Of a DNA stretch of 64,000 nt, positions 1 through 64,000 are shown piece by piece. Within the stretch, counting starts at the first letter, position 1, and each line of letters starts with the position of its first letter. Source of the stretch: Chloroflexota bacterium (GTDB lineage Bacteria; Chloroflexota; UBA11872). Both the position numbers and the translations under genes were made by a program. A model generated the notes under the pieces. The model worked only from the letters and a program-made list of their open reading frames with translations. It did not search any database and had not been told where the DNA came from. The DNA is taken from positions 519,009 to 583,008 of the forward strand of contig OZ244806.1 in the NCBI GenBank assembly GCA_965220075.1. The letters run 5' to 3'.

Positions 1-1251
1 CACTGCGGCCGCAAAGTGCGCCAGCAGTGAGAAGCGAGCCACCACCCGGATTCCCTTGAATACCGGGGTGTGCTCGAACAGTTGCAGGTAAGGCAGCGCA
101 ATGTCGCTGACGACCTCATGTCGCTTCCAATGCGTACCCAGCGAGAACAGCACGCCTGTTGCGGCGAGCGCTACGAGCACGAATGTGGTGGCTCGCAACC
201 CCTTGCCTGTAGCCCGCTGCCCAACCAAACCAGCCACCAGGCCCACGGCTGCGAAGAGCGGCGGAACGAATCCGGGAAAAACCCGTCGTTCACCGTGCGG
301 CACCGGAAAGCGCTCCATCAGTGCGCCGTACCACTGCAGACGCCCATTCGGCGACAGGTAGTCTCGAAGCTGCACCGACCAGAACTGGACCTCCGTGATA
401 TCGCGGTCTAGGCGCCAGGCCTCGCTGAAGGCGAGGTAACCATGCAGGATAGGGACGAACGGTGCGGTGACCGCGGCGCCGGCGGCGAGCATGGCCAGCG
501 CGCGCCGAACGTCTCGCTCCTTGGCGACACGGTGGACGGCCGGCGCTGCCACGAACGCCGCGTAGACCATGCCGGCGAGCACGCCCAGGTGCGCGTTGGT
601 GGTGAATTGCACCCAGACCATCAACGTCGCCAGCCCGAAGTCCAGCCAGCCGCCGCCTCTCCATACTCGAATGCCGAACAAGAGCACCAACGGCAGCCAC
701 CAGGCACCCAGAAACTGGAAGTGGCTGGCGTACGCCAGTTGCAGCGGCCCGAAGGCATAAATCGCGCCCGCGAGCAGGGCGCCGGGACGCGACCGCGTTA
801 GCGTGAGCACAGTCGCGTACATCGCGCCGGCGTTGAGGGCGAAGGCCGCGACGTGCGTCAGGCTGTAGGCCAGCACGGGGTTCTGGGTCATCCATGCAAG
901 CGGCGCGTAGACGGGCAGGTAACCGAGCACCAGATCGCTGCCATAGAGCGCTTCGCCCGAACCGAAGTAGAAGTTCCCGGTGAAGAAATCTCCCGGCTGA
1001 GAGAACAAGGCGAGGCGCATCCATTCCAACTGGCTCAGCAAGAAAAGCTGATCGCCGCTGGGTTTGTAGGCGATGTGGGTCCCCGCAACTAGCCACAGCG
1101 GGTACGTGAACAGGAGGGCGCAGGCTACGTACAGCAGCGCGGCCGCGGCCTCAGCGGTCCAGCGCGGGCGGCGAGGCGCGGCCGCGGCCGTCAAGCGCTC
1201 CAGCATTGGGGTTCGATCGTGCCGCCGCCGCGGCGCCAAGGCTCTTAGCAT
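1..1251 (-). CDS. Polytopic integral membrane protein (3' end truncated by the window edge); possible GT-C-like glycosyltransferase or transporter
   Basis: I translated the minus strand by hand. The frame is open from ATG 1251..1249 to the window edge (MLRALAPRRRHDRTPMLERL...), with many hydrophobic helices rich in W, F, L and Y. The ATG directly abuts the TAG stop of the upstream lipoprotein gene (TAGATG), which indicates translational coupling. The ORF track omits it because it runs off the window. Confidence 0.6.
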   Translation of the reverse strand, partial: MLRALAPRRRHDRTPMLERLTAAAAPRRPRWTAEAAAALLYVACALLFTYPLWLVAGTHIAYKPSGDQLFLLSQLEWMRLALFSQPGDFFTGNFYFGSGEALYGSDLVLGYLPVYAPLAWMTQNPVLAYSLTHVAAFALNAGAMYATVLTLTRSRPGALLAGAIYAFGPLQLAYASHFQFLGAWWLPLVLLFGIRVWRGGGWLDFGLATLMVWVQFTTNAHLGVLAGMVYAAFVAAPAVHRVAKERDVRRALAMLAAGAAVTAPFVPILHGYLAFSEAWRLDRDITEVQFWSVQLRDYLSPNGRLQWYGALMERFPVPHGERRVFPGFVPPLFAAVGLVAGLVGQRATGKGLRATTFVLVALAATGVLFSLGTHWKRHEVVSDIALPYLQLFEHTPVFKGIRVVARFSLLAHFAAAV

Positions 1252-2547
1252 CTAGCTCCGCCGGACGTCGCCCGTAACGACGTCCAGCACCCACAGCTCG
1301 GCCTCGCTTCTCTCCCCCTGGTACGCCAGGAAGGCCAGTTCCCTTTCCGATCGCCAGGTTGGTGACGTCGTCGCCCAACCGTCCGCAGGGTGCAGTCTCT
1401 CGGCGATCACTTGCGAGACCTTCTGTACGTTGTCCTGATCTACCCGATAGACCTCCACCACGGGAAGCAGCGGTGTGAGCAGGGCGGCCGCCAGGTGCTG
1501 GCCGTCGGGACTCCACCGCAACGACTCCACCGATCCGTCGTGTACGAACGTCGTCACCGTGTTCACGCCGGAGGCGATGTCCAGCACGCCGGCGATGTGG
1601 CTGGTGGCGCCGGCCGTCGACCACGCCAAGCGCCGGCCGGACGAGTTCAGCGCTACCGGCCCGAATCGCGGCGCATCCACCGCAAACGCAAGACCATCTT
1701 GGGAACCTTGCGCCTCGCCGCCGGCCAATGGGTCCCAGTGGCGCGGCAGCTCGCGCAGGTGTAACAGCTTGACCTCCGCGCCGCCGGCCGTGCGCAGCAA
1801 CAGCTGGCCGTCCACGCCCTCGACGCGCCCGCGGGCGAGCGTTAGAAAGCCGCTCGCCGACCCGCCGCCGGTGAACCGGAGCGTATAGCTGACCTCGATT
1901 CCGCTGGCCGAAATCTGCCCGCGCGCGTCCACGCGCACGCCCACGCCGGGAATGTTCTCCGCGCGCATGGCCAGAGCTCCGTCGCTGGTCACTCTGATGC
2001 GCATGTCGCCTAGCAGGTCGTCCGACTGTGCGGTGAAGGTTGCGCCGTTCGCGTTCCAGGTGCCGCCAAACTCCCGTACCGGGGGATCCAGCAGCCCGAA
2101 CACGGGGCCGTCCACGTCGATGGTCAAGCGCGCGTCGCCGGCCGCTGAGACCTCGATATCGACCATCGCGGCGCCCGAGGTGCCGAACGTGAGGTTCTTC
2201 CAAACGCCGTGCCAGAGCCCATCCACCGCCGCGGACAAGCCGGATACCGGTGCCGAGGTGGCGTCGGGCCGCGGCGTCGCGGCGGCCGTGGGGAGGCGCG
2301 TGGCAGTAGCCCGCGGGCTGGGCGTCGCTTTGGGGCTGGACGCCGGCGAAGCCGTGCCCGTGATCGCTGGCGCGGCGGGCTTGCCGCTGGCGGGCTCGAC
2401 GGCAGGTCCCGGGCTGACGCTGGACGCCGCTGGCCCGTCCGTCGCCGTCGGGCCGGCCTGGCTTGTCGGAGCGTTCGTCTGGTCCGGGCCGCACGCGCCT
2501 GTGCCGGCCGCCACGGCGAGCGCCAGCAGGGCAAGCGCCAGACGCAT
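1252..2547 (-). CDS. Lipoprotein with a Thr/Pro/Ala-rich linker and a C-terminal PD40/TolB-like beta-propeller
   Basis: Internal start MRLALALLALAVAAGTGAC is a signal peptide plus lipobox; the ATG is at 2547..2545. There is a long PT-rich linker, then repeats containing WSPDG, which is the PD40 signature (LRWSPDGQHLAA). The N-terminal 180 aa of the listed 612-aa ORF is Arg-rich and was rejected as an artefact. Confidence 0.6.
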   Translation of the reverse strand: MRLALALLALAVAAGTGACGPDQTNAPTSQAGPTATDGPAASSVSPGPAVEPASGKPAAPAITGTASPASSPKATPSPRATATRLPTAAATPRPDATSAPVSGLSAAVDGLWHGVWKNLTFGTSGAAMVDIEVSAAGDARLTIDVDGPVFGLLDPPVREFGGTWNANGATFTAQSDDLLGDMRIRVTSDGALAMRAENIPGVGVRVDARGQISASGIEVSYTLRFTGGGSASGFLTLARGRVEGVDGQLLLRTAGGAEVKLLHLRELPRHWDPLAGGEAQGSQDGLAFAVDAPRFGPVALNSSGRRLAWSTAGATSHIAGVLDIASGVNTVTTFVHDGSVESLRWSPDGQHLAAALLTPLLPVVEVYRVDQDNVQKVSQVIAERLHPADGWATTSPTWRSERELAFLAYQGERSEAELWVLDVVTGDVRRS

Positions 2548-2865
2548 GCGTCCCCGACGCACTGCGGACCTCACCCTATTCCGGCGGGACACGGCGCCGC
2601 GACGCCGCGGCCGAGGCTCACTGCTTGCGTGACTTTCATGTCGTTGGCGGCGATGGTCGCACCGACCTCCGGTCCCAGGCCAGCTTCGCGCATGTTCCAT
2701 GCGTCGGCGAAACGCTCGCCCTCTCGGTCCAGGCGGAGCGCTCTTAGGCCGCGTAGCAGCGTCTGTTAGACGGCCGTCGTTGCCACCGTCGCGGCCGCGC
2801 TCGGTGATAGCGGCGCGCGGGCGTCGTTCGGCTCTTGTTCGGTGCGATAATATGCGGCCGCTCAA

Positions 2866-4176
2866 GTGTCTGATCGTCACGCCATGCCCGAAGTTTCCTC
2901 CGTCCGCTTCGTGCACGCGGCCGACCTGCATCTCGGTTACCGCCAGTACGGACTGGAGGCTCGCGCCCGAGATTTTGCCCGCGCGTTCGATAGCTTGGTC
3001 GCCTACTGCCTGCGCGAGCGGCCCGACTTCGTGGTGCTGGCGGGCGACCTCTTCGATGCCAAGTCGATCGAGCCGGGCACCTACGCTCACGCGGACGCTC
3101 GACTGCAGGAGCTGGCCGAGGCCTCAATTCCGGTGATCGCCGTGGAGGGCAACCACGAGCGCTGGTACCGGCGCGGAGGCCGCTCGTGGCTCTGGCAGCT
3201 CAGCCGTCACCAGCGTCTGCGCCTGCTGCGGCTTCACGATCCGGAGACCGGTCTGTTGACCTGGCAGCCCTGGGAGCCCGCGCGCGGCTTCGGCGCCTTC
3301 ACCGACGTGGGGCCCGTGCGCATGTTCGGTGTGGAGTACCTGGGCGCGCGCCTGGCCTCGGTGCTGCCCGATCTGACCGCCGCCGCGGGCGCCGGCGCGC
3401 CGCGGCATGTGTGGTTCAGAATCGGCGTCCTTCACACCGGCGTCGACGTCGAGTCGCAGTTCGAATTGAGCTCCGGTACCGGCATGGCGCTCGACGAGCT
3501 CCTCCCGCTGCGCGCGGTGGCGGACTACCTGGCGCTCGGTCATGTCCATCACCGCTATGAGCTTCCGGCCGGCGACCCCTGGATTTTCAACCCCGGCTCG
3601 CTGGAGGCGCACAACGTACTCGAGGGGCTGGATAGCGCCGGAAGAGCCCGTGGAATCTTCGATGTAAGCGCCGAGCGCGGCTCGCCATCGAGCTTTCGAG
3701 CGCGTTTCCTTGACGAGGTGATCGCGCGCCGGCCGTTCCGGCGCCTGCTTGTCACCGCCCCGGGGCCGACCAGTTTTGACGAGCTCTATAGACAAGTCGA
3801 GGCCGAGCTGCCCGCGGACGCGCTGGATGAATCGAGCCAGCCGGTAGTCCAGCTGCTGATCCGCGGCCGTCTGGCCTTCCCGCGCGCGCAGTTCGACGAG
3901 CCCCGCCTGCTCGATCTCCTGCAGGAGAGGCTGCGGCCGCTGCACGCGCGCATCACCCTCGACCTGGACGCGGCTCCCGCGATAGGCGTGCACGCGCCCG
4001 CGGGCTCGCGTGCCGACATAGAGCGTGAGGTGGTGCGCGCGCTCATCGCGGCGTCGCCCGAGCACAGTTCGCGCGCCGAGACGCTCGCGCGCCTGGCCCT
4101 GGACCTGAAAGCGGGAGCGCTCCAGGATCGGTCGCCCGAAGACATGGCCGCGCAGGTCGAAGCCGCTCTGGATTGA
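2866..4176 (+). CDS. sbcD: DNA repair exonuclease SbcD (Mre11-type, calcineurin-like phosphoesterase)
   Basis: VRFVHAADLHLGY...VVLAGDLFD...GNHE...GHVH are the metallophosphoesterase motifs I-V. It lies immediately upstream of sbcC. The alternative start MPEV is at 2884. Confidence 0.85.
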   Translation: MSDRHAMPEVSSVRFVHAADLHLGYRQYGLEARARDFARAFDSLVAYCLRERPDFVVLAGDLFDAKSIEPGTYAHADARLQELAEASIPVIAVEGNHERWYRRGGRSWLWQLSRHQRLRLLRLHDPETGLLTWQPWEPARGFGAFTDVGPVRMFGVEYLGARLASVLPDLTAAAGAGAPRHVWFRIGVLHTGVDVESQFELSSGTGMALDELLPLRAVADYLALGHVHHRYELPAGDPWIFNPGSLEAHNVLEGLDSAGRARGIFDVSAERGSPSSFRARFLDEVIARRPFRRLLVTAPGPTSFDELYRQVEAELPADALDESSQPVVQLLIRGRLAFPRAQFDEPRLLDLLQERLRPLHARITLDLDAAPAIGVHAPAGSRADIEREVVRALIAASPEHSSRAETLARLALDLKAGALQDRSPEDMAAQVEAALD

Positions 4177-4177
4177 C

Positions 4178-7033
4178 GTGTTCATACATCGCGTCGCACT
4201 AACCAATTTCAAGAGCTTCGAGGAAGCGGTAGTAGACCTGCCGCCCGGCCTGACAGCCATCGTCGGCGAGAACGGCGCCGGCAAGAGCACCATTCTCGCG
4301 GCTATCGGGTTCGGTCTCTTCGGCTTCTTGCCGCACACGCGCCTTGCTCACATGCGGCACGGCGCCTCTCGTGCGGCCGTCTCGGTGGAGTTCAGCTCGG
4401 CGCGCAACGGGCGACGCTATCGCGTAACCCGCACGTTGCGCCGCTCCAGATCGGGCGGCAGCGGCGATCTCTCCCGCACTGTGCAAGGCAGCGCGGCCGT
4501 ATGCGACGTTGCGTCGAACCGCGAGCTCGAGGGCGGCGTGGAAGAGGTGGGCGAGTTCGTGGCTCGCCACCTGGAAATGCCCAGCTTTGCCAGTCCCGCG
4601 GATTTGTTCGAGCACGCCGTCGGCGTCCCGCAGGGACGGCTCACCGCCGATTTTCTCGATCCGCCGCGCCTGCGCCAACAGCGCTTCGACCCGGTGCTGC
4701 AAACCGCCGAGTTCCAAACGGCTTTCGAGGCGTTGCGCGGGCTGGCTCAGCACTTCGCCGCGCGTAACGCCGCCGGCCAGGCCAAGGTGGCCGGTCTGCG
4801 CGGACAGCTCGACCGCCAACCGGAGATGCGCCGCCGCCTCGACGACGCGCGACAGGCCGCCGCTGCGGCTGCGCAAGAGCGAACTACCGCCCTGGCCAGG
4901 GCAAAATCCGCTGAGGACGAATTCCAAGTTCACGAGCGACTGCGCACGGCCGCCTCGGACACCGTGCGAGCGCTGGACGTCGCGCGCCAGCTGGAGGCCC
5001 ACGCGCGCGGCGCTCTGCGCGCGGCCGTCGAGCGCGTCGACCAGGCTGCGCGCGCGGCCCGGATCGTCGCGGCCGCGGTGCCCGGTCACGCGGCGCACCA
5101 GGCCGCGCACGCAGCGCTACGGGACCTGCGCGGGGTTGAAGCCCGCACGGCGCCGCTGCGTGAAACGCTGGCCATCCAGCGGCACTCGCTCGCCGCCAGT
5201 GAGTCCGACCTGCGAGACGCGCGGGCGCTGCTTGCGGGTTCGGAAGCGGCCGCCCCGGGGGCCGAGCCTGCCGGGACAGCCTCGGACGGGGGCTTAGATC
5301 TGCCCTCCGGGGTCGCCGCGCTGCGCGACGCGCACGCCGCCGCGCAAGCGCGCGCCCAAGCGCGCAGATCTGGCGCCGCCGCGGCGCTGGCCCGAGCCAA
5401 AAACGAAGCTGTCGCGGCCCACCGGCGCTTGGCAGGCCGCGTGGCCGCCCTTGAGCGCGCCGCGCAAGCCTTGCGGGACGCGCTGGCGGTTGCCGTGCGC
5501 AGCGGTGAGCCGGCGGCCCGGCTCGATGCTCTGCGCGACCGCCTGAGCGAGCTTCGCGCCAGGCGCGCCAACGTTGATGCGCTGTTCGAGGCGGATGAGC
5601 ACGCGCGCGACCTGCTTGCCCACCGCGGCCTCTGCCCCTTCTTCGATAACGCCTGTCGCAACCTGGCCGAGATTCCCGACGTGACCGAGATCTTTGGCCG
5701 GCGCGCTTCCGCAAGCCGGCGCCGTCTCGACGAGCTGGACGGCGAAATTGCGTCCACCCGGGAGAAGGTAGCCGGCGCCGCGGCCGCTCTGGAACACGCC
5801 CAGCGCGCCGGCGCTCTGGGCGTACGCTTCGCCGCGGAGCGGGCGCGCCTTGACGCGCTGCGTGGCGGCTTAGAGCTGCTCCAGCCGGTCCTCACGGCCG
5901 TGCGGACCGACAATCGAGCAGCCCTTGCAAAAGGCTTGGCCGCGCAAGCGAGCGCCGCTCATGCGGCCGACTCGGCGCCTGATTTGGACGCCGGTGCCGA
6001 GGGCGTGTGGGAAACCGCGTCACGCGTCGCCGACGCGTTGAGCGCGCTCGACGACGCCCGCGCGGACGCCGCCGCGCCGCGCATCGCGCGGGCGTTCGCC
6101 GTGGCTGCGCGGCGACGGCTCGACGCCGATCGCGCGGTCCTGACCGCCACCGAAGGCGAGCTGGCCGCCATTCAGCCCGATGTGGTGCGATTGCAAGCCG
6201 CGTCCAGGGAGTTCGGGCAGACCCGCGAAGCCAGCGAGCGCTATCTGCGCAACGTTTCGCTGGCCGGTGAGCTTGACCAACGGCAAGCTCAGGTCGCGGA
6301 TGCGCGGCGCACGGCCGGGCAGGCCGCCGAACAACTCGAGGCGGCGGCCGCAACCCACGATCGCGCCCGCCAGGCGTTCGATCCTGACGCGCACGCAGCG
6401 GCGCTGCGCGCGCGCGACGACTCCCTTGGACGCGTTCGCCAGCTCGCCGAGCGCGAAGCGCAGGCGCGCGCACGCGTAGCGGACCTTCAGGCCGAGCACG
6501 AGCGCCTGGAGCGAATCGGGCGGCAGCTTACCGAGGCTCGCGCTGAGTTGGCGCGCATCCGGCGGGCCGAGGGGCTGACCGACTTCGTACGCACCGTACT
6601 TCGGCGCGCCGGGCCGCTGGTCACTGAAGCGCTGCTAGCCGGCGTTTCGGCCGCCGCCGATGAGATCTTCGGCGTCATCATGGGTGACCCGTCGGCGCGT
6701 CTGCGTTGGACCAGCGACTACGACATCGTGCTGACCCGCGATGGCGACGAACGCCAGTTCACGCAGCTATCCGGCGGCGAGCAGGTGAGCGCCGCTCTGG
6801 CCGTGCGGCTGGCTGTCCTGCGCGAGATACTCAAGCTCGACGTCGCGTTCTTCGATGAGCCTACCCAGCACCTCGACGAGACCCGCCGGGCCAACCTGGC
6901 GGAGCAGATCTTGAATGTACGCGGCTTCTCGCAACTGGTGGTGATCACGCATGACGACACGTTCGAGCGCCTGCTCGACGGCGTAATCCACGTACGCAAG
7001 GTGGCCGGCCGCAGTGTGATCGAGCCGGCTTAG
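4178..7033 (+). CDS. sbcC: DNA repair ATPase SbcC (Rad50/SMC-like) with a coiled coil and a zinc hook
   Basis: N-terminal Walker A (GENGAGKSTIL). A long Ala/Arg/Glu-rich coiled coil carries the central hook motif HRGLCPFFDNAC. The C-terminal signature and D-loop are LSGGEQV...FFDEPTQHLD. It starts with GTG 1 nt after the sbcD stop. Confidence 0.9.
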   Translation: MFIHRVALTNFKSFEEAVVDLPPGLTAIVGENGAGKSTILAAIGFGLFGFLPHTRLAHMRHGASRAAVSVEFSSARNGRRYRVTRTLRRSRSGGSGDLSRTVQGSAAVCDVASNRELEGGVEEVGEFVARHLEMPSFASPADLFEHAVGVPQGRLTADFLDPPRLRQQRFDPVLQTAEFQTAFEALRGLAQHFAARNAAGQAKVAGLRGQLDRQPEMRRRLDDARQAAAAAAQERTTALARAKSAEDEFQVHERLRTAASDTVRALDVARQLEAHARGALRAAVERVDQAARAARIVAAAVPGHAAHQAAHAALRDLRGVEARTAPLRETLAIQRHSLAASESDLRDARALLAGSEAAAPGAEPAGTASDGGLDLPSGVAALRDAHAAAQARAQARRSGAAAALARAKNEAVAAHRRLAGRVAALERAAQALRDALAVAVRSGEPAARLDALRDRLSELRARRANVDALFEADEHARDLLAHRGLCPFFDNACRNLAEIPDVTEIFGRRASASRRRLDELDGEIASTREKVAGAAAALEHAQRAGALGVRFAAERARLDALRGGLELLQPVLTAVRTDNRAALAKGLAAQASAAHAADSAPDLDAGAEGVWETASRVADALSALDDARADAAAPRIARAFAVAARRRLDADRAVLTATEGELAAIQPDVVRLQAASREFGQTREASERYLRNVSLAGELDQRQAQVADARRTAGQAAEQLEAAAATHDRARQAFDPDAHAAALRARDDSLGRVRQLAEREAQARARVADLQAEHERLERIGRQLTEARAELARIRRAEGLTDFVRTVLRRAGPLVTEALLAGVSAAADEIFGVIMGDPSARLRWTSDYDIVLTRDGDERQFTQLSGGEQVSAALAVRLAVLREILKLDVAFFDEPTQHLDETRRANLAEQILNVRGFSQLVVITHDDTFERLLDGVIHVRKVAGRSVIEPA

Positions 7034-7041
7034 CAGGCGCC

Positions 7042-7062
7042 GCGTCGGACTACGGCCGACGC
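7042..7062 (+). terminator. Candidate stem-loop downstream of sbcC (gcgtcgg-actacgg-ccgacgc)
   Basis: A 7-bp perfect inverted repeat lies 9 nt after the sbcC stop. No U-tract follows, which is common in high-GC genomes. Confidence 0.25.
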
Positions 7063-7245
7063 GCGCAAGGAGGGACTGCATGTGACTCATGCGCCGCGCG
7101 GACGGCTACCATGACCGGCGCGCCTGGCTTGCGCGGCCCTCACCTCCGAGCTGCTTGAGTTCGTGTCCACGACTTTGCCCGCGTCCGGGCCGCTTGCGCG
7201 TATGACGGTTCTCAAGGCCGACGGGGGCGCCGCGGCCGCGCTCTC

Positions 7246-7963
7246 TTGAAGCTCGCCTACGTGCGGCGCTATGCCGAGGTCGTGCGAACCAACTGGTGGA
7301 GCCGCTCACGCCATGAGTTTGCGGGTGCCCTGGCCGCGCGCTCGGGCGACGGCGCTCTTCGATCCGTTCTCGACGTGGGGTCTTTCAATGGCGCGCTGCT
7401 GGAGACGCTCCCCCAGGTTCCCCTCCGCATTGGTGTTGACATATCGAAGGACGCCCTTGCGCTCATACCCGCGCGGCTGCGCTCCCGCGCGGCTCCCCTT
7501 CGCCGACGCTCAGTTCGATGGGGTCATGTGCTTGGACGTGCTGGAGCACATAGCGGACGACGCGGGCGCCGCGGCCGAAATGGCGCGTGTGTTGCGGCCG
7601 GGCGGCGTCCTGGTGCTGGCCGTGCCCGCCTACACGGGGCTTTGGACCTCGCGCGACGTCTATCTGGGACACCAGCGCCGCTATCGGCGCGCGCAGCTTG
7701 AATCGGTTGTCCGGGCGGCCGGCCTCGACGTGGCCTGGTGTACCCATTTCAGCGTGGCCATGGTTGCCCCGCTGCTGGCCTTGCGCGCTCTGGAGTGGCT
7801 CACGCGCCGTACGGCCGCCGCCGCGCCCCGCGCGGGCCAGCTGCGGGCCGGACGCCTGAACGACTGGCTCTATCGGTTCCACACCTGGGAGGCCCGCCTG
7901 GCTCTGCGAGTGCGCCTGCCGGTCGGTTCGTCCATCGCCTGCGTAGCGTGCCAGCCCGTCTAG
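7246..7963 (+). pseudogene. Class I SAM-dependent methyltransferase, apparently frameshifted
   Basis: Frame A (7246..7701) gives the motif-I region VLDVGSFNGALLETL...RIGVDISKDAL. Frame B (7271..7963) gives the post-I and II region LPFADAQFDGVMCLDVLEHIADD...VLRPGGVLVLAVP. The switch lies within about 7440-7500, near gctcccgcgcggctcccctt. Confidence 0.5.
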
Positions 7964-9972
7964 ACGCCTCGGTTCGATCCGGCCCTCTGAAACTCGTAGA
8001 TCAAAACGTCCCCGTCCGGCGCCCGGTGTACCTCGCGAAAGCGGCCGTCGGCCAGCTTGGCCGCGATCTCAGCCCGCTGCCGCTCGTCCATCTCGCGCGG
8101 CTCCACGTAGACGTAGCGAATCCCCAGCACTTCCAGATCGGAGTCGCGCAGCCGCTGCTGCGCCCACCCGTACAGCCGGGCGAACTCTTCGCCCCTGGAT
8201 AGATGGTGGTATCCGTAGGGGATGAATTGACCGGTCTCCGCTGCGATGTAGGCCGTAGTAAGCGGGGATTCACCGTCATAGAGCAGATAGGCGGTCCGGG
8301 CGCCGTGCACTACTAGCAGGCGATCGGACACTTGCGTCTGCGTGCTCAGAAAATCGGCCGTACCTGGCGGGATGCCGGGTTCCGCGCGGTGTGCCTGGGC
8401 CGCCATTCCCGGCCACGCCAGCGACGTCATCAGGAATCCTCCGCAAAGCGCGGCGCCGGCGGTCGCGGCCGCCGCGCCCCACGCGCGCCGCCAGCGCGGC
8501 AGCCGCACGCCGATCTCGGCCGCGGCGATGGCCGCCGCAAGCGCCGCGAAGCTCAGCCCCGCGTGGAGCAGGCGATACTGATCGGCGGCGGAGTGCTCGA
8601 GTCGAAAGACGATCACCACCGCCACGTTCGCCGCGGCCACCAGCGCCCAGGGCGCGGCGTGGGACCGGCCCCGCCGCACGCCGATCCACGCCAGCGTCAG
8701 GGCTAGAATCCAGAGAAGCGGTCCGGCGTCTACCAGCAGCTCGATGCTCGCAATCGGCACGTCGTGCCAGCCCGTCGTCGGCCAGCCAACGAACGGTCCG
8801 GCGCTGTTGTAGCCCCAGCTCGGAAGCTCGCCGAAGTGCACCGTGTTCAGGCTGGGCCGGAGTTGGCCCACGGCCGATTGCGAGCCAACCAACCCGCCCA
8901 GCACGCCGCTGGTTGTTTGGTTGAGCAAGAACGCCGCCGCGCTGGCGACTAGCACGCCGGCCGTGCTCCGCAGCGCCTGGCCGGCGCCCGATTTCCGACT
9001 AAGCCAGCACGCCGCCACAATTCCGGCGGGCACGGTGAACACCAGGAACTCGTTGCTCGCACCCAGATACGTCAGGGCCAACGCGGCCAGCAGCCAGGCC
9101 GCCAGCCCTCCTCTTTGGACCGCGGTCCAAAGCGCCGCCAGCGCCACCAGCGCCGCGATGAAACCGTGCAGTGCGGTGGGGTTGTGGGTCGCCATGGTGT
9201 AAGGCCCCCCCAACAGCAGCCCGCTCCATGCCACCGCGGCGGGGGATTCCACCACCACACCCAGCACGTCGCCCAAGCCCCGCTCGCGAATCGCGGGCAG
9301 AGTGGTCAGCCAGTAGAGCGGCCCCCAGGCGAACGCCAGCAGAGCGCCCCCAATCGCCCAGCGCGGCCTCAGCACGCTTCTCAGCGCACCGGCGGCCGTG
9401 GCCACCGCAACCGCGGCCGTAGCGCCGATTACGTGCGGCATCACGTCGCGCGTTGGCAGCTCCAGCAAATCGATCACGCCGGCCGCCAGGGTGTGCAGCG
9501 TTACCCGGTACTGCAGCGGATCGTTGGGCTCCATCGGGTTGATTACGGGAAAATTCCCCCGCGCGATCGACGTGACCAGCCCGCTGTGCATGTAGAGAGT
9601 TCCCACGTCCGCCCGGCCCAGAGTCCCCTCGTACCAGAACGCCAGCGCGGCCAGATAGGCGAGCAGGCAGGCGCCCAGCAAGGCCGCCGCCGCGCGCGCT
9701 GATTCGCGCCCGGCCGTCGGAACCTGGCCGCGCCGTGCCAGCCATCCGCCGGCCAGGCAGAGCGCACCGGTTACGAGCAGAGCGGCGGAAGCGGGCATGG
9801 CCAGCGGCAGCCACAGCATCGGCAGGCCCAGCGCGACCAGTCCGATCCCCGTGCCCAGCGCGGCGCGGCTCACTGTGCCGGCGGATGGGAGCAGGCGTCC
9901 GGCCAGCGCGATCCCCAGCCACCACGCCGCCCCCAGGCATAGAACCAGGGCGATCAGCCGCAGAACGATCAC
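7960..9972 (-). CDS. Large polytopic membrane protein with a C-terminal soluble domain; candidate GT-C glycosyltransferase
   Basis: 670 aa. About 12 predicted TM helices come first (MIVLRLIALVLCLGAAWWLGIALAG...), followed by a ~150-aa hydrophilic C-terminal domain. It is divergent from a polyprenol-phosphate-type GT2. Confidence 0.55.
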   Translation of the reverse strand: MIVLRLIALVLCLGAAWWLGIALAGRLLPSAGTVSRAALGTGIGLVALGLPMLWLPLAMPASAALLVTGALCLAGGWLARRGQVPTAGRESARAAAALLGACLLAYLAALAFWYEGTLGRADVGTLYMHSGLVTSIARGNFPVINPMEPNDPLQYRVTLHTLAAGVIDLLELPTRDVMPHVIGATAAVAVATAAGALRSVLRPRWAIGGALLAFAWGPLYWLTTLPAIRERGLGDVLGVVVESPAAVAWSGLLLGGPYTMATHNPTALHGFIAALVALAALWTAVQRGGLAAWLLAALALTYLGASNEFLVFTVPAGIVAACWLSRKSGAGQALRSTAGVLVASAAAFLLNQTTSGVLGGLVGSQSAVGQLRPSLNTVHFGELPSWGYNSAGPFVGWPTTGWHDVPIASIELLVDAGPLLWILALTLAWIGVRRGRSHAAPWALVAAANVAVVIVFRLEHSAADQYRLLHAGLSFAALAAAIAAAEIGVRLPRWRRAWGAAAATAGAALCGGFLMTSLAWPGMAAQAHRAEPGIPPGTADFLSTQTQVSDRLLVVHGARTAYLLYDGESPLTTAYIAAETGQFIPYGYHHLSRGEEFARLYGWAQQRLRDSDLEVLGIRYVYVEPREMDERQRAEIAAKLADGRFREVHRAPDGDVLIYEFQRAGSNRGV

Positions 9973-10107
9973 GCACCCCGCCTTTGTGCGCGGTTACACG
10001 CCGCTGCTTTCACAGTCACATGTGCGATTCTCTAGCCTCCGGTCGGATGGCAGGCGCCCCGCGCGCAGTCGGGGCCGCGTGAGCGCCTGGTGCGCTTTGG
10101 AGGATAG

Positions 10108-10854
10108 ATGCGGGACATTTCCATCGCGCTGGTCGTGCCCGCTTTCAACGAGCGCCAGCGCTTGGGCGCGACGCTCGACGCGATCGCGCGGTACGTGGAA
10201 ACCCAGCGCTTGAACATGTCCGTAATCGTGGCAGATGACGGCAGCATTGACGGCACCGCCGATCTCGCCTCCGAGCGCATAGCGCGTATGCCTTACATGG
10301 ACATCGTGAGCCTGGGGTCGCAGCGCGGCAAGGGCGCGGCGGTGCGCGCCGGCGTTCTGGCCGCCTCGGCCGACGTCATCGGGTTCAGCGACGCGGACCT
10401 ATCGACCCCACTGACCGAGCTGCCGCGTTTGATTGAGCCTCTGCTCGGCGACTATGACGTTGCGATCGCTTCGCGCGCGCTCGTGAGCAGTCAGGTCGTG
10501 CGCGCCCAGCCCCTATACCGCCGGTTGGGCGCGCGGGTCTTCCGCGAGCTTGCGCCCGCCCTGGCCGGCCTGCACGGATATTCCGACAGCCAGTGCGGTT
10601 TCAAGTTCTACCGATCCGCCGTGGCGCACGACCTGTACGGCGCCGCGGTCATCGACCGCTGGATGTTCGACGTGGAGGTCTTGCGGCTGGCGCGGCATCG
10701 CGGCTACCGGGTCGCCCAGGTTCCCGTGGCCTGGCGCAACCACCCGGACTCGCGTCTGCGCCTCTCGCTCGATACGTGGCGGATGTTTCGCGATCTCCTG
10801 CGAATCCGGCTACGCTTTTCGCGTGGTGCCTATGGTCCCCCGCGCACGGCTTGA
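10108..10854 (+). CDS. Family 2 glycosyltransferase (polyprenol-phosphate sugar synthase, DPM1/Ppm1-like)
   Basis: ALVVPAFNE...VIVADDGSIDGT...GFSDADLS...CGFKFYR are the GT2 DxD and catalytic motifs typical of dolichol/polyprenol-P-mannose synthases. Confidence 0.8.
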   Translation: MRDISIALVVPAFNERQRLGATLDAIARYVETQRLNMSVIVADDGSIDGTADLASERIARMPYMDIVSLGSQRGKGAAVRAGVLAASADVIGFSDADLSTPLTELPRLIEPLLGDYDVAIASRALVSSQVVRAQPLYRRLGARVFRELAPALAGLHGYSDSQCGFKFYRSAVAHDLYGAAVIDRWMFDVEVLRLARHRGYRVAQVPVAWRNHPDSRLRLSLDTWRMFRDLLRIRLRFSRGAYGPPRTA

Positions 10855-10890
10855 AGAATACGCGCCGGTTTTGCGGCGCCGCGAAGCATC

Positions 10891-11595
10891 GTGAGCGGCG
10901 TGCGCGTGAACCCCGGCGATCCGTTCCCCGACGTCTCGTTGCCGGACGTCCGGACCGGCGAGCAGGTTGCGTTGCACACTTTCTTCGACCGGTCGACCTG
11001 CATATTCGTTTGGGCCTCGTGGTGAGCGTGCCGCGCCCAGCTGCCCGTGTGGCAGCGATACCTCGAAGATCGCGGCGGCGGCCGGCTTGGCTTTGTCAGC
11101 GTGGCGGCCGACGCCCAGGGCCGCAACGCCGCCCTGCCCTGGGTCGGCGCGACGGCGGCGTCATTCCCGACTTTCGTTGACCCGGCGAACCGGCTCGGTC
11201 AGGCGTTCGGCTATCAGGCCATCCCGGTTGGAATCTTCGTGCGCGCGGGCGGCGCCGTGGAGCACGTGCGCGTGCCATTCTCCGTCGAGCGATCCGATGA
11301 CAGGGCGGCGCTGGAGGAATTCATGGCCGGCCGTGTTGCGTCTCCGCCCGCCGGCGGCTCTCTGGACGGCAGCGCGCCGGCGATAGATGGGTTTGCCGAG
11401 GGCGCGGCGGCGCTCGCCGCCGGCGATCGCGAATCCGCTCTGCGCTGCTGGCGCGAGGCGCTGCGCGATGACCCCGCTAACTTCCTCATCAGGAAGCAGA
11501 TATGGGCTGTTGAACACCCCGACAAGTTCTACCCCGCCATCGACCGAGGGTGGCAGGCGCGCGCGCTGGCGCGCGCGCGTGAGCTACCCGCCTGA
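10891..11595 (+). CDS. Thioredoxin-fold TlpA/redoxin-like protein with an in-frame TGA at the first active-site Cys position; candidate selenoprotein (or pseudogene)
   Basis: Manual translation in the frame of the 11047 ORF reads ...PFPDVSLPDVRTGEQVALHTFFDRSTCIFVWASW-TGA(11023..11025)-ACRAQLPVWQRYLEDRGGGRLGFVSVAAD...LGQAFGYQAIPVGIFV. TlpA/ResA homology (F-W-A-S-W-C-x-x-C-R-A-E-x-P; VLGVSVD; AYGV..LPTTF) continues on both sides of the TGA. The track splits the gene at the TGA. Confidence 0.5.
11040..11056 (+). promoter_or_regulatory. Hairpin (gctgcc-cgtgt-ggcagc) beginning 15 nt after the in-frame TGA; SECIS-like candidate
   Basis: A perfect 6-bp stem with a 5-nt loop containing G and U, seen directly in the sequence. 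Confidence 0.35.
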
Positions 11596-11624
11596 GCCTG
11601 ATCGCTTGAGGCGAATCAGACGGC

Positions 11625-12338
11625 TTGTTCCGGGCGGTCCTGATGCCTGATTGGCTGGTCGCGGCGCAGAACGCGCTGCTCGACTTTCTCAACACCTATC
11701 AGTACCTCGGATTGGCGCTTTACGTCGGAATCGAGGAGGCGGGCGTGCCCTTCCCCGTGCCGGCCGACACCGCCATCGTAGTCATGGGCTATCAGGTGTA
11801 CCGCGGAGAGGCCAACCCCGCGTCGGTCATCGCGGTGGTGGTGGGGTCGGCGACTCTGGGCGCCTCGATTCTCTACTGGATTTCGCGACTGGTGGGCGTG
11901 CGGATCATCCGCCGTTTCGAGCGCTTTCTGCGCATCACGCCCGAGCGCCACGCGCGCGCCGAGCGCTGGTTTGCCCGTTACCAGGTTCCCGCCGTCGTGA
12001 TTGGGCGCCTCATTCCCGGTTTCCGGATCGTCATCACGGTCGTGGCCGGCGTGGCGCGCGGCAACTTCCCGCTCTTCGTCATGTCCGCCGCGCTTTCGGC
12101 GCTCATATGGTCGCTCGTGTTCATGTCGCTGGGCTGGGCCTTTGGCGATCAATACGAGCGCGTGCTGGAGGCGGTGCGAGCCGACCCCCGCCTCGCCGCC
12201 GCCGTGGTGGGCGCGATTGTCATCCTGATTGCAGTGGGCGTATGGCTCTGGATACGCCGCCGCGCTAGCCGCACTAGTGAGTTTGAGCCGTACGGCGCCG
12301 CGGACCGGGACGGGACTCCGCCGGATGTCCGCGGCTGA
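11625..12338 (+). CDS. DedA/SNARE-associated (TVP38) family membrane protein
   Basis: YLGLALYVGIEEAGVPFPVPADTAIVVMG...IGRLIPGFRIVITVVAGVARGNF is the DedA signature. An alternative start MPDWLV is at 11643. Confidence 0.75.
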   Translation: MFRAVLMPDWLVAAQNALLDFLNTYQYLGLALYVGIEEAGVPFPVPADTAIVVMGYQVYRGEANPASVIAVVVGSATLGASILYWISRLVGVRIIRRFERFLRITPERHARAERWFARYQVPAVVIGRLIPGFRIVITVVAGVARGNFPLFVMSAALSALIWSLVFMSLGWAFGDQYERVLEAVRADPRLAAAVVGAIVILIAVGVWLWIRRRASRTSEFEPYGAADRDGTPPDVRG

Positions 12339-12343
12339 ACGGG

Positions 12344-12754
12344 TTAGCGGGGTGCCAGCTCGCCGGGCGCCAATCGCCCCCCGCGGCTCACCGCCCGCTT
12401 GATCAGCGGAAGCCAGGTCGACTCGCCATCGCGCCGCCAGTCGACTTCCGGCTGCAGCTTCATCAGCCGGTCCACCCGTCCCAACCGCTCGGCCCGCTCG
12501 TAGATCCGCAGCCAAACGCACGGCAGGCTGGGGTCCGTTTCGCACATTCCATATATGTCCGTGCCGCCGCACGGGCCGTCGCGCAGACCTTTAGGGCATG
12601 CCATCGGGCATATGAAAGCCGTGTCCTGCAAGATGCACTGCCCGCACATGCGACACCCAAAAAGCGGCCGCTTGACCATCCGCTCCACAAGCGTGAAGGC
12701 TTGTTCCGGCGCCTGGCGAATCGCTCGCGTCAGCGTGCGCTGGGTGATTGACAT
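12344..12754 (-). CDS. Small Cys-rich protein with 8 Cys; possible metal/Fe-S binding, MTHFR-C-terminal-domain-like
   Basis: FGCRMCGQCILQDTAFICPMACPKGLRDGPCGGTDIYGMCETDPSLPC gives the pattern C-x2-C-x2-C-x8-C-x3-C-x7-C-x7-C-x7-C. The family name is from memory and not verified. Confidence 0.45.
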   Translation of the reverse strand: MSITQRTLTRAIRQAPEQAFTLVERMVKRPLFGCRMCGQCILQDTAFICPMACPKGLRDGPCGGTDIYGMCETDPSLPCVWLRIYERAERLGRVDRLMKLQPEVDWRRDGESTWLPLIKRAVSRGGRLAPGELAPR

Positions 12755-12809
12755 CGACTCACCTGCGGCGTGACTACGCCACCAATTATAGGCTCGGCCG
12801 GCCGCGTCC

Positions 12810-13586
12810 CTACGTGGATGGGCGCGGCGGCGGCGGCGTGGAGCGTTTTTCCGGCACTTGCAGGCGGCGTCCCACGAAGAGCTGTGTAGGCTCGGTGATC
12901 TCGTTCAGGTTCGCCAGGTCTTCGACGGACACTTCAAGCTGCTGGGAGATCGCGTACAGCGTGTCGTCCGCCTGTACGACGTAGACGCCGGATTCACCCT
13001 CGGCCGGATCATCCACCGGGTTCACTCGTTCGTCCGGCTGGGGCAGAACGAGCTTCTGCCCAACAAAGATGGTGTTTGGGTCCAGCAACTCGTTCTTGGT
13101 GGCGAGGTCCTGCGCCTCGATCCCGAACCGCGTGGCGATGCTCAGCAGCGTGTCGCCCGCTTGCACCGTGTAAGTCTGCGGATTCGGTGTGGCGGTCGGG
13201 GTGGCCTCGGGAGTACGGGTGGGCGCGACGGTCGGCGTCGCGGTTACCGCCCCCGCGGTGGGCGAAGCCTCTTCCCCTTCAGCCGCGCCGAACGGCCGAC
13301 CGTCTTGCCATGTCTGGCTGACGAGCACGTAGCCCACCACGCCCAGAATCGCGAGGCCCAAGACACCGAAGATCAGTTCCCGGCGCGCGTGCGTCACCGC
13401 CGCCAGCCTCCGTCCTGCCCAGTGCCCGCGAGTCCGGCGCCTACCTGGAGCGCTGCCCGCCAAAGAGACTACTCCGCGGGCCGCACGGTGAGTATAGCCA
13501 CGCCGCTCCCGCGCCCGCTGGACCGCGCGCCTTGGCAGGCAGGGGATTGCGCCCGCGCGGCGGTACCATAGCTGCAATGCAAGCAT
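12810..13586 (-). CDS. LysM-domain protein, membrane-anchored, with two LysM repeats
   Basis: TM segment LIFGVLGLAILGVVGYVLV; a PT-rich linker; then YTVQAGDTLLSIATRFGIEAQDLATKNELLDPNTIFVGQKLVLP and YVVQADDTLYAISQQLEVSVEDLANLNEI...LFVGRRLQVP. The N-terminal boundary is uncertain; the upstream Arg-rich extension is probably not coding. Confidence 0.65.
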   Translation of the reverse strand: MLALQLWYRRAGAIPCLPRRAVQRARERRGYTHRAARGVVSLAGSAPGRRRTRGHWAGRRLAAVTHARRELIFGVLGLAILGVVGYVLVSQTWQDGRPFGAAEGEEASPTAGAVTATPTVAPTRTPEATPTATPNPQTYTVQAGDTLLSIATRFGIEAQDLATKNELLDPNTIFVGQKLVLPQPDERVNPVDDPAEGESGVYVVQADDTLYAISQQLEVSVEDLANLNEITEPTQLFVGRRLQVPEKRSTPPPPRPST

Positions 13587-14320
13587 TGGTTCTCGCGGCT
13601 GGATGGGCCACCCGGCTGGGCGATCTCGCTCGCGGCGCGCCCAAGCACCTGCTCCCAATCGGGGACCGTTACTGTATCGATTTCGTATTTGACCGTCTGG
13701 AAGCCTTGCCTCAGCTCGACCGGATTCATCTCATCACCCACGATGTCCACTTCCCCCGATTCACCAACTGGTCGGCCGCGCGTAAGGGCCGCGTGCCGGT
13801 CAGCCTGCACAGCGACGGCACGGACTCCGAGGCAACCAAGCTCGGCACGATTGGCGACATTCAGTACTTCCTCGCCAGCGTGAAGCCGCGTGACGACCTC
13901 CTCATCGTGGCGGGTGACAACCTTTTCGACTTCGACATCGGGCCCGTGGCCGAGCGTGCCCGCCGCGAGCCGGTCGTTGGACTCTTCGACGTGGGGTCCA
14001 CGGCGCTGGCCACGCGCTACGGGGTGGTGGAGCTCGATGCTGACGGCTACATCGTGTCTTTCGAGGAGAAGCCGTCCAATCCCCGCAGCTCCCTTGTGGC
14101 CACCACCATCTACGGGTTGCCGCGGGCGCACTTGGGCGATGTGCAGGCTTATCTGGACGCCGGCGGCGAGGCCGACAAGCTCGGATCGCTGATGGAGTGG
14201 CTCCACACGCGCAGACGCGTGGCCGGACATGTCTTTCGCGGCCGCTGGTTCGATGTCGGCAGTCCCGACGAATACGCCCGCGCGCAGGCGGCATTCGGCC
14301 ATATGGCCCCCACGGTATGA
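13577..14320 (+). CDS. Sugar-phosphate nucleotidyltransferase (NTP_transferase family)
   Basis: MQALVLAAGWATRLG...KHLLPIG is the G-x-G-T-R-L motif of glucose/mannose-1-P nucleotidyltransferases. ...IVAGDNLFDF...EEKP. Confidence 0.7.
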   Translation: MQALVLAAGWATRLGDLARGAPKHLLPIGDRYCIDFVFDRLEALPQLDRIHLITHDVHFPRFTNWSAARKGRVPVSLHSDGTDSEATKLGTIGDIQYFLASVKPRDDLLIVAGDNLFDFDIGPVAERARREPVVGLFDVGSTALATRYGVVELDADGYIVSFEEKPSNPRSSLVATTIYGLPRAHLGDVQAYLDAGGEADKLGSLMEWLHTRRRVAGHVFRGRWFDVGSPDEYARAQAAFGHMAPTV

Positions 14321-14344
14321 CGAACACTCGCGGCGAGCGCTGAC

Positions 14345-14896
14345 TTGGATTTCCTGCTCGCCGGCGTTCTGGGCGCGTCCGCCGGACTCAATCCCTACGT
14401 CACCCTGGCCATAACCGCGCTCGTGGCTTGGCGGCGCCCCGGCCTGCTGACCGTCAGTGAGCCGTTTGAGTTCGTTGCCACCATCACGGTGTTTGTCGTA
14501 GCGCTGCTGCTTCTGCCTATCGATCTCTTCGCCGACAAGCTCCCGGCAAGCGGCGGTCTGATGGACCGGGCCGGCTGGATCCTGCGTCCGGCGGCTGGCG
14601 GAATCGTCGGCGGCGCGGTCATCGCTGCCGCGGGTCCCACCGTGATAGCGGGGCTGGCCTTGGGCGCCATAGCCGCCGCCGCGGTGCACGGTCTGCGCCT
14701 GCGCGTGCGGGATCGGGTTCAGGGGCGTCTGCTGGGATTCGGCCGCATCGTCTTTGGCGCCTATGGCGACCTGGCCAGCGGGATGCTCGCTCTGCTGGCG
14801 ATCTTGTCCCCGCCGTTGGGCGCCGCGCTCGCCGCCCTGATCCTCGGCGCCGCCGCGTTGGTGGACCGGCGCTGGGGTGTCTCAGAGTCTCGCTAA
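14345..14896 (+). CDS. DUF4126-like membrane protein
   Basis: Four hydrophobic helices; LGASAGLNPYVTLAITALVAW is typical of the DUF4126 N-terminus. Confidence 0.5.
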   Translation: MDFLLAGVLGASAGLNPYVTLAITALVAWRRPGLLTVSEPFEFVATITVFVVALLLLPIDLFADKLPASGGLMDRAGWILRPAAGGIVGGAVIAAAGPTVIAGLALGAIAAAAVHGLRLRVRDRVQGRLLGFGRIVFGAYGDLASGMLALLAILSPPLGAALAALILGAAALVDRRWGVSESR

Positions 14897-14909
14897 AGCC
14901 GCCCCGGCC

Positions 14910-16001
<1,092 letters not shown>

Positions 16002-16546
16002 GCCTCGCGAAGAGTCGAGTTCGCCGCTGCGCGCAAGCGCGTCCAGAGCCTCGAAACCGTCGCGGCGGCGCGCGGCGTCGTGGCCCCGCGCGCCTCCGGG
16101 GTCCCACTGGATCTCGCCGATCGGGTCGGCTACCAGGTATGACCAGGCGGCGTCGCCCGGCGGCTGCCAGCGTCCCTGCAGGACCGCTAGCCCCGGCAGG
16201 TCCCGAAACGCCGGCGCGAGCTGCCATAGGGGCGCGATCGCGCCCAGCCGAGTCGCCCGCGGCGGCGCGCGGGTCGGGAGCTCAGTTACGCTCGTAGTAG
16301 CTCGCGATCACGTCAAGGAACGCTTTCCGCACAGAGGGTATCTTCGTTGCTCAACGGCAGGTTTGTGGCCGCTGCCCGAGACACTGGGATGCCGCCGCGC
16401 AGGATACGCGTCAACAGGCCGGCCGGAAACCGGCCGCTCGCCTCCCGGGCGAAGCGCGGCGCCGGGCGCGCCGCCAAACGGGTTGCCGTGCGGGCCGTGG
16501 CTCATACGCGGGGAGTCGCCGCCGCGCCCGCGCCGATTCCTAACCG

Positions 16547-17581
16547 GTGGAACCGGCGGCCGTGAACCTGCCCGACGGCAAACTGCCCGCCGGCATGCTG
16601 CGGGCTTTCCTAGCCTCGTTTCCCGCCCCGCACGAGTCCGTGCTGGTAGGCGGGGCGGTGGGCGAGGACGCCGCCGTGATCGACCTGGGCGGGCCGGAGC
16701 TGCTGGTCGCCACGACCGACCCGATTACCTTCGCCGGCGCTGACGTGGGGCGTTATCTGCTGGCCGTAAACGGCAACGACCTGGCCACCACCGGCGCCCT
16801 CCCGCGCTGGCTGCTGGCCACCGTCCTGCTGCCCTCGGGAGTGTCGCCCCGGGAGGCCGCGCCCGTTCTCGAGAGCCTTCGCGCGGCCTGCTCGCAGGCG
16901 CGTGTCGATCTCGTAGGCGGTCACACCGAGGTGACGCCCGGCGTAGCGCGCACGATTGTCGTCGGCTGTCTGCTGGGGACCGTGGCCCGGGACCGGCTTA
17001 TCAGCACCGCGGGCGCGCGCGTGGGGGATGCCCTGCTTCTCACGGCCGGCGTCGCCATCGAGGGCACCGCAATCCTGGCCACCGAGCACGCGCCCGCATT
17101 GCGAGCCGCGGGTCTGGCCGCCGCGGATATCGAGCGCGCGGCCGGCTGGCTGGACCAGCCCGGCATATCGGTGCTGCCCGCCGCTCGCGCGCTGCACTCC
17201 ACCGGCGCGGTTCACGCTCTGCACGATCCCACCGAGGGCGGGCTGGCGACGGCCCTGCATGAGCTCGCCGAGGCGGCCGGAGTTGGGCTGGAGGTCCGGC
17301 GCGACGCCGTGCCGGTGCTGCCCGAGTGCGAGCGCATCTGCGCGGCGCTCGGGCTCGACCCGTTGGGACTGCTGGCCTCGGGCGCCCTGTTGGCCGCACT
17401 GGACCCGGCCGAGGCGCCGTCCGCCCTCCAGCGCCTCGATCAGGCCGGGATCGCGGCCGCCGTTATCGGTCGCATCGTGCCCCGCCGCCAGGACCTCACG
17501 GCTCTGGAACGCGGCGGGCGCGCGCCGCTTCCCGTCTTCGATCGCGACGAGCTGGCCCGGTTCCTTGAAACGCGCGGCTAG
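16547..17581 (+). CDS. AIR synthase-related protein (PurM-like superfamily, HypE-like paralogue)
   Basis: GEDAAVIDLGG...LVATTDPITFAGADVGRYLLAVNGNDLATTGALPRWLL...VDLVGGHTEV are PurM-like N-terminal motifs. There is no HypE C-terminal PRIC motif and no SelD Cys/Sec loop. Confidence 0.55.
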   Translation: MEPAAVNLPDGKLPAGMLRAFLASFPAPHESVLVGGAVGEDAAVIDLGGPELLVATTDPITFAGADVGRYLLAVNGNDLATTGALPRWLLATVLLPSGVSPREAAPVLESLRAACSQARVDLVGGHTEVTPGVARTIVVGCLLGTVARDRLISTAGARVGDALLLTAGVAIEGTAILATEHAPALRAAGLAAADIERAAGWLDQPGISVLPAARALHSTGAVHALHDPTEGGLATALHELAEAAGVGLEVRRDAVPVLPECERICAALGLDPLGLLASGALLAALDPAEAPSALQRLDQAGIAAAVIGRIVPRRQDLTALERGGRAPLPVFDRDELARFLETRG

Positions 17582-17638
17582 CGACGCGTTAACATCGAAA
17601 CCGCAACACGCGGTCGTCGTGCTCGCCCGGCGCCGTAT

Positions 17639-18718
17639 TTGAACACCCGCGACAGCGAGGTGCCCGTGCCCGCCTCCGCCATCGAGCTGCGCAGCGACAC
17701 TATGACCCAGCCGACCACGGCTATGCGCCGCGCCATGGCGGCCGCCGAGGTGGGAGACGATGTCTTCGGTGAAGACCCCACCATGAATGCCCTGGAAGAG
17801 CGCGTGGCCGCGCTCTTCCAGACTGAGGCCGCCCTCTTCATAAGCAGCGGAACCCAGGGAAATCTGTGCGCCCTGCTCACTCACTGCCGGCCGCGCCAGG
17901 AGGTCGTAGCCTCCGCCGGCTGCCACGTCACCGAGTGGGAGGTCGGGGGCTGGGCCTCCCTGGCGGGGGTCACCATGCGTACCGTCGAGGCGCCGCGCGG
18001 GATCTTGACCGCCGATCTCATTCACGCCGCCGTCAATCCGCCCGACATCCACATGACGGGGTCGCATCTGGTTTGGGTCGAGAACACCCATAACGGCGGC
18101 GGCGGCGCCTGCGTCTCGCCGGCCGCCATGCGGGAGATCGCGGCCGCCGCCAGCGCGCACGGTATGCGGGTCCACGTGGACGGCGCGCGCATCTTCAACG
18201 CGGCCGCCGCTCTGGGCGTATCGGTTGCCGACCTGGCGGCGGACGCCGACAGCGTGCAGTTCTGCTTGTCCAAGAGCCTGGGTGCGCCGGTCGGCTCAAT
18301 GCTCGTGGGTCCGCGCGAGTTCATCGCGGAGGCGCGCCGCGTTCGCAAGATGCTCGGCGGCGGCATGCGGCAAGCCGGCGTGCTGGCGGCTGCCGCGCTC
18401 ACGGCGCTTGAGGAGATCCCGCCCAAGCTGTCCCGGGATCACGCCAACGCCCGCCTGCTGGCCGAGCTGCTCAGCGACACGCCGGGTCTGCGGATTGACC
18501 CGACTGAAGTAGAGACCAACATCGTCTTTTGGGACGTCGAGCCGCGGCTGGGCAGCGCGGAAGAGTTTGCGGCCCGCTTGGCGGAGCGCGGCGTGAGGGT
18601 GGTGGGTTTCACAGGCACGCCGCGCTGCCGCGCCGTCACACACCATCAGGTAAGCGCCGAAGAGGTGCGTCGGGCCGGCGAGATCATTCACGATCTCGCT
18701 CTCGAGCTGGCCGCCTGA
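17639..18718 (+). CDS. ltaE: Low-specificity L-threonine aldolase
   Basis: IELRSDT...MRRAMA...GDDVFGEDPT...SKSLGAPVGSMLVG (PLP lysine)...DGARIFNAA. Confidence 0.8.
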   Translation: MNTRDSEVPVPASAIELRSDTMTQPTTAMRRAMAAAEVGDDVFGEDPTMNALEERVAALFQTEAALFISSGTQGNLCALLTHCRPRQEVVASAGCHVTEWEVGGWASLAGVTMRTVEAPRGILTADLIHAAVNPPDIHMTGSHLVWVENTHNGGGGACVSPAAMREIAAAASAHGMRVHVDGARIFNAAAALGVSVADLAADADSVQFCLSKSLGAPVGSMLVGPREFIAEARRVRKMLGGGMRQAGVLAAAALTALEEIPPKLSRDHANARLLAELLSDTPGLRIDPTEVETNIVFWDVEPRLGSAEEFAARLAERGVRVVGFTGTPRCRAVTHHQVSAEEVRRAGEIIHDLALELAA

Positions 18719-18723
18719 CTCCC

Positions 18724-19746
18724 ATGCGGGTGCTGGCGACTGGCGCCACCGGAGACGTCGGGCCGGCCGTCGTTCGCGGCCTCATTGGCCAGGACCACGC
18801 CGTGCGAGTGCTGGTGCGCCCGGAGAGCGATCGGGAGAATCTCGTCGGGCTGAACGTGGACTTCGTGGTGGGTGACGTCACCCAGCCCGACACGCTGAGG
18901 TCAGCCCTGGATTCCATCGACGGCGTCGTGCACATGGCGGGCCTGCACGACACCTGGGCGCCGCGCGCCCGCCAGTTCTTCGACGTGAACGCGCTCGGGT
19001 CCATCAATGTCCGCGAGGCCGCGGCGCGCGCCGGCGTCGAGCGCCTGCTCTTCGTGAGCAGCGGCGCCACGATCGGCGAGCGCCGCCGCGAGACCGGCAC
19101 CGAGCAGTCCGCGCGGCGCGGCTACGTGTTGAGCGACTACGAGGCCTCCAAGCTCGACGCCGAGGAGGCGCTGCTGGCGGCCTCTCCTCCGCCGGAGATC
19201 GTGATCGTAAATCCGGCAACTGTGTACGGTCTCACCGGCCGGACCGGCCTGTCCCACGCCATCGTGTCGGCCGTCTCCGGTCGCCTGAGCGTGTCTATCG
19301 GTGCCGTGTCGGCGTTCGTTTACATCGACGATTTCGCCGCCGGCGTGGTTGCGGCCTTGACGCGCGGCCGTCCCGGTGAGCGCTACATCCTGGCGGGCCA
19401 GAACCTGTCGCGTCTCGAGCTGCTGCGACGCGCCGTGGCGCTGGTGGGTTCCCGGCGCCCCATTCGGCCCGCGTCCGCCTCGACCTGGCGGGCGCTCAGC
19501 TTCGTCTACGCGTTCCAGAGCTGGATCACGCGGCGCCGTCCGCCGGTCTCGCGCGACGCGGTCCGGATCGCCCTGCACGGCAGCCGCCTGGACGGTGGCA
19601 AGGCCGCGCGCGAGCTCGATATCGCATACACACGACTGGATGACGGACTACGCGCCACGCTGACCGCCTTGCACGCCGAGGGCCGGATAGAGGAGCCGCC
19701 GCTGGAGGGAATCGCCGGTCTGGGAGATCACCCTTTTGGACGTTGA
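18724..19746 (+). CDS. NAD-dependent epimerase/dehydratase (SDR family)
   Basis: MRVLATGATGDVG (Rossmann GxxGxxG)...YEASK. The ATG at 18724 follows the ltaE stop; the Arg-rich upstream extension was rejected. Confidence 0.75.
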   Translation: MRVLATGATGDVGPAVVRGLIGQDHAVRVLVRPESDRENLVGLNVDFVVGDVTQPDTLRSALDSIDGVVHMAGLHDTWAPRARQFFDVNALGSINVREAAARAGVERLLFVSSGATIGERRRETGTEQSARRGYVLSDYEASKLDAEEALLAASPPPEIVIVNPATVYGLTGRTGLSHAIVSAVSGRLSVSIGAVSAFVYIDDFAAGVVAALTRGRPGERYILAGQNLSRLELLRRAVALVGSRRPIRPASASTWRALSFVYAFQSWITRRRPPVSRDAVRIALHGSRLDGGKAARELDIAYTRLDDGLRATLTALHAEGRIEEPPLEGIAGLGDHPFGR

Positions 19747-20419
19747 GGCCGAAACTCGCGCCTACTATCGCGCCCGCGCCGCCGAGTATGAGCAGTGGTA
19801 CACGCGCACCGGCCGCTACGCGCGCGGTCCCGCGGAGGACGCCGCCTGGCGCCGGGACCTCCGGGCGGCCGAGGACTTCGTGCGGCCGCTGCGCGGCCAG
19901 CGTGTCTTCGAGATCGCTTGCGGCACCGGCTGGTGGACCCGCCGTCTGGCCATGACGAATCGGGTAACTGCCTCCGACCACGCCGCCGAGACACTGGCGG
20001 AGGCCCGTGCCAGCGACCCGCCCGGCGCGACGCTGCCGCGATGTCGGGCCGACGCCTATCGTCTGCCGCTGCCGGCCAGCAGCTTTGACGCCGCCTTCTT
20101 CGGGTTCTGGTTGAGCCATGTGCCGGTGCCGCGCGCCGCCGAGTTCATGCGCGAGGCTGCCCGCATCGTGCGGCCCGGCGGTCATCTCTGGTTGGTCGAC
20201 TCGCGTCAGGACCCCAGCCACGGAGCACGTGATCAATCCACGCTGGGAAGCCGCGTCCAGGCGCAGCGGCGCCGCCTGAATGACGGGCGCGAGTTCCGCG
20301 TGTGGAAGGTCTACTGGTCGCCCGCCGACCTCCGCTTCCTCTTCGGATTGGTTTGCCGCGACGTCGAAATCCACCTGACCGACCGCTTTTTCAGCCTGGC
20401 GCGCGGCGCGGTGGTCTGA
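19736..20419 (+). CDS. Class I SAM-dependent methyltransferase
   Basis: VFEIACGTGWWTRRLA (motif I)...LPLPASSFDAAFF...VRPGGHLWLVD. The TTG start overlaps the upstream stop. Confidence 0.65.
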   Translation: MDVEAETRAYYRARAAEYEQWYTRTGRYARGPAEDAAWRRDLRAAEDFVRPLRGQRVFEIACGTGWWTRRLAMTNRVTASDHAAETLAEARASDPPGATLPRCRADAYRLPLPASSFDAAFFGFWLSHVPVPRAAEFMREAARIVRPGGHLWLVDSRQDPSHGARDQSTLGSRVQAQRRRLNDGREFRVWKVYWSPADLRFLFGLVCRDVEIHLTDRFFSLARGAVV

Positions 20420-20451
20420 GGATCACTCAGGCGCGGCCGGCCGATCGACGT

Positions 20452-20742
20452 TCAGACGCGCTTGGCTGCGGCCGCCTCGATTTCGGCCAGCAACCCGAAG
20501 TCTTTTTCGGTCACGCCGCCCTGGTCGTGGGTGGACAGCGTGAAGGTGATGCGCCGGTAGTTGATGAACATGTCCGGATGGTGATCCGCCGCTTCCGCCG
20601 GACCGGCCACGTCGTTGACCAGCCCGACCACGTCCATGAAGCCTTCCAGCTCGAACTTCTTGACCAGCGCGTTTTCGCGCAGCTCCCAACCGGGATGATT
20701 CCGAATTCGGTTGCGAATCTCTGTCTCGCTCAGCACAGCCAT
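20452..20742 (-). CDS. phhB: Pterin-4a-carbinolamine dehydratase (PCD/PhhB)
   Basis: MAVLSETEIRN...GWEL...ADHHPD...THD. AGGAGG lies 7 nt upstream of ATG 20742. The longer listed ORF has an Arg-rich N-terminal artefact. Confidence 0.8.
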   Translation of the reverse strand: MAVLSETEIRNRIRNHPGWELRENALVKKFELEGFMDVVGLVNDVAGPAEAADHHPDMFINYRRITFTLSTHDQGGVTEKDFGLLAEIEAAAAKRV

Positions 20743-20825
20743 TTGCCAACCTCCTACTCTGACCGCATATGAGTTTGGCGAGCCGCAGCCACTCCGCACA
20801 AGTCGGCGCGGACGTTCGCGCCGCT

Positions 20826-20832
20826 TATAATT
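20826..20832 (+). promoter_or_regulatory. TATAAT -10-like hexamer in the divergent intergenic region upstream of the epimerase gene
   Basis: ccgcttataattgcg; an AT hexamer is conspicuous in ~70% GC sequence. Confidence 0.25.
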
Positions 20833-20899
20833 GCGCCCCTGTGCTGGCGACCTCACGGCCGCACGCGGCGGCCTCCAATACTGTTCCGTCCCCCCGGGC

Positions 20900-21859
20900 G
20901 TGAGAGTTCTCATAACCGGCGCCGCCGGCATGTACGGCATCACGCTAATCCGCCGCTTGCTGCGCGACGAACCGGCGGCGTCAATCGTGGCGGTGGACGA
21001 TTTCTCGCGCAGCTACCCGGGCGGCGAGCCGCTTACCGCCGAGGCTGAGCGCAGCGGGCGCATCCAGGTCCTGCGAAGTGACTACGCGGATATCTCCAGC
21101 GCCGACATCGACCGGCTGGCCCTACAGGCCGTGGTTCACTTCGCCGCGCGCATCTCCGTGCCGGAGTCCATGCGGGACCCGCACGGCTACTTCCAAAACA
21201 ACGAAGCCGGGACCTTCCGGTTCGCGCATGCCGTAGCCGGTGCGCGCCGGCCCCCATTGCTCGTCTACGCCTCCTCGCCCGAGGTTTATGGGGCCCCCGT
21301 GCGGGTTCCCATGGACGAAGATCACCCCCTGCATCCGCGCACCGTGTACGCGGTCAGCAAGGCCGCGGGCGAGATGCACTGTCTCGCCCTACACCGATGG
21401 TGGGGACATCCGGTCGTGATCCTGCGTAACTTCAACACGTACGGCCCCCACCAGAACCTGGCGGGCTACCCGGCGGTCATCCCGACCTTCATCCAGCGCG
21501 CCTTGCGCGGCGAGCCGCTCCGTCTCGAGGGCGGCGGAGCGCAGACGCGCGACTTCGTCTACGTGGACGACGCCGTGGACGCCTACTACCGCGTGCTCCT
21601 GAAGGGTCCTGGTCTGGCCGGCGCCGTACTCAACATCGGGACGGGCGTGCAGACATCCATCCGAACCCTTGCCGAAACGGTACGCCGCGTGACCTCTTCG
21701 CGCAGCAGCGTCGAAGTCAGCCAGGCCCGTCTTTCGGATCTGCCCGCGCTCTGCGCCGACACCACTCGCATACGGTCGGAGCTTGGGTGGGCGCCGCGCG
21801 TCTCGCTCGAAACCGGCATCGCGCGGACCGCCGAATGGCTGCGTGCGGCGCAGGCATGA
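20900..21859 (+). CDS. NAD-dependent sugar-nucleotide epimerase/dehydratase (SDR)
   Basis: VRVLITGAAGMYG...YAVSKAAGE...RNFNTYGP. GTG start at 20900. Confidence 0.75.
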   Translation: MRVLITGAAGMYGITLIRRLLRDEPAASIVAVDDFSRSYPGGEPLTAEAERSGRIQVLRSDYADISSADIDRLALQAVVHFAARISVPESMRDPHGYFQNNEAGTFRFAHAVAGARRPPLLVYASSPEVYGAPVRVPMDEDHPLHPRTVYAVSKAAGEMHCLALHRWWGHPVVILRNFNTYGPHQNLAGYPAVIPTFIQRALRGEPLRLEGGGAQTRDFVYVDDAVDAYYRVLLKGPGLAGAVLNIGTGVQTSIRTLAETVRRVTSSRSSVEVSQARLSDLPALCADTTRIRSELGWAPRVSLETGIARTAEWLRAAQA

Positions 21860-22839
21860 GGACGCTGGTTACCGGCGGAGCGGGGTTTATCGGGCGGCAC
21901 GTCGTCGCCGAGCTATTGCGCCGGCGCCACGAGGTGAGCGTGCTCGACGATCTCTCCCGCGCGCATCAGGGCGGCCTAGACGAGTTCGCCGGGCACGCCG
22001 CTTACTTGGGGCTTGAAACCGCCGACGTCGCCGACGCCTGCGTCGTCGAGCGCGCCGCGCGCGGCGTGGACGTGATCTTTCATCTCGCGGCCAGCGTGTC
22101 CGTGGGGACGAGCGTGCGCGACCCCAGCGCCGCCATCCGCGGCAACGTGCTCGGGGCGCTCGCCGTGCTGGAAGCGGCGCGCCGCGCCGACCTTCGTCTT
22201 GTTCACGTCAGCACCTGTCACGTCTACGCCGCCGCGGCCGCGCCGCTGGCTGAGTCGGCGCCCGCCGTTCCTGCTTCCCCCTATGCCGCGTCCAAGCTGG
22301 CCGCCGAGGAGCTGGCGCGCGCCTACCGGGCCGCCTACGGGCTGCGTCTCACCATCGTGCGCCCGTTCAACGTCTACGGCCCGTGGCAGCGCCGCGATCT
22401 CGAGGGCGGAGTAGTGGCGCGATTCATCGGCGCCGATCTCGCCGGAGAGGTAATCGAGGTCCACGGCGACGGGGAGCAGACGCGCGACTTCCTATATGTC
22501 ACCGACTGCGCGCGCGGCATCGTGGACGCCGCCAGGGATGCCGCCGTCGGCACGGTGATCAACCTGGCCACCGGTATCGAGACCAGCGTGGTCGAGCTGG
22601 CTCGCCTGGTTGCCGCCCGGCCGGAGCTGATTCGGCACGTCCCTCACCCACACGCCGGGGCCGAGGTCGAGCGTTACGTCGGCGATGCGGGCGTGGCCCA
22701 CCGGCTCTTGGGCTGGAAAGCGCGGATCGCTCTGACCGACGGGCTGCGCCGCACGCGCGCGTGGCTCGGATCATACGACCAGCTCGAGACCGGGCCATCT
22801 ATCATGGGGGGTGCGCCCCGGCGTGTAAGCGATCCATAG
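21856..22839 (+). CDS. NAD-dependent sugar-nucleotide epimerase/dehydratase (SDR), tandem paralogue
   Basis: MRTLVTGGAGFIG...YAASKLAAE...RPFNVYGP. Its ATG overlaps the upstream stop (ATGA). Confidence 0.75.
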   Translation: MRTLVTGGAGFIGRHVVAELLRRRHEVSVLDDLSRAHQGGLDEFAGHAAYLGLETADVADACVVERAARGVDVIFHLAASVSVGTSVRDPSAAIRGNVLGALAVLEAARRADLRLVHVSTCHVYAAAAAPLAESAPAVPASPYAASKLAAEELARAYRAAYGLRLTIVRPFNVYGPWQRRDLEGGVVARFIGADLAGEVIEVHGDGEQTRDFLYVTDCARGIVDAARDAAVGTVINLATGIETSVVELARLVAARPELIRHVPHPHAGAEVERYVGDAGVAHRLLGWKARIALTDGLRRTRAWLGSYDQLETGPSIMGGAPRRVSDP

Positions 22840-22885
22840 AGGACCGCCGTGGCCGCATTCCCTTTCTGCCAGGATCGCCCGCCCC

Positions 22886-23449
22886 TTGCGCCCGCACGAC
22901 GAACCGTCAGAGGAGCAGCTGGACGAGCTCATACGGGCCGCCGCGCGTCTCGACCGCGACGCCTTCGGTGAGATATACCGCGCCTTCGCTCCCAAGATCC
23001 ATAGGTTCATCGCCTACCAGATCGGGGATCGGGTAACCGCCGAGGACCTGACCAACCAGGTGTTCCTGCGCGCCATGGAGGCGATCGCTCGATACGAGCA
23101 CCGCTCGGTTGGGGAGTTCACCGCCTGGCTCTTCCGAATCGCCCGAAACGTGGTCGTGGATAACTGGCGCGCCCGCAAGGACACGGTCCCGCTCGAAGAA
23201 GCCTTGGTGGCGCAGCCCGTGGACACGCTCGATTCGCACTTCGAATCGCTGGCGCGCCGCGATGAGCTGCGTCGCGGCTTGCGGCGGCTCACCGACGATC
23301 AGCGCCTCGTGCTCACCTACCGATTCGGGCTGGGAATGAGTCATGCCGAGACGGCCCGGCTCATGGGGCGTAACGAGCCCGCCGTCCGTGCGTTGCAATT
23401 TCGAGCGATTGCGACGCTGCGCAACGTCTTGGCCGAAGAGGACGCATGA
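22886..23449 (+). CDS. ECF-type RNA polymerase sigma factor (sigma-70 family, group IV)
   Basis: Region 2 (FGEIYRAFAPKIHRFIAYQIGDRVTAEDLTNQVFLRA) and region 4 (LTDDQRLVLTYRFGLGMSHAETARLMGRNEPAVRALQFRAI). Confidence 0.8.
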   Translation: MRPHDEPSEEQLDELIRAAARLDRDAFGEIYRAFAPKIHRFIAYQIGDRVTAEDLTNQVFLRAMEAIARYEHRSVGEFTAWLFRIARNVVVDNWRARKDTVPLEEALVAQPVDTLDSHFESLARRDELRRGLRRLTDDQRLVLTYRFGLGMSHAETARLMGRNEPAVRALQFRAIATLRNVLAEEDA

Positions 23450-25800
23450 GTCCGGAGTTGCAGACCGCCTTCGAAGTGAGCCTCGAGCGCCTGCTGCGCG
23501 GTGAGGCCACGCTCGAACAGTGCCTGCGTGACTTCCCGCGGCATCGCGGCGAGCTGCGCGACTTTTTGGTGATCGCCCTGGACCTGGAGGGCATGACCCC
23601 GCTGCCAATGTCCGACGCCGCCCTGCAGCGTGGTCTCGCGCTCACGCAGGGAGAGCTCGACCGGCGGCGCCTGCGCGCCGCCTCCACCCCGGCGCCCGCC
23701 CTTTGGGATCGCATCACCGCACGCGTCCCACGCTTCAGACCGTTGCGACTGGCGAGTCTGGCGGCCACCTTCGCCGTTGCCCTCATCGCGTACGGCGGCG
23801 TGACCCTGGCCGCTGTCGGCAGCGGTCCCGACAGCGCCCTCTACGGCTACCGTCTGGCGCTCGAGGAGTTCCGTATCTCGTTCGCCGCGGACGAGGACCG
23901 CGCGGCCCTCTACCTCGACACGGCCGAGGAGCGGCTGCGCGAGATCGAGCGTACCGCGGTCGGCAGCGACTCCGAGGCGGTTCAGCGCGCCTCCGACGCC
24001 TACGAGTCGCTAGTGCGCAAAGGCGTGTCGGCGCTCGGCGACGCCAGCGCCAATCCGGCGCCGCAACGGCGTGAGCGCGCCGTTGCGGCCATCCAGTCGT
24101 TCCGTGCTCGACTCCGTGAGCACGAGCGGCGCTTCGAGAGCATCACCGCCGGATTGGCGCCGGCCTTCCAAGCGCCCGTCACCCGCGCCGGCACCTCGGC
24201 GTCGGCCGGCTTGGCGCACGTGCAGAGCGGCGCCATCTTGGCCTTGGCGCCCACGCCATTCGCGGCCACGCCCTCGTCAGCGCCGCCCGCTATCACCGCC
24301 ACCGCCCCACCGACCGTGACGCCGCGGCCCGCCGTCCAGTCCCCACCCACGCCGGTGCCCACCGCAACGCAGACCGCGCCAAGCGTTACGACGGCTTCTC
24401 CAACCCCGCAGGCCCAGGCCGCCGCGGTGGACGCCGCCCCCGCCGACGCCGTTCTGATCGGCGTGCTCGATCTGCTCGAAGAGGGACGCGCGGTTGTCTC
24501 CGGCGTGGAGCTGCGTGTGCCGGCGGGACCGGACGCGCCGGACTTCGATCCGAGTCAGTTCGCGATCGGTGCTTGGGTCGAGGTCGCCGCTACCCTGAGC
24601 CCCGAAGGCGTTCTGTTCCTGCACGAGCTCAGCCTGCTCGCGCCCCCCGCCAGCGAACCCGCGCCTGCGGCAGCCGACTCTGACGCCGAACAGACGGCCA
24701 CGCCCGGCCCGCCGCCCGTGGCGGAGCCTACGCCCGACGCGGAAGTGACGGCCGAGGCAAGCCCGTCGCCGCAGCCCGGCGCGGCCCCTGCTGCCGGTGC
24801 CACACCCTCGCCCGAAGCCGAGCCCGCTGAAACACCCACGGCTGCGCCCGATGAGACGCCTCAGCCCACGGCCACCGCGGCGCCCGACTCCGCGGAAGAG
24901 CCCGGAGAAGTCACGCCCACGCCTGCGCCCGCACCTGAGACCGAGCCTACGGAGACACCCACGGCCACGCCCGGCGAGACTCCCCAGCCCACCGCCACTG
25001 CGGCGCCCGACTCCGAGGAAGAGCCCGGAGAAGTCACGCCCACGCCTGCGCCCGCACCTGAGACCGAGCCTACGGAGACACCCGCGGCCGAGCCCGGCGA
25101 GACCCCTCAGCCCACCGCCACCGCGGCGCCGGACTCCGCGGAAGAGCCCGGAGAAGTCACGCCAACGCCCGCGCCCGCACCTGACACCGAGCCTACCGAG
25201 ACGCCCACGGCCGCGCCCGGCGAGACTCCGCAGCCCACCTCCACCGCGGCGCCCGACTCCGCGGAAGAGACCGTCGAGGTCTCGCCCACGCCGCAGGCCG
25301 AGACCGGAGACGCTCCCGCGCTGGCGCTTAGTCCGTCACTGCTGGGGGTGTTGCAGGCCTTAGACGAGAGTCGCCTAGTCGTGGCGGGAGTGACGTTCGT
25401 GCGGTCCGACGACCCACCGCTCGAGATTCGTGGAACGCCGGCGATCGGGGACAAGGTGAGCGTGGAGTTCGAGGTCGCGACCGGCCCCGACGGTGAGTCC
25501 CTGCTGACTGCCCACGTGCTTGCGGCGCACGAGCCCGCCGGCGCGCAGCCTTCTTCGCACGCGCTCGTGCGGATCGAAGGCGTCGTCGAAGCCGTGAGCG
25601 ACGAGATGGTGCAGGTGGACGGTCAGATAGTGACGCTGCGAGGCGGTGAGGCGCCGACTGAAGTGCAAGGCGTGATCGAGGTCGGCGTCAGAGTCCGAAT
25701 TGAAGCGCTCGCCGCCGCGGCGGGCTATGAAGCCCTGCGCATAGTCGTCATCGAGTCCGCTGTCCAGGCGGCGGTCCCGAACGCGCCGCCGGTAGGCTAG
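23446..25800 (+). CDS. Putative membrane-anchored anti-sigma factor with a Pro/Thr/Glu-rich tandem-repeat linker and a C-terminal beta-rich domain
   Basis: Its ATG overlaps the sigma-factor stop (ATGA). A cytoplasmic N-terminus is followed by a TM segment (LASLAATFAVALIAYGGVTLAAV), then 41-aa repeats, then a C-terminal domain that looks DUF5666-like. Confidence 0.55.
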   Translation: MSPELQTAFEVSLERLLRGEATLEQCLRDFPRHRGELRDFLVIALDLEGMTPLPMSDAALQRGLALTQGELDRRRLRAASTPAPALWDRITARVPRFRPLRLASLAATFAVALIAYGGVTLAAVGSGPDSALYGYRLALEEFRISFAADEDRAALYLDTAEERLREIERTAVGSDSEAVQRASDAYESLVRKGVSALGDASANPAPQRRERAVAAIQSFRARLREHERRFESITAGLAPAFQAPVTRAGTSASAGLAHVQSGAILALAPTPFAATPSSAPPAITATAPPTVTPRPAVQSPPTPVPTATQTAPSVTTASPTPQAQAAAVDAAPADAVLIGVLDLLEEGRAVVSGVELRVPAGPDAPDFDPSQFAIGAWVEVAATLSPEGVLFLHELSLLAPPASEPAPAAADSDAEQTATPGPPPVAEPTPDAEVTAEASPSPQPGAAPAAGATPSPEAEPAETPTAAPDETPQPTATAAPDSAEEPGEVTPTPAPAPETEPTETPTATPGETPQPTATAAPDSEEEPGEVTPTPAPAPETEPTETPAAEPGETPQPTATAAPDSAEEPGEVTPTPAPAPDTEPTETPTAAPGETPQPTSTAAPDSAEETVEVSPTPQAETGDAPALALSPSLLGVLQALDESRLVVAGVTFVRSDDPPLEIRGTPAIGDKVSVEFEVATGPDGESLLTAHVLAAHEPAGAQPSSHALVRIEGVVEAVSDEMVQVDGQIVTLRGGEAPTEVQGVIEVGVRVRIEALAAAAGYEALRIVVIESAVQAAVPNAPPVG
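24862..25300 (+). repeat. Tandem direct repeat, 123 bp unit, about 3.6 copies, in frame within the anti-sigma gene
   Basis: Unit starts at 24862, 24985, 25108 and 25231. It encodes TPQPTATAAPDSAEEPGEVTPTPAPAPETEPTETPTA(T/A)PGE with a few substitutions per copy. Confidence 0.85.
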
Positions 25801-25801
25801 A

Positions 25802-26821
25802 TCAGGCTATCACCAGCACGTGGGGCGCCGCCCACATGCGGTGGCCGCCCGGCGTGGGGTCGAGCCCAAACACTTGCTGCGGCGTCAACATGGGGCGGTC
25901 CGAGAATCGCGGCGCGTAGGGGTTGGCCTGAAAGAGCTTCAGGCCACGCCACTGTATTCGTGGATACCTCTCTTGGCTGGTCAGTTCGTTGTACGCCCAT
26001 ACTTTGACGTCCGGCGAGCCAAACCCATCCGCGTCGATCACCAGCTCCACCTCGGGAAACACCTCGAGATCGTGCTTGTGCGAAATCATCGTCCAACCTG
26101 TGGTGGCCAGGTCCGCAAACTGATGGACCATCAACAGCTTCTTGAAAGGCAGGTTCTCGTCACGCACGTAGGTGGCCAGAAGCTCCTGCGCCCGATTGAT
26201 CGCATCGGCTGTGAGGTGCCCAATCGGATCTCCCGGCATCGTTTGTCCGGGTCGAGTCGCGAACTCAGGGTCCAGGGCCACGTGCACGTTGGGGTACGCC
26301 AGAAAGCCCGCGTCGATCATCCGGCGTATGAAGTACAGCGGCGACAGACGACCCATCTGGGCATCCAGCACCACCGCCATCCCGCGCTCCCGCGCTGGCT
26401 CGATGTAGTCCCCGATGATGTCCACGCCGGATGCGTCCAGCAGGATTACGCAAGAGTCGTCGTCGCTGTAGCACGGCCGCGCCACTGCGTAGAGTAAATG
26501 CGGGGCGAGCGTTACGGGGCGGTTATCGTTCAGTTGCCCTACGCTGTCCGCCCACGGCTGCACTCTCTGGGCCATCTCATCGAGCGATTGCACGGCGCCG
26601 AGCATCCCGAGAACGGGCGCGACCCCGAAGCTGCGGCCGTAGACCGTGATCAGCGTGCGGTCGCCTATGAACGACTGTGGCCGGGGTGGTGAAGGATCGG
26701 CCTTAGCGTCCTGCGGGTACGGGATGAGGCCATCCGGGGGGAACGCGGGATCGTAGATGTCCCATGCTCCAGCGTTCCGAGTGGCCAGGAGCCCGGCGGC
26801 CCCTCCCGCCAACAGGCCCAA
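25802..26821 (-). CDS. Secreted/lipoprotein-like hypothetical protein (possible glycoside-hydrolase-like TIM-barrel)
   Basis: N-terminal LLAGGAAGLLA signal-like segment. No diagnostic motif was recognised. Composition and codon usage look coding. Confidence 0.45.
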   Translation of the reverse strand: MGLLAGGAAGLLATRNAGAWDIYDPAFPPDGLIPYPQDAKADPSPPRPQSFIGDRTLITVYGRSFGVAPVLGMLGAVQSLDEMAQRVQPWADSVGQLNDNRPVTLAPHLLYAVARPCYSDDDSCVILLDASGVDIIGDYIEPARERGMAVVLDAQMGRLSPLYFIRRMIDAGFLAYPNVHVALDPEFATRPGQTMPGDPIGHLTADAINRAQELLATYVRDENLPFKKLLMVHQFADLATTGWTMISHKHDLEVFPEVELVIDADGFGSPDVKVWAYNELTSQERYPRIQWRGLKLFQANPYAPRFSDRPMLTPQQVFGLDPTPGGHRMWAAPHVLVIA

Positions 26822-27046
26822 CCCACCTTTGACAAGCGACCGCCGTCCTCCCCTTTTTTGCTGCCAAGTCCCTGGCGCTGGCAGGCGGTCTAGCAGTGAG
26901 CGGTCCTTAGTCGGGGCGCAAAAACATTCCTGTTACGTAGGTGTTGACCATAGTGTACAGCGCTTCTCGGCTCTGCCAATTCCAAAACTCCGATGTCGCT
27001 CCGCGGCCGGCTGGAAACCTCGGCCCGGGCTATCGCCAAGAGGGGA

Positions 27047-28141
27047 CTAAGTGAGCGACCTGCGCAGGCGGCGCCGTTCCCGGTGCCGCTCCAGCGCCAG
27101 CTCGATCAGGCGCGACATCAGCTCCCGGTCGCCAACGCCGCTCGCCCTCCATAGCTTCGGGAACATGCTGATCGAGGTGAAACCCGGAATCGTATTGATC
27201 TCACTCACGAAGGGATCGAGCGACCCGCCGTCGACCAGAAAATCCACCCGGGCATACCCAGCCGCGTCCACCGCGCGAAACGTCCGCACGGCCATTTCTC
27301 GAAGACGCTCCGACAGCTCCGCCGGCAGGTCAGCCGGAATCACCTCCCGCGAGGTTCCATCGACGTATTTGGCCGCATAGTCATAGAACTCGTTGCCGGG
27401 GATCACTTCGCCGCACACGGACGCTTCGGGCGCGTCGTTGCCTAGCACGCTCACCTCGATCTCACGCGCCGATGGGACCGCTTGCTCGACGATGACGCGG
27501 CGGTCGAACTCGGCCGCCAGCCGCAGCGCCGCTGCCAGCTCGGTGCTGTCGTGAGCCTTCGAGATGCCCACGCTGCTTCCCAGGTTGCAAGGCTTTACGA
27601 ACACCGGATAGTCGAAGCCGCCTTCAACCTGGCGCCGGACGCGGTCAAGTTCGTGCTGAATGTCACGCCGCGTTACTATTATCCAGTCGGCTACCGGCAG
27701 CCCGCTGTCGCGCAGCACGCCGTTCGTGATCCCTTTGTCCAGGCCCACGGCCGATCCGGCTACGCCCGACCCCACGTACGCCAGGCCGGCCAGCTCGAAG
27801 AGTCCTTGCACGGTGCCGTCCTCGCCGTAGGTCCCGTGCAGCACCGGGAACACTACGTCCAGCCGCCCGATCGAATGTTCGCCCGCGCGCCGCCGCACCT
27901 CGGCGATCGGCAGCGCGGCGGGCAGACTCACTCCGTCCGCCGCTCGCTCACCGCCGTCGGTCAGCACGCTCATCGGATCGGCGCTCAGCAGCCACTCGCC
28001 CGCGCGCGTGATCCCTATGGGCACAACCTCGTATAGCTCCGGGTCCAGGGACTCGAGCACGAAGCTGGCCGAGCGCAGCGAGACTTCGTGCTCGCCGGAG
28101 CGGCCTCCGAAGACCACCCCCACGCGCAGACGCCGGTTCAA
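27047..28141 (-). CDS. ddl: D-alanine--D-alanine ligase
   Basis: [16 protein letters not shown]...[25 protein letters not shown]...EINTIPGFT. The TTG start overlaps the pyrE stop. Confidence 0.9.
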
Positions 28142-28803
28142 AGCGCCAGCCCCAGGCTCGTGCGTGTGAAGAGCGGCTCGAAGCTGAATCCCGCCTGGCG
28201 CAGCGCCTCCCCGGCGCCCTCCTCGCGGTCGATCACCACCAGCACCCGCACTACCTCGGCCCCGAAATCCCGCAGCGCCGTCGCCGATTCGATCACCTGG
28301 CCCCCGCTGGTCACCACGTCCTCGATCAGAGCCACTCGCTCGCCGGCTTCGAGCGCGCCTTCGAAGCGCTTGAGGGTGCCGTAGGTCTTGGCTTCACCCC
28401 GGATGAGCACGCTCGGGATGCCGCTGGCCAACGCCGTAGCCGTTGCGAGCGGCACCGCGCCCAGCTCCGGTCCCGCAATGCGCTGCACCCCTTCTGGCAG
28501 CCGGGCCGCCAGAGCCGCGCCCAGGTCGCGCAATAGGGCCGGATTGGTGGCGAACAGAAACTTATCCAGGTAGTAGCGGCTGCGCCGGCCCGACCGCAGC
28601 AAGAAGTCGCCCTCCAGATACGCGGCTTGGACGATGCGCCGTCCGAGGTCGCTTAGATCGATCGTTCCGGGTGCCGGTGCCGCCACGCTCACCAGACTAG
28701 CAATCGCCGCCGGTGACGTAGCCGTGCGCAACAGGACCACCCCCACGGTCGCGCCGCCGGGACGGATTGCATGGCCTGTTGTGTCACCATGGCGGCTCTC
28801 CAT
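28138..28803 (-). CDS. pyrE: Orotate phosphoribosyltransferase
   Basis: [16 protein letters not shown]...[14 protein letters not shown] (PRPP-binding motif). The start shown is the maximal one; an internal GTG near VSVAAPAPG is more likely. The rest of the 679-aa listed ORF is an artefact. Confidence 0.8.
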
Positions 28804-28896
28804 TTGCGATCGGCGCCCGCGCCAGCGGCTCAGCGGCGCGCAGGGGTCCGGGCGCCGCCAATCTCCTGACGGGGCGCGCGCGGGCATGACAGGGCC

Positions 28897-30705
28897 ATGA
28901 CTTTCGAGATCGCGCTCGCGTTCGCCATCGCCGCGGCGGCCATCATCGCCTTCGCGTCGGGTCGGCTGCCGCCCGACCTGGTCGGCATCGGGGTTCTTTT
29001 GGCCACCGTATTCGGCGGCCTGATCTCGCACGAGAGCGCCCTGATGGGCTTCGCCAATCCGGCCATCTTTACGATCGGCGCCATTTTCGTAATCAGCGCC
29101 GGGCTCACGCACACCGGGGTCGCATTCGCGATTGGACGCGTGATCCGGCGCCTGGCGGGCCGCAGCGAGGCTCGCCTCATCGTCGTATCGATGCTTCTGG
29201 TCGCGGGGCTTTCCGCCTTTATGAACTCGGTCGGTGCGGTGGCGGTTCTGCTCCCGGCCGTGGTCGCCGCCGCGCGCGATATGCAGGCGCCGGTGGCGCG
29301 CGTGCTGATGCCCGTTTCGTTCGGCTCGCTGTTGGGCGCCACGCTCACCCTCGTGGGCACTCCCTCCAACATCCTTGTCTCCGGCGTGCTTGCGAATCAG
29401 GGCTACCGAGAGTTCGGCCTCTTCGAGTTCACACCGTTCGGTGTCGTCTTGCTTGCCGTGGGCGTTGCGGTGGTTTTGTTGACCCGCCGCGCGCTGCTGC
29501 CCGACCGACCGGCCGGCGCGCAGGCCGCCGCCATGCTGCCGGCCGAGCGCAAACAGCACGCGCCCTACCGGCTCGAGGAGCGTCTCTTCGAGGCCGCCCT
29601 CGCGCCGGAGAGCGCACTGGCCGGCCAAACGCTGCGCGATTCGGCCTTGGGCCGCACGTATGGGATTGGCGTGCTGGCAATCCTGCGGGACGGGCGCGCG
29701 ATCGCGGCGCCCGTCCCCGATGTCGCGCTTCTCGCGGGCGACCGCCTGATCCTCAGCGGGCGCGCCGAGGACGTGGAGCGCATGGGCCGCGAGCACCCAC
29801 TCGAGATCAGCGGCGCCCAGAGCATGCACACCGAATTCCTGCAGGCGGGCGCCGTTGGCATCGTCGAGGTCGTGCTGGGACCGCGCAGCCGCTTCATCGG
29901 ACGCACGCTCGCCCAGCTCCGCTTTCGCGAGCAGTACGGGGCCAACGTGCTCGGAATCTGGCGGGACGGCGCCCCGCGCCGCACGCGCCTCGCCGCCATG
30001 CCGCTGCAAGCCGGCGACGCGATGCTGCTGCAGGCGCCGGTGGAGCGGTTGGCGCAGTTTCGCGCCTCGCCGGACCTGGTGGTGCTGACCGAGGAGACGG
30101 GCGCGCGCCTCCGCAGGCGGCGCGCACCCATCGCGGTCGCGATCCTCCTCGGTTTCGTCATCGCGCTGGTGCTCCACCTGCAGCCGGTGGCGATCGTGGC
30201 GGTCACCGCCGCGGCGGCCATGGTGCTCACCGGCTGCGTGCGCATGAGCGAGGCGCGTCAGTCAATCGAATGGCGTGTGATCGTGCTGATCGGCTCGATG
30301 TCCGCCCTGGCGCAGGCCGCCCTCGATACCGGCGCCGCCGCCTGGCTGGCCGACGGCATGGCGGCCAGCCTTGGCGCGCTGGGTCCCTTGCCGGTCATGG
30401 CCGGCGTGTTGCTGCTCACCGCCGTCTTTGCTCACGTGATGGGTAACCACGTCAGCGCGCTCCTCATGGCGCCGCTCGCCATCCACGCGGCCCTGGGCGT
30501 GGGCGCCGACCCGCGTATGTTCGCCATGGCCGTGGCGCTTGGCGCCACCTTGATCTTCATGAACCCATACGCCCACCCCGGTCACATCCTCGTTACGGGC
30601 CCCGGCAACTACCGCTTCGGCGATTTCGTGCGCTTTGGCGCGCCGCTTGGCGTCCTGGCACTCGCGGCGGCGTTCGGCATGCTGCTGCTGGTGTTCGGCA
30701 ATTGA
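28897..30705 (+). CDS. SLC13/DASS-family anion transporter with two central TrkA-C domains
   Basis: Two blocks of TM helices flank two TrkA-C-like repeats (LAGQTLRDSALGRTYGIGVLAILRDGR...; IGRTLAQLRFREQYGANVLGIWRDG...). Confidence 0.75.
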   Translation: MTFEIALAFAIAAAAIIAFASGRLPPDLVGIGVLLATVFGGLISHESALMGFANPAIFTIGAIFVISAGLTHTGVAFAIGRVIRRLAGRSEARLIVVSMLLVAGLSAFMNSVGAVAVLLPAVVAAARDMQAPVARVLMPVSFGSLLGATLTLVGTPSNILVSGVLANQGYREFGLFEFTPFGVVLLAVGVAVVLLTRRALLPDRPAGAQAAAMLPAERKQHAPYRLEERLFEAALAPESALAGQTLRDSALGRTYGIGVLAILRDGRAIAAPVPDVALLAGDRLILSGRAEDVERMGREHPLEISGAQSMHTEFLQAGAVGIVEVVLGPRSRFIGRTLAQLRFREQYGANVLGIWRDGAPRRTRLAAMPLQAGDAMLLQAPVERLAQFRASPDLVVLTEETGARLRRRRAPIAVAILLGFVIALVLHLQPVAIVAVTAAAAMVLTGCVRMSEARQSIEWRVIVLIGSMSALAQAALDTGAAAWLADGMAASLGALGPLPVMAGVLLLTAVFAHVMGNHVSALLMAPLAIHAALGVGADPRMFAMAVALGATLIFMNPYAHPGHILVTGPGNYRFGDFVRFGAPLGVLALAAAFGMLLLVFGN

Positions 30706-30827
30706 TGCGTAGTGCGACGCTATACGCGTCGGGCGCAGGCGTTATCGGACCGAAGGACCCGGCCCTGGCGCGAAAGGCTATCGCCCTTGATGGATAGACC
30801 CGCCTCATCCGCGAGCTCCCCATCACC

Positions 30828-31715
30828 GTGAGCGCGGAGCGCCACGCCCAGGCCGCTCGCGAGATCGCGCTGGCCGTCTTTCCCTCCGATCGGCGTGGGA
30901 TCCGGGCGGCCTTGCAGTGCCTGCCGCGCGACGCCTACGCGCGCGCCGCGTGGGCTATTTGCGCCCGCCCGCCCGGCGTGGCCTTGATCGCCACGGGCTT
31001 CCCGGTGGGTGCGATTGGTGAGACCGACGGGCCGCCCGGTGCGCGCGCGCTAGGCGACGCCATGGCCGCGCTGGGCTGGAGCGTGGTCGGCGTTGCCTGC
31101 CCTACTACTCGGTCCGCCGTGAGCACCGTCATTCAGCCGCGCTATCCGGTGGAAGTAGTCCCCGCCGTCTCTGTCCCGGACGCCGCCGCGGCCTGCCGTG
31201 GATTGCTCGCGAAGTACAACCCGGATGCGGTGGTTGCGATCGAGCGGCCCGGCCTGACCGCGCAGGGACGCCTGATCAACATGCACGGCCAGGATCTCGC
31301 GCAACGAGCGGCCGCGCTCGACGGCTTGATGCGCGCGCCTCTCACCATCGCCATCGGCGACGGCGGCAACGAGGTCGGCATGGGCGCCATCGCCGGTTTC
31401 CTGGCCGCGCGGGAGATCCTTTCAGCGCCCTGCGTGACCCCGGCCACGCATCTCCTGCTGGCCTCGGTGAGCAACTGGGGGGCCTATGGGCTCGCGGCCA
31501 TGCTTGCGATCGTGACCGGAACCGAGGTGCTACCGTCGCCGGACGACGATGCGGCCTGGATGGACGCGCTGCGGCGGATAGGTGCGGCGGACGGGGTGAC
31601 CGGTGAGTTGACCGCGTGCACGGTTGACGGGCATCCGCGCGCGCGAACGGCCGCGGTTCTGGACGATCTGCGCAAGATCCAGCGCCGTTACGCGGGCGCG
31701 CCGCCAGGCGCTTAG
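30828..31715 (+). CDS. DUF4392-like protein (C-terminal half of the D-glutamate cyclase architecture)
   Basis: GFPVGAIGETDGPPGARAL...AIGDGGNEVGMG. The family assignment is from memory; the gene is co-directional with and 3 nt upstream of a DUF1445-like gene. Confidence 0.45.
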   Translation: MSAERHAQAAREIALAVFPSDRRGIRAALQCLPRDAYARAAWAICARPPGVALIATGFPVGAIGETDGPPGARALGDAMAALGWSVVGVACPTTRSAVSTVIQPRYPVEVVPAVSVPDAAAACRGLLAKYNPDAVVAIERPGLTAQGRLINMHGQDLAQRAAALDGLMRAPLTIAIGDGGNEVGMGAIAGFLAAREILSAPCVTPATHLLLASVSNWGAYGLAAMLAIVTGTEVLPSPDDDAAWMDALRRIGAADGVTGELTACTVDGHPRARTAAVLDDLRKIQRRYAGAPPGA

Positions 31716-31718
31716 GAC

Positions 31719-32525
31719 GTGAGCCGCGGCTTGCGATTCGCCACCGGCGCGGAGGTGCGCGCGGCCTCCCGCGCGGGCGTGTGGGACCGCCCTACCAGCG
31801 GGCTCGCGCCCGGGTATGTGCAGGCCAACCTGGTAATGCTGCCGGGTGATCTGGCGGACGACTTCGAGCGGTTTTGCCGCGCCAACCCCATCGCCTGTCC
31901 GCTGCTCGAGCGCACCGCTCCGGGCACTCCCGAGCCCGTCCGCTTTGCGCCCGGCGCCGACGTTCGCCGTGACGCTCCGCGCTACCGCGTCTATCTGAAC
32001 GGCGAGTCGGCGGCAGGTGAACCGCACGACGTGCTGCGTCACTGGACGGACGACATGGTCGCGTTCCTCATAGGCTGCAGCTTCACCTTCGAGGCGGCCA
32101 TGCTCCGGGCCGGCTTGCCCCTGCGGCACGTCGAGTCGGGATGCAACGTGCCCATGTACCGCACCTCGCGCCTTTGCCGGCCGCGCGGCGTCTTCCATGG
32201 CCCCATGGTCGTGAGCATGCGCCCCATCGCGTCGCGGCGGGTGGCCGAGGCGCGGCGCGTGACCGGCCGCTTCCCGCGCATGCACGGCGCGCCGGTGCAC
32301 GTGGGCGATCCGAGCGCGCTCGGCATCGCCCACCTCGACCGGCCGGACTGGGGTGATCCGGTGGAGATCCGTCAGGGCGAGGAGCCGGTGTTCTGGGGGT
32401 GTGGGGTGACTCCGCAGGCGGTCGCCATCGCCTCGCGCCCGGCCTTGATGCTCACCCACGCTCCGGGCCACATGTTCGTGACCGACCGCCGCGACGCCGA
32501 GTTCGAGGAGCCCGACGCGGCCTAG
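31719..32525 (+). CDS. DUF1445/UPF0317 putative hydro-lyase (N-terminal half of the D-glutamate cyclase architecture)
   Basis: GYVQANLVMLP...FCRANPIACPLLE...GAPVHVGDP. GTG start at 31719. Confidence 0.5.
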   Translation: MSRGLRFATGAEVRAASRAGVWDRPTSGLAPGYVQANLVMLPGDLADDFERFCRANPIACPLLERTAPGTPEPVRFAPGADVRRDAPRYRVYLNGESAAGEPHDVLRHWTDDMVAFLIGCSFTFEAAMLRAGLPLRHVESGCNVPMYRTSRLCRPRGVFHGPMVVSMRPIASRRVAEARRVTGRFPRMHGAPVHVGDPSALGIAHLDRPDWGDPVEIRQGEEPVFWGCGVTPQAVAIASRPALMLTHAPGHMFVTDRRDAEFEEPDAA

Positions 32526-32594
32526 CCTCCCCCGCTCAGACGTCTCATATTCGAACGACGACGGAGGCGCCGGCTTCCAGCCTGTTCCGGCCGG

Positions 32595-33449
32595 CTATCC
32601 GCGCGAAGGCTCGCCCATCTTCCGGCGCGCTTCGTGCACGAGCTCGGGCAGGTGCCCGTCGTTCGCGAGCCGCTGCTCCAAGTGACGCATGCGGCGCGGT
32701 CCGGCTGTTTTGATCATGGTTTCGCCATACGCCCGCGTGGCCCAGAACCTCACCAGCGACCTGATGTCTTCCCGCAGCGTTGTCAAATCGTCATCGTGAA
32801 AGCGCTGTGACACGTTGATCGTGAACATGCGCCGGCGGGTTCCGCCTCCAAACGACGCGTGCTTGAGGCCCTGGTTGAACATCACCAGGTCGCCCGGGCG
32901 GGTTTCCAGCGCCACCGCGGGCATGTCGTGACCCGAGACGCCGATTTGATCCTCGACGCGCCCCGTCGGACTGCTCGACACGATCTGCTCGAGCGACTCG
33001 GCGTACCCCTCACCGTGACGGTGGCTGCCCGGAATCACACGCAGGCACCCCGATTCGCGCCCGACGGGGTCCAGATAGAACGCGAATTTCAGGAAGCGGT
33101 ACTTCGCGCGCGTGTAGCCGTCGGAATGCCAGCGTGTATTGCCCACGTAGAAGTTGCCGTCGCTGCTCTCGTAGTTGTAGTCGTCGCCCAGCAAGTCGCC
33201 GGCCACGTCGTCGATGCGCGGATCGTCCAGCAGCGCGCTCAGGTATTCGCTCTGGTCGATAAAGGGCACCAGCGCCGATTGCCGCTCGTGGTCGTGCGTC
33301 CGACCATGGTGACCGCCGCCGTGCTCGGACCACACGCGCTCGAACTCCTCGGTGATGGCCTCGGCTTCCGCGGCGAAGGCCCCCGGAAAGCTGAGGTAGC
33401 CGAACGTCTCGAAGAAGGTCCGCTGCTGATCGGTGAGCTTCATGCTCAT
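32595..33449 (-). CDS. Phytanoyl-CoA dioxygenase (PhyH) family Fe(II)/2-oxoglutarate oxygenase
   Basis: WHSDG...HxD-type motif...VIPGSHRHGE...R...F. Confidence 0.7.
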   Translation of the reverse strand: MSMKLTDQQRTFFETFGYLSFPGAFAAEAEAITEEFERVWSEHGGGHHGRTHDHERQSALVPFIDQSEYLSALLDDPRIDDVAGDLLGDDYNYESSDGNFYVGNTRWHSDGYTRAKYRFLKFAFYLDPVGRESGCLRVIPGSHRHGEGYAESLEQIVSSSPTGRVEDQIGVSGHDMPAVALETRPGDLVMFNQGLKHASFGGGTRRRMFTINVSQRFHDDDLTTLREDIRSLVRFWATRAYGETMIKTAGPRRMRHLEQRLANDGHLPELVHEARRKMGEPSRG

Positions 33450-33667
33450 GCTCCGCCGCGCCTACGCCCGCGCGGCGGCAAGTGTAGGGAGTACCGGCCG
33501 GCTCGACCACAGCGGCGCCCGGCTGTCGTCCAGCTTCTAGGGAGGTGCGGCGAGGCCGCGTACTGAGCGCGGCGGTGGTCGGAATGCTTGTCGCGGATCA
33601 GACTCACACCTAGGATTAGCTCAGGCGCGCTGCTGGACTCTCCCCGCGCCCCGAGTGGTCGGCCGCC

Positions 33668-34960
33668 ATGTTTGGAATCGGCGCACCTGAATTCTTCGCC
33701 ATCGTAGTCATCGCGATCGTCGTTCTGGGACCTGATCGCGTGCCGGTGGCGTTTCGCGCCATGGGGCGGGCCGTGCGGCGTCTGCGCGCCATGACCCGCG
33801 AGTTCCGCGCGGAGTTTGCCGAGGAGTTTCAATTCCTCTACGAGGAAGTAGATGTCCTGCGCAAGGAGGCCGCCGATACGCGTGCGGAGCTCCAGGAGAT
33901 CCGCCGCGAGCTCAGCGAGACCGTGCAGGAAACCACGAGCGAGCTGACCAGTGTCGGTGAAGAGCTTGGGAACGAAGTGAAAGGCGTGGCTTCCGACGTT
34001 CAGGGCGCGGTGTCAGTCGAGGGTCTTGAGCAGGGAATACGGGCGGCCGCCGTTGACGGCCCGGCCAGCCCGCCCGCGCCCGCCGTCGCCCCCGCCGCTG
34101 CAGCCAGCCCGACCGCACCTGCCTTCAAACCCGAACCGCTGGGCCCGGCCGATGCAATGGCGCTGGCCATCGCCGAAACCTTTGGCTCGAACGGCGCTCC
34201 GGACACCTCAGTCAGATCCCTCCCCGCCTTTGACGCCGTCCCGCCCGCCGCCGCGCCGGACCCGCCCTCGCCGGTTGAGCAGTTGGTCGCCTCGCGCGCA
34301 CGCCTTTCAGCCTTTGCCGCGGACCCGCCGGACCCGCCCGAGACCGTTGCGGCGCCTGCCGCCCCCGCCAGCCCCCCGCCGATCCCGGTGTCTCAGGCGT
34401 CCGAGCCGCCATACGCCCCGTTGTCCGCGGCGGGCATTGGCGCCGCGTCGGAGCCGGGCCTGCACAACCAGCTGGGCGGCTTCGTGCGCCTGATGGTGAT
34501 GCGGCAGCTCGAGCAGGACCAGGCGTTTCGAAGCGAAGCCGAGCGGACCTTGCGGGCGCAGGCGCATCTGGACGCGGACCGTGCGGCCGAGATCGAAGAC
34601 GCCGGCCTGAGCGACATCGCCGACGCCTGGATAGCGCAGCGGCGCCAGCTCGTTCGGCACGGAACGGTTGTGCGGCAACCATCCAAGGATGGTTCGGGCG
34701 TGATCGAGCTTTTCGAGTGCCCCTACCGCCTCGGGCCGGGCGACGCGCACCCGGTGTGCGACGTCAGCAACGTCTACGACGTCGAGTACTTCCAGCGGTT
34801 GGGTGTGGAGGCCAGCTACGCGCAACGCATGTCCGATGGGGCGCCGCATTGTCAGCTGAAGATCGCGCTTACCGCGAAGTCGGAAGCCGCCGGCGGGCAC
34901 GCTGACTCGGCGCCGCTGGACGGTGACCCCGCGTCACCCGCGCCCCAACCAGCACGCTGA
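33668..34960 (+). CDS. TatA/TatB-like twin-arginine translocase subunit fused to a long Pro/Ala-rich linker and a C-terminal Cys-containing domain
   Basis: N-terminus MFGIGAPEFFAIVVIAIVVLGPDRVPVAFRAMGRAVRRLR is a Tat TM helix plus amphipathic helix. The C-terminal ~150 aa contain ELFECPYRLGPGDAHPVCDVS...APHCQL, which is possibly ATC-hydrolase-like (unverified). Confidence 0.55.
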   Translation: MFGIGAPEFFAIVVIAIVVLGPDRVPVAFRAMGRAVRRLRAMTREFRAEFAEEFQFLYEEVDVLRKEAADTRAELQEIRRELSETVQETTSELTSVGEELGNEVKGVASDVQGAVSVEGLEQGIRAAAVDGPASPPAPAVAPAAAASPTAPAFKPEPLGPADAMALAIAETFGSNGAPDTSVRSLPAFDAVPPAAAPDPPSPVEQLVASRARLSAFAADPPDPPETVAAPAAPASPPPIPVSQASEPPYAPLSAAGIGAASEPGLHNQLGGFVRLMVMRQLEQDQAFRSEAERTLRAQAHLDADRAAEIEDAGLSDIADAWIAQRRQLVRHGTVVRQPSKDGSGVIELFECPYRLGPGDAHPVCDVSNVYDVEYFQRLGVEASYAQRMSDGAPHCQLKIALTAKSEAAGGHADSAPLDGDPASPAPQPAR

Positions 34961-35021
34961 CCAGCCATCACCCGATAGCCTCACGGGCGCGGCGCGGCAA
35001 ACTCGGGATCGAGGCCGAACC

Positions 35022-35957
35022 TTGAGGATAGGCGCGCATTGCAGCGCCGCCGGCGGCCTGCACCTGGCGCTTGAGCGGGCCGCTCAAATGGGTTGCCGCA
35101 GCGTTCAGATATTCACCTCGAGCCCGCGCCGCTGGCAGCCAAGCGTGCACGGCACTGAGGCTGTCGAGAAATGGCGCGAGGCCCGCGCGGCGCACGACGT
35201 CGGGCCGGTCTTTTCGCACGGCCCCTACCTCATCAACCTGGCGGCCGAGCAGCGGCGAATCTACCAAGCCTCAGTCGCGGCGCTCTCAGCGGGACTGCGT
35301 CACTGTGAAGCCCTGGGACTCGAGGGGCTCATCTTTCACCTGGGCAGCCACCAGGGCCGCGGCCTGCCGGCGGCGCTGCCGCAAGTCGCCGGAGGGCTGG
35401 CCCAGGCGTTGGAAGCGTCACCCGGCGCGTCCCTCCTGCTCCTCGAGAACAGCGCCGGCGCCGGCAACGCGATCGGCGCCTCGTTGCACGAGTTGGCGGC
35501 CGTCATCGACAGTACGGGCGGACACGAGCGCCTCCGAGTTTGCCTGGACAGCGCCCATGCCTTTGCCGCCGGATTCGATCTGCGCCGCGCCGAGGAGGTA
35601 GTACGTCTGGTTCACGACCTGCGAGCCAACGTGGGGCTGGACCGTCTCGCCGCCCTGCACCTCAACGACTCGTTGACGCCGCTCGGATCAAAGCGCGATC
35701 GACACGCAAACCTGGGGGAGGGTGAGATCGGCCTCGCGGGGCTGGCCAACTTCCTGCGGCACCCCGCCTTCGCGGGTCTGCCCGCGATGCTGGAGACGCC
35801 GGGCTTCGGCGGCGGCGGACCCGATAAGTGCAACGTCGAGATCGCGCTGGCTCTTATCGAACAGGGGTCCGCTACGGCCTGTGGCGCCTTGCGGCGCGCC
35901 CGCGCAAGTCACGGGACCTCCGCGCAACCGCGCGGCCCGCGGAACTCCAGGCGATGA
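35022..35957 (+). CDS. nfo: Endonuclease IV (AP endonuclease family 2)
   Basis: LRIGAHCSAAGGL...HGPYLINL...FHLGSH...LLENSAGAGN...VCLDSAHAFAAGFDL...LHLNDS...SKRDRHANLGEGEIG...LETPG closely parallels E. coli Nfo. TTG start at 35022; the upstream part of the listed ORF was rejected. Confidence 0.85.
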   Translation: MRIGAHCSAAGGLHLALERAAQMGCRSVQIFTSSPRRWQPSVHGTEAVEKWREARAAHDVGPVFSHGPYLINLAAEQRRIYQASVAALSAGLRHCEALGLEGLIFHLGSHQGRGLPAALPQVAGGLAQALEASPGASLLLLENSAGAGNAIGASLHELAAVIDSTGGHERLRVCLDSAHAFAAGFDLRRAEEVVRLVHDLRANVGLDRLAALHLNDSLTPLGSKRDRHANLGEGEIGLAGLANFLRHPAFAGLPAMLETPGFGGGGPDKCNVEIALALIEQGSATACGALRRARASHGTSAQPRGPRNSRR

Positions 35958-36775
35958 GCGCCCCGCACGTCCGTCTGCTGGCCCTGGACCTGGACGGAAC
36001 GCTGGTCAAGGGCGCGCGCGGCGTCACCGAGCGGTCGCGGGCCGCGATTCGGGCGGCTCAGGATGCCGGCGTCGCGGTTACGATCGCCACCGGGCGCATG
36101 TTTCAATCCGCCCGCCGCTTTGCGCAGTCGCTGGATATCCACATCCCCATCATCTGCTACCAGGGCGCCATGGTGCGGCACCCCGACACGGGCGAGTTGG
36201 TGACCTCGCACGTCCTGCCAATCGAGCCCGCCCTGGCTCTGGTCGCGTACGCCAAGCGTCACAACCTCCACGTCAATGCCTACGTCGACGACGAGCTCTA
36301 CATGGAGCGCATGACCGCGGAGGGCAGGTTTTACGCCGAGACTTCGCGCGTGGATGCTTGCTTGGCGAAGGATCTGGGAGCCCCGATAAGGCGCGGCACA
36401 ACCAAGCTCGTTATCGTCACCGACGAAGACCGCACGGTCGACCTGACCGAGGAGCTGCGTGCCGAGTTCGGGGATGTCCTCGAGATCACGCGCTCGCACC
36501 CGCGCTTCGCGGAGGCCATCCGCCCCGGCGTGGACAAGGGTACGGGTCTGCGCGTGGTGGCCCAGGCGCAGGGCGTTCCGGTCGAGGAAACTATGGCTAT
36601 TGGCGATAACCTCAACGACCTGGCGCTGGTCAGGGCCGCCGGCTTGGGCGTGGCGATGGGTGATGGAGACCCCCGCGTGCGCGCCGCGGCCGACTGGGTC
36701 ACCGGCGCCTATGAGCAGGAGGGGGTCGCGTCGGCTATCCAGCGATTTATTCTGGATCGGAGCGTCCCGGCCTGA
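35954..36775 (+). CDS. Cof-type HAD-IIB phosphatase
   Basis: LLALDLDGTL...GDNLNDLALVRAAGLGVAMGD. ATG 35954 overlaps the nfo stop (ATGA). Confidence 0.8.
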   Translation: MSAPHVRLLALDLDGTLVKGARGVTERSRAAIRAAQDAGVAVTIATGRMFQSARRFAQSLDIHIPIICYQGAMVRHPDTGELVTSHVLPIEPALALVAYAKRHNLHVNAYVDDELYMERMTAEGRFYAETSRVDACLAKDLGAPIRRGTTKLVIVTDEDRTVDLTEELRAEFGDVLEITRSHPRFAEAIRPGVDKGTGLRVVAQAQGVPVEETMAIGDNLNDLALVRAAGLGVAMGDGDPRVRAAADWVTGAYEQEGVASAIQRFILDRSVPA

Positions 36776-36840
36776 GCCCGCAACCGCCCCCACTGAGCAC
36801 TCAGCTGGAGCGCTGCGCGGCCGTCATAGCGCGCGGCGGG

Positions 36841-37422
36841 GTGGCGGCGGTTCCCACCGATACGCTCTACGGTCTGGCCGCCAGCATCGCGCTTCCGCAT
36901 GCCGTGGCGCGCGTGCTGCAAATCAAGGGTCGCGCGGCCGCGCGCGGTATGCCGGTGCTGCTGGCCTCGACCGAGCAGGCCGCCCATGTGGGTGAGGCGC
37001 CGCGCTACTTTGCGCAGCTCGGCGCCGCCTTCTGGCCGGGAGGGCTCACGCTGGTGATCAGGGCCTTGCCGGGAGTGGACCGCGGCGTTCAGGACGGCCG
37101 CGGCACGGTGGCCGTGCGCGTGCCCGGCATGACCGTCACCCGCGAGCTCGCGCGGCTGGTCGGCGCTCCGCTCACGGGCACCAGCGCCAACCCCAGCGCA
37201 CAGCCTCCGCCGGCATCCGCGCAGGAAGCGCGCGCCTCCCTGGGCGACAGCGTGGACTTCGTTCTCGACGGCGGCAGCGTGGGCGGAACGCCCTCGACCA
37301 TCATCGATCTGACCACCGAGCCCGTCCGCCTCATTCGCGCCGGTGCGGTGCCGATTCAAGAGCTCCGGCGGATCGTGCCCGTGATCGACGCCAGCCCCGC
37401 TGAGGACGCCGCCGGCAAATGA
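36841..37422 (+). CDS. tsaC: L-threonylcarbamoyladenylate synthase (TsaC/YrdC/Sua5 family)
   Basis: VAAVPTDTLYGLAAS...TSANPSAQ...IIDLT. The N-terminus probably extends upstream (LSTQLERCAAVIARGG) to a non-ATG start near 36793. Confidence 0.7.
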   Translation: MAAVPTDTLYGLAASIALPHAVARVLQIKGRAAARGMPVLLASTEQAAHVGEAPRYFAQLGAAFWPGGLTLVIRALPGVDRGVQDGRGTVAVRVPGMTVTRELARLVGAPLTGTSANPSAQPPPASAQEARASLGDSVDFVLDGGSVGGTPSTIIDLTTEPVRLIRAGAVPIQELRRIVPVIDASPAEDAAGK

Positions 37423-37784
37423 GGAGCTCGTCAGTCGAGCTGGTCGGCGAGTTCGAGCGCGCCGAGACCGGCTTCCTGCGGGACTCGTTCGACCATTGCC
37501 GCATCGAGCTCCTCGCGCGTTCCAAGCTGGACCCCGCCATCGCTCTGCTCCGCTGGTCGCCGCGGGTCGCGGGCAGCGACCAGCGCGTGACCGACCGCCG
37601 CCGCGTGCCGCCGGCCGCCTACTACGTGCTGGTCCCGGCGCACCGTGAGTTCGAGCTCACGCCGGTGCGCTCGCAACGCGAGCTCGATCAGCGCTATTCA
37701 GGTCACTTCGACGAGGGCTTGCTGCCGGAAACTCAACCAGGCCGCGGATGCCTTCTCCGATCCCTCTTCTGGCCTTGGTTCTGA
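37419..37784 (+). CDS. Hypothetical protein (121 aa), translationally coupled to tsaC
   Basis: Its ATG overlaps the tsaC stop (ATGA). No recognisable motif. Confidence 0.3.
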   Translation: MRSSSVELVGEFERAETGFLRDSFDHCRIELLARSKLDPAIALLRWSPRVAGSDQRVTDRRRVPPAAYYVLVPAHREFELTPVRSQRELDQRYSGHFDEGLLPETQPGRGCLLRSLFWPWF

Positions 37785-37880
37785 TCCGCCGCCCACGGAG
37801 AAAATTGCGCCCGAGCTCGCGGCGGACACAGTGCGCGACGACTCTGCCGGCGCGGGCGCGTAGCCGTGGCGGCCGGCTCT

Positions 37881-38339
37881 TCAGCTGAGAAGGCGCAGCG
37901 CCTCTTCAGGCGTCAGGCGGCCTATGTTCGTGGTGCTGTAGACCGAGGACATCACGCGGTGCTCCGCGTCCAGAACGAACCCGGTGGCTTGGAAGGCGCG
38001 TTGCTCCTCATACATATAAGCGCCTAGCCGATCCGGCGCGGACGGGTATTCGAGCTCGCAGACCAGCGGCACGTCCAGACGGTGCGCGGCGGCGAACGCC
38101 GCCGTGTCCGCCAGCGAGTCCGTGGAAAGCGCGACCACCTGCGCGCCGATCGCCTCGAAAGCGTCCAGCAGGTAGTTGTAGGCCGCCAACTGGCGGCGGC
38201 AATGGCTTCACCAATGGCCGCGGTAGCAGATCACCACGGCCGGCTTGGGTTCGAGGTCCGCGGGGATCGTTATCACCGATCCATCTGCGCGCCGACCCGT
38301 GATAGCCGGAAACGAATCGCCGGGAACTAGCTGTCCCAT
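37881..38339 (-). CDS. Peroxiredoxin-like (AhpC/TSA-redoxin fold) protein with in-frame TGA in a U-x-x-C motif; candidate selenoprotein
   Basis: Manual minus-strand translation from ATG 38339: MGQLVPGDSFPAITGRRADGSVITIPADLEPKPAVVICYRGHW-TGA(38210..38208)-SHCRRQLAAYNYLLDAFEAIGAQVVALSTDSLADTAAF...LVCELEYP...GRLTPEEALRLLS. The frame is continuous with the listed 102-aa ORF. Its fold layout matches AhpC/TSA (beta-hairpin, VV.FYP-like strand, active site, ...GISTDS...). Confidence 0.6.
38182..38197 (-). promoter_or_regulatory. Hairpin gccgcc-aguu-ggcggc beginning 11 nt after the in-frame UGA; SECIS-like candidate
   Basis: A perfect 6-bp GC stem with a 4-nt loop containing G and U. The spacing equals the canonical 11-nt spacing of bacterial SECIS elements. 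Confidence 0.4.
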
Positions 38340-38486
38340 CGCGCCGCCGCCTTTCTCCCGACTCCCCGCGCCCCACGATCCTGAGCGGCGGGGCGTGACC
38401 GGAAAGTACTTTTCTGTATACGCGGGTTCGTTTGTCAGAATTGCCTACCCTATGACGGTTTGGATTTTCGTCCAAGGAGATTGTGC

Positions 38487-38834
38487 ATGGCAACCCGACC
38501 CCAGCCGACGATCGTTGGCTACCTCAAGCCCGTATGCGGATGGAGCGGCGGCGTCCGGGCGGTGCTGGACAAGTACGGACTGGATTACCAGGACAAGGAC
38601 ATCATCAACAACCGCGCGAACTATGCCGAGATGGTGCGCAAGAGCGGGCAGCCGCTCTCGCCCTGCGTGGTCGTGGACGGGCGCATGCTGGCCGACGTGA
38701 GCGGCGAGGAAGTCGAGGCCTGGCTGGCGGACAAGGGCTACATCGAGAGAAACAACCTGCCCACGCCGGTGCCGATCGACCAGGCATGCGCGGATGAAGC
38801 GTCGACGGTGACGGTCTCCTTCGAGGAGGCATAA
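38487..38834 (+). CDS. Glutaredoxin-family protein with a C-G-W-S (monothiol-type) active site
   Basis: IVGYLKPVCGWSGGVRAVLDKYGLDYQDKDI...GQPLSPCVVVDGRML has the glutaredoxin fold layout. AAGGAG lies 8 nt upstream of ATG 38487. The listed ORF starts earlier at a TTG. Confidence 0.65.
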   Translation: MATRPQPTIVGYLKPVCGWSGGVRAVLDKYGLDYQDKDIINNRANYAEMVRKSGQPLSPCVVVDGRMLADVSGEEVEAWLADKGYIERNNLPTPVPIDQACADEASTVTVSFEEA

Positions 38835-38879
38835 AGGGGCCTGGCTTTCTTGCCGACCCGTCTGTAACTCAGGCGCGAA

Positions 38880-39060
38880 GCCCGCCCCGTACTCGATACG
38901 GGGTCTGGCCTATATCCGTCATCCCGGCGCAAGCCAGGGGTGGGTTTCGGGTCAAGCCGGGAGCCCGGAATGACGGGCCTATACCCGATGCTGGGAGTCC
39001 AGTCCCCGTACGTTACCCCGGCGCAACGCTCACGCCGGGCTCGATACGGGGACTAATCCA
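38880..39060. repeat. Cluster of three imperfect inverted repeats (stem-loops) in the convergent intergenic region
   Basis: Hairpin 1 at 38885..38903 (ccccgta-ctcga-tacgggg). Hairpin 2 at about 38916..38976 (ccgtcatcccgg ... ccggaatgacgg). Hairpin 3 at 39002..39053 (gtccccgta ... nested ccggcg/cgccgg ... ctcga-tacggggac). Hairpins 1 and 3 share ctcgatacgggg. Confidence 0.45.
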
Positions 39061-39101
39061 GCCCAACTCAACCTGTGGCCGCCTGCCCACCGTGTCCCCG
39101 G

Positions 39102-41627
39102 TCAACTCCGCAGCTCAGCCTCGAAGCGCTTGCCCAGCGCGCGCACGATCTGAGCATGCGCTTTGTCGACTTCGTCGTCCGTCAGCGTGCGATCGTGCGA
39201 CCCGTAGCTGATAGCGAAGGCCAGACTGCGCTTGCCGGGCGCGACCTGTGCGCCGCGGAATTCATCGAACAGCCGCAGGTCCTGCACGAGGCCGCGGCCG
39301 CTGCGGCGAATGGTCAGCTCTACCTCCTGGGCGGCTACGTGCTTGCCCACCACGATCGCGAGATCGCGCCGCGCGGGAGGGTACTGGGACCATGGCGCGA
39401 AGGCGCGCGCCGGTTCGCTCAGCGCCAGGATTCGGGGCATGTCCAGCAGCGCCGCCCAGGTGGGCTCGTCCAGATCGAACGCGGCCGCCACAGCCGGATT
39501 GATCTGCCCGTAGGCCGCCACGATCTCATCGTTGAGCGCCACGGCCGCGGCCTGCACGGCCTCGAAGGTGGGGTGCTTCAGCGCGACGTGTCGCAGCGCG
39601 GGCTCGCGCCCATCGCGCGCCTCGGATTGGACGCCGAGCCGGTGCAGGCACTCATCCAGCAGACCCTTTAGCAGCAGCAGATCGACCTCGCGCGTCTCGT
39701 TCCAGCGGCCCGCGCTCACGCGCGCCCCGGCAACCAGCGTCACTTGCCGGCGCTCCTCCGGCAGATCTCCATCGCGCGGCCAGAAGTTCGCCCCATACTC
39801 GAATAGGAGCAGGTCGCGATCGGCGTGTCGTCTGTTCGCCCGCAGCGTCTCCAGCAGGGTGGACAAGGCGGTGAGACGCATCGTGTCCTCGTCCGCGCTC
39901 AAGGGATTCAGCAGCTTCAGCGGTGCGCGATCCAGCGGCAGCAGACGGTCGCGAACCGCGCGCCCCGCCTCGTTCATACCGTCGCGCTCGCTTGCAACGC
40001 CTCCCTGCGGCGCTCCACCGCTGGTTTCGGTGGTTGGAATCAGACGCGCCATTCGGGTCACGCTCGTCATCGCGTACGAAACGCATTCCGTGAATCCGAG
40101 ACTGACCAGGATGTCGCGCACGTCGTCCTCGCGTGGGTTCGACTCCGACGCATACCCCACCGCCGTCCGACCCGCCGGCAGGGTGTCGGGGATGACGTCG
40201 TATCCGATCAGGCGCGCTACGTCCTCGATCACGTCGGCCGGACTACGCACGTCGCGCCGCCAGAAGGGCGGCTGCACCACCAGGCTTTCTCCTTCGTCTG
40301 TGATCTCGAACCCCACCGCCTGCAGGACGCCGCGCACCTGCGCGCGCGGATAGCTCACACCCACGAGCCGCTCGATATCCGCGTAGCCCAGCCTCACCGG
40401 GTCCACGGCCGCCGGACGGGGGTAGGCGTCGCTGGAGAGGAGCTCGCCGCGTCCGGCCCCAATCTCCTCCAAAAGCTGCACGGTGCGCGCCAGCGCCTGG
40501 GTTGTCAGCTCCGGCGGCAGGCCCTTCTCGAAACGGCGTGAGGCCTCGCTGCGCAGCCCCAGGCGCTGCGCGGTGCGGCGGATGCTGTAAGGGTTGAAGG
40601 TGGCGGACTCGAGCAGGACGGTGCGCGTGGCCGGCGTCACCTCGGTCTCCAGGCCGCCCATCACGCCGGCCAGAGCGATGGGGCGCTCCGTGTCGGCGAT
40701 CACCAGCGTGTCGCCGGTCAGCTCGCGCTCCTGCCCGTCCAGGGTTAGCAGCCGTTCGCCCGCCCGGGCCGCTCGGATCACGACTGCGTCTCCGCGCAGC
40801 TTGTCCCAGTCGAAGGCGTGCAGCGGCTGCCCGAGCTCCAGCATCACGTAGTTCGTCACGTCCACGATGCTGTTGATCGGCCGCATGCCGGCCAGCTCCA
40901 GACGCCGCCGCATCCAGGCGGGCGACTCACCCACTTGCACGTCCCGCACGAAAGCGGCCGAATAGCGCGCGCACAGGTCGGGGTCCTCGATCTCGATTGC
41001 CGCCTCGAGCTCCACGACCGACCGCCCGTCGGCCTCCATGGGTCCGGGGACGTGGAGCGGCGCGTCGAACAGGGCTGCCGCCTCGCGCGCTATGCCCACC
41101 ATCGAGAGGGCGTCGGGACGGTTGGCCTTGAGCTCGAACTCGATCACGTTCTCGCCAAGCACGTCCGCCAGTGGGGTTCCCACCGGCGCGTCGGGATCCA
41201 AGACCAGGATTCCCTCATGCGCCTCGCTCAATCCCAGCTCTTTCGGCGAGCAGAGCATCCCCTCCGAGGCCACGCCGCGGATCTTGGCCGGCTTCAGCCG
41301 TTTGCGGGTCGGCTCGGCGGCGTACGCGTCCCACAGCTCCGCGCCGGTATGCGCGAAGGCGATCTTGTCGCCCGCTTTGAAGTTCCACGCCCCGCAGACG
41401 ACCTGCGTCTCGCCGCCGCCCGTGTCGACGACCGGGAGATTCAACCGATCGGCGTTGGGATGCGGATCCACCCTGACTACGCGGCCCACCACGATCCGAT
41501 CCCAGGCCTCGCCGCCGCGATGGACCTTTTCCACCTCGAATCCGGCGTCCGTCAGACGGCGCGCGATCTCGGCGGCGGGGGCCTCCAGCGGCGTCAGCGA
41601 GCGCAACCACTCTACCGGGACACGCAT
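39102..41627 (-). CDS. pheT: Phenylalanine--tRNA ligase beta subunit
   Basis: 841 aa with the N-terminal tRNA-binding domain, B3/B4, B5 and C-terminal FDX-ACB; MRVPVEWLRSL... Confidence 0.95.
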   Translation of the reverse strand: MRVPVEWLRSLTPLEAPAAEIARRLTDAGFEVEKVHRGGEAWDRIVVGRVVRVDPHPNADRLNLPVVDTGGGETQVVCGAWNFKAGDKIAFAHTGAELWDAYAAEPTRKRLKPAKIRGVASEGMLCSPKELGLSEAHEGILVLDPDAPVGTPLADVLGENVIEFELKANRPDALSMVGIAREAAALFDAPLHVPGPMEADGRSVVELEAAIEIEDPDLCARYSAAFVRDVQVGESPAWMRRRLELAGMRPINSIVDVTNYVMLELGQPLHAFDWDKLRGDAVVIRAARAGERLLTLDGQERELTGDTLVIADTERPIALAGVMGGLETEVTPATRTVLLESATFNPYSIRRTAQRLGLRSEASRRFEKGLPPELTTQALARTVQLLEEIGAGRGELLSSDAYPRPAAVDPVRLGYADIERLVGVSYPRAQVRGVLQAVGFEITDEGESLVVQPPFWRRDVRSPADVIEDVARLIGYDVIPDTLPAGRTAVGYASESNPREDDVRDILVSLGFTECVSYAMTSVTRMARLIPTTETSGGAPQGGVASERDGMNEAGRAVRDRLLPLDRAPLKLLNPLSADEDTMRLTALSTLLETLRANRRHADRDLLLFEYGANFWPRDGDLPEERRQVTLVAGARVSAGRWNETREVDLLLLKGLLDECLHRLGVQSEARDGREPALRHVALKHPTFEAVQAAAVALNDEIVAAYGQINPAVAAAFDLDEPTWAALLDMPRILALSEPARAFAPWSQYPPARRDLAIVVGKHVAAQEVELTIRRSGRGLVQDLRLFDEFRGAQVAPGKRSLAFAISYGSHDRTLTDDEVDKAHAQIVRALGKRFEAELRS

Positions 41628-41633
41628 GAGCTC

Positions 41634-42677
41634 CTACCTGAACTGACGCAGCAGTCGCAGGTCGTTGCGATACAGCATGCGCATGTCTGGAATGCCGTAC
41701 TTGAGCATGGCAATGCGCTCGATGCCCGCGCCGAAGGCGAATCCCTGATAGCGGTTAGGGTCGTAGCCGACGTTCCTGAGCACCGTGGGATGCACCATGC
41801 CCGCGCCCAGAATCTCGATCCAGCCATTGCCTCCGCAGACCCGGCAGCCCTCGCCGCCGCAGACGTGGCAGGTCATCTCGGCCTCGGCGCTGGGCTCCGT
41901 GAACGGAAAGTAGCTGGCCCGCAATCGCAAACGGCGTTCCCGTCCAAACATCTCGCGCACGAAGTGCGCCAGCGTGCCGCGCAGGTCGGCCATGGTGATG
42001 TGCTCGTCGATGGCAAGCCCCTCGAACTGCATGAACTCGGCTTCGTGCAGCGCGTCGCGGTCTTCATGGCGGTAGCACTTGCCCGGCATGATTACCCGGA
42101 TTGGCGGCTGCACCTCCTGCATCACCCGTATCTGCACCGGCGACGTGTGGGTGCGCAGAAGCATCTCGCCCGGCCGCCGCTCGTCCTTCACGAACAGCGT
42201 GTCCCACATGTCGCGTGAAGGGTGGTCGGGCGGGATGTTCAAAAGCTCGAAGTTGTAGAGGTCCCATTCGACCTCCGGCCCCTCCACTGCGCGAAACCCC
42301 AGCGGAGCGAAGATGCGGCGAATCTCGCGCACGGTGCGGGTGAGGGGATGCAGCGCCCCCAGGCGCACCGGATACCCCGGCATCGTCACGTCCACCGGCG
42401 GCACCGGTTCCGCGCCGGACCCAAGCCGCGCGGCCTGCGCCTCCAGCGCTTGCGTAAGCGCCGAGCGAGCCGCGTTTCCGACCTTTCCCGCCGACTGGCG
42501 CTCCGCGGGCGGAAGGCCGCCGAGCGAGCGCATCAAACTGTTGAGCTCGCTTCTGCGCCCGAGATGGCGTACGCGCCACGCCTCTAGATCGGATTCCGAG
42601 CTCACGGCGTCAAGCTCGGCGCGCGCAGCCTCTGTGACCTGCTCAATGCGTTCTTTCAACACCACTCGATTCGGCAT
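41634..42677 (-). CDS. pheS: Phenylalanine--tRNA ligase alpha subunit
   Basis: PSRDMWDTLFV...FRPxYFPFTEPSAE...GCGMVHP class II aaRS motifs. Confidence 0.95.
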   Translation of the reverse strand: MPNRVVLKERIEQVTEAARAELDAVSSESDLEAWRVRHLGRRSELNSLMRSLGGLPPAERQSAGKVGNAARSALTQALEAQAARLGSGAEPVPPVDVTMPGYPVRLGALHPLTRTVREIRRIFAPLGFRAVEGPEVEWDLYNFELLNIPPDHPSRDMWDTLFVKDERRPGEMLLRTHTSPVQIRVMQEVQPPIRVIMPGKCYRHEDRDALHEAEFMQFEGLAIDEHITMADLRGTLAHFVREMFGRERRLRLRASYFPFTEPSAEAEMTCHVCGGEGCRVCGGNGWIEILGAGMVHPTVLRNVGYDPNRYQGFAFGAGIERIAMLKYGIPDMRMLYRNDLRLLRQFR

Positions 42678-43449
42678 GGGACGCTTGGGCGCGCTGCCGC
42701 GCCGCCTCGAACAGGATAACGGCGGCCGCCGACGCTGCGTTTAGCGAATCCACCTCAAGGCTCATGGGGATGCGCACCGAATCGTCCGCCAAGCCTCGCA
42801 GCGGAGCGGACACGCCATGCGCCTCCGAGCCGATGATAAGCGCTTGCGGCCCGGTCCAATCGACTTCTGCGTAGTCGTGCGAACCGTCGGCCGCGGCCGC
42901 GTGAATCCGCGCTCCCTCCAGCGCGGCCCGCACGGACTCGGCCGTCGCGGCCGCCCACACGGGAATCTGAAACTGCGCGCCCGCGCCGGCCCGCATCGCT
43001 TTTGGACCAAACGGATCGGCGCCGCCCGTGAGCCAGCACACGTCCGTTGCCGCCGCCGCGGCGGCCGTGCGCACCAGCGCGCCCATGTTGCCCGGGTCCT
43101 GCACCCCATCGATCACCAGCGTCAGGCGCGCCCCACTGCGCGCGGCGGGTTTTGGGATGCTCACTTCCGCCAGAATCCCGGCCGGCGTCTCGGTCTGGGC
43201 CGCGGCCGCCAGCACGGCCCGCGTGCAGGCTGCCACCTCGATCTCACGTTGCCTCGCGCTGCTCGCCAGCCGGCAAATCGTGTCCCCTGCGCCAGCCTCG
43301 AACAGGACGAATGTCACCTCACCATGCGTCAGCGCCGCATCGACCAGACGCAGACCTTCGACAATCGTGCGTCCGCGCTGCCGCCGCGTGCGTGCGTCCG
43401 CCAGCGCGCGTATTGTCCGGATGCGGGGATTGCGGCTGCTCGAGATCAT
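42643..43449 (-). CDS. TrmH/SpoU-family RNA 2'-O-methyltransferase
   Basis: LTLVIDGVQDPGNMGALVRTAAA...LIIGSEAHGVS...SLNAASAAAVILFE. The 3' end overlaps the pheS start. Confidence 0.8.
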   Translation of the reverse strand: MISSSRNPRIRTIRALADARTRRQRGRTIVEGLRLVDAALTHGEVTFVLFEAGAGDTICRLASSARQREIEVAACTRAVLAAAAQTETPAGILAEVSIPKPAARSGARLTLVIDGVQDPGNMGALVRTAAAAAATDVCWLTGGADPFGPKAMRAGAGAQFQIPVWAAATAESVRAALEGARIHAAAADGSHDYAEVDWTGPQALIIGSEAHGVSAPLRGLADDSVRIPMSLEVDSLNAASAAAVILFEAARQRAQASHAESSGVERTH

Positions 43450-43486
43450 GGCCAGTTCACCGCTGCCGGCCTCATTGGCCGCGGAC

Positions 43487-43840
43487 CTAGCTGGCCGCCT
43501 GCGCCTGCCTGACGAGCCCTTCGAAGGCCTGCGGCTGATTTACCGCCAGATCGGCCAGGACTTTTCGATTCACCTGCACGTCGGCCCGGCGCAAGCCGTT
43601 CATCAGGCTGCTGTAGGTGAGGCCCAGCATGCGGGCACGCGCGTTGATACGCGCTATCCACAAACGCCGCATGTCGCGTTTGCGCGTGCGCCTGTGCATG
43701 TAGGCGTAATGCCGCGCCCGCATGAGGTCCTCATGCGCGGCCCGAACCTGACGGCTGCGCGCGCCTCGGTGGCCCTTGACGGCCTTCAGAATGCGGCGGC
43801 GGCGGCGGCGGCTCGCAACGCTTCGCTTTACGCGCGCCAA
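43487..43840 (-). CDS. rplT: 50S ribosomal protein L20
   Basis: MARVKRSVASRRRRRRILKAVKGHRGARS... Confidence 0.9.
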   Translation of the reverse strand: MARVKRSVASRRRRRRILKAVKGHRGARSRQVRAAHEDLMRARHYAYMHRRTRKRDMRRLWIARINARARMLGLTYSSLMNGLRRADVQVNRKVLADLAVNQPQAFEGLVRQAQAAS

Positions 43841-43852
43841 TCCCGCCTCCTG

Positions 43853-44047
43853 CTAGGACGCCAGCAGACGCCGCGCCGTGCGCAACTGACTGCCCGCCAG
43901 TGGCTGCTCATGGCCCTTGGCGCGGCGCGCGCGGGCGCTCTTGCGGCGCCGCGAGCTAGTGGCCGTGCCCTTTGCGGATGTGATCTTGCCGCGCCGCGTC
44001 ATGCGCAGGCGCTTCGCGGCCGCCTTGCGGGTCTTCAGCTTGGGCAT
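43853..44047 (-). CDS. rpmI: 50S ribosomal protein L35
   Basis: Internal start MPKLKTRKAAAKRLRMTRRGKI... Confidence 0.85.
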   Translation of the reverse strand: MPKLKTRKAAAKRLRMTRRGKITSAKGTATSSRRRKSARARRAKGHEQPLAGSQLRTARRLLAS

Positions 44048-44089
44048 TAGAACAAAAAACGCGGCACACGTAGTGTCGCGAGAACTCAC

Positions 44090-45440
<1,351 letters not shown>

Positions 45441-45472
45441 GGACGCTCCACGATGGCGCCGGAGGATTTCAG

Positions 45473-45838
45473 ATGATAAACGGGGTCCATTCGCTGATCT
45501 TCACCAAGGATGCCGAGGCCGCGCGCGCGTTTTTCCGCGACGTGCTCGAGTTCCCGTGGGTGAACGCTGGCGACGGCTGGCTCGTCTTCGCGCTGCCGCC
45601 CATGGAGATCGGCCTGCACCCGGAGGACGGCGACCGCAGCCATGAGATACATCTCCTCTGCGACGACATTCACGCAACCGTGGCGCGGCTCCAGGCCAAG
45701 GGCGTCAAGCTCGTCCAACCCGTCCACGAAGAGGTATGGGGAATCGCCACCGCCATCGAGGTCCCCGGCGGCGCCTGGATCGGCCTCTACCAGCCCAAGC
45801 ACCCACTGGCAATCCAGCCCTCACCGCCGCCCTCCTAG
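45473..45838 (+). CDS. VOC-family (glyoxalase/bleomycin-resistance fold) protein
   Basis: MINGVHSLIFTKDAEAARAFFRDVLEF...HEIHLLCDDIHATVARLQAKGVKL. GGAGG lies 7 nt upstream of the ATG. The 569-aa listed ORF was rejected except for this segment. Confidence 0.7.
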   Translation: MINGVHSLIFTKDAEAARAFFRDVLEFPWVNAGDGWLVFALPPMEIGLHPEDGDRSHEIHLLCDDIHATVARLQAKGVKLVQPVHEEVWGIATAIEVPGGAWIGLYQPKHPLAIQPSPPPS

Positions 45839-46116
45839 CCGCCCATCGGGGCCTACATCCGAACCCGCCGTCCTTCCCGTACCAGCCTCTGGCGCTGCTG
45901 GGATCTCGGTGGGCTCACAGATCGGCCCGCCGACCAGCGCGGGGGGGGCAAAATCTTGACAGTCTGGCGCGCCTCTACTAGCGTTTTGCCGTGGAGCATC
46001 TGGCAAGTGCTCCGTTACCCCCCTAGCCACTTCGCTGGCTGGGATAGAGGCTGCCTGCGGGCGGTCTCTGCCGCTTTAAGGGCTCGATTACAACAATCAA
46101 GCAGCGCACGAATTTA

Positions 46117-46335
46117 GTGACATGTCCGGCCGCCACCATCTACGTGGACGGATTCAACCTCTACTATCGCGCCCTTCTAGACACGCCTTGGCGCTGGCTG
46201 GACCTCCAGGCCCTGGCTGTCCGGCTGCCCGGACTGTATTGGCGCCATTGGCAATCTGTGGGGCCTAAAAAAAATCGAGACCTACCCACGAGCAGCGCGA
46301 TAGACGGCGCGTCACTGAAGTTGTGCCCCGCGTAG
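46117..46335 (+). pseudogene. Remnant of a NYN-domain (LabA/DUF88-like) gene
   Basis: TIYVDGFNLYYRALL matches the NYN N-terminal signature. The ORF ends after 72 aa. The surrounding region has lower GC. Confidence 0.35.
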
Positions 46336-46345
46336 ACTCTACGCG
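46329..46345. promoter_or_regulatory. Perfect palindrome cgcgtaga-c-tctacgcg 40 bp upstream of the ATPase gene
   Basis: 8-bp arms with a 1-nt spacer, seen directly. It may be an operator or a terminator. Confidence 0.3.
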
Positions 46346-46382
46346 CGGGCAGCGGCGTGGTGCCGACACGGAGGGGTGACGG

Positions 46383-47561
46383 ATGCAAATCGAGAGCATC
46401 CAAATCAAGAACTACCGGCTCTTTCGCAGCGTCACCCTGAGTGATCTGCCGCGCATGGCTGTGGTCGTGGGCGCCAACGGGTCAGGCAAATCGACGCTGT
46501 TCGACGTCTTCACCTTCCTCAAGGACGCGCTGACTCAGAACGCCGCCGCGGCGGTGGCCAGGCGCGGCGGATTCCGCGAGTTGGTCAGCCGCGGTGAGCA
46601 GGGTCCAGTCGGAATCACCATCAAGTTTCGCGAGAGCGGCGGGCGGCTGGCGACCTATCTGCTCGATGTTGCCGTAGCGAGCGGGCGCGTGGTCGTGGAC
46701 CGCGAAGTGCTGCGCTACCGCCGAGGCCAGGGAGGCGGTCGGCCCTGGCGCTTCGTGGACTTCTCGCGAGGTGCCGGAACCGCAATCACCAACGAGTCTG
46801 CCTATGGCCAGGAAGGCGTGGACGAGGAGCGCGAGAACTACGAGCTCGACGATCCTAGCGTCCTCGCCATCAAGGGCCTGGGTCAATTCCGCGAGTTCCG
46901 GGTAGTCGCGGAGTTCCGCAACCTGATCGAGAACTGGCACGTCTCAAACTTCCATGTCGCCGACGCCCGGCCTAGCGCCGAGGTCGGCTACGCCGAGCAC
47001 CTTTCCACCCGCGGCGACAACGTCGCGCAGGTTGCTCAGTACCTCTACGAGAACGAGCGCGAGCGCTTCAACCAGGTCCTCGCGGCCATGAGCCGGCGCG
47101 TCCCTGGCGTGAGCGGCGTCGAGGCCAAACCCACCGAGGACGGGCGTCTTGTGCTGCGCTTCCAGGACGGCAGCTTCCGGGACCCGTTCATTGCCCGCTA
47201 CGTCTCGGACGGCACGATCAAGATGTTCGCCTACCTTGTGCTGCTCTACGACCCCAAGCCGCACCCCCTGCTGGCAATCGAGGAGCCGGAGAACCAGCTC
47301 TACCCCGAGTTGCTGCCGGAGTTGGCTGAAGAGTTCCGCGACTACGCGCGGCGCGGCGGCCAGGCGTTCGTTTCGACCCACTCGCCCGACTTCCTGAACG
47401 GAGTGGAGCTCGACGAAATCCTCTACCTGGTCAAGCAGGACGGCTTCACCACCGTGCACCGCGCTCGTGAGAGTGAGTTACTGCGCAATCTGGTGGCAGA
47501 GGGGGACTTGCCAGGCGCGCTGTGGAAGCAGGGGCTGTTCGAAGGCGCGGGGATTCAGTGA
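46383..47561 (+). CDS. AAA_21/ABC-type ATPase, OLD-family N-terminal-domain-like (AbiLi-like)
   Basis: IQIKNYRLFRSVTL...VVVGANGSGKSTLFD (Walker A)...LLAIEEPENQLYPELL (Walker B/D-loop)...STHSPDF (H-loop). No fused nuclease domain. Confidence 0.75.
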   Translation: MQIESIQIKNYRLFRSVTLSDLPRMAVVVGANGSGKSTLFDVFTFLKDALTQNAAAAVARRGGFRELVSRGEQGPVGITIKFRESGGRLATYLLDVAVASGRVVVDREVLRYRRGQGGGRPWRFVDFSRGAGTAITNESAYGQEGVDEERENYELDDPSVLAIKGLGQFREFRVVAEFRNLIENWHVSNFHVADARPSAEVGYAEHLSTRGDNVAQVAQYLYENERERFNQVLAAMSRRVPGVSGVEAKPTEDGRLVLRFQDGSFRDPFIARYVSDGTIKMFAYLVLLYDPKPHPLLAIEEPENQLYPELLPELAEEFRDYARRGGQAFVSTHSPDFLNGVELDEILYLVKQDGFTTVHRARESELLRNLVAEGDLPGALWKQGLFEGAGIQ

Positions 47562-48118
47562 GCCGGCTGGTGCTTCTGCTCGAAGAGGCCTCCATGAAAA
47601 CACTTCTCGATAGGCTTCTGCCACGGCTCTTCCCAGACCTGACGTTCCTCTGTGTTAGGCATGAGGGCAGGCAGGACCTCGAAAAGAGCATCCCGCGCAA
47701 GCTGCGCGCATGGCGGGAGCCGGGAGTCCGCTTCCTAGTGCTGCGGGACAACGACGGCGGCGACTGTCACGCCCTGAAAGATAGGCTCCTCGGACTCTGC
47801 CGGCAGGGCGGCCGGGGCGATTCGCTGGTGCGGATCGCGTGTCAGGAACTCGAAGCCTGGTACCTGGGCGAGCCGGAGGCGCTGGCGGACGCGTTTTGCA
47901 ACGAAGAGCTGCGTGGGATCCGCCGACTGGCGCGCTATCGAAATCCAGACGCGGTCGCGACGCCATCTAAAGCTATCAAGCGGCTCATACCTGAGTTCCA
48001 GAAAATATCGGGCGCCCGCCGGATGGCGCAGTTCCTTTCAAAGGAACGCAACCGATCCACCAGCTTCCAGACGCTGCTGCGCGGAATTGAGCGACTCTGT
48101 CCGGACGCCTCCCAATAG
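47558..48118 (+). CDS. DUF4276-family protein (TOPRIM-like E...DxD), AbiLii-like partner of the ATPase
   Basis: The GTG overlaps the ATPase stop (GTGA). LVLLLEEASMKTLLDRLLPRLFP...FLVLRDNDGGD carries a conserved Glu and a DxD, consistent with a split OLD-family TOPRIM. Confidence 0.6.
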   Translation: MSRLVLLLEEASMKTLLDRLLPRLFPDLTFLCVRHEGRQDLEKSIPRKLRAWREPGVRFLVLRDNDGGDCHALKDRLLGLCRQGGRGDSLVRIACQELEAWYLGEPEALADAFCNEELRGIRRLARYRNPDAVATPSKAIKRLIPEFQKISGARRMAQFLSKERNRSTSFQTLLRGIERLCPDASQ

Positions 48119-48353
48119 GGACCAACCGCCCATGGGTGAGTGCCCGCAAGCCGATCGAGGTCGATCTGTCACTGGATGACATCAATGCGGCGTCGGTGCA
48201 TGGCATGGGAAGGCTGTCCCGCGACGTGGCCAGAGGGCATCGTTTTGGGATATGGACCCGCGGGTTTCGTCAGAAGTTTGGACTCTGGCCGTCCTGACCG
48301 CGCTACGCTGCCGTCGTACTGCATTTTGAAGGCCGCGGCCGGCTAGAAGCTCC

Positions 48354-49082
48354 ATGCGCGTCGCGCTTTTTGCAGACGTTCACGCCAACCTGACGGCGCT
48401 GCGGGCCGTCTTGGCGGACATCCGGGCGCGCGGCCCGTTCAATCTCATCGTCTCCGACGGCGACCAGATAATGGGTGGGCCGCGTCCGCTCGAGGTTTGG
48501 AGCGAGCTGCGGGAAGGCGGTGTGACGCTGCTGCGCGGCAACGTAGAACGCGATCTCGGCAGCGGCCGTTTCCCGCCTGAGCCTGCCGGCGGAAAGAACC
48601 GCGCCGCCATCGAGTCGGTTTTCTACTGGACCCTGGAGCAAGTTCCCGACCAGGTGCGCGCGGCGGCCGCGGGGCTTCCCGCGGAACTGAAGGTCGAGAT
48701 GGACGGCGCGCCGCCTCTCGTGGTCGTGCACGCCAACCGAGACAATCTGGACGACTTCATATGGGAAGACACCCCGCCCGCTGAGTTGCGGCGTTTGATC
48801 GGCCACCCGCCGCCGGGTCTGCTCGTGCTCGGTCACGTGCACGCGCCGCTCGACATGCAGTTCGAGTCGACCCGTATCGTGCGCCCTGGCAGTGTGGCCC
48901 TGAAGTACGAGGCCGACGTGTACAACCTGGCGCACTGGGCCGAGGCCGCCTGGGACACCAGCGTCGGCGCCTGGACCTGCCGCAGTCACGTCGTGGCCTG
49001 GGACCACCGCGCGGAGATCGAGGCGGCTTACGCCGTCGGGTATCCCGGCGTCGAGATATTGCCGGGATTCGACCGCGCCTGA
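48354..49082 (+). CDS. Calcineurin-like metallophosphoesterase (YfcE-like)
   Basis: MRVALFADVHAN...VSDGDQI...GNVE...LLVLGHVHAP. Confidence 0.75.
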   Translation: MRVALFADVHANLTALRAVLADIRARGPFNLIVSDGDQIMGGPRPLEVWSELREGGVTLLRGNVERDLGSGRFPPEPAGGKNRAAIESVFYWTLEQVPDQVRAAAAGLPAELKVEMDGAPPLVVVHANRDNLDDFIWEDTPPAELRRLIGHPPPGLLVLGHVHAPLDMQFESTRIVRPGSVALKYEADVYNLAHWAEAAWDTSVGAWTCRSHVVAWDHRAEIEAAYAVGYPGVEILPGFDRA

Positions 49083-49185
49083 CGCCCAGAGCTGCTGTCA
49101 GCGCGCGGCCGTCCCTTGTAGGCGAGTAGCCTGACTGCGATGCTTGAGCAGAATGTTGAGTGGGGGGGCTGCGGTTGTGAGCACG

Positions 49186-49524
49186 ATGGTCACCGAGGAC
49201 GAGGTTCGCGAGAAGCTGGGCACCGTGATAGATCCCGAGATCGGGATCGGCATCGTGGATCTCGGGCTCATCTATGAAATCGCCATAGCGCCCTATCACC
49301 CCGAGGAGGGCGAGCCGGAGGCTGAGCCGGAGGACCTGGCGGTCAAGGTCACCATGACGCTTACCACGCCCGGCTGCCCGGCCGGTCCATACATCCTGCA
49401 GCAGGTGAAGGAGCAGGCGGAGTCGATAGACGGCGTAAGGAAATCCAAAATCGACCTGACCTTCAGCCCGATGTGGAACGAAGACATGATGAGCGAGGAC
49501 GTGCGCTGGATCCTTGGCCGCTAG
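49186..49524 (+). CDS. DUF59/MIP18-family Fe-S cluster assembly protein (SufT-like)
   Basis: TEDEVREKLGTVIDPEIGIGIVDLGLIYEI...TMTLTTPGCPAGPYI. Confidence 0.65.
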   Translation: MVTEDEVREKLGTVIDPEIGIGIVDLGLIYEIAIAPYHPEEGEPEAEPEDLAVKVTMTLTTPGCPAGPYILQQVKEQAESIDGVRKSKIDLTFSPMWNEDMMSEDVRWILGR

Positions 49525-49617
49525 GCGGTTTCGATCGGCCGGGTTGCAAACCGACTCCATAGTCCTAGCCTTCTACCTCGATCAGGCTGGCCGCGAGCGC
49601 GCTAATCCGCCGGGTAC

Positions 49618-50355
49618 TTGATCGTGCGGATCAGCTTCACCAAGCTCGATCTCTTCGAGTTCTGCCCTTGGGCCTACCGCTACCGCTACGTCGAGCGAAT
49701 CCCCACGCCGTTTTCACCGCGGCTTGCCACCGGCGCCGCGGTTCACGCCGTGCTGCGGCGGTTCTTCGAGCGCCTGCAGTCGGGCGCGCAGGCCGGACTG
49801 TCCGAGCTTCTCGCTATGTACGAGGACTATTGGGCTGGTGCGCCTTGGCTCGATCCGGCGCGGCAGCCAGACCTGTGGGACCGGGGTCTGGCGCTTCTCA
49901 AAGGCTTTTGGGCCGCCAACGCGGCTAACCTGGGCCGTCCTGTTCTGCTTGAGGCGCGCTTTCGTGTATCGCTGGAGCCAGGTGATCGGCACACCGTGGA
50001 GGGCCTGATCGACCGCGTGGACGAAACGGCTGGCGGCGTGGAGATCATCGATTACAAGAGCGGCGCCCGGCCCGACGGCTTGCCCGAGTACACGCGTACC
50101 CAGCTGCACACTTACGCGCTTGCCGTCGAACGCCAGTTCGGTTTGACCCCTGTGCGTCTTACGGCCTACTTCCTTAGCGACAACCGCGCCTTGTCGTCCG
50201 CGCCGGATCGCGGCTATGCCAGCCGACTGCGAAAGCGCTTCGCGGCTGCCGCCGCTGACATCGCCGCGGGGAGTTTCGGGGCGACTCCCGGACCGCAGTG
50301 CGCGCGCTGCGATTACGCCGACCGCTGTCCCCATAAGTGGACCGAAGGCGCGTAG
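49618..50355 (+). CDS. PD-(D/E)XK-superfamily nuclease with a Cas4/AddB-like four-Cys cluster
   Basis: The FCPWAYRY N-terminal Cys plus the C-terminal CARCDYADRC give the 1+3 Cys spacing of Cas4/RecB-family Fe-S nucleases. The central IDRVDE...IIDYKSG matches the D...E-x-K core. Confidence 0.6.
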   Translation: MIVRISFTKLDLFEFCPWAYRYRYVERIPTPFSPRLATGAAVHAVLRRFFERLQSGAQAGLSELLAMYEDYWAGAPWLDPARQPDLWDRGLALLKGFWAANAANLGRPVLLEARFRVSLEPGDRHTVEGLIDRVDETAGGVEIIDYKSGARPDGLPEYTRTQLHTYALAVERQFGLTPVRLTAYFLSDNRALSSAPDRGYASRLRKRFAAAAADIAAGSFGATPGPQCARCDYADRCPHKWTEGA

Positions 50356-50500
50356 CCCGACCCGGCCGGATACGGGACCGTTTCGCGCCCCAAGGCGCAA
50401 GGCTTGCTCGTCGGTAGGAGCGAAAGAAGACCGGGGCGAAACGCGGCCGAAAAAGCCTCTTTTAGTCTACCCGGGCAAGTCGTAGGAGTCGCGAGACCCT

Positions 50501-51802
50501 CTAAGAGCCGAGCCGTCCATTGCCGCCGGCGATCGGGCAGGATCCGGCCTCGCAATGATGATCGCGGATGTGCGCCTCGAACTCGTCGCGGAAGATCCGC
50601 ACCGCGCCGCGCACCGGCTGATGAGCGAAATGGCCTAGAGCACAGAACGAAGCCATCATGCTGGCGCCCAGCTCCTCCAGCAGATCGAGGTCGTCCATTG
50701 TTCCCTGGCCGTGCATGATGCGCTCGCAGATTTGCACCAGATTGGGCGCACCCTCACGGCAGGGAATACAGAATCCGCAGCTCTCTTCCTCGAAGAAGAG
50801 GGCGTCCCGATAGGCCGCGTCCACCATGCACGCCGAGTCGTCGTATACGACCACGCCTCCGGTGCCCATGATGGTCCCCAGCGCGGACATGGATTTCGGC
50901 TCCAGCGGCGCGTCCAGATTGTCGGGCCCGAGCGGCGCCGAGGAAGCCCCGCCGGGCTTGAAGCCCTTCAACGGCCGCCCGCTGCGTACTCCTCCGCCGT
51001 ATTCGAAGATCAGCTCGCGCGCCGTAGTGCCCAGGGGCAGCTCGTGCACGCCGGGATTCGCGACGTGTCCGGAGAGGCAGTACATCTTCGTGCCCGCCGC
51101 GCCGCCCGCGCCCAGGCCCTGAAACCACTCGGCGCCCTTCGTCACGATATCCGGCGCGCAGGAAAGAGTCTCGACGTTGTTGATCGCCGTCGGCTTGCCC
51201 CAAACCCCCACGTTAGTCGGGAAGGGCGGCTTGAAACGCGGATTGCCCCGCTTGCCTTCCAGCGAGTTGAACAGCGCGGTCTCCTCACCAACTATGTAGG
51301 CCCCGGCGCCGCGCCGGAACTCTAGATCGAAGTTGAAGCCCCTCTTGCCCAGCACGTCCTGGCCCAGATAGCTCGCCTGGTAGGCCTCGCGCATCGCCGC
51401 CTGCACGCGCTCGTGGGACAGCCCGTACTCGCCCCGAATGTAGACGTACCCGCGCTCCGCGTTGGCCGCGTAGGCGGCGATGAGCATCCCTTCCAGCATC
51501 AAGTGGGGATCGAGCTCCAGCGAGTAACGGTTCACGTAAGTGCCGGGCTCGCTCTCGTCGCCGTTGCTCACGACGTAACGCGGCGTCTTCGGGTCCTTGC
51601 GTACGAACTCCCACTTGAGTCCGGTCGGGAAGAAGGCCCCCCCGCGCCCCGTCAGACCGGAGGCTTTGATGACATCGGTCACGTCCTCCGGGGCCATCTC
51701 GCGCAGCACCCGCTCGAGCGCTTCATAGCCGCCGGCTTCACGGTACGACCGCAGCGTCCACGACTCCGGCCGCCCGAAGTTCTTGGTGACCACCCGTTCC
51801 AT
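50501..51802 (-). CDS. nuoF: NADH dehydrogenase flavoprotein subunit (NuoF/51-kDa family)
   Basis: GRGGAFFPTGLKW...NGDESEPGT...ESCGFCIPCREG...C (N3 cluster). ATG at 51802. The N-terminal Arg-rich 77 aa of the listed ORF were rejected. Confidence 0.85.
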   Translation of the reverse strand: MERVVTKNFGRPESWTLRSYREAGGYEALERVLREMAPEDVTDVIKASGLTGRGGAFFPTGLKWEFVRKDPKTPRYVVSNGDESEPGTYVNRYSLELDPHLMLEGMLIAAYAANAERGYVYIRGEYGLSHERVQAAMREAYQASYLGQDVLGKRGFNFDLEFRRGAGAYIVGEETALFNSLEGKRGNPRFKPPFPTNVGVWGKPTAINNVETLSCAPDIVTKGAEWFQGLGAGGAAGTKMYCLSGHVANPGVHELPLGTTARELIFEYGGGVRSGRPLKGFKPGGASSAPLGPDNLDAPLEPKSMSALGTIMGTGGVVVYDDSACMVDAAYRDALFFEEESCGFCIPCREGAPNLVQICERIMHGQGTMDDLDLLEELGASMMASFCALGHFAHQPVRGAVRIFRDEFEAHIRDHHCEAGSCPIAGGNGRLGS

Positions 51803-51807
51803 TGGCT

Positions 51808-52329
51808 TCAGACCTCGCCGTCGCGCAGCTCGCGAATCAACACCGGCACGTCTTCCGGCCGTATCGGTCCGCGCTGATCCAGGTTCACCGACATGGCTGG
51901 TTGTTTGTCGCACAGGCCCAGGCAGGAGACGGCCTCGATCTTGAACTCGGAGTCGCCGCTCACCTCGCCTCGCCGGATTCCCAGCTCCTGCTCCAGCGCC
52001 GCGAAGACCCCCTGCGCGCCGGCCAGGTGGCAACTCAAATCACGGCACACGCGCAAAATGTGCTTTGGCTGAGGCGCCAGGTAGAACATGGTGTAGAAAG
52101 TCGCAACGCCAAAGACTTGGCTTTCGGGAATGCGGAGCTCCTCGGCGATCGTGCTGATCGTCTCCGGGGGCACGTAGCTGAACAAGGCCTGCGCGGCGAA
52201 CAGCGCCTCTAGCGTGGAGCCCGGCCGGCCTTTGAACTCCCGCAGTTGCGCGCGCAGCCGCTCGAGCTTAGGTTGGTCCTCGGATCGCAGCGCCGGCCGG
52301 CCGGGAGCGCCGGCTTCCGTCACCGCCAT
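51808..52329 (-). CDS. nuoE: NADH dehydrogenase 24-kDa subunit (NuoE, 2Fe-2S)
   Basis: CRDLSCHLAG...VSCLGLCDKQPAMSVN. ATG at 52329. Confidence 0.85.
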   Translation of the reverse strand: MAVTEAGAPGRPALRSEDQPKLERLRAQLREFKGRPGSTLEALFAAQALFSYVPPETISTIAEELRIPESQVFGVATFYTMFYLAPQPKHILRVCRDLSCHLAGAQGVFAALEQELGIRRGEVSGDSEFKIEAVSCLGLCDKQPAMSVNLDQRGPIRPEDVPVLIRELRDGEV

Positions 52330-52898
52330 TGGCGGCGCAGGTCGAAAAGGCCCACGGCCAAGCGAGCGCTTCCTTCCTGAAGGGGGCGAACGGAGGCCGA
52401 GTCTATCACCTGGGGCTGCGGCGTCAGACCGGGACGTACCCATGACCCGGCTGCGGCTCGCGTTCGTGAATGTCCCAGCCTGGGCTGCGACGCCGCGTTA
52501 GGCTGCGTTCGACAGCACGTCCGAGGCGCATCCGATGGCCCTCACCCAAGCTCAGGCCCGCGAGCTGCGCAGCCTCATGCAAACCTGGAATAAGTCGTCC
52601 CGCGAAGTCGGCGACATGCTGGGCGGTTCCGCCGTGACGGCCGGCGGCTTGCAGATGAACCGTCTGCGCGCGGCGATGGATCGCCGCTCGCAGGCTGAGC
52701 AACTCGTAATAGCCTTCTGGTCCCGCACCTCCTAGAGATCGGGATTTCAGCCCGACCCGAGCTCGCGGGCCGACCGGCCGGCGTGACCCGGCTTGCAAGA
52801 TCCGCCGGCGCTTGAAAGCGCGCGCCTCTATCCGTCCGATCGGAGGCTGGCGGGCCGAGCGCGGCATAATTGACCGACTCGGCTAAAGGGGCCGCACC

Positions 52899-53273
52899 AT
52901 GTCTCTCGCGAATGCTAGGACGAATATCGAACGGTGCATCGAACGCCTGCGCGCCGGAACTTTGCGCGAGCAAGATCTGGCGCGCGTGCGAGACGAGCTC
53001 GAGTCCTCCGGGACGCCGCGCCAGGACATCCTCTATCTACAGGCCAGAAGCACCGACCTCGCGAGCGAGGTCGTGGGCATGCGTCTGGTACGCAACGGCG
53101 CCATGTACGAGGGCGCCGACGATCCCGACGAGTGGCCCTATCAGTCGGTCCTGGACGCTATCCAGGATGGCTGGCGCGTGATCGAGTTTCCCAACCTGGC
53201 CCTGTTGCTGGACGAGTCGCGCGCGTACGGTCTGGGCGTCGAGTTCATCCTCGAGAAGATCGAGGCGGCTTGA
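52899..53273 (+). CDS. Hypothetical protein (124 aa) coupled to the downstream PhyH-family dioxygenase
   Basis: Its stop overlaps the next ATG (TGATG). Non-Arg-rich, plausible coding composition. No known motif. Confidence 0.4.
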   Translation: MSLANARTNIERCIERLRAGTLREQDLARVRDELESSGTPRQDILYLQARSTDLASEVVGMRLVRNGAMYEGADDPDEWPYQSVLDAIQDGWRVIEFPNLALLLDESRAYGLGVEFILEKIEAA

Positions 53274-54133
53274 TGGATACCTCCCATGTCGCGCCCACTC
53301 TCACCGACACGCAGGTCTTGGACTTCTGCAAGAACGGCTACCTGGTGCTGGAGGGCGTCGTCTCCGCGGAGGTCAACCGCCGCACGGTTGAGTTTCTCAA
53401 CGAGGATGCGCGGAACGTGATCGAGAACCCGGGCGAGCCGAGCGAAATCCTGCACGAGGATTGGTTCGTCGACAGCGTGATCATGAATCCCGCCGCGGCC
53501 GGCGCCGTGCGCTGTCTCCTCGGTGCGAACTTCGCGACGCCGGTGCTGATAAGCAACCACCGTATGCGCATGCCTCAGCCGCCGCAGACCTGGCATCGCG
53601 ACAGCGGCTCGCGCCACGGTCCCGCACTTCATTACCTGCAGGTGTTCTACTACCCCGAGGACTGCCCCGTGGAGATGGGCCCCACCGAGGTGCTGCCCGG
53701 CTCGCACCTGCTCTTCCAATACGCGAGCCACATGGGGCACTACGGCGGCGTGCGGGAGGCTGTCAAGACCGCCGCGCCGGCGGGCTCGATCTTTCTGACC
53801 GTGTACTCGATCTGGCACCGGCGCTCGCGGTCGACCGCCAGTGGGATTCGCAACCTGCTCAAGTACAACTACTGGCGCACGGCGCCGCCGCAGCGCGACT
53901 GGATTGTCGATCCCGAGTTTGACTTCGGCACGGCCAACTACGCGCTGCCCAGGCCGGCCATGCGCCACCGGCTGTACGAGGACGGCGCCCGCATGTTCTT
54001 CTGGCTGTGCGGAAAGTCCGACGAGTTCCACACCATGGGCGGCCAGGGCTGGCCCATGAGCGCCGCGCTCGGACACCACTACATCGACCGTTCCATGGGC
54101 TATCCCGGCGAGCCGACCGGCACCATCTACTAG
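53274..54133 (+). CDS. Phytanoyl-CoA dioxygenase (PhyH) family protein
   Basis: LDFCKNGYLVLEGVV...WHRDSG...LPGSHL... The upstream part of the 399-aa listed ORF is in a different reading context and was rejected. Confidence 0.7.
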
Positions 54134-54335
54134 CTGCGTCCCAATGCGTCCTATTTCGGACCAGGAAGCACGAATGAGGCTTTGCTCACAGCCGGCGAGG
54201 GCGATTTCTATCGCGTGACTGCTAAGAGTGTATTCCGTCACGTGCGCCGCCTGGATCCTCTTTGATATTTTGTATTCCAGCGAGTTGCGAGATATATGCA
54301 TGCCCTGTATAAGTATGCACAAAGACTGCCGAGTC

Positions 54336-54372
54336 TTGACTCACACACGCCTTTTTTATGACATCTGATATG
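54336..54372 (+). promoter_or_regulatory. AT-rich region with a TTGACT (-35-like) and a TATGAC/TTATGA (-10-like) upstream of the glycan-cluster methyltransferase
   Basis: ttgactcacacacgccttttttatgacat lies within a 285-bp stretch whose GC is far below the window average. Confidence 0.25.
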
Positions 54373-54418
54373 CGTGACTGGGCTTCAGCGTGGAGTACGA
54401 ACTTGCTAAGTTTAGAAG

Positions 54419-55405
54419 GTGAGATTGATGTCTGGTAGTTCGTCCAGCGACCTCGGCGGTGTTACAAATCACAGCCATAGCTGCGCATTGTGCTCCTCCC
54501 GCGTCCATATCCCTACTGGGATAAAGCCGCCGCCCTACACCCTGCCGGAATACCGGTTCGAGATTCTTCGTTGCGCCTCATGCGGCCTGATGTCTACGCA
54601 GCCGCAGCTGACGCCCACTGAACTCAAGTCGGTATATGACTTGATTGACTACTATTCGCTTTCGGAGGCTACCGACCAAAGCGCGGCCAGTGGATCGGAG
54701 CGGCTGCGCTGGAGCGTGCGTAGTCGGGTCACGCGGTACTACTACGCGCGAGACCGCAAGGGCGCGGGCTTGCTGACTCGACTGATCGCCATGGCCGCCC
54801 ACCGGCGCTTTGGCTGGGCTCCCTCTAACCTCCAGGGCAGCCATTTACTCGATGTCGGATGCGGCGACGGCGCTTTCCTTCTTGACGCGCGCGACGCGGG
54901 CTGGACGGTCCAGGGCCTGGAGTTCTCGGAAACGGCCGGCGCCAACGCTGCGCGCCTGGGCCTCAACGTCACAATCGGTCGGCTTGAAGATCGCCCGTTC
55001 GAGCCGGAATCCTTCGACGTGGTGCGGCTTTGGAGCGTCTTAGAGCACCTATCCGATCCGTGTGGAGCAATGCGTGAAGTCGCCCGCATTCTGCGGCCGG
55101 GAGGCTGGGCGATTGTCCAGACGCCCAACGCCCGATCGCCGGCGGCGCGCCTGATCGGCGACGGCTGGATCGGCTGGCAGATACCTGTCCACCTCAATCA
55201 CTTTACGCCTGCCACTCTGGAGCGCACAATCCGCACCACCCGGCTGCTACCGGTCGAGGTGCACCACGCCTCCATAGGAACCTTGACCTGCGGCCTTCAC
55301 CCCAACCTCAGAAGCGCGCGTTACCTCATCGTTCTCGTGGACTACTTATTGGATCTGCTCAAGCTCGGCGATTGCGTCGTGGTGTTCGCTCGAAAACCCG
55401 CCTGA
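54419..55405 (+). CDS. Class I SAM-dependent methyltransferase with an N-terminal Cys4 zinc-ribbon
   Basis: CALCSS...CASCGL (2x CxxC) followed by LLDVGCGDGAFL (motif I)...FDVVRLWSVLEHLSDP...LRPGGWAIVQTPN. Confidence 0.7.
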   Translation: MRLMSGSSSSDLGGVTNHSHSCALCSSRVHIPTGIKPPPYTLPEYRFEILRCASCGLMSTQPQLTPTELKSVYDLIDYYSLSEATDQSAASGSERLRWSVRSRVTRYYYARDRKGAGLLTRLIAMAAHRRFGWAPSNLQGSHLLDVGCGDGAFLLDARDAGWTVQGLEFSETAGANAARLGLNVTIGRLEDRPFEPESFDVVRLWSVLEHLSDPCGAMREVARILRPGGWAIVQTPNARSPAARLIGDGWIGWQIPVHLNHFTPATLERTIRTTRLLPVEVHHASIGTLTCGLHPNLRSARYLIVLVDYLLDLLKLGDCVVVFARKPA

Positions 55406-56419
55406 TCACCGCGTACCCCAGCCATCGCGACTCATGATCCCGTAGCCAAGCCAATTTGCGACAACGCCTTCCGCATAAGTGAGGAGCGTGACCCAGCACA
55501 CTGGGATGTGGAATAACCAAACCCAGCTTGGCGCACGCCGGAACCCACGTATCGCTTGTAGAACCAGCGGTAAGATCGTAATGGTTGAAATGCAGAAATA
55601 GATAATCCTGAGCGATGTTCCCTGTAGCACGTCACCGCGCACACCGACGGATCGGTAGTGCAGGTAATCACGGACTCTCCGCTTCTGCTTACGGCGGAAG
55701 ACCGAGAAGCTATCCGCATAGAAGTGAGCGATTTCAGGATATGACTTCGCAACTGACACGAATCTACCAGGCGCACCCAGCCTTAGGATGTCGACATCGA
55801 CGAGGAGTCCGTCGCTAACCGCTCTGCGAACGAATTCAGTGCGGGCCATGAAGCCGTTGGAGCCAATTGTCGGAGGCCTGTTCTTGTCAAATGTGACTTT
55901 GCTATAACCTTCTCTATTCACGACTCGTAACATTGGAAGATCGGTCCAGCGGCCTGTAACCATGCTGAATCGATCATAGTCGCCAATGAACAGCCGCAGA
56001 GGGTCATTCATTCCGAGCAGGGCAAAATAGCGGTTCAAAGGCTTCATGCCGGGTACGACGCCAAACGCGATGGCTTCGGAAGCGACAATTTCTTCGTCCT
56101 CGAATGGTTTCATCATGCGCGCCAGCCAGTCATCTCCGATGAGTATGTTGTCGGCGTCTACGGATAGCATGAACGGATACTTCGCCGCGCCGAGACCGCG
56201 GGCTTTGCCCGCCTCTGTCGTGACGTCTTCGTTGGCAACCACCCGGCAGCCTGCGCGCCGTGCGACCGCGACGGTGGAGTCAACCGAACCCCCGTCCGCG
56301 ACGATCACCTCGACATCGCCCAGTGTGTATTGCTGTCGACCTATTGAGCGCAGCAGATGACCCAAATCATCCGCGCAGTTCAACGTCGGCACTATGATGC
56401 TGATCGATCTATCGTTCAT
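55406..56419 (-). CDS. Family 2 glycosyltransferase with two C-terminal TM helices (ArnC-like polyprenyl-phosphate aminosugar transferase)
   Basis: ISIIVPTLNCADDL...VIVADGGSVDST...SVDADNIL, followed by C-terminal TM segments. Confidence 0.7.
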   Translation of the reverse strand: MNDRSISIIVPTLNCADDLGHLLRSIGRQQYTLGDVEVIVADGGSVDSTVAVARRAGCRVVANEDVTTEAGKARGLGAAKYPFMLSVDADNILIGDDWLARMMKPFEDEEIVASEAIAFGVVPGMKPLNRYFALLGMNDPLRLFIGDYDRFSMVTGRWTDLPMLRVVNREGYSKVTFDKNRPPTIGSNGFMARTEFVRRAVSDGLLVDVDILRLGAPGRFVSVAKSYPEIAHFYADSFSVFRRKQKRRVRDYLHYRSVGVRGDVLQGTSLRIIYFCISTITILPLVLQAIRGFRRAPSWVWLFHIPVCWVTLLTYAEGVVANWLGYGIMSRDGWGTR

Positions 56420-56515
56420 CGCCGTGCGCAAACCTTAGCCGACGCTCTGAGCCATGCATATCCGTATACCGGCTGCGCGACAACTACTCGCCATCACTAG
56501 ACGGCCAAGCGCCGG

Positions 56516-57661
56516 CTACCCGCGGCGCAGCTCGGCGAGGGTGTCCTCGACGGCTGTGATCACCGCGGACTGCTCGTCGGCCGTGATAGTGGGGTAGAGC
56601 GGAAGCGTCACCGTCGACGCGCCCACGCGTTCGGCCTCGGGGAAGTCGCCGGGGCCGTGCCCCAGGCGTGTGCGATATGCCTCGAACAGGTGGATCGGGC
56701 GGAAGTTCACGGCCACTCCGATATGTCGTTCCTGGAGGGAATGCAGGAGCGCGTCGCGCAGGCTCGGATCGACTTGAATGGTGAAGAGGTGCACGGCGTG
56801 GCGGCCACCGGGCGGCCGGCGGGGCATGCGCAGGCCCTGGACGTGTTCGAACGCGGCCGCGTACCGGTTGAAGGCGGCCGTGCGCGCCGCCAATAGCTCG
56901 TCGATGCGGGCCAGTTGGCCGGTCAGGAGCGCCGCCTGGATGTCGCTCATGTTGTACTTCCAGCCATGCTCGGGCACGTCATAGTGCCGGTAGCGTCCGG
57001 TGTAGCGGTCGGCCGCGCCGGCGCTCATTCCATGCAGCCGCAGGCGTCGCAGCTTTTCGGCGAGCGCGTCGTCGCGAGTGACGATCGCACCGCCTTCGCC
57101 GGACGTGATGTTCTTGGTGGCGTAGAAGCTCAGGCAGGCGGCCGCCGAACGAGCCCCGACCGCCTCACCATCTCGCCGCGCCTCCAGGGCGTGCGCCGCG
57201 TCCTCGAGCACTGCGAGGTCGTGCTCCTGGGCGAGCGCTTGGAGAGCTTGCATGTCACACATCTGGCCGTACAGGTGCACGGGGAGCAGCACTCGGGTGC
57301 GCGGCGTGATCGCGGCTGCGACGCCATCGGGGTCGAGATTGCCGGTGTCGGGAAGCACGTCGACGAACACGGGAGTGGCGCCGGTGTGGATGATGGCGTT
57401 TGCCGTGGCTACAAAGCTCAGCGGAGTCGTGATGACTTCGTCGCCCGGAGCGATTCCGAGAGCGACGAGGCTGAGGTGGATGGCGGCCGTTCCACTGGTC
57501 ACGCCTACCGCCGCGGCCGTGCGCGTATAGGCGGCGAGCGACTTTTCTAGATCGGCGGTGACCGTGCCAGTGGTCAGGAAGCTCGTGCGCAGTACCTTGG
57601 CGACCCGCTCGATGTCTGACTCATCGACGCTCGTGCGGAAGAATGGCACTTCCCGAATCAC
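56516..57661 (-). CDS. DegT/DnrJ/EryC1/StrS-family PLP-dependent sugar aminotransferase (ArnB-like)
   Basis: VTSGTAAIHLSL...SFYATKNITSGEGGAIVT (PLP Lys)... Confidence 0.85.
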   Translation of the reverse strand: MIREVPFFRTSVDESDIERVAKVLRTSFLTTGTVTADLEKSLAAYTRTAAAVGVTSGTAAIHLSLVALGIAPGDEVITTPLSFVATANAIIHTGATPVFVDVLPDTGNLDPDGVAAAITPRTRVLLPVHLYGQMCDMQALQALAQEHDLAVLEDAAHALEARRDGEAVGARSAAACLSFYATKNITSGEGGAIVTRDDALAEKLRRLRLHGMSAGAADRYTGRYRHYDVPEHGWKYNMSDIQAALLTGQLARIDELLAARTAAFNRYAAAFEHVQGLRMPRRPPGGRHAVHLFTIQVDPSLRDALLHSLQERHIGVAVNFRPIHLFEAYRTRLGHGPGDFPEAERVGASTVTLPLYPTITADEQSAVITAVEDTLAELRRG

Positions 57662-57688
57662 CGGTGCTGCTCCGACCTCACCGTCGCA

Positions 57689-59308
57689 GTGCCGATTCTC
57701 GCATCGGCCGTCGGATGCGGGGTAGCGGGGATCTCGGTTTTATTTGGGCGGTGGGTTTGGGAAGATCGCGGCGCAATGGACATCTTCTGGGCTCTGCCGG
57801 TCGCGGCGGCTTCGTTCTTGCTGCAGATCTGGCCGCGTGTCGGCAATCGGCATTTCGGCGTCGACACTTGGCGCCACCTTGCAATCGCCGAATATTACCG
57901 TCGCCGCCGTCGGGGAGAAACGCAAGAGTTCGACCAGTACATCATCGAGGAGCGGTCGGATTATCCGCCGATGCTCCGAGTCCTGCTGTCGCTGCTGCCG
58001 AGAGCCGTCGTCGACCGCACGCAGTGGTTGGTCAGCCCGATCTTCGATGCCGCCCACAGTCTCCTGCTGTTCGGCGCCGCCTATTGGTTGACCGGCGAGA
58101 TAGCCGCGGCCATGGCCGCGCAGGCGGCCTACGCCCTGGCCCCTCTGATCGTGATGGAGAACTCCAACCTCTCGACGAGGCCGCTCGCGTCGCTCATGTT
58201 CTCGAGCCTGATGCTTCCGCATCTGGCCTTTCATACCTCGGGCGACTGGGTCTGGTATCCCGTGTCACTCGCGGTCGGGACGGCGCTCTTCTTGACGCAC
58301 CGAATGGCGGTGCAGGCGCTGACGGCGGTGACCGTAGTGCTGTCGCTCTGGTTCCTTACGCCGTACTACGCGGCGGCCTTCGCAGGTTCGTGGCTTGCGG
58401 CCCTGGTCGTGTCGCGTGGCTTCTATCTGCGGGTCTTCGCCGGGCACGTGGCGATGCTCCGGTGGTGGCGCCGAAACATCCACAACCGCTACGCGCATCA
58501 GGTCCGTGGACTCCCTCGCGAGGCGAGTCAAAGCGGCGATCCCGTCTTTCGGATATACAGCTTGGTGCGGCGCGCGCCGTTCATCGCCGTGGTTGCTGCG
58601 AACGCCTTTGTGGTGTTTCCCATCCTGGTCGCGATCGATCGCGGGTTTGAGCTCGGTCTGTTCCGGCCCCTGGACTGGGATCGCCAGCTCGAGTTCGTGC
58701 TCGTCTGGGCGCTGACACTGCTCACCACCGGTGTTGTGATTCGCCAGGTGCGGCAGGTCGAGTGGCTTGGCGAAGGCGAGCGCTACGGTGAATACGCCGC
58801 CTTTCCCGCCGCCCTCGCAGTGGCGGCCGCAATCACGAGCATCCGGCTCGACCTCACCTGGCTCCCCTGGCTCGTCCTCGCGCTCATTGGCGCCGGCGGC
58901 GGACTCATCCCGTCGTTGTTCCTGCAGCGGCGCGTCATCGCGAACGACACGAGTCGATCGCTCACCCCCGAGCTCCGCAAGGTTCTCGAGGAGATTGATA
59001 GGATCGAGCCACGCCCCAACCTAATGACGTTCCCGCTGTTTCTGGCGGACTTCGCCCTGTACTTCACCCACGCCCGCGTCTGGAGCACCGACAGCTCGTT
59101 CGGCCATCTGCGTCACTACGATGCGGTTTGGCCGGTGCTTCAGCAGCCGGTCCCCGAGATTCTGCGTCGCTACGATGTGGATCATGCGCTGGTTAATGAG
59201 GACTACGTGCGCCTCGCGGAGCTCGGTTTGGACAGCGCCCCCGTTCGGGCGCGCGCGGGTAACTTCGTGCTCGTCAACGTGAGCGATTTGCCGGGACATC
59301 CCGCGTGA
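57689..59308 (+). CDS. Polytopic membrane protein, candidate GT-C glycosyltransferase (ArnT-like by context)
   Basis: More than 10 hydrophobic helices. It is only 27 bp from the divergent DegT start, so the true start may be the internal MDIFWAL at 57776. Confidence 0.5.
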   Translation: MPILASAVGCGVAGISVLFGRWVWEDRGAMDIFWALPVAAASFLLQIWPRVGNRHFGVDTWRHLAIAEYYRRRRRGETQEFDQYIIEERSDYPPMLRVLLSLLPRAVVDRTQWLVSPIFDAAHSLLLFGAAYWLTGEIAAAMAAQAAYALAPLIVMENSNLSTRPLASLMFSSLMLPHLAFHTSGDWVWYPVSLAVGTALFLTHRMAVQALTAVTVVLSLWFLTPYYAAAFAGSWLAALVVSRGFYLRVFAGHVAMLRWWRRNIHNRYAHQVRGLPREASQSGDPVFRIYSLVRRAPFIAVVAANAFVVFPILVAIDRGFELGLFRPLDWDRQLEFVLVWALTLLTTGVVIRQVRQVEWLGEGERYGEYAAFPAALAVAAAITSIRLDLTWLPWLVLALIGAGGGLIPSLFLQRRVIANDTSRSLTPELRKVLEEIDRIEPRPNLMTFPLFLADFALYFTHARVWSTDSSFGHLRHYDAVWPVLQQPVPEILRRYDVDHALVNEDYVRLAELGLDSAPVRARAGNFVLVNVSDLPGHPA

Positions 59309-60279
59309 GGGTTCTCGTCACCGGCGGCGCGGGCTTCCTGGGATCGCACGTTGTCGACGTTCACATTGCGCGCGGCGACGATGTCGTCGCCGTCGACCTG
59401 ACCGATGGATCAAAGGTCGCGCATCTGTCCGACAACCCGCGCTTCCAGTTCGTCCGCGGCTCCGTCATGGACGCGGAGTTGATGGAGGTCCAGATCGCGG
59501 AGTCGGAAATCGTCTACCACCTCGCGGCTGTTGCCGACCCGAAGGTGTACGTGGCAGACCCGCTGCACACCATGAATCTGGATCTGATCGGGGGGCTGCG
59601 CGTCGCCGAGATTGCCGCCCGGCGCGGTCGGCTGCTCGTGTTCACCTCCACATCCGAGGTCTACGGCCGCAATACAGCCGTCCCTTGGTCGGAGGACGAC
59701 GACCGCGTGCTGGGCGCGACCACGATCAACAGGTGGAGCTATGCGACGGCTAAAGCTGCCGTCGAGCACTACATCCTTGCCCTGCACCAGTCGCAGGGGC
59801 TGGAGTTCGTCATCTTCCGCCCGTTCAATATCTATGGGCCGCGCCTGGATTCGCTCGGGGCCGGCCGCGTCGTCACCGTCTTCCTTCACCGACTTCTGTC
59901 CGGCAAGCCTGTCCAGGTGCACGGCGACGGCCGCCAAACACGGACCTTTTGCTACGTCGCGGACGCGGCGCAGGGTGTCGTCGACGGCGCGCTGGCGTCC
60001 GCCGCAAGAAACCGCGTCTTCAACATAGGCACCGATGAGGAGTACGCGATCGTCGATCTAGCCAAGATCATGCGGCGCGTCGGTGGGTTCGATGTCCCGA
60101 TCGAGGCCGTCGAATACGAATCCGTCTTCGGGCCAAGCTACGAGGACATTCGTCGACGCGTGCCTGACCTTACGCGCATTCGCCAGGCCATCGGCTGGGA
60201 GGCGACGACGCCTCTGGACGAGGGTCTCGTCCGCACGATCGAGTACTTCCGCGGCGAAACGGACGTCTCCCGGCCGTGA
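59305..60279 (+). CDS. NAD-dependent UDP-sugar decarboxylase/epimerase resembling the ArnA C-terminal (UDP-glucuronate decarboxylase) domain
   Basis: VRVLVTGGAGFLGSH...TSTSEVYG...RWSYATAK...RPFNIYGPRLD...HGDGRQTRTFCYV closely parallels ArnA-CT/UXS motifs. GTG overlaps the upstream stop. Confidence 0.7.
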   Translation: MRVLVTGGAGFLGSHVVDVHIARGDDVVAVDLTDGSKVAHLSDNPRFQFVRGSVMDAELMEVQIAESEIVYHLAAVADPKVYVADPLHTMNLDLIGGLRVAEIAARRGRLLVFTSTSEVYGRNTAVPWSEDDDRVLGATTINRWSYATAKAAVEHYILALHQSQGLEFVIFRPFNIYGPRLDSLGAGRVVTVFLHRLLSGKPVQVHGDGRQTRTFCYVADAAQGVVDGALASAARNRVFNIGTDEEYAIVDLAKIMRRVGGFDVPIEAVEYESVFGPSYEDIRRRVPDLTRIRQAIGWEATTPLDEGLVRTIEYFRGETDVSRP

Positions 60280-60434
60280 AGATCCTCTTTCATGGGCGGC
60301 CAGCAGCGGGGAATCTCAACGCTCGATGGGCTTACGGCGTCAGGCCAAACCAACTCCAGGTCTCGCGTCTACTCCGGACGACGGCGCATTAGTCGCCTGC
60401 AAGGCGTCGACACGACTCGCCGCTTGAGCCGCGC

Positions 60435-61703
60435 ATGACAACGCCGTCGAGCTCCTCGAAGCGGGACACGCCGGGCAGCAGTTGGGCGCGCACGAATTCA
60501 CCGCTCACCGCTGAAAGAGGCGCCCTCGGCCTCGGCGCACCTAACGGCTTTACGTACCGCCCGTGGCGCGAAGGCGACGACCCCGCCTGCGTCGACATGC
60601 TCGCGCCAATGGGTTGGACGACGGCCGAGCGTTACGCGCGGAAGTTTGAAGACGAGGGTCTGGTACCGGGATCCGTCTTGATCGCCGAATCCGCTGGCGA
60701 GATCCGCGGCCATTCGATCACCGCGTTGCGCCGTCTCATCTTTGGCGACGCACGGCTTCCCGCCGCGACGATCGGGCAAGTGGTGGTTCGAGGCGATAGC
60801 CGCGGGCGCGGAGTTGGCCGCAACCTTCTGGAGCAGGCGCTTAGGTTCGCCCTGAGGCACGGCGCGGTGTTGGTCTGGCTGACGGCGCACCCTGGTCGTG
60901 GAGTCGCGTATGACATGTATCGCCGCCGCGGATTCGAGCGCGTGCAGCATCGTCTGACCGCCAGATTCTCCGCCAAGGAGTCCACCGATGGCCTGTCCGC
61001 CCGGCGGGCGTCGCCGTCCGACGCTGCCGAGCTACGGCGGCTTCGAAGAACGTTCGCCCGCCTGACCGGGGCGGTCCAGGACCGCGACTATGAGCAGGCC
61101 TTCGGATGGGAGTGGTGGCTCGTTTCCCGTGGCGGCCGCGCACACGCCGCAGTCCGGATCCGGATGGATCTGAAGCCCCCCACTATCAGCGCCGCTCTGT
61201 TTGATGCTGATGAAGACCCGGCGCCCTACATGAATTCGGCGATCCGCGCCGCGGGGCTGTCGGAAGTTGATGTCCGTGCGTCCCCCGCCGCGCCGCTGGT
61301 CGCCCGCATGCCAGGTCTCGACTGGCAAATGGTCAGTGGCGAGTACCTCGCCTTCGTTCCGTCCCTCTCACGGCTTCTCACGAGCCTTCTGCCGTGCTAC
61401 CGGCGTCGTGCCGTCGAGCTTGGCATTCGAACGGGACGGGTGGCCGTCGAGCGCAATGATGCCCGGATCGCCGTGGCCTTTGATCGTGGCGAGGCGCGGA
61501 TTTCACCACCGCGTCCTGACGACACGCGCGTCGTGTTCCCAGGTGAAGGTATCGCCTCGGCGGTGCTCGGCGCTTTCGATCCGAGTACGGCAGTGCGCGA
61601 CGGCGCCATCAGTATCCAGGATGGCTCCGTGCCAGCTGCCAAAGCGCTTGAATGGCTTTTTCCATATCGACACTGCGACTTCACCCAGCATTCGGTCTGG
61701 TAG
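60435..61703 (+). CDS. GNAT-family N-acetyltransferase with a C-terminal extension (Eis-like architecture)
   Basis: VVVRGDSRGRGVGRNLLEQALRFA is the acetyl-CoA-binding motif A (Q/RxxGxG/A). 422 aa. Confidence 0.55.
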   Translation: MTTPSSSSKRDTPGSSWARTNSPLTAERGALGLGAPNGFTYRPWREGDDPACVDMLAPMGWTTAERYARKFEDEGLVPGSVLIAESAGEIRGHSITALRRLIFGDARLPAATIGQVVVRGDSRGRGVGRNLLEQALRFALRHGAVLVWLTAHPGRGVAYDMYRRRGFERVQHRLTARFSAKESTDGLSARRASPSDAAELRRLRRTFARLTGAVQDRDYEQAFGWEWWLVSRGGRAHAAVRIRMDLKPPTISAALFDADEDPAPYMNSAIRAAGLSEVDVRASPAAPLVARMPGLDWQMVSGEYLAFVPSLSRLLTSLLPCYRRRAVELGIRTGRVAVERNDARIAVAFDRGEARISPPRPDDTRVVFPGEGIASAVLGAFDPSTAVRDGAISIQDGSVPAAKALEWLFPYRHCDFTQHSVW

Positions 61704-61805
61704 CTATCTGCGGATTACGTAGTCTTTGTGCAAAAGCTTTGGCAGGGCTAAAATACTCAGTTTACAGAGGCAGACAAGCGCTTACTAAAACTCTTTAGCA
61801 CCGCA

Positions 61806-62876
61806 TCAAACCCTGTCGTACTCTCGATACAGATTCAAATCGTACCGCCACGGTACCGCCGCCCACGCAAATTTCATCAAGCTTCGATCGTCGCGGCAGC
61901 GCACAACTCCCTGAACATGCTGTCGCTTCATCATCGTCTTGTTTAAGTTAAAGATATTCCATGCGAGTGCGTCCGCAATCGCACGCGCTTTCCTCCTTCG
62001 ACCTCGCAAGCAATACACGGCGAATAGTCCGACACAGACCAACACATGTATGGGCAATATCTTCAATAGATAAAATAAACCTAGATTCTTCAACAACGAC
62101 TGAATACGATTCTTGAATGCATGATAGTTGACCAAATAAGAGTCCAAGCTCCGCGATGTCGCCGCGACACGATGGAGGATTCGCGCGGACGGAACGAAGT
62201 ATACCTTATAACCAGCCAGCCAGATGCGCCAACATAAGTCGGTCTCTTCAAAGTAAGCGAAGTAAGAATCATCAAACATACCAACCTCATCCAAGACTGA
62301 TGCTCGAACGAGAAGGCAGACGCCCTTGGCTGCAAAGATAGGGTGGGGCGTGTCGAAGCCTCGATCTTTCTGCCGGTACCCGTAGTGATACATCATGCCG
62401 GTAGCTGTCAAGAAATCCCCAATGCAATCTATTCTTGATGGGTCTTCCATCCACAGTATCTTTGGCGTGCACGCGCCTGCGTCCGGATTCGCTTCCATGA
62501 ACTTGATGAGCTCATTCAGCGAATCAGCCTCGATCTGCGTGTCCGAGTTCAGAAAGCAGACATAGTCGCCCGTCGCGCGCGCATAGCCCAGCAGATGGCC
62601 GCCGACAAATCCTAGATTCACCGGTGACGTCACCAGTTGGACGGACGGAAAATCGCTCCGCACCATGTGAGCCGAGCCGTCGTGCGACCCGTTGTCAACG
62701 ACAATCACCTCGCAAGGCTGGTAGTCGACCTTGCAAACCGAGTCCAGGCAATCTCGCAGCAGGTCCCGCGTGTTGTGGTTCACAATGAGTACCGACACGG
62801 TGGGGATGCTGTGGGTCGCCGCGTCGGATGCCACGTGCTTATCCGAGTGGCGGGGTGGCTGGCCGCTCTCGGCCAT
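61806..62876 (-). CDS. Family 2 glycosyltransferase
   Basis: VSVLIVNHNTRDLLRDCLDSV...VIVVDNGSHDGS...LNSDT, with a C-terminal amphipathic/TM segment. Its codon usage is noticeably AT-richer than the window average. Confidence 0.75.
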   Translation of the reverse strand: MAESGQPPRHSDKHVASDAATHSIPTVSVLIVNHNTRDLLRDCLDSVCKVDYQPCEVIVVDNGSHDGSAHMVRSDFPSVQLVTSPVNLGFVGGHLLGYARATGDYVCFLNSDTQIEADSLNELIKFMEANPDAGACTPKILWMEDPSRIDCIGDFLTATGMMYHYGYRQKDRGFDTPHPIFAAKGVCLLVRASVLDEVGMFDDSYFAYFEETDLCWRIWLAGYKVYFVPSARILHRVAATSRSLDSYLVNYHAFKNRIQSLLKNLGLFYLLKILPIHVLVCVGLFAVYCLRGRRRKARAIADALAWNIFNLNKTMMKRQHVQGVVRCRDDRSLMKFAWAAVPWRYDLNLYREYDRV

Positions 62877-62964
62877 TCGCGGGTTGGACTAGTAACTTTC
62901 CGGAGGGACGCGGGGATTTGCGCCAGCGAGACCTTGTGTGGGGTGACCGAAAGCGGGAATGTGA

Positions 62965-63696
62965 GTGAGCTACAAGCGCCTGTCGATCATCGTGGCCGCT
63001 GCGGCCGCGGCCGTGGTACTCACCCTCGGCGCCGTCCTTCACACGCGTGTTCTCCCGCTGACTTCGCATGCCCCCGCCGAGGTCTTCGCGTTTGGGCCGG
63101 TGGTTGGCAAAGTCATACAGAGATTCGAGGCGCCGGCGGATTTCATGACGCGGATCGACCTGTACCTCGTTGCGGATACGCGCGGCGCTGAATTGGTGCC
63201 GGTCAATCTTCGGCTGCGCCACGCGTCTGGCGAAATAGTAGCCGAATCCCGAATTGACATTGGGGCGGGCGACCGAGCTCAACTCCACCGGTTCAGGTTC
63301 ACTCCCATCGAGAACAGCCGGCAAGCCGACTTTGATCTCGAAATCGAGCGTGCCCCGAGCGCGGCCGGTGAGCTCTTCGTGCCCGTCGCACGTGTTCGCG
63401 ATCGAGCTTCCGGCGTGTTCACCGATCACGATGGGGTCCCGCACTCCGACTGGACCGTTCGCTATCAGCTTTTTCAGCGCATTCGCCCCATCAGCTATTT
63501 CCGATCCCTCCTGGAGTCGGATTTTCTTACCGCGGCGGGCGCGCTGGCGGCGGCGGGTTTGCTCGCTCTCGGGGCTGGCGGCGGCATTCGCCGGCTTGCG
63601 CCCGGATTGGCGCCTGCCGCGGCCCCGTGGCTCTTTGGCGTGATCCTGACCATCGGCGCCGCCTGGCTGGCTTTCGCCTTCTTGCCCGCGGCTTGA
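62965..63696 (+). CDS. Hypothetical protein with an N-terminal signal-anchor and a C-terminal TM segment
   Basis: LSIIVAAAAAAVVLTLGAVL...; C-terminal LFGVILTIGAAWLAFAFL. Confidence 0.4.
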   Translation: MSYKRLSIIVAAAAAAVVLTLGAVLHTRVLPLTSHAPAEVFAFGPVVGKVIQRFEAPADFMTRIDLYLVADTRGAELVPVNLRLRHASGEIVAESRIDIGAGDRAQLHRFRFTPIENSRQADFDLEIERAPSAAGELFVPVARVRDRASGVFTDHDGVPHSDWTVRYQLFQRIRPISYFRSLLESDFLTAAGALAAAGLLALGAGGGIRRLAPGLAPAAAPWLFGVILTIGAAWLAFAFLPAA

Positions 63697-63854
63697 GGCG
63701 TGGTGGTCCGCCGCGCGGCAAGCACGGTTTTCGCGGCTAACCAATAGGCCGCGCCCTCTCGCCGTCCGCCGCGTGATGCGGTGGTTGCCGATCAAAGCGC
63801 CCTTGGGTTTCCGTCCAATTCGTTGGGCCTTAGCGGCCTTTGAGGCCGGCGGGC

Positions 63855-64000
63855 TACGCGCTGGCTTCAGCCGGCTCGCGTGGCTCCATTCGGCGCAGAA
63901 ACAAGACCGTCTCGATTCCCAGGTACACGACGCCCGTGGTCACGGCTGCCAGGAGCACGGTCGCCGTCTCAACCGGTGCTGCATGGAATCCCAGCATGCC
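63855..64000 (-). CDS. 3' end of a gene encoding a hydrophobic (membrane) protein; the 5' part lies beyond the window
   Basis: The open minus-strand frame ...GMLGFHAAPVETATVLLAAVTTGVVYLGIETVLFLRRMEPREPAEASA ends with TAG at 63857..63855. Confidence 0.3.

What the first reader, a model, noticed from the sequence alone, without database searches (positions are those of the whole stretch)
10891..11595. Second thioredoxin-fold (TlpA/redoxin-like) gene interrupted by an in-frame UGA at the first active-site Cys, with unusual U-x-C spacing
In one continuous frame the sequence reads FVWASW-UGA-ACRAQLPVW, and clear TlpA/ResA-type homology lies on both sides (PFPDVSLPDV...; LGFVSVAAD; AYGV-like QAFGYQAIPVGIFV). 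The UGA (11023..11025) replaces the first Cys of the W-C-x-x-C-R-A-E motif. Only one residue (Ala) separates it from the second Cys, where two are expected. A hairpin (gctgcc-cgugu-ggcagc) starts 15 nt downstream. A second UGA-at-catalytic-Cys case in the same window makes chance less likely and supports Sec usage in this organism. The shortened U-x-C spacing is unusual. It could indicate a non-canonical active site, a 3-nt deletion, an assembly error, or a decaying pseudogene.
Basis: partly seen in the sequence, partly recalled or inferred. Interest (0 to 1): 0.8.

Follow-up and report, generated by a model that had tools for sequence, protein, structure and literature searches.

The report
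Known U-x-C TlpA-like selenoprotein gene
The in-frame stop codon is real and almost certainly encodes selenocysteine in a thioredoxin-fold redox protein, and the short Sec-x-Cys active site is the hallmark of an already described selenoprotein family, not an error or a dead gene.

Summary
Window 10891-11595 (+) is one 234-codon gene.

The U-x-C spacing is a family trait. In 82 related loci from Chloroflexota and other phyla the same codon is TGA and exactly one residue precedes the Cys. Cys-containing relatives read WASW-C-x-C, and canonical TlpA reads WCGPC.

The hairpin 11040-11056 is a bacterial SECIS. It is encoded by L-P-[V/G]-W-Q and shows compensatory changes at synonymous sites, with no broken pair in Sec forms.

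An independent assembly is 100% identical and two sister strains keep the TGA. UGA is otherwise the commonest stop in the window. A second selenoprotein gene (UxxC Prx-like, 37881-38339, minus strand) lies in the same window.

[quoted passage not shown] NCBIfam holds a related model (NF041054 WAxxUGC_long), which this shorter, signal-less form hits below cut-off.

Sec machinery genes could not be checked beyond the window. Verdict: a real but ordinary new member of a known kind.

The parts
10891..11595 (+). Complete selenoprotein gene: 234 codons plus stop. The start at GTG 10891 is uncertain by a few codons (alternative GTGs at 10900 and 10906).
   Evidence: tblastn matches in 80 genomes cover query residues 1/6-234 across the TGA. 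Gene callers split it into 55-aa and 182-aa ORFs in public assemblies.
10912..11289 (+). ResA/TlpA-like thioredoxin-fold (Redoxin/AhpC-TSA) domain, residues 8-133. It includes the invariant Pro112, the candidate cis-Pro.
   Evidence: Pfam. Best NCBIfam hit is NF041054 at 105 bits. An AF2 model of the Cys homologue P0006 matches ResA, DsbE and TlpA structures with TM 0.84-0.89. Invariant columns are listed.
11023..11025 (+). UGA read as selenocysteine (Sec45). This is the position of the N-terminal nucleophilic Cys at the N-cap of helix alpha-1.
   Evidence: TGA at this column in 83/83 Sec-type loci. Cys at the same column in P0006, P0012, P0013, P0024 and P0046-58. Ser in L081. In the model, the equivalent Cys46 immediately precedes helix 47-61.
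11029..11031 (+). TGC, Cys47, the presumed resolving Cys of the U-x-C centre.
   Evidence: The TG[CT] codon is invariant in the 80-sequence alignment.
11040..11056 (+). Bacterial SECIS hairpin. The stem is 11040-11045 paired with 11051-11056 and the apical loop is 11046-11050 (C-G-U-G-U). It is encoded by (Q)-L-P-V-W-Q-(R).
   Evidence: Leu codon pos1 against Gln codon pos3: C-G 65, U-A 12, U-G 5, mismatches 0. Pro pos3 against Val/Gly pos3 is Watson-Crick in 46/46 cases where Pro pos3 is not A. Structure pairs 91.6% versus 82.1% shuffled (0/500). RNAalifold predicts the same stem.
11338..11592 (+). C-terminal helical TPR-like region (residues ~150-234). It contains the near-invariant tail F-L-I-R-K-Q-I-W-A-V-E-H-P-D-K-F-Y-P-A-I-D-R-G-W-Q at 11482-11556.
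   Evidence: Weak TPR_2 hit at residues 168-197. Invariant P195, R201, Q203, W205, P210, F213, W221, Q222. The homologue model is all-helical with pLDDT above 90 here.
11593..11595 (+). The gene's genuine stop codon, also UGA but with no SECIS after it.
   Evidence: TGA ends 24 of 49 putative genes in the window.
37881..38339 (-). Second selenoprotein gene in the window, used as supporting evidence for Sec usage. It is a Prx-like AhpC/TSA protein with a U-S-H-C (UxxC) motif. The TGA is at 38210-38208 and the hairpin GCCGCC-AGUU-GGCGGC lies downstream.
   Evidence: AhpC-TSA 4.9e-17 over residues 6-129, spanning the TGA. Hairpin.

Best explanation
This is an intact gene for a 234-residue selenoprotein of the 'UGC-containing TlpA/Prx-like' family, from an uncultured high-GC bacterium (closest relatives are Chloroflexota MAGs).

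How the UGA is decoded: during translation the hairpin 11040-11056, about 15 nt after UGA 11023, presents a G-U dinucleotide in its apical loop. It would recruit SelB.GTP.Sec-tRNA(Sec), so the UGA is read as Sec45 instead of stop. The gene's own terminal UGA (11593) has no such hairpin and terminates.

What the protein is: it has a ResA/TlpA-type thioredoxin fold. Sec45 sits at the N-cap of helix alpha-1, the canonical nucleophile position. Cys47, two residues on, would resolve it as a strained selenenylsulfide (U-x-C, one residue shorter than CxxC). A C-terminal TPR-like helical domain with a near-invariant RKQIW..HP..F....WQ tail probably binds the partner or substrate.

Location and role: this short form has no signal peptide, so it likely acts in the cytoplasm as a thiol/selenol-disulfide oxidoreductase. 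The substrate is unknown.

Shown here: the TGA, its conservation, the Cys homologues, the hairpin covariation and the fold. Inferred: actual Sec insertion, the catalytic roles of the two residues, localisation and function.
For: - TGA conservation: TGA is at the identical column, followed by x-C-R-x-Q-L-P-[V/G]-W-Q, in 83/83 Sec-type loci (the window, 82 others, several phyla). Conserved protein lies on both sides.
- Cys homologues: they read WASW-C-x-C (P0006, P0012, P0013, P0024, and distant myxobacterial and actinobacterial P0046-58). Canonical P0049 reads WASWCGPC.
- SECIS: compensatory covariation occurs at synonymous sites with zero mismatches. Leu uses only CUG or UUG, and CAA (Gln) occurs only with UUG (12/12). 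The Pro3:X3 pair is complementary in 46/46 cases when Pro3 is not A. Shuffle and slide controls are exceeded.
- Relaxation in non-Sec forms: the Pro3:X3 rule is broken in 3/3 Cys forms, and the motif is lost in the one Ser form.
- Sequence is not an artefact: an independent Logan assembly is 100% identical over 1731 nt. Strains L001 and L090 keep the TGA with no indels.
- UGA is a normal stop here: it ends 24 of 49 putative genes.
- A second selenoprotein gene is in the window.
- Fold and family: Pfam Redoxin/AhpC-TSA span the TGA. The best NCBIfam hit is NF041054 'ResA-like WAxxUGC motif-containing protein'. The AF2 model of the homologue (pLDDT 93) matches ResA/DsbE/TlpA.
- Literature: the family is listed with a UGC motif in PMC2398784 and PMC13188914.
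Against: - No selA, selB, selD or tRNA-Sec lies in the 64-kb window. The rest of the genome could not be searched, so the machinery is assumed, not shown.
- The AIRS-family gene at 16547-17581 is not SelD (below cut-offs).
- Single-sequence folding of the 48 nt after the UGA is not significant (z = -1.2). The case rests on comparison.
- Much of the 5-bp stem is forced by the amino acids L-P..W-Q, which are also kept in Cys forms. Only the synonymous-site covariation is independent evidence.
- Substitutions between strains (2 synonymous, 5 non-synonymous) are too few to show purifying selection.
- The score against NF041054 is 105 bits against a cut-off of 300, and x is Ala rather than Gly.
- There is no experimental evidence for Sec insertion or for any activity.
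Confidence: 0.92

Rival explanations
1. Recently inactivated gene. The lineage has lost, or is losing, Sec decoding, so UGA 11023 now terminates. The 44-aa and 182-aa ORFs would be remnants of a former selenoprotein gene.
For: No Sec machinery was found in the window. Between-strain changes are 5 non-synonymous to 2 synonymous. Gene callers report two ORFs.
Against: The SECIS is intact and obeys every family rule. All family-invariant residues are present. Three strains have no indels or extra stops. A second selenoprotein gene with an intact UxxC motif and hairpin lies in the same window. Losing Sec decoding would normally be followed by Sec-to-Cys replacement or by decay.
Confidence: 0.05
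2. Sequencing or assembly artefact. A true TGC/TGT was miscalled as TGA, and/or 3 nt were dropped from a normal W-C-x-x-C.
For: None beyond the unusual appearance of the site.
Against: An independent Logan assembly of another run is 100% identical over 1731 nt. Two sister-strain long-read contigs carry the same TGA and the same spacing. 82 other genomes show TGA-x-Cys at this site.
Confidence: 0.01
3. Two separate genes, or UGA decoded as a standard amino acid (an alternative genetic code) rather than as Sec.
For: Public annotations call two ORFs. Many database entries start at the codon right after the UGA.
Against: Neither half is a complete thioredoxin fold, and the Redoxin HMM and the structure need both halves. 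The downstream 'start' codon is simply residue x (GCG = Ala here, which is not a start codon). UGA ends 24 of 49 putative genes in the window, including this gene and its upstream neighbour, so there is no genome-wide reassignment.
Confidence: 0.02

Closest known systems
[quoted passage not shown]
   Same: AhpC-TSA/TlpA (cd02966-type) thioredoxin fold. One Sec in a U-x-C motif with the Cys two positions later. Many Cys (CGC) homologues. Predicted from metagenomes, function unknown.
   Different: Here x is Ala (UAC). In the relatives collected, x is G in 50, A in 23 and another residue in 9. The papers' example sequence could not be compared directly, and they do not describe the TPR-like tail or the SECIS anatomy.
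NCBIfam NF041054.1 WAxxUGC_long, 'ResA-like WAxxUGC motif-containing protein' (equivalog, 354 positions)
   Same: It is the best-scoring NCBIfam model for the window protein and for every relative tested. It shares the W-A-x-x-U-x-C motif, and the alignment covers the redoxin domain and part of the C-terminal region.
   Different: Scores are 105-165 bits against a cut-off of 300. The window protein is 234 aa and lacks the roughly 80-residue N-terminal part of the model and any signal peptide. It is a sister clade, not a member of that equivalog.
ResA / TlpA / CcmG(DsbE) / StoA CxxC thiol-disulfide oxidoreductases
   Same: Same fold (Foldseek TM 0.84-0.89 to 1su9/1st9 ResA, 3gl3 DsbE, 4txv TlpA). 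Same W-C...C-[RK]-x-[EQ]-x-P context and a conserved cis-Pro-type Pro.
   Different: The active site is U-x-C rather than C-x-x-C (loss of the Pro of CGPC). Sec replaces Cys. The Chloroflexota short form has no membrane anchor or signal peptide. There is an added TPR-like C-terminal domain.
E. coli fdhF-type bacterial SECIS (SelB-binding hairpin)
   Same: It is a hairpin inside the coding region just 3' of the UGA, with a G-U dinucleotide in the apical loop about 20 nt downstream. In fdhF the essential G23/U24 sit in a 17-nt stem-loop 11 nt from the UGA (PMC8659212). Here G and U are nt 25 and 26 counted from the U of UGA.
   Different: The stem is shorter (5-6 bp). There is no 5'-side bulged U17; instead a U lies 3' of the loop, either unpaired or paired with an A. 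The second loop base can be G (GG). No Rfam model matches. Binding to SelB is untested.
C-X-C redox motifs (e.g. CGC peptide and thioredoxin lacking the active-site Pro, Woycechowsky & Raines 2003; cited from my own memory, not checked here)
   Same: Two redox-active chalcogen residues separated by a single residue in a thioredoxin-type active site. They are expected to form a strained 11-membered ring with a less stable oxidised form.
   Different: Those are engineered or peptide Cys-Cys systems. Here the first residue is Sec and the motif is natural and ancient in a whole clade.

Membership tests
Bacterial Sec-encoding (selenoprotein) gene | In-frame UGA aligned with Cys in homologues | tested here: met
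   P0006 reads WASW-C-T-C. P0012, P0013 and P0024 read WASW-C-G-C. P0046-58 read WASWCGC at the same column.
Bacterial Sec-encoding (selenoprotein) gene | UGA conserved in orthologues, with conserved coding sequence on both sides | tested here: met
   83/83 Sec-type loci carry TGA. tblastn matches span residues 1/6-234.
Bacterial Sec-encoding (selenoprotein) gene | bSECIS hairpin immediately downstream with G(U) in the apical loop | tested here: met
   Stem 11040-45 paired with 11051-56, loop CGUGU. Covariation with 0 mismatches. 0/500 shuffles reach the observed value.
Bacterial Sec-encoding (selenoprotein) gene | selA, selB, selD and tRNA-Sec present in the genome | not testable with these tools
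   None is in the 64-kb window or in the fetched loci. A second selenoprotein gene in the window is indirect support.
Bacterial Sec-encoding (selenoprotein) gene | Selenium actually incorporated at the UGA | not testable with these tools
   Needs 75Se labelling or mass spectrometry.
UGC-containing TlpA / Prx-like selenoprotein family (PMC2398784, PMC13188914) | AhpC-TSA / TlpA-type thioredoxin fold | tested here: met
   Pfam Redoxin 7e-9 and AhpC-TSA 7e-7. Fold match to ResA/DsbE/TlpA via the homologue model.
UGC-containing TlpA / Prx-like selenoprotein family (PMC2398784, PMC13188914) | U-G-C motif (Sec and Cys separated by one residue) | tested here: met
   The spacing is met. The middle residue is Ala here, and in relatives it is G in 50, A in 23 and another residue in 9.
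UGC-containing TlpA / Prx-like selenoprotein family (PMC2398784, PMC13188914) | Sequence relatedness to the published exemplar (MDE0950781.1) | not tested
   The exemplar sequence cannot be retrieved with these tools.
NCBIfam NF041054 WAxxUGC_long (equivalog) | Whole-protein score at or above the curated cut-off of 300 bits | tested here: not met
   105 bits for the window protein and 131-165 bits for six relatives. It is the best-scoring family but below cut-off.
NCBIfam NF041054 WAxxUGC_long (equivalog) | Long architecture (354-position model with an N-terminal region before the redoxin domain) | tested here: not met
   The match starts at model position 84. The window protein has only about 7 residues before the domain.
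ResA/TlpA/CcmG CxxC thiol-disulfide oxidoreductases | C-x-x-C active site | tested here: not met
   U-A-C, with one residue fewer.
ResA/TlpA/CcmG CxxC thiol-disulfide oxidoreductases | Extracytoplasmic location through an N-terminal anchor or signal peptide | tested here: not met
   There is no room for a signal peptide or anchor: only ~7 residues precede the domain in the window protein and in most Chloroflexota relatives (most too short for the hydrophobicity window). A few long forms (L037, L074, L067) have one.

The most novel reading that the evidence does not exclude
The roughly 235-aa, signal-less U-x-C proteins with the TPR-like RKQIW..HP..F..WQ tail could be a distinct, still uncurated cytoplasmic selenoprotein subfamily. 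No NCBIfam model reaches its cut-off for them. It is found in many uncultured Chloroflexota genomes (mostly Dehalococcoidia and SAR202). Its strained Sec-x-Cys ring may give chemistry different from CxxC reductases, for example oxidase- or isomerase-like. Its SECIS is dual-coded with the protein motif L-P-[V/G]-W-Q, so that the RNA requirement restricts the amino acid at that position.
Probability: 0.3. Interest if true: 0.45.

Novelty: new member of a known kind. Interest (0 to 1): 0.25.

Why it matters
- **Annotation:** the gene is split or truncated in public assemblies. Most database entries for this family begin at the codon after the Sec codon. The active site of a protein widespread in Chloroflexota is therefore missing from protein databases.
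- **Sec use:** with the second selenoprotein gene in the window, it suggests this uncultured lineage decodes UGA as Sec.
- **SECIS descriptor:** the covariation data give a clean, testable description of this family's SECIS. That could improve automatic selenoprotein calling.
- **Limits:** it does not open a new biological question, because the U-x-C TlpA/Prx-like family has been in the literature since 2008.

Tried and rejected
- **Conserved neighbours:** clustering all ORFs of 83 loci found no neighbour shared beyond closely related genomes, so there is no functional hint from context.
- **Sec machinery:** tblastn with E. coli SelA, SelB and SelD against the window and all loci gave only an AIRS-family gene (16547-17581). 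It is below the selD, hypE and thiL cut-offs and lacks the SelD N-terminal Cys/Sec motif, so it was rejected as SelD. ARAGORN found no tRNA in the window.
- **Rfam:** nothing at gathering thresholds in the window and only chance-level hits around the hairpin.
- **Literature:** a search for 'WAxxUGC' gave nothing and a first broad selenoprotein search was unhelpful.
- **Single-sequence folding:** the 48 nt after the UGA do not fold significantly better than shuffles.
- **Strain-level changes:** 7 substitutions are too few to be informative.
- **Database names:** a cluster look-up gave no source names or accessions.
- **Rejected readings:** pseudogene, assembly error, split genes and an alternative genetic code (see rival explanations).

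Full report
**1. Observation**

The + strand frame that opens at GTG 10891 reads MSGVRVNPGDPFPDVSLPDV...STCIFVWASW, then TGA (11023-11025), then ACRAQLPVWQRYL.... It continues without another stop to TGA 11593-11595. That is 234 codons, with the in-frame UGA at codon 45 and Cys at codon 47.

With U written as C, Pfam Redoxin (7e-9, residues 8-133) and AhpC-TSA (7e-7) align straight through the UGA. A weak TPR_2 match lies at residues 168-197.

G11040-C11045 pairs with G11051-C11056, the loop is CGUGU, and the stem begins at the 15th nt after the UGA. On its own it folds at -10.8 kcal/mol (z = -2.9). The 48 nt after the UGA as a whole are not significantly structured (z = -1.2), as expected in 68% GC DNA. 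The composite pattern TGA-N15-YTGCC-NGKNT-GGCAR occurs once in the window and in none of 100 shuffles.

**2. The U-x-C spacing is a family trait**

A protein search returned 66 relatives. Many of them begin 'M/V-C-R-x-Q-L-P-V-W-Q'. Those are ORF calls that start at the codon right after the position of the UGA.

The DNA of three such hits shows ...W-A-[ST]-W-TGA-x-TG[CT]-CG... with a conserved N-terminal half upstream.

A scan of one genome per species found 195 relatives, of which the best 80 were kept. They are mostly Chloroflexota, Dehalococcoidia and SAR202. Armatimonadota, Poribacteria, Rubrobacter, Limnochordia and Acidobacteriota are also represented.

In 83 of 84 sequences (the window, L001-L003 and 79 of the 80 loci kept) the codon at this column is TGA. 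It is followed by exactly one residue and then Cys-Arg. The middle residue is G in 50, A in 23 and another residue in 9.

The one exception, L081 from Acidobacteriota, has Ser there and has also lost the L-P-x-W-Q motif.

Full-length Cys forms read WASW-C-T-C (P0006) and WASW-C-G-C (P0012, P0013, P0024). More distant myxobacterial and actinobacterial 'TlpA/redoxin' proteins also read WASWCGC. A canonical relative reads WASWCGPC. The one-residue spacing is therefore an ancient loss of the active-site Pro that is fixed in a whole clade. It is not a lesion in this genome.

**3. Not an artefact, and UGA is a normal stop here**

- An independent Logan assembly (L089) is 100% identical over 1731 nt.
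- Sister strains L001 (99.2% identical, no gaps) and L090 keep the TGA, the spacing and an open frame.
- TGA terminates 24 of 49 putative genes in the window, including this gene and its upstream neighbour. There is no genome-wide reassignment of UGA.

**4. The hairpin is a SECIS**

Counting from the UGA, the stem C18-U19-G20-C21-C22 / G28-G29-C30-A31-G32 is encoded by Leu-Pro ... Trp-Gln. The amino acids force much of it, so the informative sites are the synonymous ones.

- Leu is only CUG (66) or UUG (17), never one of the four other Leu codons.
- Leu position 1 against Gln position 3 gives C-G 65, U-A 12 and U-G 5, with no mismatch. CAA occurs only together with UUG (12/12).
- The third base of the Pro codon and the third base of the following Val/Gly codon are Watson-Crick complementary in 46 of 46 cases where the Pro base is not A (C-G 14, G-C 15, U-A 17).
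- When the Pro base is A (36 cases), it can instead pair with the U of UGG.
- The residue between Pro and Trp is Val or Gly (GUN or GGN) in 82 of 83 sequences. The loop therefore always shows N-G-[U/G]-N-U.
- The single exception (L061, AUA) also has a truncated downstream frame.

On the 80-sequence alignment, 91.6% of cells pair against 82.1% in shuffles (0/500). The covariation score is 0.208 against 0.080 (0/500). Slid controls are far lower. RNAalifold independently predicts the same 5-bp stem.

In the three Cys forms whose DNA was fetched, the 5-bp stem persists but the Pro3:X3 complementarity is broken in all three. This is a small sample, but it is consistent with relaxation of the apical part.

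The geometry resembles the E. coli fdhF SECIS: a G-U dinucleotide in an apical loop about 20 nt after the UGA, inside the coding region. In fdhF, G23 and U24 are essential (PMC8659212). No Rfam model matches.

**5. Sec usage in the organism**

No tRNA gene and no selA, selB or selD lie in the window. The AIRS-family gene at 16547-17581 scores below the cut-offs for selD, hypE and thiL, and it lacks the SelD N-terminal motif. The machinery is thus not shown, and the rest of the genome could not be searched.

Indirect support is strong. A second gene in the window (minus strand, 37881-38339) reads ...VICYRGHW-UGA-SHC-RRQL.... AhpC-TSA scores 4.9e-17 across that UGA, and a GCCGCC-AGUU-GGCGGC hairpin lies just downstream.

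**6. What the protein is**

An AlphaFold model of the Cys homologue P0006 has pLDDT 93 and pTM 0.87. Its N-terminal domain superposes on ResA, DsbE, TlpA and StoA structures with target-normalised TM of 0.84-0.89. The Cys equivalent to Sec45 immediately precedes helix 47-61, which is the canonical nucleophile position. The C-terminal half is all-helical and TPR-like.

The family has a near-invariant tail, I-R-K-Q-I-W-x-x-x-x-P-x-x-F-...-W-Q. In the window it is at 11482-11556.

Most Chloroflexota members, including this one, have only about 7 residues before the domain and no hydrophobic N-terminus. A few long forms (Poribacteria, Armatimonadota) carry a signal-like segment or an extra N-terminal domain.

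Gene neighbourhood is not conserved across the family. In this genome the gene sits between a GT2 glycosyltransferase and a DedA/UptA-like gene, with gaps of 36 and 29 nt.

My inference, not shown: this is a cytoplasmic selenol/thiol-disulfide oxidoreductase. Sec45 attacks and Cys47 resolves through a strained selenenylsulfide. The helical tail would select the partner.

**7. Comparison with what is known**

NCBIfam's best hit for this protein and for every relative tested is NF041054 'ResA-like WAxxUGC motif-containing protein'. The scores are 105-165 bits against a cut-off of 300, and the match starts at model position 84.

The GOS selenoproteome paper lists 'Prx-like (UGC-containing)' with pfam00578, motif UGC, 46 Sec sequences and 855 Cys homologues (PMC2398784).

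The kind is therefore known. This gene is a short, signal-less relative for which no curated model reaches its cut-off.

**8. Verdict**

The gene is real, intact and almost certainly Sec-encoding (confidence about 0.92). The spacing is a family hallmark, and the finding is ordinary for a specialist. Novelty: new member of a known kind. Interest: 0.25.

Two things remain open: direct proof of the Sec machinery and of Sec insertion, and the function of the U-x-C centre and its TPR-like tail.

Noticed in passing
window 37881-38339 (-), TGA at 38210-38208: A second selenoprotein gene. It is a 152-aa AhpC/TSA (Prx-like) protein reading YRGHW-U-SHC-RRQL (UxxC). A GCCGCC-AGUU-GGCGGC hairpin lies shortly after the UGA, and an AGGAGG-like ribosome-binding site precedes the ATG.
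   Followed up: partly
window 16547-17581 (+): An AIR-synthase-family protein (AIRS + AIRS_C) with sub-threshold similarity to HypE (128/251 bits), SelD (91/125) and ThiL. It lacks the SelD N-terminal Cys/Sec motif. Its function is unclear and it is not the selenophosphate synthetase.
   Followed up: partly
window 7960-12754: Local gene context. A 670-aa multi-pass membrane protein with no Pfam or NCBIfam hit (7960-9972, minus strand) is followed by a GT2 polyprenyl-phosphate-sugar-transferase-like gene (10108-10854), the selenoprotein gene and a DedA/UptA-like VTT-domain gene (11625-12338). Gaps on either side of the selenoprotein gene are only about 30 nt. An MTHFR_C-like DUF5981 gene (12344-12754, minus strand) comes next. 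The arrangement is kept in sister strains but not across the family.
   Followed up: partly
L002 3588-4247 (+): Directly downstream of the family member in this 2.9-Mb contig is a 219-aa ORF hitting PF07355 (GRDB, the glycine/sarcosine/betaine reductase B family). It is possibly another selenoprotein gene truncated by the gene caller.
   Followed up: no
L081 ~3000-3670; L061 ~3100-3360: Two variants of the family. In L081 (Acidobacteriota) Sec is replaced by Ser (WASW-S-L-C) and L-P-x-W-Q is changed to L-L-D-W-Q. In L061 (SAR202) the TGA is kept but the loop codon is AUA (Ile) and the downstream frame ends after 81 codons, so it may be a decaying copy or a sequencing error.
   Followed up: partly
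L045, L072, L021 (C-terminal ends of the family gene): Members from Rubrobacter, Limnochordia and Armatimonadaceae carry an extra C-terminal extension ending in a C-G-P-D-G-C motif (for example ...VCGPDGCPIPQ). This second potential redox or metal site is absent from the window protein.
   Followed up: no
public protein collection (hits P0001-P0045): Most database entries for this family are truncated. They start at the codon after the Sec codon, or further downstream. In L001 the gene is called as 55-aa and 182-aa ORFs. The active-site half is systematically missing from protein databases.
   Followed up: yes

Follow-up and report, generated by a model that had tools for sequence, protein, structure and literature searches.

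The window, as we call the whole 64-kb stretch of DNA analyzed here, contains at positions 30828-32525 two co-directional genes, designated A and B, which are separated by 3 nt and share the same reading frame (Table 1). A preliminary description, made from the sequence alone, had reported such a pair, and its coordinates, strand and gap were borne out. Public gene calls on the identical sequence give the same products of 295 and 268 amino acids. The two neighbors named in that description, an SLC13-like transporter and a convergent PhyH gene, were likewise identified by Pfam. The transporter gene is co-directional with A and lies 122 nt upstream of it; its product scored below the cutoff of the NCBIfam DASS model. 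The surroundings also include genes for Ddl, a phosphoribosyltransferase, two members of the NAD-dependent sugar epimerase/dehydratase family, an AP-endonuclease-type TIM barrel, a HAD hydrolase, Sua5/YrdC, a glutaredoxin and PheS/PheT.

Table 1. Position and assignment of the A/B gene pair, its junction and the adjacent genes in the window.
Feature	Position	Strand or orientation	Assignment
DASS/SLC13-like transporter	28897-30705	+	CitMHS, two TrkA_C and Na_sulph_symp domains (Pfam); tentative, unconserved partner
Gene A	30828-31715	+	295 aa, GTG start, DUF4392 / PF14336 (GLUCM-like_C, TON_0340 family)
A/B junction	31713-31721	+	TAG GAC GTG: stop codon of A, the single codon GAC and start codon of B (sequence read; with the preceding codon, GCT TAG GAC GTG)
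Gene B	31719-32525	+	268 aa, GTG start, DUF1445 / PF07286 (UPF0317, YcsI/PxpI family, 'putative hydro-lyase')
PhyH gene	32595-33449	convergent, downstream of B	PhyH (Pfam)

The family assignments had previously been proposed from two motifs, ATGFPVGAIGETDGPPG and FCRANPIACPLLE, and inspection of the translations located the former in A and the latter in B. The Pfam search suggested at the time agreed with both assignments: A matched PF14336 (GLUCM-like_C) with 183.7 bits (E 6.8e-54, cutoff 27.9) over profile positions 10-291 of 291, and B matched PF07286 (D-Glu_cyclase) with 215.9 bits (E 2.5e-64, cutoff 25). The present Pfam names of these families are 'D-glutamate cyclase-like, C-terminal' and 'D-glutamate cyclase', respectively. 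In NCBIfam, B exceeded the cutoff of the equivalog NF003969 'putative hydro-lyase' (376.4 bits, cutoff 324), and the JGI label for its family is 'YcsI (UPF0317 family)'.

The predicted structure of A (AF2, pLDDT 95.3) matched the TON_0340 structures 5gl2, 4fc5 and 4dwz with TM scores of 0.77-0.85 and 26-27% identity, and nothing else meaningful, in Foldseek, which places A in the TON_0340 fold. TON_0340 of Thermococcus onnurineus (PDB 4dwz, 5gkx, 5gl2-4) was also the PDB sequence match for A (E 1e-19), but it is a stand-alone archaeal protein without a DUF1445 partner. Its two metal ions (Mn2+/Mg2+) are bound by E59, D61, E115, D157, E161 and D246 (PMC5132392), and in the alignment with TON_0340 these residues correspond to E65, D67, E139, D178, E182 and D267 of A, so that six out of six are kept. 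The six acidic ligands were invariant across the alignment of A homologs, and in a set of 67 A/B pairs they were kept in all three arrangement classes described below, with one exception at one position. Judged from the aligned residues, the two-metal (Mn2+/Mg2+) acidic site of A is intact. TON_0340 is reported to be a Mn2+-dependent phosphatase whose activity is lost in the D157L and E59Q variants, and this is the sole biochemistry on a stand-alone DUF4392 protein.

For B, phmmer returned the PDB entries 2pif (PSPTO_5379, E 1.2e-86) and 3db9 (Atu3911, E 7.2e-84). The predicted structure (AF2, pLDDT 91.2) matched the UPF0317 structures with TM scores of 0.81-0.86 in Foldseek, in agreement with membership of that fold. 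PSPTO_5379, Atu3911 and YcsI/PxpI share family and fold with B at about 50% identity and match the same NCBIfam equivalog, 'putative hydro-lyase'; they differ from B in being structural-genomics entries or operon members, and the operon of YcsI is not beside a DUF4392 gene. The residues C53, C60, C120, C228, H189, H247, R168, D81 and D85 of B were invariant in all three classes among the 67 pairs. The common sites of A and B in every class suggest the same chemistry whatever the arrangement. The segments LIGCSFTFE and FWGCGVTPQ had raised the suspicion that B is a two-cysteine enzyme resembling Asp/Glu racemases; this was rejected, since in Foldseek the model matched only UPF0317 and, weakly, an NrpR-like domain (TM 0.37), and no racemase.

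The spacing at the A/B junction fits translational coupling, as far as can be read from the nucleotide sequence. In relatives the two genes have 4-nt overlaps or gaps of 2-4 nt and are in other frames, showing that tight coupling is conserved and the shared frame is not. For the same reason we rejected programmed read-through of the in-frame TAG, which would give an A-B fusion, and regard the common frame in the window as a coincidence. No Rfam family was found anywhere in the window, the regulatory search of the window detected no sigma-70-like promoter, and terminator-like sites in the window were not more frequent than in shuffled sequence, with none significant.

Co-occurrence of the pair in other genomes, a check proposed in the preliminary description, was assessed in 80 loci retrieved from reference genomes with the alignment of A homologs. 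A homolog of B was present on the same strand in 62 of these 80 loci. Four of the 18 loci lacking B end just upstream of A and are thus uninformative, and when they are left out the count becomes 62 of 76. In these loci, which were fetched with A alone, the adjacency of A and B is far beyond chance. Look-ups anchored on B gave a PF14336 gene directly upstream in five out of six cases, and none within 5 kb in the sixth. The pairwise distance matrices of A and B from the 67 pairs were correlated (r = 0.879, 0 of 2000 permutations in a Mantel test), a value that partly reflects shared species phylogeny, and for both proteins the nearest neighbor belonged to the same arrangement class in 67 of 67 cases. 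The bacterial DUF4392/DUF1445 pair is thus a conserved unit that is common in bacteria. DUF4392 is also found in archaea and some bacteria where DUF1445 is missing, and DUF1445 likewise without DUF4392, suggesting that either one is able to function by itself or with different partners. When a consistent partner of DUF4392 was sought in 14 loci without DUF1445, the neighbors were only unrelated housekeeping genes.

The pairs fall into three arrangement classes. A followed by B in tight coupling (the AB class) is found in the window, in related Chloroflexota and in Gemmataceae of the Planctomycetota. B followed by A (the BA class) is found in 48 loci, mostly of Dehalococcoidia/SAR202, and corresponds to the domain order of the animal fusion. 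In the third class, from Gammaproteobacteria, B and A share a strand and are separated by about 2.5 kb. The gene order of the window starts with DUF4392 and so runs opposite to the domain order in vertebrates, a point overlooked in the preliminary description. Four BA-class loci with a tiny gap (L046, L040, L044 and L054) were inspected for a bacterial fusion, and the genes were not fused. In one further locus (L082/P0218) no stop separates A from B, but the contig is a nanopore one and its A part is interrupted by three internal stops, making it weak evidence. The neighbors in SAR202 genomes, i.e. an SDR, a galactonate-dehydratase-type enolase, an amidase, an MFS transporter and MutS, gave no link to glutamate.

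The same two modules are joined in a characterized animal enzyme, as had been stated at the outset and as the literature agrees. In higher animals a TON_0340 homolog and an Atu3911 homolog are fused (Sohn et al., PMC5132392), and the fused mouse protein is D-glutamate cyclase, which as purified protein converts D-Glu to 5-oxo-D-proline (Ariyoshi et al., PMC5339696). This enzyme, DGLUCY (C14orf159 / 9030617O03Rik; EC 4.2.1.48), resembles A and B in combining PF07286 and PF14336 and in keeping the metal-binding residues of DUF4392. In DGLUCY a single mitochondrial polypeptide carries DUF1445 N-terminally and DUF4392 C-terminally (PMC5132392, PMC5339696), whereas A and B are two open reading frames between which a TAG stop intervenes; here the DUF4392 gene comes first, and there is no targeting signal or coiled coil. 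In the window both modules are thus present, but not as a single DUF1445-DUF4392 polypeptide. The split arrangement was already known: it is implied by Sohn et al. (PMC5132392), who also reported that archaea have no Atu3911/DUF1445 homologs, six 'split homologs' of human GLUCM from gut bacteria are listed in a preprint of 2024 (PMC11580864), and Pfam names both families after the cyclase. The copy in the window is an ordinary member, a clean and tightly coupled example.

A connection to 5-oxoproline came from the third class. In 10-11 gammaproteobacterial loci the gene order is B-pxpA-pxpB-pxpC-A, where the intervening genes encode PxpA (LamB/YcsF), PxpB (CT_C_D) and PxpC (CT_A_B). A class IV aminotransferase gene comes next in most of the clusters, and in some it is preceded by a divergent LysR regulator gene. 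The aminotransferase scored best with D-amino-acid transaminase models (246 bits, vs 156 bits with branched-chain ones), although below the curated cutoffs of those models. PxpA and PxpB of these clusters pass the NCBIfam cutoffs, while PxpC is recognized by a domain-level model only (214 bits vs an equivalog cutoff of 500), which indicates a divergent Pxp set. In SAR92/Porticoccaceae, PxpC and DUF4392 form one polypeptide of 584-607 amino acids, an architecture found in 24 clusters, with identities as low as 52% and a metagenomic membership in the thousands. B. subtilis ycsI (= pxpI), a DUF1445 gene, lies inside the 5-oxoprolinase operon pxpA-ycsG-ycsI-kipI-kipA. DUF4392 accordingly has DUF1445 as its fusion partner in vertebrates and PxpC in Porticoccaceae, and in two phyla DUF1445 genes share operons with Pxp genes. 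Independent lines of evidence thus tie both families to the glutamate/5-oxoproline pair. The PxpABC proteins, which act on the same pair of compounds, belong to protein families unrelated to A and B and are ATP-dependent. They are missing from the window: tblastn with the proteins of one gammaproteobacterial-type cluster (L076) as queries gave no pxpA, pxpB, pxpC or class IV aminotransferase gene in the 64 kb at E <= 1e-3, and there are no pxp genes between or beside A and B. Nor did any examined locus of the AB or BA class have pxpA, pxpB or pxpC beside the pair.

The best reading of A and B is that they are the two subunits of a D-glutamate-cyclase-type enzyme, an unfused bacterial counterpart of vertebrate DGLUCY. 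This reading is supported by family membership, the intact sites, adjacency and co-variation, the fusions, and the embedding with pxpABC elsewhere, and we give it about an even chance of being right; that the proteins form a complex, which substrate they use and which way the reaction runs are what we infer. A would bring the divalent-metal site and B the hydro-lyase module, their translation would be coupled at the TAG-GAC-GTG junction, and the two proteins would most likely form a complex. The pair probably handles D-glutamate or 5-oxo-D-proline that arises from cell-wall metabolism or by spontaneous cyclization, and in this genome, Chloroflexota-like by its nearest relatives, it would do so among housekeeping genes and not from a dedicated catabolic island. 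In the literature searched we found no cyclase assay for a bacterial protein of the DUF4392 or DUF1445 family. Observations against the cyclase reading are further that TON_0340 is reported as a phosphatase and not as a cyclase, that DUF4392 and DUF1445 each also occur without the other, that shared species phylogeny explains part of the co-variation, and that a window with neither pxpABC nor a D-amino-acid transaminase gives no local pathway context.

The phosphatase activity of TON_0340 is the starting point for a quite improbable alternative, in which A acts as a Mn2+-dependent phosphatase of small molecules and B as a hydro-lyase, the two working sequentially on a phosphorylated small metabolite unrelated to D-glutamate. 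Both residues needed for the activity, D157 and E59, are kept in A, and sequentially linked functions were indeed proposed for the fused domains by Sohn et al. (PMC5132392). However, the activity of TON_0340 came from generic phosphorus compounds, D-glutamate cyclase is the only genetically and biochemically supported activity of the two-domain protein, and the pxp and D-transaminase context points to glutamate/oxoproline. That context is in turn what an unlikely, though somewhat more plausible, explanation builds on: A and B might be modules that serve an ATP-dependent PxpABC-type lactamase in an accessory role or by conferring stereospecificity, and not a self-sufficient cyclase, and might let the lactamase process 5-oxo-D-proline or D-glutamate, with the pxp genes located outside the window. 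The conserved gammaproteobacterial gene order, the PxpC-DUF4392 fusion and the position of ycsI/pxpI in B. subtilis are all in its favor, as is the divergence of the flanked PxpC together with the known activity of PxpABC paralogs towards other lactams. It is at odds with the lack of pxp genes in the window and beside the pair in AB-class and BA-class loci, and with the assay of vertebrate DGLUCY as a purified single protein. On a related and equally speculative note, the DUF4392-PxpC fusion in Porticoccaceae, and the bracketing of pxpABC by both genes beside a D-amino-acid-transaminase-like gene, could mean that the pair is the D-enantiomer arm of 5-oxoproline repair or salvage, physically partnering PxpABC-type lactamases instead of acting as a stand-alone cyclase. 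The free-standing pair of the window would then be a minimal form. If so, bacteria would recover or catabolize 5-oxo-D-proline and D-glutamate derived from peptidoglycan.

The preliminary description had placed the pair in an uncharacterized D-amino-acid or oxoproline-type catabolic unit together with the transporter and PhyH. The oxoproline link has since gained support from the gammaproteobacterial pxpABC clusters; the unit with the transporter and PhyH has not. That these four genes form a single catabolic unit handling an imported D-amino acid or a carboxylate of the oxoproline type appears very unlikely to us. In favor of such a unit are the short distance of the co-directional transporter from A and the occurrence of transporter homologs, in several related Chloroflexota, no more than a few kb from the pair. 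A homolog with 52% identity lies 1.9-2.7 kb upstream of A in two loci (L001 and L003), a partial match with 64% identity is found 7.5 kb upstream, at the locus end, in L004, and in L088 a transporter sharing the Pfam domains lies 3.8 kb upstream. In relatives where the transporter is 2-4 kb away, L088 among them, the genes in between are however unrelated or on the opposite strand, no transporter is beside the pair in L086/L087 and L002, and it is only in the window that the transporter is directly adjacent. The closest relative (70% identity for A and 78% for B) has no adjacent transporter; its pair is flanked by genes for Ddl and a phosphoribosyltransferase upstream, and by an SH3_3 gene and a glutamine synthetase gene downstream. 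A PhyH homolog was found in 0 of the 80 related loci. Since neither the transporter nor PhyH is conserved, and since the surroundings are of a housekeeping type, such a catabolic unit is not supported.

D-glutamate is present in almost every bacterial cell wall. To our knowledge its breakdown in bacteria, and the fate of 5-oxo-D-proline, are poorly understood. Of more interest than the window's own copy are the division of the pairs into three arrangement classes, the B-pxpABC-A cluster, and the PxpC-DUF4392 fusion that is abundant in Porticoccaceae. Should the pair prove to be a bacterial D-glutamate cyclase, two large families now named as a 'domain of unknown function' and a 'putative hydro-lyase' would gain a function, the roles of the domains of the human enzyme would be shown, and D-amino-acid turnover would be joined to the PxpABC 5-oxoprolinase system. 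Marine SAR202, SAR92, Planctomycetota and Chloroflexota are groups in which both the DUF4392 and the DUF1445 family are abundant.

In Gammaproteobacteria, homologues of the window's DUF4392 gene (A) and DUF1445 gene (B) flank the genes for the 5-oxoprolinase proteins PxpA, PxpB and PxpC in a conserved order (see the table). A class IV aminotransferase gene resembling D-amino-acid transaminase usually lies 3' of this cluster, and a divergent LysR regulator gene is found at five of the loci. The PxpC of the cluster scores below the PxpC equivalog cutoff, and the pxp genes therefore look like a divergent set of Pxp paralogs.

In SAR92/Porticoccaceae, PxpC (CT_A_B) and DUF4392 are joined in a single polypeptide of 584-607 aa. 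The fusion proteins form 24 clusters at the 90% identity level, with identities ranging down to 52%, and in marine metagenomes their members number in thousands.

Features in the fetched loci (L), related protein cluster records (P) and the window
Feature	Location	Domains
DUF1445-pxpA-pxpB-pxpC-DUF4392 cluster	L076:4771-11024	
Same cluster	L045, L067, L077, L079, L071, L072, L065, L048, L041	
PxpC-DUF4392 fusion	L041:6996-8765	PF02626 + PF14336
PxpC-DUF4392 fusion	L048:7029-8822	PF02626 + PF14336
PxpC-DUF4392 fusion, cut	L043:117-1232	PF02626 + PF14336
PxpC-DUF4392 fusion proteins	P0241-P0264	
Cys153 of B	window 32175-32177	

Residue 153 of B, which sits near otherwise invariant residues, is class-specific among L001-L088: it is Cys in the pxp-linked class and in the class with A before B, and Thr in 46 of the 48 members with B before A.

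In the window A and B share one reading frame and are separated only by TAG and GAC (31713-31721), so that read-through of a single stop would yield an A-B fusion. The shared frame looks coincidental, since relatives have 4-nt overlaps or different frames at this point. At one locus on a nanopore-derived contig (L082:5400-7167, P0218) the C-terminus of A continues into B without a stop, in the reverse of the domain order of the animal fusion; B is here 65% identical to that of the window. As the A part carries three internal stops, the continuous frame may reflect an assembly error or a pseudogene. A frameshift or assembly error is suggested at L089:4058-4998, because the DUF4392 gene 5' of B is called there in two pieces (190 and 109 aa); the synteny of this contig is of the Gemmataceae type, with PseudoU_synth_2 followed by A and B.

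Elsewhere in the window, the protein encoded at 23446-25800 (784 aa; DUF5667 and DUF5666 domains) contains 3.9 tandem copies, 89% identical, of a 123-nt (41-aa) unit rich in Pro, Thr, Glu and Ala (24818-25292). Most of the 679-aa ORF at 28138-30177 (-) is a GC-rich shadow of the transporter gene on the opposite strand; a real gene, for a phosphoribosyltransferase (202 aa in the public call), is confined to the 3' part of the ORF (about 28138-28750). No Rfam family reached the gathering score in window 1-64000, with no tRNA, rRNA or riboswitch. In the 430-aa protein at 33668-34960 (+), a TatA/B-type N-terminus (PF02416, residues 4-49) precedes an Ala/Pro-rich extension of about 380 aa, which is longer than is usual in a Tat component.

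What the first reader, a model, noticed from the sequence alone, without database searches (positions are those of the whole stretch)
33668..34960. TatA/TatB-like N-terminus fused to a Cys-containing C-terminal domain
The first ~50 aa are a textbook Tat component (MFGIG...FFAIVVIAIVVLGPDRVP... plus an amphipathic helix). However, the protein is 430 aa. It continues through a long low-complexity Pro/Ala linker into a ~150-aa globular region with CPYRLGPGDAHPVC...APHC. TatB proteins often have disordered tails, but a structured Cys-bearing domain at the end is atypical. It could tether a metal-binding or hydrolase-like domain to the translocon, or it could represent a gene fusion.
Basis: partly seen in the sequence, partly recalled or inferred. 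Interest (0 to 1): 0.55.

Follow-up and report, generated by a model that had tools for sequence, protein, structure and literature searches.

The report
TatB fused to V4R-like cysteine domain
A small group of uncultured Chloroflexota-type bacteria has a version of the TatB protein-export subunit whose normally floppy cytoplasmic tail ends in a folded, three-cysteine (probably metal-binding) sensor-type domain; I found no description of this combination, and it could give the folded-protein export machine a built-in checkpoint.

Summary
Window 33668-34960(+) is a real 430-aa gene. Residues 1-81 pass the TatB equivalog model. A long charged helix, two disordered Pro/Ala linkers and a short conserved helix (158-177) follow. 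Residues 264-401 form a confidently folded domain (pLDDT 87) that holds the protein's only three Cys (351, 364, 395). The fusion is not an error. All 11 full-length relatives recovered (357-446 aa, 28-59% identical), including two complete Chloroflexota MAG chromosomes, have the same architecture. The one 'split' copy is a 1-nt deletion. The C-domain passes no Pfam or NCBIfam threshold. Several members give sub-threshold, full-length matches to ATC_hydrolase and MetOD1, and Foldseek returns Bet3, the V4R-type sensor domains of MopR/PoxR and H-NOX, so it is a divergent member of that superfamily. It is very rare: 15 hits among 1.84 billion representatives. The only Tat-less relatives lie in a thiazole-peptide (TOMM) cluster. 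No tatC or tatA lies nearby. Most likely this is a working TatB carrying a cytoplasmic, Cys3-metal, ligand- or peptide-binding module on a flexible leash at the TatBC receptor. The architecture is shown; the metal, the ligand and the link to export are inferred. It is a new variant of a known kind, of moderate interest.

The parts
33668..34960 (+). Whole gene: 430-aa TatB-type protein with a C-terminal V4R/ATC_hydrolase-like Cys3 domain (stop codon 34958-34960)
   Evidence: ORF list; called identically on three public contigs; coding GC signature in this frame
33683..33727 (+). Transmembrane helix, aa 6-20 (APEFFAIVVIAIVVL), with invariant polar Glu8
   Evidence: Model helix 6-20; E8 invariant in 11 sequences; TatA_B_E and TatB model matches
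33728..33817 (+). Gly21-Pro22 hinge and Arg-rich amphipathic helix, aa 21-50
   Evidence: L20, G21, P22, R24 and P26 invariant; 29% Arg in residues 23-50; helix from residue 25
33818..34009 (+). Long acidic, charged helix, aa 51-114, well conserved to about residue 100
   Evidence: Continuous helix 25-114, pLDDT 73-86 by 10-residue block, falling to ~59 at 101-110; 26% Glu and mean identity 0.58 in 51-100
34010..34138 (+). Disordered Pro/Ala linker 1, aa 115-157
   Evidence: pLDDT < 50; mean identity 0.27, variable length
34139..34198 (+). Conserved island, aa 158-177 (LGPADAMALAIAETFGSNGA): a short helix, possibly a binding motif
   Evidence: Mean identity 0.65; D162 invariant; M164, I168, F172, N175 and G176 at 90% or more; helix 160-172 at low confidence
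34199..34456 (+). Disordered Pro/Ala linker 2, aa 178-263, with a weakly predicted helix at 202-216 (RLxAFAPD block in the close subclade)
   Evidence: 26% Pro, mean identity 0.28, gap fraction 0.25; pLDDT < 50
34457..34870 (+). Folded C-terminal domain, aa 264-401: three helices, a beta-hairpin, a helix and a second beta-hairpin (H-NOX/V4R/Bet3-type fold)
   Evidence: pLDDT 87, pTM 0.80; Foldseek hits to Bet3, MopR, PoxR and H-NOX; sub-threshold PF14196 and PF18546 matches in relatives; conservation
34718..34720 (+). Cys351 (E-C-P-Y, in the loop after the first hairpin)
   Evidence: Codon verified; conserved in all members except P0012
34757..34759 (+). Cys364 (HPVC, N-terminal cap of helix 362-377), followed by conserved S367-N368-x-Y370-D371
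   Evidence: topologically equivalent to the helix alpha6 Cys of the V4R Zn site (inference)
34850..34852 (+). Cys395 (GAPHC, start of the last beta-strand)
   Evidence: topologically equivalent to the last hairpin Cys of the V4R Zn site (inference)
34871..34957 (+). Disordered, unconserved tail, aa 402-430
   Evidence: Short low-confidence helix 403-409, then pLDDT < 50 from 409; mean identity 0.28

Best explanation
The gene encodes a genuine TatB-type subunit of the twin-arginine (Tat) folded-protein export system. Its cytoplasmic tail has been extended by a folded, roughly 137-residue domain. The N-terminal 100 residues are the best-conserved part of the protein: a short TM helix with Glu8, a Gly-Pro hinge, an Arg-rich amphipathic helix and a long acidic helix. 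By the established TatA/B topology and the positive-inside rule, everything after the TM helix lies in the cytoplasm. Two disordered Pro/Ala linkers (about 150 residues in total, interrupted by one short conserved helix) tether a domain of the H-NOX/V4R/Bet3 fold, whose nearest sequence families are ATC_hydrolase and MetOD1. Its three Cys are the only ones in the protein and are kept or lost as a set. They most likely hold a metal, probably structural Zn as in the V4R sensor domains of MopR, PoxR and DmpR. They sit next to a conserved polar patch (Q298, D302, S367, N368, Y370, D371, R387). Anchored at the TatBC receptor, where TatB's membrane-extrinsic part already takes part in substrate quality control, the tethered domain most likely binds a small hydrophobic ligand or cofactor, or a peptide segment of substrates. 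That would add a ligand-dependent checkpoint or chaperone function to the translocon. Shown: gene, architecture, conservation of the fusion, fold class, rarity. Inferred: cytoplasmic location, metal binding, ligand or peptide binding, any effect on export.
For: TatB identity: TIGR01410 scores 58.4 against a cutoff of 56.5, and Pfam TatA_B_E 27.1 against 21. G3, G5, E8, L20, G21, P22, R24 and P26, plus many residues up to I78, are invariant in 11 sequences that are only 28-59% identical overall. The N-terminal module is the most conserved region. Fusion: the same architecture is found in L004 and L005 (complete Chloroflexota MAG chromosomes) and in P0002-5, P0007-9 and P0012. Fold: pLDDT 87, pTM 0.80, and the same domain boundaries in the full-length model. 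Superfamily: Foldseek hits to Bet3/TRAPPC3 (E = 1e-4, TM 0.54-0.58), MopR and PoxR (E = 1e-3) and H-NOX (E = 2e-3), all over the full length. Sub-threshold, near full-profile matches to PF14196 and PF18546 occur in several family members. These families are linked to one another, and to a shared 3-Cys cluster, in PMC5847659. Cys as a unit: exactly three Cys per protein, all in the domain, and P0012 has lost all three. In V4R the Zn site uses a Cys on helix alpha6 plus hairpin residues and is structural. C364 and C395 occupy the equivalent elements in the model. TatB's membrane-extrinsic part performs folding quality control with chaperone-like activity (PMC9436932).
Against: No tatC or tatA lies within the 64 kb window or within about 8-10 kb in any relative, so no partner has been shown. 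The TatB model is passed by only 2 bits. The window protein's C-domain passes no curated family threshold, and a profile search of PDB sequences found nothing. TM-scores are moderate (0.5-0.6). The V4R ligands E-x2-C are not conserved; the third Cys comes from a different loop, so the site is not a canonical V4R Zn site. P0012 lacks the Cys, so the metal is not essential in every member. No ligand, substrate or phenotype is known.
Confidence: 0.5

Rival explanations
1. Co-opted anchor. The TatB-like N-terminus no longer works in Tat export and only tethers a V4R/ATC_hydrolase-like sensor or enzyme to the cytoplasmic face of the membrane. The protein's function has nothing to do with protein translocation.
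For: The gene is never next to tatC or tatA. The TatB model is passed only marginally. Neighbourhoods are metabolic or housekeeping, with loosely recurring GLUCM-like_C, Iso_dh and Lon/FtsH-type genes.
Against: A simple anchor would not need the TatB-specific residues (E8, the G21-P22 hinge, the amphipathic-helix arginines, acidic-helix positions up to I78) to stay invariant at 28-59% overall identity, and this module is the most conserved part of the protein. From my own knowledge, tatB is commonly unlinked from tatAC in Actinobacteria, so an isolated tatB is not unusual.
Confidence: 0.2
2. Tethered enzyme. The C-domain is catalytic, for example a C-S bond or thiazoline-type hydrolase like AtcB, with the Cys triad or a Cys3-bound metal and an open coordination site as the active centre. 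It would act on a cofactor, lipid or peptide at the membrane or translocon.
For: The nearest sequence family is ATC_hydrolase. Three Cys ligands without a conserved fourth are typical of catalytic rather than structural sites (my own knowledge). Conserved polar residues lie next to the Cys: S367, N368, Y370, D371, R387. The Tat-less paralogs sit in a thiazole/oxazole RiPP cluster, where thiazoline chemistry occurs. PMC5847659 suggests a related enzymatic activity for MetOD1.
Against: All Pfam matches are below threshold. P0012 keeps the domain but has lost all three Cys and R387. All the structurally characterised Foldseek hits are binding or scaffold domains, not enzymes.
Confidence: 0.15
3. 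Redox or Fe-S sensor. The three Cys bind an Fe-S cluster or form reversible disulfides, so that Tat activity responds to the cell's redox or iron status.
For: A Cys3 motif with all-or-none conservation. Many Tat substrates are Fe-S or redox enzymes (established knowledge). The domain is cytoplasmic.
Against: No match to any Fe-S family. In the structurally characterised relatives the corresponding Cys cluster binds structural Zn. Nothing in the sequence data supports this reading specifically.
Confidence: 0.1
4. Artefact. Two separate genes (tatB and a small Cys protein) were merged by an assembly or sequencing error, or the tail is a spurious high-GC open frame.
For: Long spurious ORFs are common at 70% GC. 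One relative (L013) is called as two genes and another (P0010) is frameshifted.
Against: The identical 430-aa product is called on three independent assemblies. Eleven full-length relatives keep one frame. The L013 split is a 1-nt deletion inside the conserved island, and both halves stay about 92% identical to P0004. The coding GC signature is present in both modules, and the domain is confidently folded.
Confidence: 0.01

Closest known systems
TatB (TIGR01410; E. coli TatB, plant Hcf106), within the TatA_B_E family PF02416
   Same: An N-terminal short TM helix with a polar residue at position 8, a Gly-Pro hinge, a basic amphipathic helix and further cytoplasmic helices. It passes the curated TatB and TatA_B_E thresholds.
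   Different: From my own knowledge, canonical TatB is about 130-250 aa with an unstructured tail; the 2026 review describes the C-terminal regions of TatA proteins as likely largely unstructured (PMC13186574). Here the tail is about 330 residues and ends in a folded Cys3 domain. No adjacent tatC or tatA was found.
V4R-type sensor (A) domain of the sigma54 activators MopR, PoxR, DmpR and XylR
   Same: Full-length Foldseek matches (E about 1e-3, TM about 0.5). A Cys at the N-terminus of the helix that precedes the C-terminal beta-hairpin, and a Cys on the last strand, correspond to two of the structural Zn ligands.
   Different: No Pfam V4R (PF02830) match at any threshold. The E-x2-C pair of ligands is missing, and the third Cys comes from the loop before the helix. 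The domain is fused to a membrane translocase subunit rather than to an AAA+/DNA-binding regulator. No phenol-pocket residues were identified.
ATC_hydrolase (PF14196) and MetOD1 (PF18546)
   Same: These are the only sequence families with co-linear, nearly full-profile matches to members of this family (E = 1.4e-3 to 6.6e-3). A cluster of three conserved Cys is described for them (PMC5847659).
   Different: Every match is below the gathering score, and the window protein itself gives none. MetOD1 is found in methanogen response regulators, and AtcB is a soluble enzyme. I found no report of either fused to a Tat component.
Bet3/TRAPPC3 subunits of the eukaryotic and Asgard TRAPP tethering complex
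   Same: The best structural matches (E = 1e-4, TM 0.54-0.58, 147-159 aligned columns).
   Different: 10-17% identity. Bet3 is a scaffold subunit that carries a covalently bound palmitate. It has no Cys3 cluster and no functional link to Tat.
Tat proofreading chaperones (REMPs such as TorD, DmsD, NapD) and the quality-control activity of TatB itself
   Same: Functional analogy only: cytoplasmic modules that bind Tat substrates or signal peptides before export. TatB's membrane-extrinsic part behaves like a chaperone (PMC9436932).
   Different: REMPs are separate soluble proteins with unrelated folds. No binding by the domain described here has been shown.
Tat-less paralogs P0015, P0018 and P0019 (about 259 aa: an N-terminal wHTH-like region plus the same Cys3 domain)
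   Same: The closest sequence relatives of the C-domain outside the TatB fusions (about 23% identity across the aligned domain, 38-40% over the conserved core; all three Cys, P352 and D371 conserved).
   Different: No TM or Tat module. P0015 is encoded in a TOMM-type RiPP cluster with an NHLP-clan precursor, an ocin_ThiF_like protein and a SagB dehydrogenase.

Membership tests
TatB (TIGR01410) / TatA_B_E (PF02416) | Scores at or above the curated model cutoffs | tested here: met
   TIGR01410 58.4 bits against 56.5 (a margin of only 2 bits); PF02416 27.1 against 21. The tatAE model TIGR01411 fails (24.9 against 53.9).
TatB (TIGR01410) / TatA_B_E (PF02416) | A short N-terminal TM helix with a polar residue at position 8, then a Gly-Pro hinge (TatB type) and a basic amphipathic helix | tested here: met
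   E8, L20, G21 and P22 are invariant; 29% Arg in residues 23-50; model helices 6-20 and 25 onward.
TatB (TIGR01410) / TatA_B_E (PF02416) | A TatC partner (and TatA) encoded in the same genome | not testable with these tools
   None in the 64 kb window or in 12 related loci. The rest of the 2.7 Mb genome could not be read.
TatB (TIGR01410) / TatA_B_E (PF02416) | Takes part in Tat-dependent export (binds TatC and substrate) | not testable with these tools
   This needs an experiment.
V4R (PF02830) | Sequence match to the family model | tested here: not met
   No PF02830 hit for the window protein at E <= 1, nor for 10 family members at E <= 10.
V4R (PF02830) | Fold shared with solved V4R-containing sensor domains | tested here: met
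   Foldseek hits to MopR (5kbe, 5kbh) and PoxR (5frw, 5frv): E = 1e-3 to 4e-3, TM 0.51-0.56, 149-159 columns.
V4R (PF02830) | Zn site made of a Cys on helix alpha6 plus E-x2-C-x7-C on the hairpin | tested here: not met
   Only the helix Cys (C364) and the last hairpin Cys (C395) have topological equivalents. The E-x2-C positions read R387..S389/D390. The third Cys (C351) is in the preceding loop. This mapping rests on secondary-structure order, not on a superposition.
ATC_hydrolase (PF14196) | Scores at or above the gathering threshold (28.1 bits) | tested here: not met
   The best scores are 19.8 bits (P0015) and 19.2 bits (P0018), both from the Tat-less branch. The window protein gives no hit.
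MetOD1 (PF18546) | Scores at or above the gathering threshold (23.8 bits) | tested here: not met
   P0005 scores 16.9 bits, E = 6.6e-3, profile positions 25-141 of 142. Two of 10 members match at E about 2e-3.
ATC_hydrolase / MetOD1 / V4R superfamily (HNOB-like) | A cluster of three conserved Cys in the C-terminal alpha/beta part | tested here: inconclusive
   Three conserved Cys are present, and the superfamily feature is described in PMC5847659. Residue-by-residue equivalence to PF14196 or PF18546 could not be checked, because the tool shows no alignments and no seed sequences were available.
H-NOX (PF07700) | A proximal heme-ligating His on the central helix and the Y-x-S-x-R propionate-binding motif | tested here: not met
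   No invariant His in the domain; H361 is confined to the close subclade. No YxSxR motif; the sequence is Y384-AQ-R387-M-S389. The fold match is only E = 2e-3. The H-NOX motif definition is from my own knowledge.

The most novel reading that the evidence does not exclude
The tethered V4R-like Cys3 domain is a sensory or proofreading module built into the Tat receptor complex. It would bind a cofactor, a small hydrophobic ligand or a segment of the substrate or signal peptide, and would gate or chaperone export accordingly. That would be the first core Tat translocon subunit known to carry its own ligand-sensing domain, and a natural experiment on how TatB's cytoplasmic part performs quality control.
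Probability: 0.2. Interest if true: 0.8.

Novelty: new variant of a known kind. Interest (0 to 1): 0.55.

Why it matters
How the Tat system checks that a substrate is folded and loaded with its cofactor before export is an open question, and TatB's membrane-extrinsic part has been implicated in it (PMC9436932). A natural TatB that carries a folded domain from a ligand-binding superfamily (H-NOX, V4R, Bet3) on a long leash would be a concrete and testable case of an added checkpoint at the translocon. It also defines a very rare new branch of the V4R/ATC_hydrolase/MetOD1 superfamily, with about a dozen representatives among 1.84 billion. The only other context of that branch is a thiazole-peptide biosynthetic cluster, which may hint at what the domain binds. 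If the domain turns out to be a passive appendage in a few uncultured Chloroflexota, the finding is a curiosity of domain architecture.

Tried and rejected
1. Pfam and NCBIfam scans of the C-terminal 180 aa gave no family. The weak Sf6_terminase and Ntox1 hits are noise.
2. The zinc-ribbon idea has no support: no such family was hit, and the Cys spacing (C-x12-C-x30-C) and their placement on a loop, a helix and a strand do not fit a ribbon.
3. A word-indexed homolog search with the C-terminus found only one protein. With the family profile it found eight.
4. A word-indexed search with the TatB module (aa 1-110) returned nothing at E <= 1e-5 from only 62 candidates. It was wasted, so I could not see the nearest TatB proteins that lack the domain.
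5. A profile search of PDB sequences gave no meaningful hit.
I did not repeat it, since one search already covers metagenome proteins.
8. Model coordinates are not exposed, so Cys-Cys distances and any docking of the island onto the domain could not be measured.
Nothing was found.
10. The promoter and terminator scan around the gene found nothing, and there are no Rfam hits in the window.
11. Literature searches for TatB together with V4R gave no papers, and the search on TatB in Chloroflexi gave nothing relevant.
12. The 'split gene' reading of P0016/L013 was rejected as a 1-nt deletion.
13. Heme binding of the H-NOX type was rejected for lack of a conserved His.
Full report
**Observation.** Window 33668-34960 (+) is an intact ATG-initiated ORF of 430 aa. 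The identical product is called on three independent public assemblies, one of them a 2.70 Mb contig whose name suffix suggests it is circular (ERZ25067264 ctg836550_21x_c). At 70% GC long spurious ORFs are common, and many are visible on the opposite strand, so I checked the coding signal. GC at codon positions 1/2/3 is 0.73/0.41/0.75 in residues 1-100 and 0.74/0.42/0.85 in residues 264-400. That is the same signature as the neighbouring genes, and it lies in one frame. Both alternative forward frames contain stops. The three Cys are residues 351, 364 and 395, and they are the only Cys in the protein.

**N-terminal module.** Residues 2-81 score 58.4 bits on the NCBIfam TatB equivalog TIGR01410 (cutoff 56.5). 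Pfam TatA_B_E scores 27.1 (cutoff 21). The TatA/E model fails. In an alignment of 11 full-length family members that are 28-59% identical overall, G3, G5, E8, L20, G21, P22, R24 and P26, plus many positions up to I78, are invariant. This module is the most conserved part of the protein. The full-length model gives a TM helix at 6-20 and one long helix at 25-114. With no positive charge before the TM helix and 29% Arg in residues 23-50, the positive-inside rule and the established TatA/B topology place everything after residue 21 in the cytoplasm. That placement is an inference.

**Tail and C-domain.** The region after residue 114 breaks down as follows.

| Residues | Feature | Evidence |
|---|---|---|
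| 115-157 | Pro/Ala-rich linker | poorly conserved (identity ~0.27), variable length, pLDDT < 50 |
| 158-177 | conserved island LGPADAMALAIAETFGSNGA | identity 0.65, D162 invariant, short low-confidence helix |
| 178-263 | Pro/Ala-rich linker | poorly conserved (identity ~0.28), variable length, pLDDT < 50 |
| 264-401 | folded domain | see below |
| 402-430 | tail | disordered, unconserved |

With only a 10-sequence alignment, residues 264-401 model confidently (mean pLDDT 87, pTM 0.80). The order of elements is three helices, a beta-hairpin, a helix and a second beta-hairpin. The same boundaries appear in the full-length model.

**Is the fusion real?** A word-indexed search with the C-terminus found only one protein, a 5'-truncated ortholog at a contig end. 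A scan of one genome per GTDB species found two relatives, both on complete 'Chloroflexota bacterium' MAG chromosomes (OZ252016.1 and OZ244789.1). Both are full-length proteins (433 and 417 aa) with the same architecture. An exhaustive HMMER search of 1.84 billion representatives gave only 15 hits at E <= 1e-3:
- Two are repeat-protein noise (P0011, P0013).
- All eight full-length hits of 357-446 aa begin with MFG[IV]G..E...LGP[DE]R.P, that is, with the TatB module.
- P0010 is a frameshifted copy.

One relative (L013) is called as two genes. Comparison shows a single missing G inside the conserved island (ISETF: TCGGAAAC reads TCGAAAC), and both halves remain about 92% identical to P0004. That is a long-read assembly error or a very recent pseudogene, not a natural split. 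The second refutation criterion therefore also fails. In total about 28 sequences in 8 clusters at 90% identity are known. The only public name is 'twin-arginine translocase TatA/TatE family subunit' (MBM4435738.1), which says nothing about the C-domain.

**What the C-domain is.** The window protein's C-domain passes no Pfam or NCBIfam threshold, and a family-profile search of PDB sequences found nothing. Three lines of evidence point to one superfamily.
- Several members give sub-threshold but co-linear, almost full-profile matches to two related Pfam families: PF14196 ATC_hydrolase (P0015, E = 1.4e-3, positions 11-142 of 145; P0018, E = 2.3e-3) and PF18546 MetOD1 (P0005, E = 6.6e-3, positions 25-141 of 142; two of 10 members at about 2e-3).
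- Foldseek against the PDB returns Bet3/TRAPPC3 (E = 1e-4, TM 0.54-0.58), the phenol-sensor domains of MopR and PoxR (E = 1e-3 to 4e-3) and H-NOX (E = 2e-3), all over roughly the full length.
- Galperin et al. 2018 (PMC5847659) state that MetOD1, HNOB, V4R and ATC_hydrolase are related, and that MetOD1, V4R (PoxR, MopR) and ATC_hydrolase share a cluster of three conserved Cys.

I conclude that the domain is a divergent member of the H-NOX/V4R/ATC_hydrolase/MetOD1 superfamily. It is not a member of any one of these Pfam families as currently defined.

**The Cys triad.** In MopR, PoxR, DmpR and XylR a structural Zn is held by a Cys on helix alpha6 plus Glu, Cys and Cys on the following hairpin. 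In the model, C364 caps the equivalent helix (362-377) and C395 opens the last hairpin strand. The E-x2-C positions are not conserved, and the third Cys (C351, in E-C-P-Y) comes from the loop before the helix. Every member has exactly three Cys, all in the domain, except P0012, which has lost all three at once. That all-or-none pattern argues that they act as one unit, most simply a metal site. Conserved polar residues lie next to them (S367, N368, Y370, D371, R387; also Q298 and D302), which suggests a functional pocket beyond pure scaffolding. There is no invariant His and no Y-x-S-x-R motif, so H-NOX-type heme binding is unlikely.

**Context.** No TatC and no second TatA/B gene occurs in the 64 kb window or within about 8-10 kb in 12 related loci. 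The neighbourhoods are housekeeping genes and only loosely syntenic. A GLUCM-like_C gene recurs within a few genes (window; L008-L010). Iso_dh lies upstream and an FtsH-like gene downstream in L004, L005, L011 and L013. A Lon_C protein lies directly upstream in L008-L010. From my own knowledge, an unlinked tatB is normal in Actinobacteria. The rest of the genome could not be read, so whether tatC, tatA or a second tatB exist remains open.

**Closest non-Tat relatives.** P0015, P0018 and P0019 (about 259 aa) combine an N-terminal wHTH-like region with the same Cys3 domain. P0015 lies in a TOMM-type RiPP cluster, between an NHLP-clan precursor and an ABC-ATPase-like gene on one side and an ocin_ThiF_like maturation protein and a SagB dehydrogenase on the other. 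A thiazoline-hydrolase-like domain in a thiazole-peptide cluster suggests that this branch of the superfamily deals with peptides or thiazoline chemistry. For the TatB fusion this is a lead, not evidence.

**Mechanism.** The steps shown are a TatB-type membrane module, a flexible leash of about 150 residues with one conserved short helix, and a folded V4R-class Cys3 domain, with the architecture conserved across a small clade. The inferred steps are these:
- The protein works as TatB at the TatBC receptor. The TatB-specific residues are invariant, which a mere anchor would not need.
- The domain is cytoplasmic and binds a metal, probably Zn.
- Like its structural relatives, which bind heme, phenols or acyl chains, it binds a small hydrophobic ligand or cofactor, or, like the RiPP-cluster paralog may do, a peptide segment.

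TatB's membrane-extrinsic part already contributes to folding quality control with chaperone-like activity (PMC9436932). A tethered binding domain could therefore add a ligand- or substrate-dependent checkpoint. The rivals are an anchor-only protein unrelated to Tat (0.2), a tethered hydrolase (0.15), an Fe-S or redox sensor (0.1) and an artefact (0.01).

**Novelty and verdict.** The C-terminal regions of TatA proteins are described as likely largely unstructured (PMC13186574). No paper in the searchable library mentions TatB together with V4R. The family consists of about a dozen representatives from recent metagenomes, annotated at most as TatA/E. This is a new variant of a known kind: a bona fide TatB module fused to a new, very rare branch of the V4R/ATC_hydrolase/MetOD1 superfamily. 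Interest is moderate (0.55). The architecture would surprise a Tat specialist and offers a testable handle on translocon-level proofreading, but the function is wholly inferred and the family is confined to a few uncultured lineages.

Noticed in passing
L006:4619-9509 (NCBI GCA_038206175.1, JBBRBE010000009.1): The Tat-less paralog P0015 (wHTH-like N-terminus plus the same Cys3 ATC_hydrolase-like domain) sits inside a TOMM-type RiPP cluster: an NHLP-clan precursor (NF038399, 40.9 bits), an ABC-ATPase-like gene, P0015, an ocin_ThiF_like protein (TIGR03693, E = 1.5e-22) and a SagB dehydrogenase (TIGR03605, 154.6 bits). A thiazoline-hydrolase-like domain in a thiazole-peptide cluster may be an undescribed accessory protein.
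   Followed up: partly
L013:3501-4759 (ENA ERZ21830300 ctg591632l); also P0010: The ortholog is called as two overlapping genes (167 aa TatA_B_E plus 252 aa) because one G is missing inside the conserved island (TCGGAAAC reads TCGAAAC). P0010 is likewise a frameshifted copy. These are probably long-read assembly errors, and they show how this family can be mis-split in annotation.
   Followed up: yes
P0012 (357 aa; Logan, JGI and ENA contigs): The most divergent family member keeps the TatB module and the domain fold signature (P352, S367, Y370, D371), but all three Cys are replaced (D, A, T) and R387 is replaced by L. It is a natural Cys-less variant that could serve as a control for the role of the metal site.
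   Followed up: partly
window 30828-32525 (+); L008:10302-11195; L009:11115-11972: A two-gene D-glutamate cyclase-like pair (GLUCM-like_C, PF14336, then D-Glu_cyclase, PF07286) lies just upstream of the tatB fusion in the window. A GLUCM-like_C gene recurs two to three genes downstream of the distant orthologs. This is loose synteny of unknown meaning.
   Followed up: no
L008:6304-7926, L009:6323-7915 (Lon_C protein directly upstream, same strand); L004:10541-12400, L005:10957-12807, L011:9992-11872 (FtsH-like, downstream, opposite strand): Membrane or AAA+ proteases (Lon-like S16, FtsH-like M41) are immediate neighbours of the tatB fusion in most relatives, but not in the window. This could be coincidence or a link to protein quality control.
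   Followed up: no
P0002 = MBM4435738.1: The only family member named in NCBI nr is assigned to 'Actinobacteria bacterium / Actinomycetota bacterium', whereas the two complete-chromosome relatives are labelled Chloroflexota. Either the family spans two phyla or one MAG is mis-classified.
   Followed up: no
window 34923-35957 (+): The longest ORF of the downstream endonuclease IV-like gene (AP_endonuc_2) starts at a GTG at 34923 and would overlap the tatB 3' end by 38 nt. The public gene call starts at about 35022 (311 aa), leaving a 61-nt gap. The shorter call looks more plausible.
   Followed up: no
window 46383-47561 (+) and 49618-50355 (+): An AAA_21/AAA_15 ATPase (an OLD/AbiEii-like family) and a PD-(D/E)XK nuclease lie about 2 kb apart. 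They may be defence-related genes unrelated to the finding.
   Followed up: no
window 1-64000: No Rfam family reaches its gathering score anywhere in the 64 kb window, on either strand.
   Followed up: no
tool behaviour, one search compared: The word-indexed protein search with the TatB module (aa 1-110) found no hit at E <= 1e-5 from only 62 candidates, although the full protein and its relatives are in the collection. Negative results from that tool for short or compositionally biased queries should not be read as absence.
   Followed up: no

Follow-up and report, generated by a model that had tools for sequence, protein, structure and literature searches.

The 64-kb stretch of DNA analysed here (the window) encodes on its minus strand a small peroxiredoxin-like protein whose reading frame is crossed by one UGA, and the question raised by this locus is whether that codon ends translation or is read as selenocysteine (Sec). 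The gene (37881..38339, minus strand; 152 codons plus stop) runs in one frame from an ATG at 38339..38337 to a final TGA at 37883..37881, and its sole internal stop is the TGA at 38210..38208, which in translation interrupts the peptide ...PAVVICYRGHW-*-SHCRRQLAAY.... The first-pass annotation of the window had described this frame with its single TGA and had proposed AhpC/TSA homology on either side of it, and both descriptions held up. With U replaced by C, the 152-aa product gave a Pfam AhpC-TSA match that covers aa 6-129 and includes the TGA position (E 4.9e-17; 62.5 bits, cut-off 26), as well as a weaker match to Redoxin; coding conservation was found on both flanks, with homologues conserved over residues 1-152. 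No NCBIfam model reached its cut-off for this product, and neither a signal peptide nor a membrane anchor was apparent in the 152-aa sequence. The conserved TGA (38208..38210, minus strand) is predicted to encode Sec at residue 44 (U44) in the motif W-U-S-H-C. Its partner in this UxxC, Cys47, is encoded by TGC at 38199..38201 (minus strand) and was placed by alignment to the PrxQ structure 5epf and to the WCGHC of PDI.

One genome per GTDB species was scanned for homologues, which gave at least 80 loci. Among the matches listed, the Sec codon is TGA in 67 of 80 loci, TGC or TGT in 10 and TAA in 3. The TGA loci listed come from Chloroflexota, Gemmatimonadota, many Gammaproteobacteria/Pseudomonadales, Nitrospinae, Alphaproteobacteria and one metagenome-assembled genome (MAG) labelled Tectimicrobiota, and each contains exactly one in-frame stop; the TGC/TGT loci listed are from Ktedonobacteria, one Chloroflexia, Actinoallomurus and two Gemmatimonadota. 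The TGA had been assigned to the first Cys of a CxxC motif, and this is where Cys homologues align, including P0004 (YRGSWCPYC), P0007 (YRGHWCSYC) and a Ktedonobacter protein (YRGHWCPYC). Homologues with Cys at the UGA position comprise, among the matches listed, P0004, P0007-P0009 and the ten TGC/TGT loci. The second residue of the motif, C47, is invariant in 83 of 83 family sequences, a set chosen by a motif that includes C47. In metagenome homologues (L001, L003 and L004) the N-terminal 43 aa are conserved and the TGA is present. The first-pass annotation had also raised the chance that the codon is a misread TGC or TGT; four independent assemblies of the window's lineage (L005-L008), identical at the site, all read TGA. 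Within the window TGA is the commonest stop, terminating 25 of the 47 long coding-like ORFs; it is therefore not reassigned genome-wide, and any reading of the codon at 38210..38208 must be local. Another 13 in-frame TGA candidates with a coding-like GC profile occur in the window, none of them with a redox motif.

Downstream of the UGA, a GC hairpin that we take as the core of a bacterial SECIS element (bSECIS) occupies nt +11 to +26 (38182..38197, minus strand), with the 5' arm GCCGCC (38197..38192), an AGUU loop (38191..38188), the 3' arm GGCGGC (38187..38182) and a folding energy of about -13 kcal/mol. The coordinates agree with the earlier claim that the hairpin begins 11 nt after the UGA: the gap is 10 nt and the stem starts at the 11th nucleotide. 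In the published bSECIS model (PMC13188914), the loop has 3-9 nt with a G among its first two bases, the stem has 4-16 bp, the apical loop lies 16-37 nt from the UGA and the MFE is at most -7.5 kcal/mol. The window hairpin lies within every one of these limits, having an apical loop of 4 nt, an upper stem of 6 bp, a G at loop position 2 followed by U, a UGA-to-loop distance of 16 nt and an MFE of about -13 kcal/mol. Rfam holds no family for this element. Compared with dinucleotide shuffles, the window hairpin by itself was no better than chance (z ~0) in its 68% GC sequence; single-sequence folding is uninformative as a significance test in such GC-rich sequence, and significance was therefore judged by comparison with homologues only.

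A gap-free alignment (A4) of 58 distinct TGA-containing sequences was used for this comparison. In the family helix, nt +11 to +16 pair with nt +22 to +27 around a five-base loop, mostly AGUUG or UGUUA, and standard pairs fill 93.4% of the cells in columns 29-34/40-45, against 41-55% in registers in which the 3' arm was slid by 1 or 3 columns. None of 500 shuffles matched the observed pairing or covariation score. The pair 30-44 is C-G in 28 of the 58 sequences, G-C in 16 and U-A in 9. Column 30 is the silent third base of the Arg48 codon and column 44 the second base of codon 53, so that CGG occurs with GCC (Ala), CGC with GGC (Gly) and CGU with GAC (Asp). Such coupling between a silent site and an amino-acid site is difficult to account for unless the RNA structure is under selection. 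The loop bases G, U and U are at least 90% conserved across the 58 sequences, and the Leu51 codon is UUG, which accounts for 9% of the Leu codons in the window. Among the ten Cys-codon homologues listed, the hairpin cells are paired in 50% of cases and the residues encoded there are R-Q-Q-L-[MIL]-D. The SECIS-like spacing and shape noticed at first inspection are thus borne out by the published constraints and by covariation across the family. The window hairpin is the family element with its 3' side displaced by one base through the use of GCG, not GCC, for Ala52, and after the shift it has six G-C pairs and an AGUU tetraloop compared with the family pentaloop. Residue 52 (Ala/Val/Gly) likewise tracks the opposite stem base (A4 columns 28-45; 38198..38181 in the window, minus strand). 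Residues 52-53 are a clear case of RNA structure dictating protein sequence. The Prx-like 1 family, to which we assign this gene below, in this respect illustrates plainly how a coding-region RNA element constrains a protein, residue 53 following a silent base five codons upstream.

Three near-identical Chloroflexota MAG chromosomes (L032-L034, differing by 1-3 nt) carry TAA in place of TGA at the Sec codon (L032:6130-6132, and the same position in the other two); their ORF is otherwise intact and their hairpin is weakened to 4 bp. Their nearest relatives, at 97% and 83% aa identity, have TGA (L094:203-205 and L093:41-43), which makes the TAA one recent G-to-A change. A metagenome scan for relatives of the TAA lineage returned nothing close, and the TGA relatives came from a protein search and contig look-ups. 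Most simply, the TAA would mark an incipient pseudogene. Natural recoding of UAA to Sec has been reported elsewhere, according to a passage of PMC10778597 that cites Mukai 2016, and for L032-L034 it seems less likely than a recent mutation. In L094, a short-read contig of the lineage closest to the TAA lineage, 14 nt are missing between two AGTTCCCG repeats near the start codon (L094:90-110), either through a frameshift or as an assembly artefact.

Both the ORF list of the window and public gene calls split the gene into a 43-aa and a 102-aa piece, the latter starting at a TTG (38187..38189, minus strand) that lies within the hairpin loop. Automatic truncation to 102 aa had been predicted for this gene, and the nearest database proteins, P0001 (99% identical), P0002 (65%) and P0003 (53%), are each 102-aa fragments of this kind. 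The same in-frame TGA, behind a conserved N-terminal stretch of 43 aa, is present in each of the contigs that encode them, which derive from marine BATS, Lake Tanganyika and long-read MAGs. Truncated representatives begin with L/M-A-D-F-Q and similar sequences, many of them at the loop UUG. The C-terminal fragment matches 108 representatives (P0010-P0117) in a 50%-identity library of 1.84 billion proteins, and 70 of them are no longer than 125 aa. Mis-annotation is therefore systematic: public protein sets keep this gene and most of the Prx-like 1 family as fragments of 100-110 aa without the active site. As a result, redox capacity and selenium use are under-counted in marine, sponge-associated and freshwater Chloroflexota, Gemmatimonadota and Gammaproteobacteria.

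The machinery for Sec insertion was searched for in the window and in related loci. ARAGORN detected no tRNA in the 64-kb window and no tRNA-Sec in the window or in 60 loci, Rfam models gave no tRNA-Sec in the window, and neither the window nor the related loci, about 1 Mb in all, gave any selA, selB, selD or tRNA-Sec. When E. coli SelA, SelB and SelD were compared with the window and all loci by tblastn, the single match was an AIR-synthase-family ORF (16547..17581, plus strand; 344 aa). This ORF scored 128 bits against HypE (cut-off 251.6) and 90.7 bits against SelD (cut-off 125), and was also below the cut-off for ThiL. It was rejected as a SelD candidate, being below the NCBIfam cut-offs and without the N-terminal Cys/Sec-Gly-x-Lys, with a TAA just upstream. 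Reports of tRNA-Sec in Chloroflexi (PMC5389517) make the Sec trait plausible for this genome by analogy.

A family with these features has been described. The selenoproteome of the Global Ocean Sampling (GOS) data includes 'Prx-like 1' (pfam00578, UxxC) with 225 selenoprotein sequences, and UxxU is the feature of a distinct Prx-like 2 family (Zhang & Gladyshev 2008, PMC2398784). Prx-like 1, which belongs to the Sargasso Sea selenoproteome as well as to that of GOS, is also listed as 'Prx-like thiol:disulfide oxidoreductase' (PF00578, UxxC; PMC1794560, PMC13188914), which a 2026 review grades as 'predicted with high confidence'. The string YRGHWU occurs in at least 24 reads under '#Prx-like 1' (PMC2398784 supplement file 3), for example in FYRGHWUPYCRRLLAGYE. 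The read with this peptide, JCVI_READ_1161201, shares 35% identity with the window protein (E 4e-22), and the identical peptide is found in gammaproteobacterial loci of our genome scan. The window protein thus combines pfam00578 and UxxC with similarity to catalogued members, and since sequences with the same motif were catalogued as Prx-like 1 in 2008, the window gene is, as judged from sequence, a new Chloroflexota (U-S-H-C) member of the known, predicted Prx-like 1 family.

Conservation of the TGA, the covarying hairpin and the Cys homologues together constitute comparative evidence that the UGA at 38210..38208 is very probably decoded as Sec with the help of a functional SECIS. The TGA could instead be a recent nonsense mutation in a pseudogene, or an assembly error for TGC or TGT, with no single protein being made; a single base change turns a Cys codon into TGA, and the TAA of L032-L034 indicates that the Sec codon can take a stop-to-stop change. 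Such an origin is very hard to reconcile with the 58 distinct sequences, drawn from several phyla, that share the position of the TGA and have exactly one in-frame stop and both halves conserved, with the agreement of four independent assemblies against an assembly error, or with a covarying hairpin that the TGA forms have and the Cys forms lack. We give it almost no probability and regard it as effectively refuted by conservation. It is just as hard to credit that the locus holds two separate small genes, for a 43-aa peptide and for a 102-aa protein from TTG 38189, as gene callers predict in many genomes: a single Pfam domain extends over the two pieces, in the Cys homologues the protein is continuous, and the 102-aa piece alone would be without the entire active site and strands beta1-beta3. 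Some members, moreover, have CUC or CUG instead of the TTG 'start', which owes its conservation to its place in the SECIS loop.

The UGA might also be recoded or read through with a residue other than Sec, by an opal tRNA-Cys together with a SelB-like factor, a route that has been proposed for certain bacteria, or by near-cognate insertion of Trp or Cys promoted by the hairpin. The failure to find Sec machinery in the 64-kb window or in related loci would fit such a reading. We consider it improbable, since the hairpin has the position, the size and the G-U loop of a bSECIS, Prx-like 1 is catalogued among the selenoproteins in ocean data, Sec and Cys typically replace each other in just this way, as UxxC for CxxC (PMC1794560), and Chloroflexi have been reported with tRNA-Sec. 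Decoding as Sec therefore remains the reading that we adopt.

If U44 is Sec, what would the protein do? The motif WUSHC aligns with the WCGHC of PDI, with U44 at the first Cys, and YRGHWUSHC aligns with YPAAMTPGC of the PrxQ structure 5epf, with U44 at the Thr of TxxC and C47 at the peroxidatic Cys, an arrangement that describes a Trx/PDI-type UxxC on a Prx scaffold. U had been expected to align with either the peroxidatic or the redox Cys of homologues; it does correspond to the first Cys of CxxC, but in the 5epf alignment it is not at the position of the peroxidatic Cys. In this one pairwise HMMER alignment, the positions of the Prx Pro, Thr and Arg hold R40, U44 and A118 and only C47 is kept, so that the canonical Prx signature Pro-x3-Thr/Ser-x2-Cys plus Arg is absent. 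In an AF2 model made for P0007, a Cys homologue (YRGHWCSYC, pLDDT 82), helix 50-68 begins with the CxxC, and Foldseek matched this model about equally well to BCP/PrxQ peroxiredoxins (TM 0.71-0.78 against BCP/Prx structures) and to ResA oxidoreductases (E 4e-10 to 8e-9). These sequence and model data would best be explained by a cytoplasmic redox protein of 152 aa whose thioredoxin fold is of the peroxiredoxin/ResA type.

Whether such a selenoprotein acts as a peroxidase, with Sec44 or Cys47 attacking hydroperoxides as in Prx or GPx, and not as a thiol-disulfide oxidoreductase, is a separate matter. The Pfam AhpC-TSA match, the nearness of the fold to BCP/PrxQ and the alignment of C47 with the peroxidatic Cys all speak for a peroxidase, as does the C-terminal 'IGRL..EALRLL', which we take to resemble the conserved 'GR' motif of peroxiredoxins. 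On the other side stand the R40, U44 and A118 found in that single pairwise alignment with 5epf, the W-[C/U]-x-x-C motif, which is of the Trx/PDI/ResA type, and the ResA structures, which match about as well as the Prx structures. With three of the four canonical Prx catalytic residues replaced, peroxidase activity is uncertain, and these changes make us lean towards disulfide exchange; a peroxidase is a possibility that we rate as rather doubtful.

For the thiol-disulfide oxidoreductase, the sequence pattern suggests the following course. Ribosomes would not terminate at the UGA at 38210..38208; the mRNA from +11 to +26 nt would fold into the GC hairpin with its G-U-containing apical loop, a minimal bacterial SECIS, to which SelB would bind with its Sec-tRNA(Sec) and so bring selenocysteine into the A site. 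In the finished protein, the chemistry most likely follows the UxxC cycle in its usual form. Sec44, placed at the N-terminal end of helix alpha1, would be the attacking nucleophile, its oxidised substrate would be a disulfide or possibly a peroxide, and Cys47 would resolve the intermediate to give an intramolecular Sec44-Cys47 selenenylsulfide, which a thiol partner would then reduce. Judging by synteny, the likeliest partner in the Chloroflexota clade would be the CGWS glutaredoxin (Grx)-fold protein encoded next to the selenoprotein.

This neighbour (38487..38834, plus strand; 115 aa, KPVCGWS) matches Pfam Glutaredoxin at 6e-10 and falls below all NCBIfam cut-offs. It is divergent from the selenoprotein gene across an intergenic region of 147 bp (38340..38486), which contains the purine-rich GGGAGAAAGG 10-19 nt upstream of the selenoprotein ATG. 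One sigma-70-like match, a consensus match only, lies on the minus strand at 38493..38464. In every close Chloroflexota locus (L001-L031 and L035) the Grx-like gene lies next to the selenoprotein gene and is transcribed away from it, at 63-86% aa identity. No conserved neighbours were found outside Chloroflexota, and the pairing with the Grx-like gene is confined to the Chloroflexota clade. The MAG contig labelled Candidatus Tectimicrobiota (L012, JAKZSW010000072.1) carries a gene pair of the Chloroflexota type, 61% and 79% identical in aa to the two proteins of the window, which suggests mis-binning or horizontal transfer. On the other side of the selenoprotein gene, a 121-aa ORF (37419..37784, plus strand) is convergent with it; this ORF is a called gene in related contigs and has no Pfam match.

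The conserved synteny makes the Grx-like protein a candidate redox partner. We offer, tentatively, the further idea that the U-S-H-C selenoprotein and the monothiol-type C-G-W-S Grx-fold protein form a dedicated selenium-dependent redox relay, in which the Grx resolves or reduces the selenenylsulfide, and that the minimal 16-nt SECIS of this clade is among the smallest natural SelB-binding elements. If the relay is real, the pairing would be one that is undescribed for Prx-like 1 proteins, in a clade whose minimal SECIS can be seen to determine which amino acids stand at positions 52 and 53.

The locus is of a kind already known, and nothing known of selenocysteine biology is altered by it; how it resembles and departs from known systems can be set out as follows. 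With other Prx-like 1 proteins it shares the Pfam family, the UxxC and the signature FYRGHW-U-x-x-C-R-R-x-L. The Chloroflexota clade differs from them in having U-S-H-C where they have U-P-Y/F-C ('HWUS' had no match among the GOS supplement reads listed) and in its conserved Grx-like neighbour, and the window SECIS differs by the one-base register shift that produces a tetraloop. Compared with SECIS elements of the E. coli fdhF type and the bSECISearch consensus, the window hairpin is likewise a coding-region stem-loop just past the UGA, with a small loop in which G is followed by U. Its loop lies 16 nt from the UGA, inside the 16-37 nt range and at the lower limit of the allowed spacing; the window element is much shorter, with a 6-bp stem and neither a lower stem nor a bulged U evident. 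Sec peroxiredoxins (TxxU) have in common with the window protein the AhpC/TSA fold, an in-frame UGA and a coding-region SECIS, but in them Sec replaces the peroxidatic Cys, whereas in the window protein Sec stands three residues earlier, at the Thr position, the Cys is kept, and the Prx Pro and Arg positions are changed. The SelL-related family (NF040769) also combines a Prx-like fold with a Sec redox motif, but the window protein, at 20.4 bits against a cut-off of 120, is not a member. ResA/TlpA proteins and PDI (W-C-x-x-C) share the W-[C/U]-x-x-C at the N-terminus of helix alpha1. Unlike ResA/TlpA, the window protein has no apparent signal peptide or anchor and carries Sec for Cys, and in sequence it resembles ResA weakly, scoring 18 bits in the NCBIfam ResA model, for which the cut-off is 170.
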